The notes beneath the pieces were generated by a model that saw nothing but the letters and a program-made list of their open reading frames with translations, was not told where the DNA came from and did not search any database. DNA of 63,364 nucleotides, counting the filler, from Guillardia theta CCMP2712 (taxonomy: Eukaryota > Protista > Cryptophyta): the NCBI RefSeq assembly GCF_000315625.1. It is 6 parts of 6 records of this genome, joined end to end, with 100 filler letters (N's around TTAATTAATTAA, not from the genome) between each part and the next. Parts side by side here need not be neighbours in the genome. Positions count along the whole stretch, not along the records: positions 38,631 to 50,888 come from NW_005434398.1; 5 more parts are not named here. One strand, 5' to 3'. How positions within the stretch are numbered: the first letter of the stretch is position 1; every line of letters begins with the position of its first letter. The position numbers and the translations under genes are program-made. Below, piece by piece: positions 1-63,364 of this stretch.

Positions 1-2
1 AG

Positions 3-587
3 TCATCGGGTTACGAGGGCCCGGCATCGAGGGCATGTCAATGCGTCAGCATGGCCTTGGACGTCTGGCCCTGACGCCTCCGCCTCGCCGGGGGAGGAGA
101 CGAGCTTGATGAAGTGCTTCTGGGCGTGCGACCTGACCTGCTGGACCGACCTCGTCCCGATGAAGCTCGCCATGCTCCTCGCCGCCCCCGCCCCTAGCCC
201 CACGGGGATCCTGCCCTGCGTCACCAAGCTCCGCTCCTTGGGCCCGAACATCTCCAGCGCGATCCGGAAGCGCGCCTCCTCCTCCTCGGTCCAGGGGTGA
301 CGCCTGAAGGCGGGCTGCTTTGTCTTGGGCCTGCCTGCTGACCCCGACCCTCCCCCGCCCTCCTCCTTCCCCGCGCTCGCGTCGCTCTCGACGCCCTCGC
401 CAGGCGGGTCCCACTGCCAGTGCTCGAGGAGGGGATGGGCGTGTAGGGCCTGGCTGTCTTGGAGGAAGGGGTCGGCGAAGGCTGGCTGGCTGGCCGCCAG
501 GCGGGCGACAGCCTCGTCCACCGACTCGTCGTGTGCTGCCGGGTCGATGGCTGGGGGAGCCTGATGGTGGAGGAAGCAGTCTTGCAT
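3..587 (-). CDS. SHAQKYF-class single-repeat Myb transcription factor, copy 1 (inverted arm; 3' end joined to unrelated sequence)
   Basis: WTEEEEARF...IGTRSVQQVRSHAQKHF motif. ATG (MQDCF) at 587. Homology to copy 2 stops at about position 41. Confidence 0.75.
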   Translation of the reverse strand: MQDCFLHHQAPPAIDPAAHDESVDEAVARLAASQPAFADPFLQDSQALHAHPLLEHWQWDPPGEGVESDASAGKEEGGGGSGSAGRPKTKQPAFRRHPWTEEEEARFRIALEMFGPKERSLVTQGRIPVGLGAGAARSMASFIGTRSVQQVRSHAQKHFIKLVSSPGEAEASGPDVQGHADALTCPRCRALVTR

Positions 588-3404
588 GCTGATCTTGTCG
601 CTGAGATGGGAGGCGGAGGGTAAAATAAAAGGGGGGCGGGTAGTAAAGAGGTGTGGTNNNNNNNNNNNNNNNNNNNNNNNNNNNNNNNNNNNNNNNNNNN
701 NNNNNNNNNNNNNNNNNNNNNNNNNNNNNNNNNNNNNNNNNNNNNNNNNNNNNNNNNACCAATGACCAGCTGTCAGCATTGCTGCTGCTGACCACCCGCT
801 TTACTGCCTGCCAGGATCGTCTCCTCGATGAGGCCTGACCGATGCTCAGGGGCTTGCGCTTCAAGGTGATGGAGGGGCTGGTGATGATGCTGATGATGGA
901 GCCGAAGCTTGACGATGAGGCTAGACCTGCAGCAGCACTCGAGGCTGGCCAGGCTTGGCTGAGGGCTCGAGCTCTCACGCTCAAGCTGCACCCCCAGGTC
1001 CTGAAGCTCAAGCTCAACTGTCGACGATATGGAGGGGGAACGCGCCGTCAGCCTCTGAGCCTGTCGACCCTGATGCGGGCAGCGACGAGTACTCCTGGCT
1101 GCATGGCCTGGAGGCAGACCCACACGCTCTAGCCCAAGCCGATGAAGACTCAAGCTCTGAGTCAAGCTCAGGCTCAAGCTCAGCCCCAGCTTGCCGCCGT
1201 CTTTCCTCGTTCGCCCCCGCAAGACGCAAGAAGAGTGGTAAAGAGACGTCAGCAGGCCTGTGACTTGAAGATGGGGAAGCCTTGATATGTCAGCAATCCC
1301 TTCTTGCTGACGGCACCTTGAGATTCAAGAGCCTATTTCCCCTTTTACCACACCTCTTTACTACCCGCCCCCCTCTAGTTCATCACTTGTCTTACACCGA
1401 GCGGCAAGAACAGCATGGGGGACCGCCTGCTCCACCATCAGACTCCCCCAGCCATCGACCCGGCAGCACTCGACGAGTCGGTGGACGAGGCTGTCGCTCG
1501 CATGGCGGCCAGCCAGCCAGCCTTCGCCGACCCCTTCCTCCAAGACAGCCAGGCCCTACACGCCCATCCCCTCCTCGAGCACGGGGACCCGCCTGGCGAG
1601 GGCGTCGAGAGCGACGCGAGCGCGGGGAAGGAGGAGGGCGGGGGAGGGTCGGGGTCAGCAGGCAGGCCCAAGACAAAGCAGCCCGCCTTCAGGCGTCACC
1701 CCTGGACCGAGGAGGAGGAGGCGCGCTTCCGGATCGCGCTGGAGATGTTCGGGCCCAAGGAGCGGAGCTTGGTGACGCAGGGCAGGATCCCCGTGGGGCT
1801 AGGGGCGGGGGCGGCGAGGAGCATGGCGAGCTTCATCGGGACGAGGTCGGTCCAGCAGGTCAGGTCGCACGCCCAGAAGCACTTCATCAAGCTCGTCTCC
1901 TCCCCCAGCGAGGCGGAGGCGTCAGGGCCAGACGTCCAAGGCCATGCTGACGCATCGACATCCCGAGCAGCCGCGGGAGGCAGGGGAGGAGGAGGGCGGC
2001 GGCGGCGAGACGACACCCAGGAGGCGTCACAGGAGCAGGAGGCGAAGGAAGTGGAACAAGGCAGGGAGGGGAGAGGGAGTGGGAGGGATGGGAGAGGGGA
2101 AAGAGGGAGGGAAGCTTGTGACGAGAGGAGAGGAGGGAGGTAGTGACGGCAGCCTCGTGACAGCTGCTGGAGCCACCTGCACGCTCAGCGGTATGTCAGC
2201 GGATGGAGCCTCAAGAGACGGCAGGAGCAGGTCAGGAGGATGGTGTCAGGGAGGAGGGTATGTGAGCTAGGAAGAAGGAAGGGGAGGGAAGGGGAGAACG
2301 TAGGGGTAACGGCCTCTTGTATAGTACAAGTCATGACATGGTGAAGCCTGATGCTCTGAGAGGAACGCAGAGGACTAACTAAGCTACTTCTCATCCATGT
2401 GCCCAACGGCACTGGAGCGACGCCTTGCTGACAGGTGCTGTGACTTTACTACCCCGGTGACTTTTACCACTCAGTGACCATTCCTGCCTTCCGCCTTCCA
2501 CGACGCCGACGCCGACGCCTTCTTCCTCTCCTTCTTTCATGCCTGCCTGCGATGCTGCTCTCGACGTCTGTGCCCTCAGCAGCCCTCCCTCCACCTGCCC
2601 ATGCGCCTCGGCTAGCACCTGTGAGCTCGTCCAGCGCCTGCCCCCGACCCAGCATGGCGCCTACATGCTCTCACACATGCCAGGCAGATCCAGCGGCGGG
2701 TTAGGTGTAGAACCTTTCAACGACTCGGCGCGTCGTCGGTGGGGGCTTGCTTGGGCTAGAGCGTGTGGGTCTGCCTCCAGGCCATGCAGCCAGGAGTACT
2801 CGTCGCTGCCCGCATCAGGGTCGACAGGCTCAGAGGCTGACGTGCCTGGTAGCCGTTGTGATGATGTGGATAGTGCTGCTCAAGCTGATGCGTCAGGCTT
2901 TGAGCTTGAGAGCTCGAGCCCTTAGGCCCGTCTGCTCTCATCCTCTATCTCTCAGAGGAAGCGGGTCGAGCAAGCAGCAACGCCTGCTGACATGATTGTA
3001 TATCTTCTTCTCTTCCTCGTTCCTTGTGCTTGACTGGCTGCTGGTCCATGCTGCTAGTCCCTCTTCCGGCTCGGATGCGGACGCCCTCGTCCTCTCCTGC
3101 CTCTCTCGCTGCCGGCCTGCCATGGCGCCCTCGACGTCTGTCGGCACCAAGCGGACGAGCGCTATCTCTCAGAGCATCAGGCTTCACCATGTCATGACTT
3201 GTATTACACAAGAGAGAGTTACTCCTACGGTCTCCCTTCCCTCCTTGATATCTTGTCGTGCTGTGGCTTTCCTGCTGACCAGATCTATGCCTCTCTTGAG
3301 GCTCCATCCGTCAACCAACACAAGCACCCTTAGCCCGCTTGCGGCTCCAGCCACAGTCTGCCCTCCCTACCTCCCTCCTCTCCTCTCGTCACAAGACTGC
3401 CTGC
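94..3404. repeat. Long direct repeat, left copy (~3.3 kb), built internally from inverted repeats
   Basis: 94..3404 is colinear with 8746..12143. Internal inverted pairs: 41-~760/~1305-1955, ~1047-1140/~2748-2842 and ~2115-2365/~3165-3395. Confidence 0.9.
1415..2143 (+). CDS. SHAQKYF-class Myb transcription factor, copy 2
   Basis: 242-aa ORF containing RRHPWTEEEEARFRIALEMFG...VGLGAGAARSMASFIGTRSVQQVRSHAQKHF. Confidence 0.8.
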   Translation: MGDRLLHHQTPPAIDPAALDESVDEAVARMAASQPAFADPFLQDSQALHAHPLLEHGDPPGEGVESDASAGKEEGGGGSGSAGRPKTKQPAFRRHPWTEEEEARFRIALEMFGPKERSLVTQGRIPVGLGAGAARSMASFIGTRSVQQVRSHAQKHFIKLVSSPSEAEASGPDVQGHADASTSRAAAGGRGGGGRRRRDDTQEASQEQEAKEVEQGREGRGSGRDGRGERGREACDERRGGR

Positions 3405-3447
3405 TCTCCCTCTACACTGCTGACCTGTCCTCTGCTAGTCTCCTCGC

Positions 3448-6400
3448 TGGCTGCTACTGTGACGCCTCCTGGGTGGTCAATGCGCACGCACGGCCTTGGA
3501 TGGCTGGCCATATGCGAGGGCGGGTATTACAGCGAGATCGGCAAGCAGGGAGACGGTTGCAACATCTGCCCCTACGACTTCTACTGCGCGGGGTACTACA
3601 GTATCGAGCCCTGCCCCAACGGCACCTACTCCAAGCAGGGCATTTCGCGTGTGGAGGAGTGTGCGTGCAAGCCCTCAACCTATCTCCTACCCAACGGTGT
3701 ATGTGATGTCTGCCCGGAGCGTTACTACTGCGCGGGGAGCCTCGACCCTGCCATGCCCTGTCCGAATCACTCCTGGTCATTCAATAGTTCGTCGAGCATC
3801 ATGAGCTGCGTCTGCGAGTATGGGTACTCCGGCCCTGGGAACACCCAGTGTGAGCCCTGTCCTCCTGGGACCTACAAGGACACGAGGAGCATGGCGGCGT
3901 GCACGGCCTGTCCCACGGACACCTACCAACCCAACACCGTGGCCACTAACATAAGCGAGTGCCTCCGGTGCCCCTTGCATTCGGTCTCACAACCCTCCAC
4001 GGGTTCGATTGGTGGGTGCCTCTGCATCCCAGGTTATTACAGGGAGGGAGACGCTTGCTCAGCGTGCCCGAAGGGTTTTTACACCGACCAGTACAACCTC
4101 GCGGCATGCATCGAGTGCGGCCCGAACCAGTACTCGCTGGTCATCGCCGCCAACACGTCGGAGGTCTGCACCTCCTGCCCCGGGAACAGCACCCGCTACA
4201 GCGTCTCCCCGGCTTCGGAGCCAGCATGGATGGGGGTAGGCTATCATGCGATGCGTGCCCGATGGGTCAGTACAAGGCGGGTCCCGGGAATTACAGCTGT
4301 ACCACCTGCCCCGAGAACACATACGCAGACGCCCTTGCCAGCACGGGATGCTCCTCCTGCCCGCTGAACTCGATATCGACATCCGGATCCAGCTCGGAGT
4401 CGTACTGCAGATGCATCCCCGGCTACGAGAAGAGGTGCGACGGTGAGCATCGAGGGATGCCTATGCTACCGTGGCTACGAGAGGGTGGGAGAGAGGTGCG
4501 ATGCCTGCCCTCCGGGCAAGTTCAAGGCGAGAGACGGGAGCACGGAGGCATGCCAGGATTGCCCAACCGGGTACTTCCAACCCCTCTCGGGCCAGGCCCA
4601 GTGCCTCCCATGCTCCGCCGTGGGCCTGTACACCACCACGGTGGGTCCTGGCACCGCCTCTCCTTCAGAATGTCTCTGTATCGATGGTTATGGCCTGCAG
4701 TCCTACGACGAGGCCGCACAGGTAAAGGTGTGCCGCCCATGCACCAGCAGTGGCTTCAAGCGGGGCGTCAACGACGATGCATGCACCGTGTGCCCGACGA
4801 CAGACAGCATCGCAAAGCACTACTACATCATCGGTGACCAATGCGTGATCGCCTGTGACTTTGGTTTCGTGCAGGATGACACCAGCGGCAGCTGCCAACC
4901 CAGTGCCGCCGATCTCACCCCATTGGCTTACGATCTGTCGTTTCGGAATATCCATGCGGACCATCTGCTAGACAGCCTGCAGGGTGAGATGAGGGTGCAA
5001 TACACCCCGGGTGCAAGCCTCCCGATCCTCTACGTCATAGGAAGTCCCTTCGAGTGTGGGGAATGCTGCATGCCCCTCATCAGCGAGGGCTACATGGGAG
5101 ATAGCATGCAATCGGTCGCACTCGGCTGTGGATGGGAGAACCACACCTCCAATTGCACCTGTGAGGAGTGGGACCTGGCCGTCCAGGATCGCATCATCCC
5201 CTATGAGACAGACAGTTACGGTTTCATGGACATCTCACCCACCGTGGGTGGGTACAACCCCTTCTCGCTCTATGTCAACCGGTTTCCCCGTGCATTGAAC
5301 TGCACACCATGGGGACAGTCCTCACTGAACTGCTCCTTCTACCTCGCCGCCTCGTTCCTCAGCCTGAACCCGGAGTTCAGCCTCGGATACAGCAGCGTGT
5401 TCCACAAATTCTCCTTCAGCAAGACTGTCGCCGGTACGTTCTCCGTCTTCGAGAGGGTGAGATCAGATATGATGAACCATTTATCGATGTCCGTCTACCA
5501 CTTCGACCAGAGCTCTGTGGTGGGGGTGAGATTCATGTTCTCTGGCCCGGAGGCGCTCCTCACCCGGCCTCAGGCCATGACCTTCAAGCTGAGCATGGGC
5601 GGCGTGGATGTGCTCGCTGAATCCCAGGTCTGCCATCACCTCGCCGCGATCCCGGGCCCGCACTGCTGGAAGGGCAACGGTTGGCTAGAGGGAGAGGTGC
5701 TCATCCATTCCGGGAGCGACTGCCGAGGCCTGCAGACATGGCCATCTGCAAAGTCAATGTGGATCTTCCTGGAGCTCCCAACCATGGCCTTTGACAGCAT
5801 CAGGGTGACGCTCCTCCTCTCCAACACGGAACCCATCTATACCTTCACGGGCGCCGGGGTGACAAGCCTGCATGGCTTCCTCAGGGCGTGCCCCGCGGTC
5901 TTCAGCGCCTACGACACTCGGACACTCAACGCCAGCGTAAGAGAGGGGCTCAATGGGACATGGGAGGAGTACAGCTCTTGGATGAGGGTGGGAGGGATAT
6001 CCATCCAGTCCTCCGTGCTGCAGATCGCCCTCGGCATGCCTGGGATATCACAGGTAGAGATCGTCATGGTCCACGTCATTGGCAACGCGCTAGCCGGCCT
6101 CATAGACAACCTCGTTCAGGACAACCGCATGTTCGACTACCAAGGCACGCGCCATCTCATCCTGAGCAGGGCGTTCCAGACCATCTGCTTCGCTGACAAC
6201 CCCATGAACTGCATCCCGAGGACTACCACCGTGGGCCTCCGAGGCTCATCGATGTCCTCCGCCTGGCCGACGACGACGCGCTCTGCGAGGAGGGAATGCG
6301 GTCGTGGCTACAGGACATCGCCAAGGTGCAGCCCTCCACGAGTCTATGGGCGGCGTCCAAGGCCTGCATGGGGAGGATCACCTCGGAGCAGAGCCATTTC

Positions 6401-6523
6401 GCCGTGCCCGTGGCCTACGAGTGGCCCGCATCCTTCCAGCAGTGGGTGGAGGAGGGAGGGGTGGTCGTCACCTACCTCTCCCTGGCGGTCCCTACCCACC
6501 AACCCGCGTTCCACTATAACTGA
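3448..6523 (+). pseudogene. Cys-rich surface-protein gene with GCC2/GCC3 (ephrin-receptor-like/TNFR-like) repeats, 5'-truncated and frameshifted
   Basis: Repeated C..CP.G.Y/K....C..CP....S......C.C..GY motifs continue across the ORF frames 3339-4367, 3959-4837 and 4443-6530, and the C-terminus lies in the frame ending at 6523. At least 3 frameshifts, no intron signals. Confidence 0.75.
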
Positions 6524-6583
6524 GCGGTAGGGACACCCAACCCTCCCATATTCTCCCCAGCCCACGCATAAGGATATCCGCAA

Positions 6584-8131
6584 ATGTCAATGGCACTCAG
6601 CAAGGAAAGGAACACCGTAATCACAGACGTCCGTACCTACGACCTCCGTATCATCAGGGATGCCGCGATCCACGTCCGCGTCGCCTACAGCGCAGGACCC
6701 AACGAGCGGGCCAACCGCCTGAAGAACGAGTGGCCGCGAGTCTTTGGGACCGACGACGAGTTCATCGAGTTCACCGGAGCGAGCGAGGATGCGTTTATCC
6801 GTTTATTCGAGAGGATGATGATGGGGAAGTTGGCATCCGGCGATCCCAGGCGCGTGCTTTGCTCCGAGCTATACAATAACATCGATCAAGGGTTGGCACA
6901 CGTCGACGCCAATGTCCCCGAGGCGCTGCGCAAGAGCGTGGTGAGGACCGCAAGGATGTACATCCTGATATTCCTGATGATGCACGACTACCGACCACAC
7001 CTGCTGAGCTCCTTGAACCAGAAATGGTACGGCTGCAACTTCCTCATCGTCACGTCCGAGCTCCTCCGGAACGAGCCCGTGATCTTCACCACCTACGTCA
7101 AGGCATACCTCATAAAGGCGCTGGACGTGAAGGAATCACGCATCTTGAAGTACATCTTCTCGGAATACTTGGTTAAGGCCGGGCATAGGCACATCACCAA
7201 TCTCTTCGATCGCATAAGCTTCGTCGGATGCACCATGAGCGGGGCGGTCGTGTGTGAGTGCATCCGTGAATTCTACCAGGGATCGAGCGACGAGAAGTTC
7301 TGGAACATGCTCCCTCACTGCAAGTGCGGATGCGACGGCCTCTGCCTGCAGCTGATGAACACCGTGTGCATACAGAGCAACAACACGCTGCACATGTATT
7401 GCAAGATCACGATGCTCATATACATGTCCCAGGTCCACGGCGTCCCCTTTGTGAACTTCGCCCCGAATAAGGGGACGTTCACGATCGGGCGCCTCCTGTC
7501 TACGTGGTCGGACAACTTTGTGAGCCACATGGAGCGCAACATAAACGACCAGCTCTCCATCATGTGCCCCAAGGTGCGTCGCTGCAACGACAATATCGCC
7601 AACATCGTCTCGAACTACATCCGGAGGTGCAGAGCGATCGATAACGTCTTTGCAGAGCCCAGCCGCGTCTGCCTCCTCTGCGTGAACGACTTCAAGTGCG
7701 CGCTATGCAGCGCTTAGGATTGCTCGCATATCCACCACTGTCCATACGGTTATCCTCACTTCATCAGCAGCGTGATGAACCTCCTCTCCAACATCCGGTC
7801 CTACTCCTCCCAGGTGAGGTGCTGGGATGGCCTCACAAGCCGCGACGTCGTCTACGGCAGGAAGGGGATGAGGATAAGCGATCATTACACGGGTTCAGGA
7901 AGCGGAAGCTCCACCCCCAACGGGCACGTCAAGCCCATCCTGCAGGTAGCCCTGACGACCATACGCCGCTGGTCACACGGGGAGGAATGGAGCGATCACG
8001 TAATCATGCTGATCGACACCTACTGCGACGTCTTTGACAGGGATGAGTCAGTGATCCTGAAGACCATATACGACATGGACAGGGATGCCTACAACGAGGT
8101 GACGCTCAGGCTCAGGCAGCCTAGGGATTGA
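6584..8131 (+). pseudogene. Unknown ~515-codon intron-less gene with a Cys/His-rich (Zn-finger-like) segment, interrupted by one in-frame TAG
   Basis: ORFs 6584-7717 and 7772-8131 share a frame, and the only stop between them is TAG 7715-7717: ...CLLCVNDFKCALCSA*DCSHIHHCPYGYPHFISSVMNLL... Confidence 0.65.
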
Positions 8132-8740
8132 CGACGGCTGGGAAGAGGAAGTCTGGGATATTGAAGTTCTGTTGCCTCCTCTCGAGGACGGTGCGGATGA
8201 ACTCGGCGTTCTCCTCCAGCGTCGATCGCATGCGGAATATCAGGTCATCTAGCGTTGCATCGCCTTCAACGCACGAGCGGTCGATGATCTCCTGCACGTC
8301 ATGCCGTGAGCCCTGACACATGGCCATGTAGGCATCGATGATAGAGACGAGCTCGCGGATGCACCTCCTCGCGACCTCCTGTCTTGCATGATCAACCCGC
8401 AGAGTGCGTTCTGATGTGTCTGTAGATCGAGCTGCGAGTTCCTCCATTCGTGGTAGAGGTGTATCATGTTGCCGCTTGTAAAATCCAAGTTCGAGACCTG
8501 CATCACCCTCTGCCTGCACTCATCCTCCTCCATCTTCTTCGTGTGCTTCTCGCACGCCGTTCTCACCCTATGCCTCAGCCATCCCAGCTTGTTCTACAAG
8601 CTCTGCCTCGAGATCATGGCAAGCTCCACCCAGCCCATACGAAAGAGGAGCGGGTGGCACATATGCAGCATATCCGGTACGAGATCGGACTCGTGCGTAG
8701 AGGTCGGGCGGAGGGGGAAGGACACATCCTCCATCATCAT
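8121..8740 (-). pseudogene. Unknown helical protein gene with one in-frame TAG and one frameshift
   Basis: Reads MMMEDVSFPLRPT...ISRQSL*NKLGWLRHRVRTACEK...LIMQD, then shifts frame into ...RRCIRELVSIIDAY...FPAVVNP*. Its stop overlaps the convergent stop at 8129-8131. Confidence 0.55.
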
Positions 8741-9239
8741 ACACCGAGGAGACGAGCTTGATGAAGTGCTTCTGGGCGTGCGACCTGACCTGCTGGACCG
8801 ACCTCGTCCCGATGAAGCTCGCCATGCTCCTCGCCGCCCCCGCCCCTAGCCCCACGGGGATCCTGCCCTGCGTCACCAAGCTCCGCTCCTTGGGCCCGAA
8901 CATCTCCAGCGCGATCCGGAAGCGCGCCTCCTCCTCCTCGGTCCAGGGGTGACGCCTGAAGGCGGGCTGCTTTGTCTTGGGCCTGCCTGCTGACCCCGAC
9001 CCTCCCCCGCCCTCCTCCTTCCCCGCGCTCGCGTCGCTCTCGACGCCCTCGCCAGGCGGGTCCCACTGCCAGTGCTCGAGGAGGGGATGGGCGTGTAGGG
9101 CCTGGCTGTCTTGGAGGAAGGGGTCGGCGAAGGCTGGCTGGCTGGCCGCCATGCGGGCGACAGCCTCGTCCACCGACTCGTCGTGTGCTGCCGGGTCGAT
9201 GGCTGGGGGAGTCTGATGGTGGAGGAAGCAGTCTTGCAT
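8568..9239 (-). CDS. SHAQKYF-class Myb, copy 3, fused at 8745/8746 to an out-of-frame tail from the cassette
   Basis: Near-identical to copy 1 up to KLVSS, then VYDDGG... read from cassette DNA. Confidence 0.65.
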   Translation of the reverse strand: MQDCFLHHQTPPAIDPAAHDESVDEAVARMAASQPAFADPFLQDSQALHAHPLLEHWQWDPPGEGVESDASAGKEEGGGGSGSAGRPKTKQPAFRRHPWTEEEEARFRIALEMFGPKERSLVTQGRIPVGLGAGAARSMASFIGTRSVQQVRSHAQKHFIKLVSSVYDDGGCVLPPPPDLYARVRSRTGYAAYVPPAPLSYGLGGACHDLEAELVEQAGMAEA

Positions 9240-12143
9240 GCTGATCTTGTCGCTCAGATGAGCGAAGGGTAAAATAGAGGGGGCGGTAGTAAAGAGGTGT
9301 GGTAAAAGGGAAGTGATATCTGAAAGTGCCGTCAGCACCAATGACCAGCTGTCAGCATTGCTGCTGCTGACCACCCGCTTTACTGCCTGCCAGGATCGTC
9401 TCCTCGATGAGGCCTGACCGATGCTCAGGGGCTTGCGCTTCAAGGTGATGGAGGGGCTGGTGATGATGCTGATGATGGAGCCGAAGCTTGACGATGAGGC
9501 TAGACCTGCAGCAGCACTCGAGGCTGGCCAGGCTTGGCTAAGGGCTCGAGCTCTCACGCTCAAGCTGCACCCCCAGGTCCTGAAGCTCAAGCTCGACTAT
9601 CGACGATATGGAGAGGGAACGCGCCGTCAGCCTCTGAGCCTGTCGACCCTGATGCGGGCAGCGACGAGTACTCCTGGCTGCATGGCCTGGAGGCAGACCC
9701 ACACGCTCTAGCCAAAGCAAGCCTCGACAGCAGCAGAAGCTGCTCTCCCCAGCCCCCACCGACGATGCGCCGAGTCGTTGAAGGATTCTACGCAAGACAA
9801 GCCGCGGCATGTGTGAGAGCATGTAGGCGCCATGCTTGGGGGCGGATAGCTGACGCGAACTCAAGCTCAAGCTCATGCTCAAGCCCATGCTCATGCTCAA
9901 GCTCAAGCTCAAGCTCAGCCCCAGGTTGCCGCCGTCTTTCCTCGTTCGCCCCCGCAAGACGCAAGAAGAGTGGTAAAGAGACGTCAGCAGGCCTGTGACT
10001 TGAAGATGGGGAAGCCTTGATATGTCAGCAGTCCCTTCTTGCTGACGGCACCTTGAGATTCAAGAGTCTATTGCTCCTTTTACCACACCTCTTTACTACC
10101 CGCCCCCCTCTATTTCATCCCCTGTCTTTCGCCGAGCGACAAGAACAGCATGGGGGACCGCCTGCTCCACCATCAGACTCCCCCAGCCATCGACCCGGCA
10201 GCACACGACGAGTCGGTGGACGAGGCTGTCGCTCGCATGGCGGCCAGCCAGCCAGCCTTCGCCGACCCCTTCCTCCAAGACAGCCAGGCCCTACACGCCC
10301 ATCCCCTCCTCGAGCACGGGGACCCGCCTGGCGAGGGCGTCGAGAGCGACGCGAGCGCCACGAAGCAGGACCTGCAGGCAGCGTCAGCGTCAGCAAGGAG
10401 GCCCACGCCACCGCCGCCCTCCTTCCGGCGTGACACCAGCCCCCCGGAGGAGGACCCCTCCTTCACCCCTACCACCTCCTCTCCCCCCCCCTCCTTCTAC
10501 CACCTCCGCCTCCTGCTGCTGGATCCCCGCCGGCTTAGCGTCGGGGCGCCGCCGCCCCCCTCCTCCCCCCCCCCCCCCCGCGGCTCCTCAGCAGGTCACG
10601 TCGCCGGCACCGCCGCCGTCCACCCCCCCCGCCTCCTCCCCCAGCGAGGCGGAGGCGTCAGGGCCAGACGTCCAAGGCCATGCCGACGCATCGACATCTC
10701 GAGCAGCCGCGGGAGGCAGGGGAGGAGGAGGGCGGCGGCGGCGAGACGACACCCAGGAGGCGTCACAGGAGCAGCAGGCGAAGGGAGTGGAAGAAGGCAG
10801 GGAGGGGAGAGGGAGTGGGAGGGATGGGAGAGGGGAAAGAGGGAGGGAAGCTTGTGACGAGAGGAGAGGAGGGAGGTAGTGACGGCAGCCTCGTGACAGC
10901 TGCTGGAGCCACCTGCAGGCTCAGCGGTATGTTTGTCAACGGATGGAGCCTCAAGAGACGGCAGGAGCAGGTCAGGNNNNNNNNNNNNNNNNNNNNNNNN
11001 NNNNNNNNNNNNNNNNNNNNNNNNNNNNNNNNNNNNNNNNNNNNNNNNNNNNNNNNNNNNNNNNNNNNNNNNNNNNNNNNNNNNNNNNNNNNNNNNNNNN
11101 NNNNNGCAGAGGACTAACTAAGCTACTTCTCATCCATGTGCCCAACGGCACTGGAGCGACGCCTTGCTGACAGGTGCTGTGACTTTACTACCCCGGTGAC
11201 TTTTACCACTCAGTGACCATTCCTGCCTTCCGCCTTCCACGACGCCGACGCCNNNNNNNNNNNNNNNNNNNNNNNNNNNNNNNNNNNNNNNNNNNNNNNN
11301 NNNNNNNNNNNNNNNNNNNNNNNNNNNNNNNNNNNNNNNNNNNNNNNNNNNNNNNNNNNNNNNNNNNNNNNNNNNNNNNNNNNNNNNNNNNNNNNNNNNN
11401 NNNNNNNNNNNNNNNNNNNNNNNNNNNNNNNNNNNNNNNNNNNNNNNNNNNNNNNNNNNNNNNNCGGCGCGTCGTCGGTGGGGGCTTGCTTGGGCTAGAG
11501 CGTGTGGGTCTGCCTCCAGGCCATGCAGCCAGGAGTACTCGTCGCTGCCCGCATCAGGGTCGACAGGCTCAGAGGCTGACGTGCCTGGTAGCCGTTGTGA
11601 TGATGTGGATAGTGCTGCTCAAGCTGATGCGTCAGGCTTTGAGCTTGAGAGCTCGAGCGCTTAGGCCCGTCTGCTCTCATCCTCTATCTCTCAGAGGAAG
11701 CAGGTCGAGCAAGCAGCAACGCCTGCTGACATGATTGTATATNNNNNNNNNNNNNNNNNNNNNNNNNNNNNNNNNNNNNNNNNNNNNNNNNNNNNNNNNN
11801 NNNNNNNNNNNNNNNNNNNNNNNNNNNNNNNNNNNNNNNNNNNNNNNNNNNNNNNNNNNNNNNNNNNNNNNNNNNNNNNNNNNNNNNNNNNNNNNNNNNN
11901 NNNNNNNNNNNNNNNNNNNNNNNNNNNNNNNNNNNNNNNNNNNNNNNNNNNNNNNNNNNNCTCCTACGGTCTCCCTTCCCTCCTTGATATCTTGTCGTGC
12001 TGTGGCTTTCCTGCTGACCAGATCTATGCCTCTCTTGAGGCTCCATCCGTCAACCAACACAAGCACCCTTAGCCCGCTTGCGGCTCCAGCCACAGTCTGC
12101 CCTCCCTACCTCCCTCCTCTCCTCTCGTCACAAGCCTGCCTGC
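8746..12143. repeat. Long direct repeat, right copy (gapped)
   Basis: Colinear with 94..3404. Carries an extra block at ~9720-9900 and a scrambled Myb segment at ~10359-10635. Confidence 0.9.
10150..10879 (+). pseudogene. Myb copy 4, DNA-binding domain unreadable (colinear but C-biased segment)
   Basis: Flanks are near-identical to copy 2. 10359-10635 keeps the length and scattered motifs of the Myb region but not its coding sequence. Confidence 0.5.
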
Positions 12144-12190
12144 CTTNNNNNNNNNNNNNNNNNNNNNNNNNNNNNNNNNNNNNNNNNNNN

Positions 12191-12202
12191 TTAATTAATT
12201 AA
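12191..12202. other. Artificial contig-joining linker (TTAATTAATTAA in Ns)
   Basis: Six-frame stop linker flanked by N runs. The same linker occurs at 18576, 38575, 50933 and 60152. Confidence 0.95.
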
Positions 12203-12246
12203 NNNNNNNNNNNNNNNNNNNNNNNNNNNNNNNNNNNNNNNNNNNN

Positions 12247-12247
12247 T

Positions 12248-12329
<82 letters not shown>

Positions 12330-12333
12330 TCTA

Positions 12334-26300: not shown

Positions 26301-26826
26301 CATCCTCTGACTCCACTGAGAGCTTGAGAGACCTTTCGTGATGCTCCAACGCTCGTTCATACTCGCCGATCGCTCGATATGAGATCCCCAGGTTTGCAAG
26401 GCAATTTGCTTCTGCCTCCTTGGACCCCAGCACCCTCGCGCATTCTGCTGCCTTCTCGAAGTACTTGATAGCTTCAGGAAAATTGCAGAGGTCGGAGTAT
26501 GCATTGCCGAGGTTACCGCAGGCGGTGTAGACGCTGAAGGAATCCTTCATGCCCTCGGACACATTAAGATGTCTCTCAAACAAAGTGATCGCCTCCTCAA
26601 CCAGCCCCAGGTTCTGGAATGCCAACCCTAGATTACCAAGAATTCCTGCAGTCAAGGACGGTCTGACTTGTGCATACTTGTCAGCAAGAGACAGGAGCTT
26701 CTCCTTCTGGGATGCCATGGTCTGGTGATCCTGCGACTGGATCATGGTTTGTAGAGAAGCGATCAGTGCATTGTCCTCCGCATCTATGCTAGAGGATGCG
26801 TTCTGCTTCCTGCTCGGAGCGGACAT
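23376..26826 (-). CDS. TPR-repeat + CHAT (caspase-like peptidase) protein, TTC28-like architecture; two exons (26826-24643, 24590-23376)
   Basis: Many xGNLGxxY TPR repeats. GT-AG intron at 24642..24591. CHAT motifs LLPHKELFFVPWAAL, LPFALEEA, VHLACHG and VVLSACNTG keep the His/Cys dyad. Confidence 0.9.
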
Positions 26827-27423
26827 GACGATTGATTTGTCTAGTTACTGTGTTCCTGCCTGACTGCCTGACCGACTGTCTCCCAAGCTCCCTTCTCAAA
26901 CTGTCCCTTCCTCCACTTCCCGCAAAGTCCGTAGGAAGGACTACCCCCTCACAATCATTTCATACCCCTACCAGTCATCAAACCGATTCCTTTACATGTA
27001 CCGGTACAATCATGTTTCTTTGTACCGGTACTTGATGTAGTAGTCAGTTCATGACCCCTCAGTAAAACACCGTACCCCTGACTCCTCTGGTGCTCGTTTG
27101 GTGGAGAAGAAAGGGATCGCAGGCGAGCACAAGGAAAGTGGACGCGAGGAGGAGGGAGGAGGCGGAGGAGGTAGGGAGGAGGAGAGCAGGGAAGAAGGGA
27201 GGAGGAGGGAGGGAGGGAGCGTGGTAGGAAGAAATGTTTCAGGACGAAGGAGAGACAGTAGAAATTGTCAGAAAGAAGATCGCAGACTGGAAAGGGAAAG
27301 GAATTCCATGATTTAGAGGCAAATGGTGGAAGTTAGGTAAAGCATTGAACCAAGAATATAGGAGCGAAACGAACTGAAGGTAAGAGAACTGTCTCAGGAG
27401 GGTTCGAGAACAAACGAGCATTG

Positions 27424-28734
27424 ATGGCGGAACCGAACCAAGACACAGGTTGGAAGAATCCATAGCGTGGATGTACTTGGAGCGGTTTTGTGACGCTTTC
27501 TGCAGAAGGTTGTAAGCATTACAGGAGGAGGTGTGAGATTAAATCTCCATGCTGCGGAAGGTAAAGAATGTCAAGGTCAAGTGTTTCGTTATAACGTGAC
27601 ATACAGGTTCTTTACCTGCCACAATTGCCATGATGAACAGATGGAAGTCACAGATGAATGCCGGTAGATTTGAGCTGTTCCCGCTCTCATGACTGACTGT
27701 ACTCCGACAGTGTCGAGATGAAGGGATCAACAGGTCTCTGTCTCTGTCTCTGTCTCTGTCTCTGTCTCTCTGTCTCTGTCTCTGTCTCTGTCTCTGTCTC
27801 TGTCTCTGTCTCTGTCTCTGTCTCTGTCTCTGTCTCTCTCTCCTTCTCCCTGACCTGCTCTATCGGGGTATGCAGAGGGGATGGGGCGGTACAATGTTAC
27901 TGTCATACGATGTAAGGTCTGCAATCTAGAGCAGGACGTTGGTCCTGTCTGTGCAGGTCCTGCTCTCGAGGACTTTGCCTTGCTCACTTGACTTGCATCA
28001 TGCACGAGAAGGTTGTGGAGTAGAGTTTGCTGAGTACTTCTGTAAGATGTGCAAACTGTTTTCGAAACCTACAAATCAGGTTGATCAATCCTCCTGTCTG
28101 CGCTTGTTTGGATATCCTGACTACATCCTTTCGACCCAGGGTATATACCATTGCAACGGTTGTGGAATCTGCAGGTCGAGGCATGCAGGAACCCTTGTCT
28201 TGTCTTGTGACGCGGAAACAGGGTTGGTCAAGGCATCGGGATATCTCATTTTCACTGCGATACTTGCAAAGCTTGTTACACGCTGGAATCCAGACAAGGG
28301 CACAAGTGTGTTGAGCGAGCACTCGACTCCGATTGCCCAGTCTGTATGCAATACTTGTTCACGTCTGCGAAGCCTCTCTTTGTTGGGCCACAATGTGGGC
28401 ATGCGCTGCATCAAACTTGCTTCAAAGAGGTGACAGAAGTTAGGAATGCTTCTAACACCCTTTTCTTACAGCCTTGAAGTTGTTGCAGGCCGGAACCTTC
28501 AAATGCCCTACATGTAGCAAGCCGATGTTTGAAGAAAAAGTGATCAAGAAGATACAGAAGGTCAGTCTGATTCTCTAGCTTCATTCACACACACAATTAC
28601 AATTACTGGTCTTGTTTGGTTCTCACTGAAGTGTGCTTTCTCCGTGGCAGAGAACCAAGATTTTCGACTATGCTCTGAAAGCCGCATCCATTGCTGTTGG
28701 AATGTATCTCGTCTGGAGATTCTTGGCTTCATGA
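27424..28734 (+). CDS. CHY-CTCHY-RING zinc-finger E3 ligase (Pirh2/RCHY1-like) with a hydrophobic C-terminal tail
   Basis: Spliced exons give GCKHYRRRCEIKSPCC, FTCHNCHDE, EYFCKMCKLF, IYHCNGCGICR, DCPVCMQYLF...CGHALHQTCF...CPTC, ending ...ALKAASIAVGMYLVWRFLAS*. Confidence 0.85.
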
Positions 28735-30349
28735 TTACATAAGGACTCCGTCCTTGCGTTCCCCATTCCGTCCACCACTCACAAACACACCTCGGACAGT
28801 GGCGCCGGCGATCTGATGATCGTTGTTGCCGTGAAAACGGATGGGCTGACCCTTGCTGTAGCTCATGCTATCTGAGACCACAGCTTGCCTCCCTCATCCC
28901 CGCGCGTTGTGCGTCTCCGGTTTGAAGGTGATGTTCTCAAGGTGCTGGTCTAGATGGTTCTAAGAAACCAAGATCATTCGCTCCTCGTTGCGGAGATGAG
29001 TCTACCTGAAGCCACTCCACTGTGTCTTGCTCCCTCCCGCCCTTGTCGGTGAAGGTTGGATTCACAAAGATCTTATTTTCATCCGCCTGGCAAAGACGGT
29101 CACTGGGATGATTGCTTCTTCAAACACATACCTGCATATCGAATACTACGATCGCGTTGTCATACCTGTCGGCAGAAAAATGAAGTTCAGAGCGAGAACC
29201 ATTGCAAAAGGTGTGGGAAGACGAGAAAGATGAGAGAGGAAACAAACGGACGTAGCAAGGTTCACAGAGAGAAGGCTTCACTTGTTATCGAGATCCATGA
29301 TGTATTGCTTGACTGGAGCATCAACGTGTAGCACAAGGCCTTTTGTGACATGACACTTGACCTGAGAACATAAGTTAAAGCAGAGTGCATTCGTATGCAG
29401 AAGCAAGATCGACACAAAGCGAGAATAAAGAGGAGAAACTGGGGGAAGAGGTAAGCAACCACTACGAGGTAAGCCGCAAGAGTGGGTAGTTGGCTGGTGG
29501 AGGCGATAGGCAGCGGTAGGGATGAGCAGGAGGGACATGAGGAACATCAGGAGAAGGAGGCGAAGAAAGAGCGGGAGCGGGAGCAAGTGCAGGAACAGCG
29601 TCGCACCATGGATTTCACGCTTTGCTCAGCTTGGACTATTCGGGTATTAGACTACCTACCCCCTTGGTTTACCACCCCCACTCGATCTTATGATCACCCT
29701 AGAAAAAGCCACTACCACATCGACCTCATACTACCCCACCTTGGATATCAAACTACCCCCTCACAACAAATTTGCCCGATATATACCACATATTTTTCCA
29801 GCGTTTGACACTGTATTATATATATATTCAATTATTGACTCGATTTTAAAATATTGAGATCATAGATTTTGAATTTATGTAGCAAATCAGAGTTAACTTG
29901 ACCCTTGCCGAAAACCCGTTCCTCACAGCAATCATCCGGCATGAAGTTCATGCTTGTCCTGCCTCGGCCCTTGCCCCTGCCCCTGCTCCGTCTCTTCCTC
30001 CTCCTCTCTCACCACCACACTCCCGCTTTTCCTTAACTCCTTCTTGCTCGTCTGCTCCCATGGTCCTTCTCACTTTGTCTCTTGCCACTTAACGGTTCAT
30101 CTCTCTGCCCCATAACGTTAAATCCTTTGTCAGCTTCATCCGATCATGTTTGAAGCTTTAATTCTACTATTCCATTATGATTTCCCACTGACCTGATCGT
30201 TTTGTTTTTGCTCCTGACTGTGCCTAGATCAGATTTTCCTTGGAGTACCTGGCGAAGAAGTTGAGACTGGTCAAACTCATGTAGTCTCGGCAGAGCTGAA
30301 TACGTCCACCGTTGATCTGTTGGCAAAGTGAGAGATGCCTCTGAACGAG

Positions 30350-32766
30350 ATGCGTTGGAAGGTAGCATGCTTGTTCTTGATGGCAGCAGCGACATGCCAT
30401 GCTGGACAAGTTGTAGATGTCGATGGCGGTTCGACAGTGTTCATGATGAACACAACCAATCCGTTTCATCCGTCGAAGAGCTTGTCCTTTGCTCATGTTC
30501 TCTTCGTTGGGTTTGATCTCACCTACGCGGATACTGCTGGTCTCCGTGGATACATAGCTCAGGACATCGCGCAACTTGGCAGGTACTATGCCAAGACCAA
30601 GTTCGGCTGCATCACGCAGTGCGACTCGCAAGACTTCAATGGAATCGATGGCATTCTGGGTTTGGGGATGCCGGATGCAGGTGAGGAGCGCGCTGATCGG
30701 AGGGTTTGTTCTTGACAGGAGCTCGCAGCCTTGGCATCCATCCCTGAGCCTCTCTTCTTCGCCATCAGTGACGAGACGGGGGATCCAGCCAACCAGTACA
30801 TCTTGAATCGCAGGATCTTCACGCTCGTGAGCACAGACGAGGCGGCTGAGCTCCACCTGGGAGGTTACGACCCGCATGCTGTCACTGAAGATATGAAGTA
30901 CTTTCGGACGACCTCGCAAGCGGAGTACAGCGTTCCTGTCTCCTCGATTTCGATGGGTGGCCATGAGTTCTTGAACTTTGCGTCAGCAGCACAAGCTAAG
31001 GGAAGGACGAGCATTCCAGGTGTACTTCGGAGGGATAGGAGGGTAGGAAGGGGCTGATCCGGGAGTTCGCAGGCATTCTAGACTCTGGGACGTCTTGTCT
31101 TGTTGTTCCTGACAGCACCTTGGATGGTGAGGGAGAGGGCGACAAAGACGATGAAAGATGACATGTTCCAGGTCTATTTCTGGAGTCGCCGTACCAAAGG
31201 TTCATGAACTACATGCAGCGGGGGCTTTCGATCTACATCACAGTAGCAGATCATCAGGTTTGCCGTGTCAGCGGTGCATGGCAGGGGGTGACAGTCTTGT
31301 TTGAAGTTTGAGATTCCTTTCCATCATTGGTGGTTATACCCGAACAACAGCCCTTGCATCCAGAGTACACCGGGTGGATTTGAGGTGATTGAGGAGGAGA
31401 AGGGCATAGGAGAGGGGAGGAGGGAGGGTGGGAGGGAGGGAGGGAGGGAGGGAGGGAGGGAGGGAGGGAGGGAGGGAGGGAGGGAGTAGAGACTGACGTG
31501 TCGGATGACAGGGAGTTCTGCTCGGGGATGCTCTCTTCCGCAGTCTCGTCGTACTGTTCGATCTCACGCATCCTCTCACGGTACGCCTGTCGATGTCTTG
31601 ACCGGGAGATGACGTGATCATAAGCCCGTCATTGGCCTTGCTCCAAGAAATCCAGATTACAACCTCGTTGACGCGCAGGTTGATCATTTGTTTTCATGGA
31701 GGGACGTTGAACGTTGACCGGCGTGCAGTGCTCGCATGTGAACGACTTCAAAGGTTGTGTGGCGGAAAGCCATCCACGACGCTTCTCCAAGATGGTGAGC
31801 CAAGTCCTTCACCTGCTGCAGTCCTTCTGTCTCCCCCTGACGATATGGATGCCCAGAGGTTGGCAAAGAAGAGGGGAAGGGGTCAAGGATCTCCGTACTT
31901 GCGCAAGGCTACCAAGCAGCTTGCATGGTCTGTGCCCTTGCTAGAGATGTTTCCTACTGTGCTCAAGGAGGAGCAGGCTGCAGAAGAAAGCCATGTCCAA
32001 GGTGAACAAGGATCTCGGCATGCCAGGTGAGCCCGAGGGCTTCTCAAGCACCTTATGCAATGACATCGAGCCCTGCAGACCTCTCACCCTCGGGAGGGGA
32101 CAAGCTCTTGACCAAGGCATCTCCTCCTCCTGTCATGATGTGTTGCTGATTCTCCTCGCAGGTCCCTGTGGACTTCTACGAGCAGACTCAGTTCTTCGTC
32201 AACGTCTCTTTGGGAACTCCCCGGCAGGTCCTATCACCCTCTCTCCTCTCTCTCAGGGGCCTTACAGTTGTCTACAGACTCGAACTGTCATCCTTGACAC
32301 GGGCAGCAGTGTCTTCGGTGTCTTCTGCGACCCTCCTCCCAAGCGAGGAGAGGCAACGAATAGCCACATCTACCTCCCTCACTTCATCCCCGCCAGCTTC
32401 CTACAGACAGGTATGTGACGAGCTGTAAAGGGAGGGAGTGACGGTTAGCAGGTGTGTCGGTCTCGAGGAAAGTTTCTCCTGAGCACGAGGAGGGAGTTGA
32501 GAGCTTGACCGCTGTTGTTGCTCTCCTTGTCATTGCCAATGTCGTCATGTTTATGTTGAGAACGTCCCGAAGGTGAGTGGATGGCTGATCGACAGTCTGC
32601 CAATCATGGCTAATCTTGAGCAGGCGAGAGCAAGACTCAGTCACTCCACGGGGATTCGAAGAAGCATGAGAAGGCCGGGCGATGTTCTGTTCCCTGTAGA
32701 TATCAGACTGCCTTGCATCATTCCAGTTTCACATTCAGAGTTTGTAATTTTTCCAGAGCAAGATAA
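30350..32766 (+). CDS. Pepsin-family (A1) aspartic protease, signal peptide + C-terminal TM helix, permuted motif order
   Basis: MRWKVACLFLMAAATCHA signal; FHPSKS, YADT..LRG, DGILGLG, LHLGGYD, ILDSGTS (31081), LLGDALFR, VIGLA; then FFVNVSLGTPRQ/VILDTGSS (32296) and hydrophobic LTAVVALLVIANVVMFML. 3' end approximate. Confidence 0.8.
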
Positions 32767-32838
32767 TGTACATACGCAAGGACTTAACATGTGATTGGGG
32801 ATGAAATTCAACAATCACCCTCTCTCATCCATGACCTC

Positions 32839-33582
32839 TCATGGCTCATTGTTGCCAAGTTTCTCGATGATCGCCCGCTGCTCCTTGTCCACCTTCTGCA
32901 AAGAGGCGAGCCTGGAAATGCTGACGTCAGTGGAGGGAGGGGAGGGAGGGCGGGCCCTACTGTTGCTGCAGCCTCTCCAGCTGCGCTCTCTTCTCGTTGA
33001 TCTGAGACTGAAGCTCTGCTGCTCTGATCTTGCGCGACTGAGAAAGGAGGTCATCGAGGGAAGCATGTCCCTTGAGAATGCAAAGGTCCTCCTCCCCTTA
33101 CCTCCTTCTCGCTCTCAACCCTGTTGCGCTGGCCAAGGGCCTTCAACTTCGCACTTTCGATTCTCGATGCATGGCGATTCATTCCCTCAACCAGCTTCTG
33201 GACCGTGTCTTGGAATTGTCCCATCTCTGAATCACAAATCAGACACCATATATTCCATCCATGCAATCGAACAAAAAAAAACATAAGGCGGGGTGCTGGA
33301 AGGGATTGTGTATATGATGTCTGCATTCTTGATGATTGAGTTGTTGATGATGATTGGGTTGTTGATGATGCTTGAGTAGAATGGATGTCGACTCCATTTC
33401 GACCATGTTGCGGATGTGTTTCACAGCTATGGTGAAGACCATGAAGAGGAAGTGGAGGACATCAAGAAGAACTTACTGGACGTGAAGGAGGTAGCTTCTT
33501 CTGCCAGTCTCTCAGTGTCCTTGTACTTCTCCTCCTCCAGCACCCGCAGCCTGAACGTGCCATCGAAGAAAACCTCCGCCAT
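32839..33582 (-). CDS. IFT20: Intraflagellar transport protein 20
   Basis: Spliced MAEVFFDGTFRLRVLEEEKYKDTERLAEEATSF...IESAKLKALGQRNRV...EKRAQLERLQ...SLQKVDKEQRAIIEKL matches the IFT20 pattern. Confidence 0.88.
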
Positions 33583-34190
33583 CTCCAACGCCTCAGCTGT
33601 ACCACCCTACCCACATCACTGAATACTTCAAACCCAACAATACCACCCCTGATATTATGACCCCACCGTGCTTTTCCGAAAACAACCGTGTCGAAATGGG
33701 GGTACATTTGATACAAAAGTGGATCCAAGGGGGTACTCTCATGTGTTGGGCTCAGACAAGGGGTAGGTTGTTTGAATGAATAAATCCCAACCCAGGTAAT
33801 GTAGAATACAAGAAAATCAATTAGCTCCAACTTGACAAGGAACCTCAACTTGCGGTAATAATAAGGGTTTGCGGTTTGACAGAATGCGGGTGCCGAAACG
33901 GTGAGTGAGCATGAGGGAGAGGGAGAGGGAGAGGGAGGGGGGGAGAGAGGGAGAGACAGAGACAGAGACAGAGACAGAGACAGAGAGACAGAGAGAGCCA
34001 GACCCTCGGAGAGAGAGAGGAAGAAGGGAGGGGAGGGAGGGAGGAAGGAGGGCAGAAGGAGTTCGGAGATAGAAAAGACGACTCGGATGACAGGAGAAGA
34101 ACATTGGGATATATGAGGAGTGTGCGGGATGGTGGTCAACAACGGTGTCTGAAGGCTGTACGCATGAGAGATAGAGGGTTCCAGGGTGTT

Positions 34191-36970
34191 CATGTTTGAG
34201 CCAAGTCCCGCAGAATCGCTGCTGCCGCCGTACATCATCAGCGGATCGCCAAGGCCAGGGCCGACCACGATGCAGAGGTGGTTTGTATTTCTTCTACCCA
34301 GAAAGACAGCTCATGATCGATGTTGCGGCAGGAGGGAGTACTGGAGCCCGAGTCACAACCCTTCCATGTCCTCATCTTCAAGAAGAACGACGAGGACGAG
34401 GATGGTGTGCCATGATGATTGAGATCGAAATGTCGTTCTGATTGCGTCCATTCTTCAGGTTTCCTAGACATGAGTCAAGTGAAGGTCCTCCTCTTGACTC
34501 TGCTGTCCCATCCTTCAAGACTGTGACTGTGGTTCAAGGTTGCTCTATCTGAACTGGCCCTGGACGACGAGCAGCAGAAGGTGGCCGAGATGAAGTTCTC
34601 AGAGCATGGTAACAGGCTCTCCTTCCTTGCAACTTTGTCTGAGGAAGATTGCCCATGATAGAAGAGGCGCTGGTCTCGCTCGAGACGTGGGAGAAAGTGT
34701 TGCTCGCCACCTTCTCCAACCTTGTCCTCGAGAACGATGCTGAAGAGCAAGAGCTGTTGAGAGAGAGGTTTGCAAGTGAGTCCGGACCTTGCGATCGTGC
34801 CTCTGAAGCACAAGCTATCTGACTTGTTCTTGTAGTTGCTGGAGGGTTTCTCATCAAGCCGGAGGACAAGATCGAAGACATTGCAGCCAAGTGAGGAGCA
34901 GGACAATCACTTTGGGTCTGAGGTATCCCTACAGGTTCCGCAAGCGCAAAGTCCGCGAGTTTTACCTATATCTGCTTTTCTGCATGTTCTTCACAGTGAG
35001 CACACTGCAGCAGGCAATGAGATGAAGACTCTGCCTTGCACGACTGAACCTTTCTTCTCCTCTTGTTGATTGTGAGACAGAGGCCAGTGGAGCAGATGTT
35101 TGACCTTTCCAAACAATCCTTGGACGGGGTATCCACAACACTGCCATGTGTTGTTCTTGCCATCACTAACTGCAATGGCCGCAGACTGTGTTTGGATGCT
35201 CGTTCCCAATGTGAGGAAGAGAAAGGGAGCTGGGGCAGGGGAAGGGGGACCAGGGGTTGGGGTGGGGGTGTGGGGGGTTTTGAGGAAGGGAGCTTCCGGA
35301 GTTTCACTCGCTCCCTTGAAACTGCAGCACTACGTACTTTAAGGGGTTCAATGACATTGGGGCCACCGAGGATTTCTGGGTATGGATGGGTGACGTTGCA
35401 GGTACCTGTTGTTGTTTCCTTTGTTATTTCACGATGCTGTTGGTGTTTGGTTGGAAATGCTTTTTCTCCTGCTGATTGATGACAAGTCAGCTATTGTCTC
35501 TTTCAAAGATTGCCTGCCATTTCGTTGCCTGACTCTTGTGAGTACAGTGCAGTACCTGTACACGTTCAATTGGTACAATGGATCGGAGTTCTTGCCAGAT
35601 TTTCAGGTTTGATGTTGAGTGCAAGAGATAAGGAGTGGTAGAGAAGTGAGAGGTTGTAGTGACAAGTTCAACACGGCTGAAAGATGATGTTGGTGATGAT
35701 TTATTGAGATGGAGATCATGATGATGATGATGATGACGATGATGACGATGGCAGGGAGAGACGTGAAGAGAAGAAAGAAGATGATGATTGCAATCACGAT
35801 TGAAATGACCGAGCTGAAGATAATGTCTTGCAGGGGACGAAGTGGAGATACCTGTACGACAATGTCGTCATTCAGGTAATCCTTCCCTCTTCCACATCTC
35901 CTTCACCTTGTTGACTGTCTCTGTCGGCAGAAACCGCGATTGAGACAGATACGAGTCCTCCCTGTCGGTGACCATCGAATCCCTCCCCTTACACAACTCA
36001 CTGTTCTCCCAGCTTGCTCAGTAATCAAAAGGTTCAACCCCAACCAAGACGGCTCTGACATCTGCTATCCCTCCTACACTTCCGGGTCCCTTTCTTCTGT
36101 CCGCAAGCACCACCCTTCCTCCTAACTATCAACGTCAGCGATGTAGACACTTCTCCTTGGTTTGGTGTGGAGCTGGACAGCGAGGTGCTGTGCTTGTTCG
36201 CAAGGAGTTGGGGGCTGATAATTGAGCAGGGGCAAGTGCGTGACACGGTCGTCGAATATCAGACAAGCCAGCAGGTTGTTGAGGGACGGAAAGATGAGAG
36301 GATCTGAAGCCAGAGCGATGCTGTCAGTTGAAGACTGCGAGTTACACTCCGCCAAAGATGAGCGGGAAGACGATCGCGTATGAACTTGTTGCCACTGCAT
36401 GTGCTGCTGCTGCTCTCCTTGTCGTCCTTGAAGATTGTGAAAGGGGAGAGGAGGGGAAGGGAGAGGGGGAGGGAGAGGGGGAGGGACAGGGAGCTCAGAA
36501 CTTTCATTGATTTTTGTCTGCAGCTACGAGGGAGGAGGGCACGTGATTGACTTTCCCCTCAACGCAACGAGTCAACAGTTTCAGGCCATGATGCAGGTCA
36601 GCCACGGCAGCAGGCGAGGGTTCGGCTTGTGACCCCCTCCGACAGAGACTGAAGGCGAGAGGATGGACAGACCGAAGGACGCGAGTTGTCTTCTTTGATC
36701 AGGTCATCTACAACGCAGAGGTTGATTGGTTGTCGCTGGCGACGCAAGGTGGCTGACTTGTGTCTAGTTGAACTCCTTCGTCTCCATCAGAGCAAGTTTT
36801 GAGTTCAACCCGTGGGGGTCTGTGTTGGTTGGGAGTGGAAAGAAAGAGTCGTGTTTGTAAACTGACACCCTCGATTGCAGCCTTTGATCAGAGCTCGAGT
36901 AATTCGATTAGGATTTGTTCGGTTCCAGTAAGCTGTGTGGAGAGTGTTGTTTTTGTTTTTGTTTTTGTTT

Positions 36971-37049
<79 letters not shown>

Positions 37050-38480
37050 CAGGTGGTGATCATGATCGTGCCAGTACGAGTCACGATGGAATTGAAGTTG
37101 TTGATGATCGAGGTGACGGTGATTTTCACAGTGATGTTGTCCTCCTCATTCTCGACATCGCTGTGTACACGTTTGTCATCGTCTCAGCTATCAGCACGCT
37201 CATCAAACTCTGGAAGTGAGTCAATGAGCAGAACTGTCATATTATCTGAGATGTTCTGATCGACATGGGAACAACAGATTGAGATGGAAATTCTTTCACT
37301 CCCTCTTGAATCAACTCGACATTGTCAACTACGTAATCAAACACACAGACCTGACACATGTTGTCTACTCTCCTGACCTCCAACCTGCAGTTCTTTTTCC
37401 TCATCACGGGATATTACAAGATCAATCTCTACATGTTATCGAAATCTCTCTCAGTCTTTTCCTAACTCTTTCACTCCTCAGGTCAACTTATTCCCTCCTG
37501 TCTGTTGCACCGAAACCTGAAGGTAAGTCCTCTATTATAAGTTGTTCTTCGGTGTTAACTCAGCCTTCAGATCCGCCGCGCGACTTCGAGAGCTTCGGAT
37601 GGACTTATGCGCAAGTAGAGTTTTGTCTTGCTTGCGTCTAGAGTGTTCACTTGGATGTTGGCAGATAGGAAATTGGAATGGATTCAACAGTCTGATCACT
37701 TGGTGAGAAATTCGCGATGAATGCATGGAAGGATGCAGTGGTGGTGGCGATGATGATGGAGATGCTGCTGCTGCTGCTGCTTATGAGGATCGTGATTGTG
37801 ATTATTATGGAGATGCTGATGATGGAGTTGTTGTTTGCTGCTGCTTATGAGGATCGTGATTGTGATTATGATGAAGATGCTGATGATGGAGCTGTTGTTG
37901 ATGATATTACTCTGTATTGACGAAGAAGAATACGGCTGATCTTTGATTTTCCATGTCGTGCAGGTCAAAAGCCCTGGTCTACCTCGGTTTGCTCCATCAT
38001 GTTAGTCTTTTCTTGGAACCTAGGGAGAGGACAGGAAGCGACCACAGCAAGAAGGATGGGGATGGGATGATAATGAGACACAGGGAGATGAACGAGGAAG
38101 GGGAGGCAGAGGAGGAACCGGTTCAAGGCTGAAAGTTCTAGAGGAAGGTGGTGGAGGAAGCGATAGAGGCAAGGGAGAGGATGTGGAGAGAGAGTGTGGG
38201 GAAAGAGAGAACAAGTGATAGGATGGGGGGAGCTAACTCAGGTCTGCTCCTAGTCCTTCAACATGCTTCTTCGGGTCATCTCGGAGAGCTCGAAGAATGT
38301 GTCCATCTTCTCTCTCATGTACGGCAAGAGACCAGAGGAGCAGCCGACGGGACTGACAGGCCCTCAGGTTCTTGATCGTCCTCTGGGCCTACGCGCAGGT
38401 GGGTGAGGGCAGGTGGGGCATGTCCTGTCTTAGCAGACGTTTGCAGACACTTTACGTTTGCTTCGGGACAGACATTGTGA
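34191..38480 (+). CDS. Polycystin-2/TRPP-like cation channel (many exons, truncated at contig end)
   Basis: Exons give KPRLRQIR, YEGGGHVIDFP, L.ARGW.DR.T.VVFFDQVIYN-like and ASFEFNP motifs, followed by several TM exons (LLILDIAVYTFVIV, NQLDIVNY, VLIVLWAYAQ). Start approximate. Confidence 0.75.
36945..37049. repeat. (GTT)n / (GTTTTT)n intronic microsatellite
   Basis: Direct run. Confidence 0.95.
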
Positions 38481-38574
38481 GGTAAGAGCGGAGAGGAGGG
38501 AGGGGGAGGGGAGGAAACAAGAGGATAGGGNNNNNNNNNNNNNNNNNNNNNNNNNNNNNNNNNNNNNNNNNNNN

Positions 38575-38586
38575 TTAATTAATTAA
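38575..38586. other. Artificial contig-joining linker
   Basis: TTAATTAATTAA within Ns. Confidence 0.95.
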
Positions 38587-38759
38587 NNNNNNNNNNNNNN
38601 NNNNNNNNNNNNNNNNNNNNNNNNNNNNNNACTCCCAGCGACCTCTACCATATCATCAGGCCTTACTGCAGGAGAGTGGACATGGACCGGCTCCGGCACG
38701 GCCATTTGTCTTACACATAATCTATGAAATACCTACGGAGTGGCTCCTAGACTCCTTCA

Positions 38760-40092
38760 TGGCCGGGGGCCTGATCTCTCCGGGCGGCCGTGACCGGTCA
38801 GCGGACCGTGTCAGCAGGCCCGTGACATGTCAGCCGGCTGACAGGGGCCGTGACCCGGCTGACAGGCTCACCTGACCGGTCACGTGACACATCACGTGAC
38901 CGAGACAAGACTTTTTTATATCGCAGATCCAAAAACCCATAGGACATTTCTCCCAGGGGGAAGAAAACCTCCCTTGACCCCCCTGTTTCTCGACGGATCC
39001 TGCCGGCCGGGCCCGTCAGTAGACCGACTGCAGCCTTCAGCCCCGCCTCAGACCCCCTGGAGGCCCGCCAGGAGGCTAAGTGTCCGGAGATTGGCCGGGG
39101 GCCTGATCTCTCCGGGCGGCCGTGACCGGTCAGCGGACCGTGTCAGCAGGCCCGTGACATGTCAGCCGGCTGACAGGGGCCGTGACCCGGCTGACAGGCT
39201 CACTGACCGGTCACGTGACACATCACGTGACCGAGACAAGACTTTTTTATATCGCAGATCCAAAAACCCATAGGACATTTCTCCCAGGGGGAAGAAAACC
39301 TCCCTTGACCCCCCTGTTTCTCGACGGATCCTGCCGGCCGGGCCCGTCAGTAGACCGACTGCAGCCTTCAGCCCCGCCTCAGACCCCCTGGAGGCCCGCC
39401 AGGAGGCTAAGTGTCCGGAGATTGGCCGGGGGCCTGATCTCTCCGGGCGGCCGTGACCGGTCAGCGGACCGTGTCAGCAGGCCCGTGACATGTCAGCCGG
39501 CTGACAGGGGCCGTGACCCGGCTGACAGGCTCACCTGACCGGTCACGTGACACATCACGTGACCGAGACAAGACTTTTTTATATCGCAGATCCAAAAACC
39601 CATAGGACATTTCTCCCAGGGGGAAGAAAACCTCCCTTGACCCCCCTGTTTCTCGACGGATCCTGCCGGCCGGGCCCGTCAGTAGACCGACTGCAGCCTT
39701 CAGCCCCGCCTCAGACCCCCTGGAGGCCCGCCAGGAGGCGGAGTGTCCGGAGATTGGCCGGGGGCCTGATCTCTCCGGGCGGCCGTGACCGGTCAGCGGA
39801 CCGTGTCAGCAGGCCCGTGACATGTCAGCCGGCTGACAGGGGCCGTGACCCGGCTGACAGGCTCACCTGACCGGTCACGTGACACATCACGTGACCGAGA
39901 CAAGACTTTTTTATATCGCAGATCCAAAAACCCATAGGACATTTCTCCCAGGGGGAAGAAAACCTCCCTTGACCCCCCTGTTTCTCGACGGATCCTGCCG
40001 GCCGGGCCCGTCAGTAGACCGACTGCAGCCTTCAGCCCCGCCTCAGACCCCCTGGAGGCCCGCCAGGAGGCGGAGTGTCCGGAGATTGGCCG
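38760..40092. repeat. Tandem array of a 332-bp unit, left block (4 near-identical copies)
   Basis: GGCCG recurs at 38761, 39093, 39424, 39756 and 40088 (spacing 332/331/332/332). The unit is rich in TGAC/GTCA palindromes and CACGTG boxes. Confidence 0.97.
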
Positions 40093-40119
40093 CATTCCAT
40101 TGGGTTCTCAACTGGATTT
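40093..40119 (+). repeat. Left terminal inverted repeat CATTCCATTGGGTTCTCAACTGGATTT
   Basis: Reverse complement of 50232-50258 (26/27). Confidence 0.95.
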
Positions 40120-41164
40120 TATTCCGTCTCGGCGGGGTCTTTTTCTACCTGGATTTTTCTTAATGAATAGGTTTTGGATTTCAAAGTGAAAATTTTCCTT
40201 GAAATGTTTTACTTCTGTCAAACCACGCCATTTCAAATTGTGGGATCCTGCCAGCACCGTGCCATTTCTGGAATTTTTAAACGTTGTACAGAATGTACCA
40301 ATGTTGTACACTGTGTTAGTTTGGGAGACTCACGTTCAAGCAGATCGCGCCCTGTGGGCACCATGTTGTGAGATACATACATCAATGTGATGACAAGAAC
40401 ATCTTTTGATGCCAAATTTGACCAGATTTGAATGTATCATGTGGGAAAACGACTGCATTTCCTTTAAGCAGAGTGTTTTGAGGATGATGCATATCATGTT
40501 GCAATAAGAATTTTGTGGAAAGGAAATATTTGAATCTCAGTTCGTTGAGTTGCGTGTAAATGCAAATATGCTTTGAAGCATTGTGAGCATAGTTGTAACT
40601 GTGCATTGACTTGTAATAGTGTAAGGTATGCATTCAAATTTGCATGCTCACGCTATCCAATAATTGTGTGACTTTCCTTGTCATACTTGCACTGAAACAC
40701 CTCAATTCTGATGTGCCAAAGCCCTGATCAGCTGTTTTCACACTTTCAGAAGGGAAACATGAAAGGAATCGATCAGAGAGGCAACCTTCGAAGACATAAA
40801 GGAAATGCGATTCTCCTTATTGCGATGACGGCCTAGCTTCCTGTACCAGAATGCTTCGTCGGTTGTATATGAAACATATTTCAAGAGACTTGCTGGTGCT
40901 TTGCCATGATTGCATTTTTTGAGGCTTCTCCCAATGCATTCCACAACAGTTTGAGTCTTGTGAAATGCTCTCAACAGCCAGTGGGATGGCGATTATAACA
41001 TGTCATTGGAGTTTGTGAGGCACTGAGAGGGAGGAGAGAGGAGGGGACAGGGGAGGTGGGAAGGAGATGGGAGAGTAGGGGTTGGAAGGGAAAGAGAAGC
41101 CTGGGAGGTCACTGCGATGATATGCTGATCGCGAGAGACTGGGAGATGCCAGAGGAGAGACGGT

Positions 41165-43153
41165 TTACTCAAGACCACTAGCGAGGAAGGGATGCTTCAG
41201 AGCCTCCTCTGCAGTCATCCTCGTGCGGGGATCGATGTCGAGGCAGCGGTTGAGGAAGTCCCAGATCGCATGTTTCTCCTCCACCTCCAGCCAGCCCTTG
41301 CATCCCGCATCCTCGCTCAGGGCGCTTGATAAGGTCCGCCATGTTTGCTCCAAACCGCGGGCATAGCTCAGATACTGTTCCAATGGTCCGAACTGAATGA
41401 CATGAAGTTAGCATCCCCAGCTTAAGAGTCCCGCCACCATATCACCCTCATCCTCATCCTCATCCTCATCCTCATCCTCATCCTCATCCTCATCCTCATG
41501 ATACAACAACAGCAGCAACAACGACAACAATTTTACTTCAACGTCGAGCTTGAAATCTTCGATGACATCTCTGATCTTATCCCTGTACTGACCCGTATAC
41601 CCATAGTTGTGCTGGAACTCAGCGTCCATGCTCTTGATGTACATGCGCAAGCTGTTCAGACCATACAGTCAGACCAGCGCACTTACTTCAAGGCTTACAC
41701 AACGGGCGTACCCGTAGATCTCCATGACCGCCAAGTTGTCATTGTCATGCCGGAACCACTGGAAGCAGTGTGTCTGCCGGCACAGCAGGGTAAGCAGTAT
41801 CACCCCAGCGCTCCAGACGTCCACTGCTGTCGTCTGGTGGTGGCTGCCCATGAGCACTTCGGGCGCGCGGTACCCCCGGGTTCCCCCGCGGTTGACTGGA
41901 AGCCGTTTCAGTTTGACCCCTGAGTTCCTCACGGTCTCCGATGCGTTCGTCCTTCTGACGCCCAACCTTCGCCTCTTTGCAATCTGCTGCGCCAGGTTCT
42001 CAGAGGGCAAGATGTAGCCGTTGCTCTTCGTGGCAGGGAAATACTTGCTCATTGACCCTGACGTTGTTCTGCGGCCTGGTGAAGGCGTTTGTCCTGTGGA
42101 AATTCCCAGAGCAGTCTTCTGCATTTTCTTCTCTGCCAGCCCAAAGTCCACAAGCAAGTACTTCTTGTTCCTTCTGTCGTAGAGGAAGTTATTCAATTTC
42201 ACGTCTCGATGTATGATCCCGAGGGCATGTACAGACCTCATTGCTACAAACAAATTCTTCATGTAGTGGGTAATCTCTTTGATGGTCAAATCTTTGACGT
42301 AATCTGAGGGACTGTCATGTTCGAAGTATTCAAAAATCAAAGCCTGCTGCTCCTCGACAATGATTATCCCATTGGGCGCCAGTGGCGGACTTTGCACACG
42401 CTGTACAATGTTGGATTTTCCATGCAAGCTTGATATAAAGTTTGCTTCCTTCTTATGCGCATCCATAGTTTGAAATGGTAATAATCGTTTGATTGCTACT
42501 CGGCGATCATTTAACCTGTCGTAGGCCTCATAGACCTCCCCGAAAGTCCCCGAGCCAACCATTCTTGTTAAATCAAACTGCTTTTCTACTTCATTGAGAA
42601 ACCGCATGTCCACTGGGTAGATCATCAGCTCTTCTCGTATTGAAATTTTCTTGTGTGCAGCCTCTTGATACACAATGTTATCAGCACTCCGACTTCTGCG
42701 CTTGCGGTTTCGCAGAGTTTCCATACTTGCCGATCGTTCTTCCTCTGTTTCGCGGGCCCTCTGCCTCCTCTCCGATTGTCTCCTTCGTTGGCTTGCTAAC
42801 TGCGCAGATCGTTCTTCCTCTGTTTCGCGGGCCCTCCTCTCCGATTCTCTCATTCGTTGGCTTGCTAACCGCGCAGATCGTTCTTCCTCTGTTTCGCGGG
42901 CCCTCCTCTCCGATTCTCTCATTCGTTGGCTTGCTAACCGCGCAGATCGTTCTTCCTCTGTTTCGCGGGCCCTCCTCTCCGATTGTCTCCTTCGTTGGCT
43001 TGCTAACCGCGCAGATCGTTCTTCCTCTGTTTCCCGTTCCCTCCTCTCCCGTTTTCTTCTTCGATTGACCTCCAACTGCGCAGATCGTTCTTCGTCTGTT
43101 TTCTGCCAATGCATTGTTTTGTTGGGATAAGCAGAACATACACCCCCTGGCAA
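41165..43153 (-). CDS. CDC7: Cdc7 (DDK catalytic subunit)-like Ser/Thr kinase with N-terminal 23-aa STPR-like repeats; spliced 3' exons
   Basis: GSGTFGEVY, VAIK, HRDVKLNNFL, LVDFGLA, a long insert, then RGGTRGYRAPEVL..HQTTAVDVWSAGVILL (Cdc7-type). Further exons at ~41540-41652 and 41165-~41374 end RCLDIDPRTRMTAEEALKHPF. Confidence 0.85.
42720..43105 (-). repeat. 69-bp coding tandem repeat (~5.5 x ETEEERSARLASQRxRxSERRAR)
   Basis: GATCGTTCTTCCTCTGTTTC recurs mostly at 69-bp spacing. The 23-residue period and ETxExRxxRL consensus fit STPR repeats. Confidence 0.9.
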
Positions 43154-43182
43154 ATTTCAAAGTGCTCCCAAATATTTGGGAT

Positions 43183-44499
43183 ATGTCAAATCAGATCGTT
43201 ACATTTTGTAATCAGACGCAATGGGTTTGGCAAAACAGGCATAAATTATTCACGGCGGTGTTGACGGGCCTTGGCGCTGTTGACGGGCACATGTCGCGCC
43301 AACGATCAGCTGCGTTGAGAGGCATCGAGACCAGAAGAAATGGAGATAGAATGTCCTCCATTGAAAACATTGACTTTCAAGATGTACCACCTTCCATTTT
43401 GCATGAACCCCTGATCTTGGAGATTCAAAGTTCCCTCCTATCTCAACCTCAGAGTTCGATTGAAGCTCGATGGACAAATAGCACCCTGGGCTTACGGGTT
43501 CTTTTAACTCCTGGTTGTGGAATCCGCTATCATGAAGATGATCCTGCAAGAACCACAAGGTACGGTATAATCAAACGTTTGGTTTCCGATTGCAGGGTGG
43601 AGATTTTCATGTTGTATGACAAGAATGTCATACAACAGATTTTCATGTTGTATGACAAGAATGTCATACAACATGTTGTATGACTTTTGGACAAAGTTGA
43701 TGCAAATATTTCAAAGCATGGCTTACAAAACAAGTCCATGAGGCAGATTGTGAGGTCGATGAATGCGAGAACATGCTTCCAATCAGTGTACACGGAAGAA
43801 GTGGACCTGGACCTGATTCAGGATGTGCTAACTATTCAGTATCCATTCCTTCTTGATTCTATGTCGTCTCAAGCACCGCAATCAAGGATTATCGATGTTG
43901 TAGGGTACATTTTCTTCAATGAAGACAACTACAATCGTCGAAAGCCCTATTGTGAGATTTCGTACTTCAAATTGCAAGACCCTGAACAAACAATTAAGAA
44001 GATAGTATCTTCCAGCATCGAAGCTTCAGTGCTCACACCATCCGGTTACCTCAAGACAGTCTCAGACATCGAAGAGATTAAGAACAGCATGCAGCTATGG
44101 CTCACAGCCAGGAGTCGTACATTCAAGAAAGCAGGCACACAAGATCTTGACTTTACTTGCAAGAATATTTCAATGAGGAGTTTGCTTCGTTTAATTCCAC
44201 CTCGTCTTTTCAAACATGTCAAGGCGAAGAGGAACAAATCACAATTCACATGGATATTTGCAGAGAACATCGTTCAAGATAAAGCTTTCAGAGAAGTGTT
44301 AGATATCCCTTTCAAGTCGACACCGAAGCTTCAAGAAAATCTGACACAAATGTTTGTGGGCGGACCGATGTATTTGTCGTACAAACGGGGGAATATGTCC
44401 GTGGGTTTTGAAACAGTCGGTAGCATTGGTGGCATGATGGGCAAGATCCAATGGGTTGATTGGCGAGACAAGAAAAAGAGGCAACAGAGAGTGTTATAA
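43183..44499 (+). pseudogene. Transposon cargo ORF with BAH-like domain, split by an in-frame TGA (43681-43683)
   Basis: ORFs 43114-43683 and 43687-44499 share a frame. LTPGCGIRY...RYGIIKRL...VEIFMLY...TCFQSVYTEEVDLDLIQDVLTI resembles the BAH strand pattern. Start uncertain. Confidence 0.5.
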
Positions 44500-44510
44500 A
44501 TCATGGGCAA

Positions 44511-47192
44511 CTAAGAGTAGTACAAATTTACAATCGTTCCTAATCCTGACGTTAGCAAATTTCTGAATGCAAAAAAATTGCTCATATTCCTAGACATTTG
44601 CTGCAGAGTCGCTGTATCTACATGATCCTCGGTCATGTTTTCATGAGATCGTTTTCTACCTGCTGCTGCATTGCCTTCCATCAATCCTTTTCTCCAAGCA
44701 GGTCGTCCGCAAATTCTGTGCCTTAGTTCCAAACTTGACATGCTCAGAGCACCCAAAGTAACGTTTCGTTCTGAAAGATGATAGTGGAATAATTCTGCGA
44801 CATGTCCGGCAGATAAAAAGTGAAAATACACAGCACTGAAGAGTTCCTTATCGCCGCATTCTACGACGTATCTGATAACGAATGAATTGATCCTCGTCGC
44901 TAATGTACCAATGTCTTCATCGGTAAGATGGGAAACATGCGTACATGACAATGTCGAAAGTACGGATGACAACTCTTTGTAGATCTCAGTGTATCTATTT
45001 CGCTCATCAACATCATCATAAAGGAGGTCGAGTAGGGGTCCCATAGCTCGGTTCAACAAATCGTCGCACTGTTTGCCTGTCAAGTTAGGAAGCTTCCCAT
45101 TGCTTTCTTCCAACTTATACTTGATTCCAGACTTGTGTAAAATGCTTTGAGCTTGTTTAGTTCGGTGCTTTCGTTGAGCTGTTTTGTATACACACTTGAG
45201 GACACAGTATACAATCCGCAATTTGAGATGGAGAACACAAATGACAAGGCTTTTGCAATCAAGTCCATGTTCTTTCAAAACCTCATGTTCTCTTTCCATT
45301 CCGTGATCCTGCTTCAGTACGACCACCTTCTGCCCACGTTTCAGTGTCTTGCTCCTTTTTGACACATTCAGCTTAGACACGTCTGCCTTGCTCAAACATT
45401 TTCCACCGAACATGCATTGATGTACGATACTGCATTGCCCTCCATTGGTTAGCACTTCGTGAACCAACCAGAACACATCTGCTGGAATCGCTCTTTCCTT
45501 GCAGAAATCATCGACAGTGATGTCCTCAGGAACCTCCGCGATATCGAAGATGAGATGACGCTCAGCTGATTTTACATGGCAGTACAAGCAGCATTGATCT
45601 CCCTTGGCACCTATGCGAAAATGACGTTTAGAAAGGACACTGAGGCAACCATGCTATCAGCAATTACCTTTCATGCCGACAAGATGCCACAAGCCCTTGA
45701 GGTCGCCACGAAATTCAATTGAGAGGGGAATGATGAGCTCAGGATGAGCAGCAGGGTCACTCATGGACCGTTTGCGACCATCGATGCACGTCAAATTTCC
45801 ATTGTCGTCCCTGTAAAAATGCAGCCCAGCAGCTATCTTCCTTCCATCCGCACAGATCAGTTCGCCTAAGAATGCCTTCAAGTCAAGTCCATATTCATCC
45901 CAAAGATTTGCCTTGATATTTTCAATTGAATCTTGCAAATAGATCAGTAAAAATGTGACATACGATGCAGGAGAATTTAATCTTGTTTCTTGATCGAAAA
46001 AACAGTCTGCAAACTGCACGGCATCATCCCAGACTCCAATCAAATTCATTGCAAAGTCTGTATGCTCTGTTCCTGACTGAGCTGAACAGCCTAGTCGGAC
46101 GCTATCGAAGCAGGTGGACAACTTCAATCCTTTGACCGACATCAATTCTGGTGTCGACTGCACAAGCTTCATGAAAAACAGTTCCGTCACTTTGATAAGA
46201 TTTGCTCCATGGCCCCCAGGAAGCTCGACTATTCCATCAACCTTTTCTTCTACTAATCTTTTTTGCTTGGCCTTCGTCCTGCTGATTTCCGTAGGACTGT
46301 GCATAACTTGAAGCCCACTTTCCTTCATCATTTTGTGAAGATCGTCCAACGCCTTGTGAGTCAGTCCATTTTGCAAAGTCATAAGAGAAAGCTCGTCTAT
46401 TCTCGCACAAACAGAGTTGTACATTTTTTGCAACGCTTTCTTTATCCTCTTGTTGGTCTTGGCATGCTTTTTCAAATGAAAAGATGCAGATTGTGCAAAA
46501 CCATTCATAAACGACTCCAGGTGAAACAGTGAATCGGAACTTTGACGTAGATCACTGAGATGGCCGAAAGCTTTGCCACTTCCATTCAAGCCTGTCATGC
46601 GTTGCAGACCTCCAGAGAGCAAATTGGAGGTGGGAGTTATTTCAGCAAGAATGTCCTTGAGAATTCTTAGCTTTTTGTCTGCAGAATCATTGGAAATGTC
46701 TTCCAGATTTGCCGGGCATATCTCCTGAGGGAAATTTGCTTTCCAAATGTCCTCAAATGTCAAATTTAGAACCTTGTCAATGTTGGGAATTGCATCTTTC
46801 ATGCGCTGATGCTCACTTTTGAGTTTTTCATATTCTGCACTCAAGTGTGCCAACCGACTCGCGCAATTGAAGTAGCCTTGCAGAGTACTTCCAACAACAG
46901 ACGATGGCGAAAAAAGATATCCGTTTGCAACGTAGTACAAGAAAGAAGCAACATCAGGCTTATCAGAAGTTTTCTCCATGAAGCCTTCCAGCAATGCAAA
47001 ATGTTCAAGTCCCCTCCAGGTAGCTTCATCGTAGTTGACACGACGATAAGGTGTTGGATTCAAGCCTTGTAGGAATGCCATCGTGTAGCTGTCCATACTT
47101 CGAACAGGATAAGCTTGAACAATTCGCTGCATGTCGTAGCCATCCAAAGGGCGGCGGTAACAACATGGATGAAAAGGATTGAAATCTTCCAC
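44511..47192 (-). CDS. RAG1/Transib-like DDE transposase (>=874 aa; 57-bp intron at 45667..45611; 5' end runs toward the N gap)
   Basis: Splicing GTAATT...GCATAG joins FRGDLKGLWHLVGMK-GAKGDQCCLYC. Motifs in RAG1 order: STCFDS (D, 46104-6), RGDLK (D, 45702-4), CxxC, ICVLHLKLRI, YFHFLSAGHV, LGALSMSSLE (E, 44727-9). Confidence 0.88.
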
Positions 47193-47937
47193 ACGACATC
47201 CGCACTGCTACACATATAGAGAATACCAGAAAANNNNNNNNNNNNNNNNNNNNNNNNNNNNNNNNNNNNNNNNNNNNNNNNNNNNNNNNNNNNNNNNNNN
47301 NNNNNNNNNNNNNNNNNNNNNNNNNNNNNNNNNCCGGGAAAACTACTATTTGTTGCTAATGATTCCGCAATTTGATTGAACATTTCAGCTTAGTCTCGAC
47401 TTCACAGTTCGAGTATGAAATTTTAGAACAAATGTTGAGCCCTTGACATGGAATATTTCCACACATGGTAGAGAATAATTGCACAGGTTGTAATATAGTA
47501 GGGATATAACCCCCACCCCTGAACACCGTGGAAAACTACCCCTACCTACACTTTATACCGATTTATCATGATATTTGGTAGGGTAGGCCAGAGTGAATGG
47601 GTAGGTACTACGTTTTGTGTTTGAGGTTTGATCAGAAAAGGGGCTGTGTTCCCACTACCTACCCCCTTCTCATATGATAATAAGCGCACCCCACGTTCAA
47701 CTTATGTTTTTGGGGGTGTTGCTGGATGGTCGTAGGGTTTCACTGACTCTGCAGGGGTAGTGAGCAAAACAAAAAACTGTGTTTTGCTCACGCAGACAAA
47801 CACACATACAGAAGAGACAAACAAACAAACGAACAGCGACAGACAAACACACATACACAGAACAGACAGACAAACAGACATACAGAAGAGACAAACAAAC
47901 AAACGAACAGTTCAGGCAAATAAACAAACATACCCTT

Positions 47938-48330
47938 CAAATTTGAAATTATGCCCAAATATTTCGGATATGTCAAATCAGATCCTTACATTTTGTAATC
48001 AGACGCAATGGGTCGGGCACGCATGTCGCGCCAACGATGATGTTTTCCTGGGGTTGCAATACGCATAAGCTCACGATCAGCTGCGTTGAGAGGCATCGAG
48101 ACCAGAAGAAATGGAGATAGAATGTCCTCCATTGAAAACATTGACTTTCAAGATGTACCACCTTCCATTTTGCATGAACCCCTGATCTTGGAGATTCAAA
48201 GTTCCCTCCTATCTCAACCTCAGAGTTCGATTGAAGCTCGATGGACAAATAGCACCCTGGGCTTACGGGTTCTTTTAACTCCTGGTTGTGGAATCCGCTA
48301 TCATGAAGATGATCCTGCAAGAACCACAAG
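47938..48330. repeat. Internal direct duplication of 43151-43560 within the transposon
   Basis: 48073-48330 is essentially identical to 43302-43560, and 47938-48013 is a diverged copy of 43151-43226. Confidence 0.9.

Positions 48331-63364: not shown

What the first reader, a model, noticed from the sequence alone, without database searches (positions are those of the whole stretch)
41165..43153. STPR-repeat::Cdc7 kinase fusion as transposon cargo
Seen: ~5.5 near-identical 23-aa repeats (ETEEERSARLASQR...) lie directly in frame with a kinase that keeps VAIK, HRD, DFG, APE and the Cdc7-type insert and G-T-x-G-x-RAPE motif. Known: Cdc7/DDK fires origins through MCM phosphorylation and normally needs Dbf4. 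STPR 23-residue repeats bind DNA in silkworm FMBP-1, and similar repeats occur in Helitron proteins. Inference: a DNA-tethered Cdc7 could couple transposition to S phase or trigger local replication, which might account for flanking repeat amplification.
Basis: partly seen in the sequence, partly recalled or inferred. Interest (0 to 1): 0.8.

Follow-up and report, generated by a model that had tools for sequence, protein, structure and literature searches.

The report
Repeat-tethered Cdc7-like kinase inside RAG1-like transposon
In the alga Guillardia theta, a 10-kb jumping gene whose cutting enzyme has the fold of the antibody-gene recombinase RAG1 carries an extra, expressed gene that joins a DNA-binding-type repeat array to a kinase resembling the replication starter Cdc7; what that kinase does is still unknown.

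Summary
A 69-bp unit repeated 5.3 times (23-aa ETEEERSARLASQR units) lies in frame with a Cdc7-like kinase. The gene has three exons on the minus strand and encodes 581 aa.

- **Organism.** The piece is Guillardia theta CCMP2712, scaffold JH993240.1.
- **Element.** The gene lies inside a 10,166-bp element (40093-50258) with 27-bp terminal inverted repeats. The element splits one monomer of a 332-bp satellite exactly, with no target-site duplication.
- **Copies.** Two more copies, 98-99.7% identical, sit at the same satellite site in the opposite orientation. All three kinase reading frames are intact.
- **Transposase.** The element's 816-aa annotated protein has no Pfam hit, but its predicted fold matches RAG1 and Transib (Z 16).
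- **Cargo.** A 5.1-kb relative in the same genome holds only the transposase and a second gene (ORF2). The kinase is therefore an addition.
- **Expression.** RNA contigs from three studies show both kinase introns and the transposase intron spliced. Some contigs run into the repeat array.
- **Repeats.** Their only significant solved-structure match is the silkworm FMBP-1 STPR domain.

Three things remain open or unsupported. Coupling to S phase is untested. The satellite is the insertion target, not a product of the kinase. The host's own CDC7 could not be located.

The parts
38760..40092 (.). 332-bp satellite, left flank (4 monomers), ending ...GATTGGCCG at the insertion point
   Evidence: TRF period 332, 4.0 copies, 99% matches; junction read
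40093..40119 (+). Terminal inverted repeat, A end: CATTCCATTGGGTTCTCAACTGGATTT
   Evidence: Inverted repeat I1, 93% complementary to 50232-50258. The same end is found in L006 and L008.
41165..41392 (-). Kinase gene exon 3 (C-lobe end, stop TAA 41167-41165)
   Evidence: Transcript L005 and RNA contig X2 record 8 join 41392 to 41537; Pkinase C-terminal match
41537..41651 (-). Kinase gene exon 2
   Evidence: L005 alignment. The joint 41651/41712 is seen in X1, X2 and X3 with GT..AG ends on the minus strand.
41712..43114 (-). Kinase gene exon 1: ATG, STPR array, linker, kinase N-lobe, catalytic loop, about 70-aa insert, activation segment
   Evidence: ORF, Pfam Pkinase, CDC7 best PDB hit. Intact in all three copies.
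42732..43101 (-). STPR-type repeat array (69 bp x 5.3; 23-aa units). There is one unit fewer in copies L006 and L008.
   Evidence: TRF; FMBP-1 STPR 5d23 E 5.5e-5, aligned in register; copy-number difference
43115..43290 (.). 176-bp divergent intergenic region between the kinase ATG and the ORF2 ATG (putative bidirectional promoter; inferred)
   Evidence: Gene orientations. The region is duplicated at 47938-48331 together with the ORF2 5' part.
43291..44499 (+). ORF2, the element's second gene, tail-to-tail with the transposase. In this copy it is broken by an in-frame stop at 43681-43683, inside a 57-bp insertion (43627-43683).
   Evidence: Continuous 424-codon ORF in L006; homologue inside the minimal element in L003; 57 bp absent from L006/L008 and from RNA contigs
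44511..45610 (-). RAG1/Transib-like transposase, exon 2 (CxLHLKxRI, YFHFLSAGHV and LSMSSLELRH motifs)
   Evidence: Gene model P0123/P0133; intron spliced in X1-X3; fold match to RAG1
45668..47383 (-). RAG1/Transib-like transposase, exon 1 (assembly gap of N at 47234-47333; FDSVRLG and RGDLKG motifs)
   Evidence: ORFs; N-terminus read from copy L006 3109-4761; fold match
47796..47933 (.). (ACAA/ACAG/ATAC)n tract, the only 4-bp-periodic stretch of the element. It is a candidate STPR binding site; this is speculation.
   Evidence: TRF period 4 x 26.8 and period 25 x 5.6. BmSTPR covers 4 bp per repeat (PMC4856987).
47938..48331 (+). Partial duplicate (about 88% identity) of 43151-43560: the kinase/ORF2 intergenic region plus the first ~90 codons of ORF2, lying upstream of the transposase
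   Evidence: Direct repeats D5 and D8; blast
50232..50258 (-). Terminal inverted repeat, B end: CATTCCATTGGGTTCTCGACTGGATTT on the minus strand
50259..50888 (.). 332-bp satellite, right flank, resuming GGGGCCTGATC in the same phase and orientation
   Evidence: Start-to-start spacing 10498 = 332 + 10166; junction read

Best explanation
The finding is a real, expressed, three-exon gene. Its 581-aa protein has about six STPR-type 23-residue repeats at the N-terminus, fused to a Cdc7-like Ser/Thr kinase.

The gene is a passenger inside a 10.2-kb cut-and-paste DNA transposon of Guillardia theta. The core of that transposon is a very divergent RAG1/Transib-fold transposase plus a second gene, ORF2, lying tail-to-tail with it.

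The element has 27-bp terminal inverted repeats. It inserts at one precise position of a 332-bp satellite monomer (GGCCG^GGGGCC), in either orientation, and makes no target-site duplication.

The kinase was added to a simpler two-gene element. It lies between ORF2 and one end, and is transcribed divergently from ORF2 across a 176-bp spacer. A duplicate of that spacer also sits upstream of the transposase.

Shown here: the anatomy, the copies, the splicing, the fold of the transposase, the family resemblance of the repeats and the kinase, and the kinase-free relative.

Inferred mechanism, about 1 in 4 to 1 in 5:
- The STPR array lays the kinase along DNA, about 4 bp per repeat.
- The kinase keeps all catalytic motifs and the two arginines that read an acidic or phosphorylated P+1 residue in CDC7.
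- It therefore phosphorylates Cdc7-type sites on chromatin-bound proteins near where it is tethered. Candidates are MCM tails or the element's own transposase and ORF2.
- This would tie transposition to DNA replication, with the DNA tether standing in for part of Dbf4-mediated recruitment.
For: - **Repeats and kinase.**. The R373 and R380 equivalents are conserved in 'NRGGTRGYRAPE' (alignment; roles from PMC7416108).
- **Organism and copies.** The window is 100% identical to L007 (JH993240.1). L006 and L008 are 98.4-99.7% identical.
- **Junctions.** The same satellite site is used in opposite orientation, with 0-bp TSD. All 14 intact monomers carry five G's.
- **Transposase fold.** The top 49 Foldseek hits are RAG1, BbRAGL or HzTransib (best E 1.7e-8). 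VIA-align gives Z 16.4 to mouse RAG1 459-972 and 16.1 to HzTransib, against 10.3 for P element and 6.1 for Hermes.
- **Minimal relative.** A 5.1-kb element in L003 has related TIRs (CATTCCGTTCC...CTGGAATTT) and holds only the transposase and ORF2.
- **Expression.** L005 starts inside the repeats, in frame, and is spliced at both introns. RNA contigs from three studies show the same joints and the transposase intron.
- **Integrity.** All three kinase copies are intact. dN/dS of the kinase part is 0.17-0.21, but on only 5 synonymous against 3 non-synonymous changes. Against L002, exons diverge less than introns.
Against: - The functional step is untested. The three copies are young (at most 1.6% divergence), so intact frames are expected even without selection.
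- dN/dS against the more distant paralogue L002 is 0.50.
- The repeat region shows 9 non-synonymous against 1 synonymous difference.
- No Pfam STPR model is matched. The repeats are low-complexity E/R-rich sequence (phmmer bias 18.9 bits).
- Several FMBP-1 DNA-contact positions differ: Tyr16, Met13, Ser14, Ala17 and Leu21.
- The kinase insert has no cysteine, so the metazoan zinc finger that docks DBF4 motif M is absent.
- In the tree the kinase falls outside the sampled canonical CDC7 clade, on a long stem.
- The transposase matches RAG1 by predicted fold only (mean pLDDT 66). No sequence-level link was found.
- The element lacks the 5-bp TSD and CAC-type ends of Transib and RAGL elements.
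Confidence: 0.6

Rival explanations
1. Neutral passenger. The transposon picked up a host STPR-kinase gene at the DNA level, introns and 3' flank included, as Pack-MULEs, CACTA elements and Helitrons do. The gene is transcribed because it sits beside the element's promoter, and it contributes nothing to the element.
For: - A solo paralogue without TIRs or transposase exists in an ordinary chromosomal context (L001, GUITHDRAFT_116856). It is 88% identical across exons, an intron part and 420 bp of 3' flank.
- That paralogue is internally deleted in CCMP2712, so this gene family can decay.
- The element copies are too young for intact frames to prove selection.
- dN/dS is 0.50 against L002.
Against: - The kinase part shows fewer non-synonymous than synonymous changes per site among copies (0.17-0.21).
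- All catalytic motifs and both P+1 arginines are kept.
- Both introns are correctly spliced in three studies.
- The repeat array is kept in frame while its unit number changes by whole units.
- The kinase-side spacer is duplicated upstream of the transposase, which suggests integration into the element's regulation.
Confidence: 0.3
2. Regulator of the element's own proteins. The kinase phosphorylates the transposase or ORF2 rather than replication factors, as RAG2 is controlled by cell-cycle phosphorylation. The STPR array brings it to the transposon DNA or the satellite target.
For: - The kinase is co-located with ORF2 and transcribed divergently from it. The promoter-like spacer is duplicated next to the transposase.
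- All three genes appear in RNA contigs.
- A 4-bp-periodic tract lies inside the element, at 47796-47933. FMBP-1 STPR reads 4 bp per repeat (PMC4856987).
Against: No substrate evidence of any kind. The minimal relative transposed without a kinase, so the kinase is not required for the basic reaction.
Confidence: 0.1
3. Host gene, not cargo. The gene is the cell's own CDC7 (or an essential paralogue) that merely lies between repeats. The 'element' would then be a segmentally duplicated block in satellite DNA.
For: - No other G. theta CDC7-type protein appeared among the best 120 hits.
- All copies are in one kind of satellite. Satellites can spread by recombination.
Against: - Perfect 27-bp TIRs sit exactly at the break of one monomer, and the satellite phase is restored.
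- The same site is used in opposite orientation.
- A related TIR pair bounds a kinase-free relative in non-satellite DNA.
- A RAG1-fold transposase lies inside.
- The tree places the kinase outside canonical CDC7.
Confidence: 0.04

Closest known systems
Cdc7/Hsk1 (DDK catalytic subunit)
   Same: - It is the best sequence match in the PDB and in the protein database.
- There is a long insert between DFG and APE (KI-2 position) and a shorter extra stretch between helices G and H (KI-3 position).
- G-T-x-G-x-R-A-P-E is present, with both arginines that read the acidic or phospho P+1 residue (PMC7416108).
   Different: - 30-38% identity to any canonical CDC7.
- A long-stemmed sister of the sampled CDC7 clade rather than nested in it.
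- HRDVKLNN instead of HRDVKPSN.
- No cysteines in the insert, so no metazoan-type zinc finger for DBF4 motif M.
- An N-terminal STPR array, encoded in a transposon and present in several copies.
STPR DNA-binding domain of Bombyx FMBP-1 (PDB 5D23; also ZNF821 and Helitron-borne STPRs)
   Same: - Units of strictly 23 residues.
- Glu1, Thr2, Arg6, Arg9, Leu10 and Arg20 are kept.
- In-register alignment over four units at E 5.5e-5.
- STPRs are known to be fused to various domains and to occur in Helitrons (PMC4856987, PMC11417382).
   Different: - Far more arginine-rich.
- The hydrophobic or aromatic DNA-contact positions (13, 14, 16, 17, 21) are replaced by Q/R/R/Q/R.
- No Pfam STPR hit.
- Fused to a kinase.
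- Units are near-identical at the DNA level (recent amplification), and copy number varies between element copies.
- Outside animals; the structure paper found one plant case only.
Transib and RAG-like (RAGL/ProtoRAG) transposons, including the RAGL element of the alga Aureococcus anophagefferens (PMC9435367)
   Same: - The transposase core fold matches RAG1 459-972, HzTransib and BbRAGL at Z 15-16.
- TIR-bounded cut-and-paste anatomy.
- A second gene lies tail-to-tail with the transposase, as RAG2L does with RAG1L.
- It occurs in a unicellular alga.
   Different: - No sequence-level or Pfam similarity to RAG1.
- TIRs begin CATTCC, not CAC.
- 0-bp instead of 5-bp target duplication.
- Site-specific insertion into a satellite.
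- ORF2 could not be shown to be RAG2-like (model pLDDT 37.6; helices predicted).
- Carries a kinase gene.
Gene-capturing DNA transposons (Pack-MULEs, CACTA, Helitrons)
   Same: A host-type gene with introns lies between the transposon ends. A solo paralogue is present elsewhere in the genome.
   Different: The whole gene is captured intact and expressed inside an element that still has its own transposase. The capture is associated with a duplicated promoter-like spacer.

Membership tests
Cdc7 kinase family | Closest sequence relatives are CDC7/Hsk1 rather than other CMGC-like or CK2 kinases | tested here: met
   PDB: human CDC7 1e-32 and yeast Cdc7 7e-31, against CK2 1.5e-21. Beyond the cryptophyte copies, all named database hits among the best 120 are CDC7.
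Cdc7 kinase family | Kinase insert 2 between DFG and APE | tested here: met
   97 residues from DFG to APE, read from the sequence. phmmer aligns CDC7 in two stretches on either side of the insert. KI-2 is defined in PMC7416108.
Cdc7 kinase family | Kinase insert 3 between helices G and H | tested here: inconclusive
   About 75 residues lie between '...LAVMEIYG' and 'AIWDFLNRCL' (exons 2-3). This is longer than in ordinary kinases and much shorter than human KI-3. No structural alignment was done.
Cdc7 kinase family | Invariant Arg373 and Arg380 that bind the acidic or phospho P+1 residue | tested here: met
   Alignment: human 'vapRAGTPGFRAPE' against window 'pvnRGGTRGYRAPE'. Roles from PMC7416108.
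Cdc7 kinase family | Four-cysteine zinc finger at the end of KI-2 that docks DBF4 motif M (invariant in metazoa, absent in budding yeast) | tested here: not met
   The insert (EKKMQK...LPVNRGG) contains no cysteine; feature from PMC7416108.
Cdc7 kinase family | Orthology: nested within the canonical CDC7 clade | tested here: not met
   IQ-TREE on 47 rows. The G. theta, Hanusia and metagenome clade (99 SH-aLRT) sits on a stem of 1.95 as sister to all 43 sampled CDC7s (85). Long-branch attraction to the outgroup is possible.
Cdc7 kinase family | Activation by Dbf4/Drf1 and phosphorylation of MCM2-7 | not testable with these tools
   Needs biochemistry.
STPR DNA-binding repeats | Tandem units of strictly 23 residues | tested here: met
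   69-bp period. Four 23-aa units and one 25-aa unit.
STPR DNA-binding repeats | Conserved Glu1, Thr/Ser2 and Arg9 in each unit | tested here: met
   E-T-E-E-E-R-S-A-R in every full unit; rule from PMC4856987.
STPR DNA-binding repeats | Sequence similarity to a proven STPR domain | tested here: met
   FMBP-1 (5d23) is the only significant PDB match, E 5.5e-5, over four units in register, though with high compositional bias.
STPR DNA-binding repeats | DNA-contact residues Arg6, Arg9, Leu10, Tyr16, Arg20 and Met13, Ser14, Ala17, Leu21 | tested here: inconclusive
   R6, R9, L10 and R20 are kept. Positions 13, 14, 16, 17 and 21 are Q, R, R, Q, R (against PMC4856987).
STPR DNA-binding repeats | Match to a Pfam STPR model | tested here: not met
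   No Pfam family other than kinase families at E up to 10 for the whole protein, and none at E up to 1 for the repeat region alone.
Transib / RAG1-like transposons | RAG1-core fold of the transposase | tested here: met
   Foldseek: top 49 hits are RAG1, BbRAGL or HzTransib. VIA-align: Z 16.4, 411 residues, rmsd 4.7 to RAG1 459-972. The model has mean pLDDT 66, with the core at 70-93.
Transib / RAG1-like transposons | DDE triad with the ZnC2 and ZnH2 zinc site | tested here: inconclusive
   Family-conserved FDxxRLG; RGDLKG followed by CCxxC; CxLHL; YFHxxxxGHV; and LSMSxxExRH (alignment A2). They are placed as in RAG1 by my recollection of the RAG1 sequence. No residue-level structural alignment was obtained.
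Transib / RAG1-like transposons | Sequence-level similarity (Pfam RAG1 domains, HMM hits) | tested here: not met
   No Pfam hit for any of 12 family members. The profile of A2 finds no RAG1 in the PDB. Only a language-model hint exists.
Transib / RAG1-like transposons | 5-bp target-site duplication | tested here: not met
   0 bp. GGCCG|element|GGGGCC restores the five-G monomer exactly. One G is lost in L006.
Transib / RAG1-like transposons | TIRs beginning with the CAC heptamer-like motif | tested here: not met
   TIRs begin CATTCC in the window, in L006 and L008, and in the L003 relative.
Transib / RAG1-like transposons | RAG2-like (kelch propeller) partner gene, as in RAGL elements | tested here: inconclusive
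   ORF2 is convergent with the transposase. It has no Pfam or Atlas hit. Its AF2 model is unusable (pLDDT 37.6) and predicts many helices.

The most novel reading that the evidence does not exclude
The transposon carries its own DNA-tethered, Dbf4-independent DDK-type kinase. Through the STPR array the kinase binds the element or its satellite target. There it fires or exploits local replication, or licenses the RAG1-like transposase in S phase.

The transposase + ORF2 core would then be a cryptophyte counterpart of the RAG1L/RAG2L pair, one that integrates site-specifically without a target duplication. That would be a new reaction geometry for the RAG/Transib superfamily.
Probability: 0.12. 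Interest if true: 0.9.

Novelty: new variant of a known kind. Interest (0 to 1): 0.66.

Why it matters
- **Protein architecture.** An STPR array fused to a Cdc7-like kinase was not found in the papers searched here. If the array binds DNA, this would be a natural DNA-tethered replication-type kinase. It would allow a test of how far recruitment alone can replace Dbf4.
- **Transposon biology.** The host element adds a lineage to the RAG1/Transib superfamily that is invisible to sequence searches. Only 12 representatives were found among 1.84 billion proteins. It occurs in a cryptophyte, inserts site-specifically into a satellite, makes no target duplication, and has a partner gene in the RAG2 position. 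Both features bear on how RAG-type recombinases diversified before animals.
- **Annotation.** The public kinase models (312 aa) miss the repeats and two exons. The transposase and ORF2 are unnamed 'hypothetical proteins'.

Tried and rejected
- **Pfam** found nothing for the transposase-like ORFs, ORF2 or the repeat region.
- **ESM Atlas** gave nothing usable for the 511-aa ORF or ORF2, and only a weak RAG1 hint for the 358-aa ORF.
- **The profile of the transposase family against PDB sequences** found no RAG1.
- **The ORF2 structure** came out at pLDDT 37.6, so no fold search was run.
- **The host's canonical CDC7** was not found. It was not among the best 120 hits. The anonymous best hits could not be assigned to G. 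theta. The papers holding 'Guillardia' and 'Cdc7' do not list it.
- **Kinases next to the L003 relative.** I first suspected these were alternative cargo. I rejected this: they are only about 22% identical TKL-type genes, they lie outside the TIRs, and they sit in a 1.3-kb inverted duplication.
- **The 410-bp direct repeat.** I first read it as LTR-like or as a nested insertion. It is the kinase/ORF2 intergenic region plus the 5' part of ORF2, duplicated.
- **A loose end** of RNA contigs at 43539 matches nothing in the window.
- **The raw RNA run X16** gave only 33 reads, with mismatches. That is too few for strand or 5'-end calls.
Full report
**1. What is in the sequence**

The piece (38631-50888) is 100% identical to the end of scaffold JH993240.1 of Guillardia theta CCMP2712, a cryptophyte alga. 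It is not human.

Tandem Repeats Finder gives a 69-bp unit x 5.3 copies at 42732-43101, with 91% matches. On the minus strand this encodes 23-residue units ETEEERSARLASQR[R/M]R[Q/E]SERRAR. They share an open frame with a protein kinase domain (Pfam Pkinase, E 1.2e-34).

The first ATG is at 43114. The gene has three exons: 43114-41712, 41651-41537 and 41392-41165. Together they encode 581 aa.

**2. Is it transcribed, and are the repeats in the message?**

Yes, on several lines of evidence.

- A 1458-nt transcript contig from a JGI sample (L005, 99% identical) is spliced exactly at both introns.
- Its first base lies inside the repeat array, and it reads in frame: ASQRRRQSERRQRARETEEERSAS....
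- Logan contigs of three runs from three studies (X1, X2, X3) show the 41651/41712 joint with GT..AG ends on the minus strand.
- One of them also shows the 41392/41537 joint.
- Contigs reach into or across the array (42129-42793, 42902-43000, 43046-43499).

The runs are only guessed to be RNA by the tool, but the spliced joints show that they are. The public gene models (GUITHDRAFT_83083 and 83393, 312 aa) start at an internal Met and read through intron 1. They miss the repeats and two exons.

**3. What the two halves resemble**

*Kinase.* The best solved relatives are human CDC7 (1e-32) and yeast Cdc7 (7e-31). CK2 follows eleven orders of magnitude behind. Beyond a handful of cryptophyte copies, all named database hits among the best 120 are CDC7, at 28-39% identity.

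- All catalytic motifs are present.
- DFG-to-APE is 97 residues, which is the KI-2 position.
- The two arginines that read the acidic or phospho P+1 residue in human CDC7 (R373, R380; PMC7416108) are kept in NRGGTRGYRAPE.
- The insert has no cysteine, so the metazoan zinc finger that docks DBF4 motif M is absent.
- In a 47-row maximum-likelihood tree, the G. theta, Hanusia phi and metagenome clade sits on a long stem as sister to all 43 sampled CDC7s. It is not nested among them. Long-branch attraction is possible.

I therefore call it Cdc7-like, not an orthologue of CDC7.

*Repeats.* The only significant match in the PDB is the STPR domain of FMBP-1 (5d23, E 5.5e-5). It aligns in register over four units.

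- The defining features given in the structure paper are met: strictly 23 residues, with Glu1, Thr/Ser2 and Arg9 (PMC4856987).
- Arg6, Leu10 and Arg20 are also kept.
- The hydrophobic or aromatic contact positions are not kept.
- No Pfam STPR model is matched.
- The sequence is compositionally biased.

**4. The surroundings: a transposon**

The 332-bp satellite runs on both sides in the same orientation and phase. The start-to-start spacing across the insert is 10498 = 332 + 10166.

The insert, 40093-50258, begins and ends with a 27-bp inverted repeat, CATTCCATTGGGTTCTC[A/G]ACTGGATTT. The flanks read ...GATTGGCCG | element | GGGGCCTGATC.... All 14 uninterrupted monomers in the three scaffolds read GGCC-GGGGG-CC. 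So the insertion is exact, with no target-site duplication.

Two further copies exist in the same assembly: L006 (JH993271.1) and L008 (JH993353.1). They are 98.4-99.7% identical to the window copy. They sit at the same position of the monomer but in the opposite orientation relative to the satellite, and L006 has lost one G.

This argues for independent, site-specific insertions rather than a duplicated block.

**5. The transposase**

Two large minus-strand ORFs (47383-45668 and 45610-44511) are joined by a 57-nt intron. That intron is spliced in all three RNA runs. The annotated product is P0123/P0133 (816 aa, 'hypothetical protein').

- It has no Pfam hit.
- Its family is tiny: 12 representatives among 1.84 billion proteins, from G. 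theta, Hanusia phi and metagenomes.
- An AlphaFold2 model from a 12-sequence alignment has mean pLDDT 66, with the core at 70-93.
- In Foldseek, the 49 best PDB matches are all RAG1, amphioxus RAG1-like or Helicoverpa Transib (best E 1.7e-8).
- VIA-align gives Z 16.4 over 411 residues to mouse RAG1 459-972, 16.1 to HzTransib and 15.3 to BbRAGL. P element transposase scores 10.3 and Hermes 6.1.
- The family-conserved motifs are FDxxRLG, RGDLKG...CCxxC, CxLHL, YFHxxxxGHV and LSMSxxExRH. They lie where I recall the DDE and zinc ligands of RAG1 to be. This rests on memory and was not verified residue by residue.
- No sequence-level link to RAG1 was found.

The element departs from Transib and RAGL elements in two tested respects: its ends begin CATTCC, not CAC, and it makes a 0-bp, not 5-bp, duplication. 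RAG-like transposons in a unicellular alga have been described (Aureococcus; 5-bp TSD, CAC-type TIRs; PMC9435367). No paper in the library mentions Guillardia together with RAG1 or Transib.

**6. The second gene, and why 'cargo' is justified**

ORF2 is a plus-strand gene lying tail-to-tail with the transposase. In L006 it is a continuous 424-codon frame. In the window it is broken by an in-frame stop at 43681-43683, inside a 57-bp insertion that the other copies and the RNA contigs lack. ORF2 has no detectable relatives of known function, and its model is unusable.

A divergent relative of the element lies in ordinary DNA on JH993064.1 (L003).

- Its TIRs, CATTCCGTTCCAAGTCCCTTCTGGAATTT, are 5.1 kb apart.
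- They enclose only a transposase (52-64% aa identity) and ORF2 (47-62%), and no kinase.

The kinase gene in the window element lies between ORF2 and the A end and is transcribed divergently from ORF2 across 176 bp. It is therefore an addition to a two-gene core.

The 176-bp spacer plus the first ~90 codons of ORF2 is duplicated at 47938-48331, upstream of the transposase. This may place the kinase and the transposase under copies of one promoter; that is an inference.

A solo paralogue of the STPR-kinase (GUITHDRAFT_116856, L001) lies in a normal chromosomal context. It is 88% identical across exon parts, part of an intron and 420 bp of 3' flank, and has no TIRs or transposase. It carries a 675-bp internal deletion that its 96-98% identical counterpart in a metagenome (L002) lacks. 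Its N-terminus has two degenerate STPR units.

So the repeat-kinase fusion predates the element-borne copy, in which the array was recently amplified. The array has 5.3 units in the window and 4.3 in L006 and L008.

**7. Selection**

- All three element copies keep intact kinase frames.
- Nei-Gojobori dN/dS for the kinase part is 0.17-0.21 among copies, but on only 5 synonymous against 3 non-synonymous changes.
- It is 0.50 against L002.
- Against L002, exons 2 and 3 differ at 10% and 7% of sites. Intron 2 differs at 19% and has many gaps.

This is weak evidence for constraint. It is not proof.

**8. How it most likely works**

*Shown:* a TIR-bounded, multi-copy, expressed transposon with a RAG1-fold transposase, carrying an intact, spliced STPR-Cdc7-like kinase gene.

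*Inferred:*
- The transposase cuts and pastes the element into GGCCG^GGGGCC of the satellite.
- The STPR array binds DNA along the major groove, about 4 bp per unit.
- The kinase phosphorylates Cdc7-type sites on chromatin proteins or on the element's own proteins near its tether, linking transposition to replication.

I put the functional part at about 20-25%. A neutral but expressed passenger is at about 30%.

The satellite is the target.

**9. Limits**

- I could not locate the host's canonical CDC7, because no tool reaches the G. theta genome by similarity.
- I could not test DNA binding or kinase activity.
- I could not determine the fold of ORF2.
- I could not count copies genome-wide.

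Noticed in passing
window 43627-43683: A 57-bp insertion, part of a 36-bp x 2 tandem duplication at 43601-43673, puts an in-frame stop (43681-43683) into ORF2 of this copy. Copies L006 and L008, and the RNA contigs, lack it. This copy probably depends on the others for ORF2.
   Followed up: yes
L003:8655-13757 (G. theta JH993064.1): A minimal 5.1-kb relative of the element, with only the transposase and ORF2. Its 29-bp TIRs also begin CATTCC. A TTGGCCGGGC motif lies next to the left end and again 30 bp beyond the right end, resembling the satellite target TTGGCCGGGGGCC. This may indicate shared target recognition.
   Followed up: partly
L003:573-8239 and 16946-18284: Four nearly identical TKL-type kinase genes (GTYRYMAPE) in direct and inverted duplications, with a 1334-nt inverted repeat at 97% identity. 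They surround the minimal element and are host genes, not cargo.
   Followed up: partly
window 41442-41499: A (GAGGAT)n microsatellite, 9.7 units, lies inside kinase intron 2. One transcript-derived protein (P0137) retains this intron and changes frame.
   Followed up: no
window 38789-38884 (and each satellite monomer): Each 332-bp monomer has an internal 30-nt inverted repeat (83% complementary, 36 nt apart) and a 21-bp x 2 direct repeat. L006 has a 226-bp inverted piece of satellite next to the element's A end, joined at a TCAG microhomology.
   Followed up: partly
window 44511-44620 (C-terminus of the transposase): The public model P0123 removes a C-terminal intron (GNAAAG|LGTIVNLYYS) that the RNA contigs do not show. 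The contigs run unbroken from 43684 to 45608, so the true C-terminus is probably the full ORF.
   Followed up: partly
window 43489-47099: Single RNA contigs of 3.5-3.8 kb cover the spliced transposase and all of ORF2 on the other strand. Either the convergent transcripts overlap at their 3' ends, or the transposase mRNA has a ~1-kb 3' UTR antisense to ORF2.
   Followed up: no
window 43539: RNA contigs of X1, X2 and X3 leave the window sequence at 43539 and continue CACGATGATCTATGCCAGG..., which is found nowhere in the window. This is probably another copy of the duplicated ORF2 5' segment elsewhere in the genome.
   Followed up: partly

What the first reader, a model, noticed from the sequence alone, without database searches (positions are those of the whole stretch)
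44511..47192. Transposase keeps the RAG1 catalytic and zinc-binding motif set, hidden by a 57-bp intron
Seen: the ORF track shows two unrelated-looking ORFs, but removing GTAATTG...CGCATAG (45667..45611) gives GDLKGLWHLVGMKGAKGDQCCLYC in frame. Known: the mouse RAG1 core uses D600/D708/E962, the C727/C730 + H937/H942 zinc site and the DxLH motif. Their apparent equivalents occur here in order: CFDS, GDLK, CLYC, CVLH, YFHxxxxH, SSLE. No stops or frameshifts remain after splicing. Inference: a possibly active RAG1-like recombinase far outside animals.
Basis: partly seen in the sequence, partly recalled or inferred. Interest (0 to 1): 0.85.

Follow-up and report, generated by a model that had tools for sequence, protein, structure and literature searches.

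The report
RAG1-fold transposase in a cryptophyte transposon
This is an intact, spliced and transcribed transposase gene in the alga Guillardia theta; its predicted fold matches RAG1/Transib best, but it belongs to a small, undescribed cryptophyte transposon lineage with its own end sequences, no target-site duplication and a conserved partner gene.

Summary
**Observation: confirmed.** Removing 45667..45611 (57 nt, GT..AG) joins the two minus-strand ORFs in frame. Contigs from three sequencing studies and the public model GUITHDRAFT_149260 use the same splice. The protein is 854 aa.

**The RAG1 reading holds at fold level only.**
- An AlphaFold model of the core (pLDDT 84) matches RAG1, BbRAG1L and HzTransib best among solved structures: Z 17.8-18.8, against P element 12 and Hermes 7.
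- Protein-language-model features also point to RAG1/Transib clusters.
- HMMER finds no sequence match to RAG1, HzTransib or the Pfam RAG1 models.
- The D, D, CxxC, HxnH, E motif set is shared by the whole CACTA-Mirage-Chapaev-Transib clade, not just RAG1.

**The gene sits in a real transposon.**
- It lies in a 10.2-kb element (40093..50258) with 27-nt TIRs starting 5'-CAT.
- The element is inserted in a satellite repeat with no target-site duplication.
- Three related cryptophyte elements carry the same tail-to-tail partner gene (ORF2). One has related TIRs; another shows a clean empty site, again with no duplication.

**Verdict.** This is a new cryptophyte lineage of the CMC-Transib supergroup, probably active or recently active. 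It is not a canonical Transib.

The parts
40093..50258 (.). Whole TIR-bounded element (10,166 bp) inserted in a 332-bp satellite array
   Evidence: 27-nt inverted termini. The satellite unit is split G|element|GGGG, while 10 intact units read GGCC-GGGGG-CCTG, so there is no target-site duplication.
40093..40119 (+). Left TIR, CATTCCATTGGGTTCTCAACTGGATTT
   Evidence: A related 29-nt TIR (CATTCCGTTCC...CTGGAATTT) bounds the paralogous element at L006:8655-13757.
50232..50258 (-). Right TIR, matching the left TIR at 26 of 27 positions
45668..47132 (-). Transposase exon 1 (ATG 47132..47130; residues 1-488 plus the first base of codon 489)
   Evidence: An in-frame TAG lies upstream of the ORF start.
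45611..45667 (-). 57-nt GT..AG intron, phase 1
   Evidence: Skipped in contigs of runs X1, X5 and X7 from three studies. Used in the public model P0001. Its position is conserved in L006.
44511..45610 (-). Transposase exon 2, ending with stop 44513..44511
   Evidence: Transcript contigs run unspliced through 44546..44659. The L006 and L001-type proteins keep this C-terminal segment, so the second intron of the deposited model is not supported.
46104..46106 (-). Codon of D343 (CFDS), proposed first catalytic Asp, at the end of the model's first long beta strand (56-64)
   Evidence: Invariant in all 10 family sequences that cover it. Model strand 56-64 ends at this residue.
45702..45704 (-). Codon of D477 (FRGDLKGLW), proposed second catalytic Asp
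   Evidence: Invariant in all 9 sequences that cover it. It lies directly after model strand 191-197.
45579..45590 (-). C496-x-x-C499, proposed zinc ligands
Evidence: C(2)C is invariant in alignment A4.
45228..45239 (-). C613-V-L-H616, the C/D(2)H motif
   Evidence: Conserved in 13 of 13 family sequences.
44802..44822 (-). H752-x5-H758 (YFHFLSAGH), proposed second half of the zinc site
   Evidence: H-x5-H is present in all 11 family sequences that span both histidines. The gap is one residue longer than the H(3-4)H of known lineages.
44727..44729 (-). Codon of E783 (SSLE), proposed catalytic Glu, on model helix 501-510
   Evidence: Invariant in alignment A5. Model secondary structure.
43291..44499 (+). 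ORF2, the conserved partner gene, tail-to-tail with the transposase. In this assembly it is broken by an in-frame stop at 43681..43683
   Evidence: Homologous to the convergent gene beside three other family transposases. It is a single 424-aa ORF in the GenBank copy L008. dN/dS is 0.19 in the L001/L002 pair.
43151..43560 (+). Repeat R, covering the 5' part of ORF2
47938..48331 (+). Repeat R', a second copy of R upstream of the transposase gene (89-100% identical)
47234..47333 (.). Assembly gap (100 N)
   Evidence: Window 47209..47333 (25 bases plus the 100 N) is replaced by 51 nt in the GenBank copy L008 and in a contig of run X5.
41165..43153 (-). Protein kinase gene inside the TIRs (possible passenger)
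   Evidence: Pfam Pkinase, E 1.2e-34.

Best explanation
The gene encodes the transposase of an autonomous cut-and-paste DNA transposon of Guillardia theta. The transposon belongs to a small, cryptophyte-restricted and so far unnamed lineage of the CMC-Transib (CMCT) supergroup, the group that also gave rise to RAG1.

**Shown**
- The 854-aa reading frame is intact, and the 57-nt intron is spliced.
- The predicted core fold matches RAG1/Transib best among solved structures.
- D343, D477, C496/C499, C613xxH616, H752/H758 and E783 are conserved in the family.
- The element has 27-nt TIRs with 5'-CA..TG-3' ends.
- The insertion is precise, with no target-site duplication.
- A second gene (ORF2), convergent with the transposase, is conserved in the four elements I examined.
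- Sister copies are recently mobile and under purifying selection.

**Inferred**
- The transposase binds the TIRs.
- D343/D477/E783 hold two metal ions in an RNase H-like site.
- The element is cut out through a nick followed by a hairpin on the flanking DNA, as in RAG, Transib and hAT enzymes.
- C496/C499 and H752/H758 form the structural zinc site that ties the inserted domain to the catalytic domain, as in RAG1.
- The two strand transfers hit opposed phosphates, or nearly so, which would explain the missing duplication.
- ORF2 is an accessory factor, perhaps a chromatin reader.
For: **Organism and family**
- The best hit is GUITHDRAFT_149260, 100% identical over the queried exon 1.
- Only 19 relatives turn up among 1.84 billion representative proteins. 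All named ones are from Guillardia or Hanusia.

**Splice**
-.

**Fold and affinity**
- AlphaFold model with an 18-sequence alignment: pLDDT 84, pTM 0.84.
- Foldseek against the PDB: ranks 1-49 are RAG1, BbRAG1L or HzTransib, with best E 3.6e-9. The next hit, P element transposase, has E 0.33.
- VIA-align: RAG1 Z 18.8 (397 residues aligned, rmsd 4.2); HzTransib and BbRAG1L Z 17.8; P element 12.0; Hermes 7.3.
- Language-model features: RAG1 clusters and arthropod/cnidarian clusters partly carrying PF26100 score 0.95-0.96.
- Residue conservation.
- The D477 to CxxC spacing is +19/+22, the same as D708 to C727/C730 in RAG1.

**Mobility**
- The window element splits a satellite unit with no duplicated base.
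- The L001 element (4,612 bp) has a paralogous empty site at L001:5742/5743 with no duplication. It is 95% identical to copies with different flanks in other assemblies. Two of those copies are 99.87% identical to each other.
- The L006 element has TIRs related to those in the window.
- dN/dS is 0.26 for the transposase and 0.19 for ORF2.
- The 5'-CA..TG-3' termini fit the CMCT clade (PMC12730594).
Against: - No significant sequence match to RAG1/HzTransib chains or to any Pfam transposase model, even with family profiles.
- Among predicted structures, a plant CACTA cluster and unnamed fungal, rotifer and plant clusters tie with RAG1 (TM 0.58-0.65). The position inside the supergroup is therefore open.
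- The histidine pair is H(5)H, not H(3-4)H.
- A 0-bp duplication lies outside the 2-5 bp reported for the clade.
- Only one copy of this particular element is known, so its own mobility is not shown.
- True RNA reads were very few: 8 reads from 6% of one run. The three runs with the spliced contigs are only guessed to be RNA.
- The active-site superposition was not measured.
- AlphaFold was trained on RAG1 structures.
Confidence: 0.8

Rival explanations
1. It is a genuine member of the Transib superfamily in the strict sense, and so a direct relative of the RAG1 ancestor living in a cryptophyte.
For: - The best solved-structure matches are RAG1, BbRAG1L and HzTransib.
- Language-model neighbours are RAG1 and Transib-like clusters, and no CACTA cluster is listed.
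- The D-to-CxxC spacing equals that of RAG1.
- Recent work shows that duplication length and TIR ends vary inside Transib (bioRxiv 10.64898/2026.08.26.747230).
Against: - No HMMER similarity to RAG1/HzTransib or to the Pfam RAG1 domain models.
- No CAC heptamer-like terminus and no 5-bp duplication.
- The PDB holds no CMC structure, so the PDB ranking cannot separate Transib from CMC.
- A CACTA cluster ties with RAG1 in the predicted-structure search.
Confidence: 0.25
2. It is a divergent member of CMC proper (EnSpm/CACTA, Mirage or Chapaev type), and the RAG1 likeness only reflects the architecture common to the supergroup.
For: - A plant cluster with Transposase_21 has the highest TM by query (0.65, 421 residues aligned) in the predicted-structure search. 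Clusters partly carrying DUF1280 also appear.
- The motif set is common to the whole clade.
- CACTA-type elements commonly carry a second gene (my own knowledge).
Against: - No Pfam Transposase_21 match.
- No CACTA terminus and no 2-4 bp duplication.
- The language-model search lists RAG1 families, not CACTA.
- ORF2 is convergent, not co-oriented with the transposase.
Confidence: 0.2
3. It is a domesticated or immobile host gene, or a dead relic, rather than a working transposase.
For: - A single copy of this element in the assembly.
- It carries a kinase gene and an internal duplication.
- ORF2 has a stop codon in this assembly.
- RNA read depth is very low.
Against: - Near-perfect TIRs and a precise insertion in a satellite.
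- The ORF2 stop is absent from the GenBank copy and from transcript contigs.
- All proposed catalytic residues are kept.
- Sister elements show recent transposition and purifying selection.
Confidence: 0.07
4. The RAG1 match is an artefact: either AlphaFold recalled a trained fold from a few motifs, or the protein belongs to another DDE superfamily such as P or hAT.
For: - The single-sequence model was useless (pLDDT 38).
- The alignment has only 18 rows.
- P element transposase still reaches Z 12.
Against: - The confident model arose only once the family alignment was supplied, and no templates were used.
- RAG1/Transib stand about 6 Z units above the P element and 11 above Hermes, over about 397 residues spanning all subdomains.
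- An independent sequence-feature method gives the same family.
Confidence: 0.03

Closest known systems
Transib transposases (HzTransib) and RAG1 / RAG1-like (BbRAG1L of ProtoRAG)
   Same: - Predicted core architecture. The model aligns to mouse RAG1 497-1004 and HzTransib 59-478 at Z about 18.
- Order of D, D, C(2)C, C/D(2)H, HxnH and E.
- D-to-CxxC spacing of +19/+22.
- 5'-CA..TG-3' element ends.
- A convergent second gene, as in the RAG1-RAG2 pair of vertebrates and ProtoRAG (that layout is from my own knowledge).
   Different: - No detectable sequence similarity by HMMER.
- H(5)H instead of H(4)H.
- Larger D-D and D-E spacing (134 and 306 residues, against 108 and 254 in RAG1 numbering).
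- TIRs start CATTCC or CATATTGG, with no CAC heptamer or nonamer layout.
- 0-bp instead of 5-bp duplication.
- The partner protein shows no sign of a RAG2 kelch propeller. It may carry a BAH-like domain.
- A 279-residue N-terminal region was left unmodelled.
CMC superfamily (EnSpm/CACTA, Mirage, Chapaev) and other CMCT lineages (Plavaka, ESTA, Lanisha)
   Same: - Shared DDE plus C(2)C plus HxnH motif set, and CA..TG termini (PMC12730594).
- A plant CACTA cluster is as close in predicted structure (TM 0.65).
- PlavakaB ends (CATCA..TGATG) also start with CAT.
   Different: - No Pfam Transposase_21 match.
- No CACTA terminus.
- These lineages make 2-5 bp duplications, whereas here there is none.
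- The family is known only from cryptophytes.
Spy elements (PIF/Harbinger relatives that insert without target-site duplication)
   Same: DDE-type TIR elements that insert precisely with a 0-bp duplication (mentioned in PMC12730594).
   Different: Unrelated transposase superfamily (PHIS), with different ends and target.

Membership tests
Transib superfamily (strict sense) | Significant sequence similarity of the transposase core to Transib/RAG1 | tested here: not met
   phmmer and hmmsearch against all PDB chains, which include RAG1, BbRAG1L and HzTransib, give no hit at E up to 10. The Pfam scans were run at E up to 1 or 0.1 and returned no RAG1-family model; atlas clusters carry PF26100/PF26101/PF26104, which I take to be in that Pfam copy. 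HHsearch was not available.
Transib superfamily (strict sense) | RAG1/Transib-type fold (pre-RNase H, RNase H, ZnC2, ZnH2, C-terminal domain) | tested here: met
   Foldseek ranks 1-49 are RAG1/BbRAG1L/HzTransib. VIA Z is 17.8-18.8 over about 375-400 residues. A CACTA cluster ties among predicted structures, so the fold does not separate Transib from CMC.
Transib superfamily (strict sense) | 5-bp target-site duplication | tested here: not met
   0 bp at the window insertion, judged against 10 intact satellite units, and at L001:9483-14094, judged against the empty site at 5742/5743.
Transib superfamily (strict sense) | TIR beginning with a CAC(A/G)(A/G)TG-like heptamer (RSS-like) | tested here: not met
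   The termini are CATTCCATTGGG (window), CATTCCGTTCC (L006) and CATATTGGTC (L001).
CMCT clade (CACTA/EnSpm-Mirage-Chapaev-Transib and allies) | [quoted passage not shown] | tested here: inconclusive
   D343, D477, C496xxC499 and E783 are conserved, but the histidine pair is H(5)H in every member that covers it.
CMCT clade (CACTA/EnSpm-Mirage-Chapaev-Transib and allies) | 5'-CA..TG-3' termini | tested here: met
   All three elements with defined ends start CAT and end ATG.
CMCT clade (CACTA/EnSpm-Mirage-Chapaev-Transib and allies) | 2-5 bp target-site duplication | tested here: not met
   0 bp in the two insertions where the empty site is known. Two other copies have matching dinucleotides on both sides (CG, GT), which may be chance.
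EnSpm/CACTA | Transposase_21 (PF02992) domain, CACTA termini, 3-bp duplication | tested here: not met
   No Pfam hit. Termini and duplication as above.
RAG1 catalytic mechanism | D/D/E and the Cys2-His2 ligands superpose on D600/D708/E962 and C727/C730/H937/H942 | not testable with these tools
   Model coordinates and residue-level structural alignments were not available. Only indirect support exists: D343 ends the first long beta strand, D477 follows a strand, E783 lies on a helix, and the D-to-CxxC spacing is identical.
RAG1-RAG2 type two-gene transposon (ProtoRAG-like) | Partner gene encoding a RAG2-like kelch propeller | tested here: inconclusive
   A convergent partner gene is conserved. 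It has no Pfam or PDB sequence match. Language-model features point to BAH domains (0.92), not kelch.

The most novel reading that the evidence does not exclude
A protist two-gene transposon in which a RAG1-fold transposase works with a convergently encoded chromatin-reading partner (BAH-like ORF2) and integrates without a target-site duplication. This would be a deep-branching or independent counterpart of the RAG1-RAG2 arrangement, outside animals and fungi. It would offer a new system for asking how RAG-type enzymes acquired accessory subunits and how strand-transfer spacing is set.
Probability: 0.2. Interest if true: 0.8.

Novelty: new variant of a known kind. Interest (0 to 1): 0.6.

Why it matters
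- RAG1 arose from a Transib-type transposase, so relatives far from animals help to date and root that enzyme architecture.
- The proteins of this family are all annotated as hypothetical. They have no Pfam model and only 19 relatives among 1.84 billion representative proteins. The family nevertheless shows a confident RAG1-type fold.
- It combines that fold with three unusual traits: insertion without a target-site duplication, its own TIR type, and a conserved tail-to-tail partner gene.
- If the element is active, it could give a compact system for studying how RAG-like enzymes recognise ends, choose targets and use accessory proteins. It might also serve as a genetic tool for cryptophytes.
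- A RAG1-like motif set outside animals is not surprising in itself, because plant CACTA transposases share it.

Tried and rejected
**Searches that found nothing**
- Pfam scans of both exons, of P0001 and of P0002.
- phmmer of each exon, and family profiles A1, A4 and A5, against PDB sequences: no RAG1 hit.
- Language-model search with exon 1 alone: no usable hit.
- The word-indexed homologue search found only P0001 and P0002, even with a profile.
- Literature searches for Transib, EnSpm or CACTA together with Guillardia or cryptophyte found no description of this family.

**Steps that failed or were unavailable**
- The single-sequence AlphaFold model was useless (pLDDT 38).
- Yuan & Wessler 2011 is not held in the library.

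**Ideas rejected**
- TIRs close to the gene: none between 43000 and 48600.
- A kinase shared between the window element and the L006 locus: tblastn found no match.
- ORF2 against Pfam and the PDB, as whole proteins and as the N-terminal part alone: nothing.
- The second intron of the deposited gene model (44659..44546) is rejected. Transcript contigs keep it, and homologues conserve the encoded segment.

**Not done**
- Profile-profile comparison or a tree with Transib, CMC and RAG1 reference sequences. No tool could deliver those sequences, and I did not type them from memory.
Full report
**1. What the sequence is**

The piece 38631..50888 is nuclear DNA of the cryptophyte alga Guillardia theta. 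Exon 1 of the candidate gene matches GUITHDRAFT_149260 (P0001, 816 aa) at 100% identity. The same locus in the GenBank assembly (JH993271.1, fetched as L008) is 99.7% identical over the transposase/ORF2 stretch. The window is therefore another assembly or haplotype of that locus.

**2. The observation**

- The two minus-strand ORFs are there.
- Removing 45667..45611 (57 nt, GT..AG) gives a single open frame with the junction GMKG/AKGDQCCLYC and no other stop.
- Contigs from three runs in three different studies lack exactly these 57 nt. They are otherwise collinear with the genome from about 43.5 to 47.5 kb.
- The runs are only guessed to be RNA. Their size (35-44 Mb of contigs) and the clean loss of a GT..AG segment fit transcript assemblies.
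- The deposited model uses the same junction.
- A paralogous element has a 50-nt intron (GTAATT..CACAG) at the same codon position.
- An in-frame TAG lies just upstream of the ORF start. The protein therefore starts at ATG 47132 and has 854 residues, and it is not cut by the N gap.
- That gap is really 51 nt: window 47209..47333 (25 bases plus the 100 N) is replaced by 51 nt in L008 and in one run.
- The deposited model also removes 44659..44546 as a second, in-frame intron. This is not supported. Transcript contigs keep the segment, and homologues conserve the peptide it encodes.

**3. The family**

- An exhaustive phmmer search of 1.84 billion representative proteins finds only 19 relatives.
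- The named ones are G. theta paralogues and Hanusia phi transcripts. The rest are metagenome or Logan contigs.
- None has a Pfam domain or a functional name.
- The following are conserved in all, or nearly all, members that cover them: D343 (FDS/FDG/YDG), D477 (R-x-D-L/M-x-G-x-W), C496xxC499, C613xxH616, H752x5H758 and E783.

**4. Is it RAG1-like?**

By sequence statistics, no. Neither the protein, nor family profiles, nor profiles of the two motif blocks hit RAG1, BbRAG1L or HzTransib chains at E up to 10. No Pfam model matches either, at cut-offs of E 1 and 0.1.

By structure, yes.
- With the 18-sequence family alignment, AlphaFold2 gives a confident model of residues 280-816: pLDDT 84, pTM 0.84. 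The single sequence alone gave pLDDT 38.
- The first 49 Foldseek matches in the PDB are all RAG1, BbRAG1L or HzTransib, with best E 3.6e-9. The next family, P element transposase, has E 0.33.

| Solved structure | VIA-align Z |
|---|---|
| RAG1 | 18.8 (397 residues, rmsd 4.2; mouse RAG1 497-1004) |
| HzTransib | 17.8 |
| BbRAG1L | 17.8 |
| P element transposase | 12.0 |
| Hermes | 7.3 |

- An independent language-model search of the same core lists RAG1 clusters, and arthropod and cnidarian clusters that partly carry PF26100, at 0.95-0.96.
- D343 ends the model's first long beta strand (56-64), D477 follows a strand, and E783 sits on a helix. This is what an RNase H-like DDE site requires.
- The distance from D477 to the CxxC pair is +19/+22, exactly that of D708 to C727/C730 in RAG1.

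**5. Why the strict reading is not established**

- The motif set is not a RAG1 signature. [quoted passage not shown] Together these form the CMCT clade, which mostly has CA..TG ends and 2-5 bp duplications (PMC12730594).
- Kapitonov and Koonin place Chapaev inside the Transib group (PMC4411706).
- RepeatMasker files Transib under CMC.
- The PDB has no CMC structure. In the search of predicted structures, a plant Transposase_21 cluster (TM 0.65) and unnamed fungal, rotifer and plant clusters tie with RAG1 clusters (0.58-0.62).
- I could not run a profile-profile comparison or a tree, because no tool supplies reference sequences.
- I could not superpose the active sites, because model coordinates are not exposed.

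**6. The element**

*In the window*
- The gene lies in a 10,166-bp unit, 40093..50258.
- The unit is bounded by 27-nt TIRs, CATTCCATTGGGTTCTC(A/G)ACTGGATTT.
- It interrupts one unit of a 332-bp satellite. Ten intact units read GGCC-GGGGG-CCTG, and the interrupted one reads GGCCG|element|GGGGCCTG. No base is duplicated.

*The P0002 paralogue (L006)*
- It sits in a 5,103-bp element with related 29-nt TIRs, CATTCCGTTCC...CTGGAATTT.
- This ties that TIR type to this transposase subfamily.

*A more distant subfamily (P0021, 25% identity)*
- It forms a 4,612-bp element at L001:9483-14094, with ends CATATTGGTC...GACCGATATG.
- Its flanks are contiguous at a paralogous empty site (L001:5742/5743), again with no duplication.
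- Copies 95% identical to it occur with different flanks in other assemblies. Two of those copies are 99.87% identical to each other.
- dN/dS between the copies is 0.26 for the transposase and 0.19 for the partner gene.

The family is therefore mobile and under selection for function. It differs from Transib (CAC heptamer, 5 bp) and from CMC (2-4 bp) in both ends and duplication. Recent work shows that these traits also vary inside Transib.

**7. The partner gene**

- A second gene lies tail-to-tail with the transposase in the four elements I examined: window 43291..44499; L006:12361-13533; L003:3297-4598 and the other P0021-type copies (L001, L002, L004, L005); and L007:3102-4253.
- The stops are 11 bp apart in the window and overlap in L006.
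- Identities fall to 22-27%, but the tblastn E-values are 1e-9 to 1e-14.
- It has no Pfam or PDB sequence match.
- Language-model features of one member point to BAH-domain clusters: 0.92, with 194 shared features and 25 of 30 hits. The recognition score is low.
- I also see a W-F-Y-R-K and L-Q-S-x-Y-x-D-E-V pattern that reminds me of BAH domains. This is a lead, not a result.
- In this window ORF2 carries an in-frame stop (43681..43683) just after a 36-bp tandem duplication. The GenBank copy lacks 57 nt there and reads through as one 424-aa ORF. Contigs of two runs lack 21 nt there.

**8. Verdict**

This is a RAG1-fold DDE transposase, intact, spliced, conserved, and part of a transposon that looks active or recently active. 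Its membership of Transib in the strict sense failed three of four tests.

The best description is a new, cryptophyte-restricted lineage of the CMC-Transib supergroup, with 5'-CAT TIRs, no target-site duplication and a conserved convergent partner gene. I found no paper describing it. Repbase could not be checked.

Noticed in passing
window 43291..44499 (+); L006:12361-13533; L003:3297-4598; L007:3102-4253: A conserved gene (ORF2, about 350-430 aa; annotated GUITHDRAFT_122309, hypothetical) lies tail-to-tail with the transposase in the four elements examined. Language-model features suggest an N-terminal BAH-like domain, but Pfam and PDB sequence searches find nothing.
   Followed up: partly
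window 43601..43683: A 36-bp tandem duplication, followed by an in-frame stop, breaks ORF2 in this assembly. The GenBank copy (L008) lacks 57 nt here and reads through. Contigs of two runs lack 21 nt here.
   Followed up: yes
window 43151..43560 and 47938..48331: Direct repeats of about 400 bp (a 259-nt core is 100% identical), 4.77 kb apart, bracket the ORF2-transposase pair. The repeat contains the 5' part of ORF2, so a partial ORF2 copy sits upstream of the transposase gene. Its origin is unexplained; it could be an internal duplication or an assembly effect near the gap.
   Followed up: partly
window 41165..43153 (-): A protein kinase gene (Pfam Pkinase, E 1e-34) lies inside the TIRs. Its N-terminal region is built from 69-bp tandem repeats (42695..43108). 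It may be a captured passenger. The 5.1-kb sister element has no kinase inside, though one lies 573 bp outside its left TIR.
   Followed up: partly
window 38631..40092 and 50259..50888: A GC-rich 332-bp satellite array flanks the element on both sides in the same phase. It carries long spurious ORFs and an internal 30-nt inverted repeat.
   Followed up: partly
window 44546..44659 (-): The deposited gene model removes this 114-nt in-frame segment as a second intron. Transcript contigs keep it, and paralogues conserve the encoded peptide, so the public protein (816 aa) is probably 38 residues too short.
   Followed up: yes
window 47209..47333: The 100-N gap plus the 25 bases before it correspond to only 51 nt in the GenBank copy and in a contig of run X5.
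   Followed up: yes
window 47793..47935: A low-complexity (CAGACAAACA)n-like tract lies upstream of the transposase gene. It is 93% identical to the GenBank copy, with indels.
   Followed up: no
L009:6686-8990 and L010:8076-8951: Two further G. theta copies of the family. One has a transposase but no detectable ORF2 next to it and lies near a reverse-transcriptase gene. The other is only an N-terminal fragment beside housekeeping genes.
   Followed up: partly
window 45103 (P0001 residue 658): The window encodes Ser where the public protein has Asn. One run (X5, a differently labelled organism) carries the Asn allele and nine other base differences, which suggests strain-level polymorphism.
   Followed up: no
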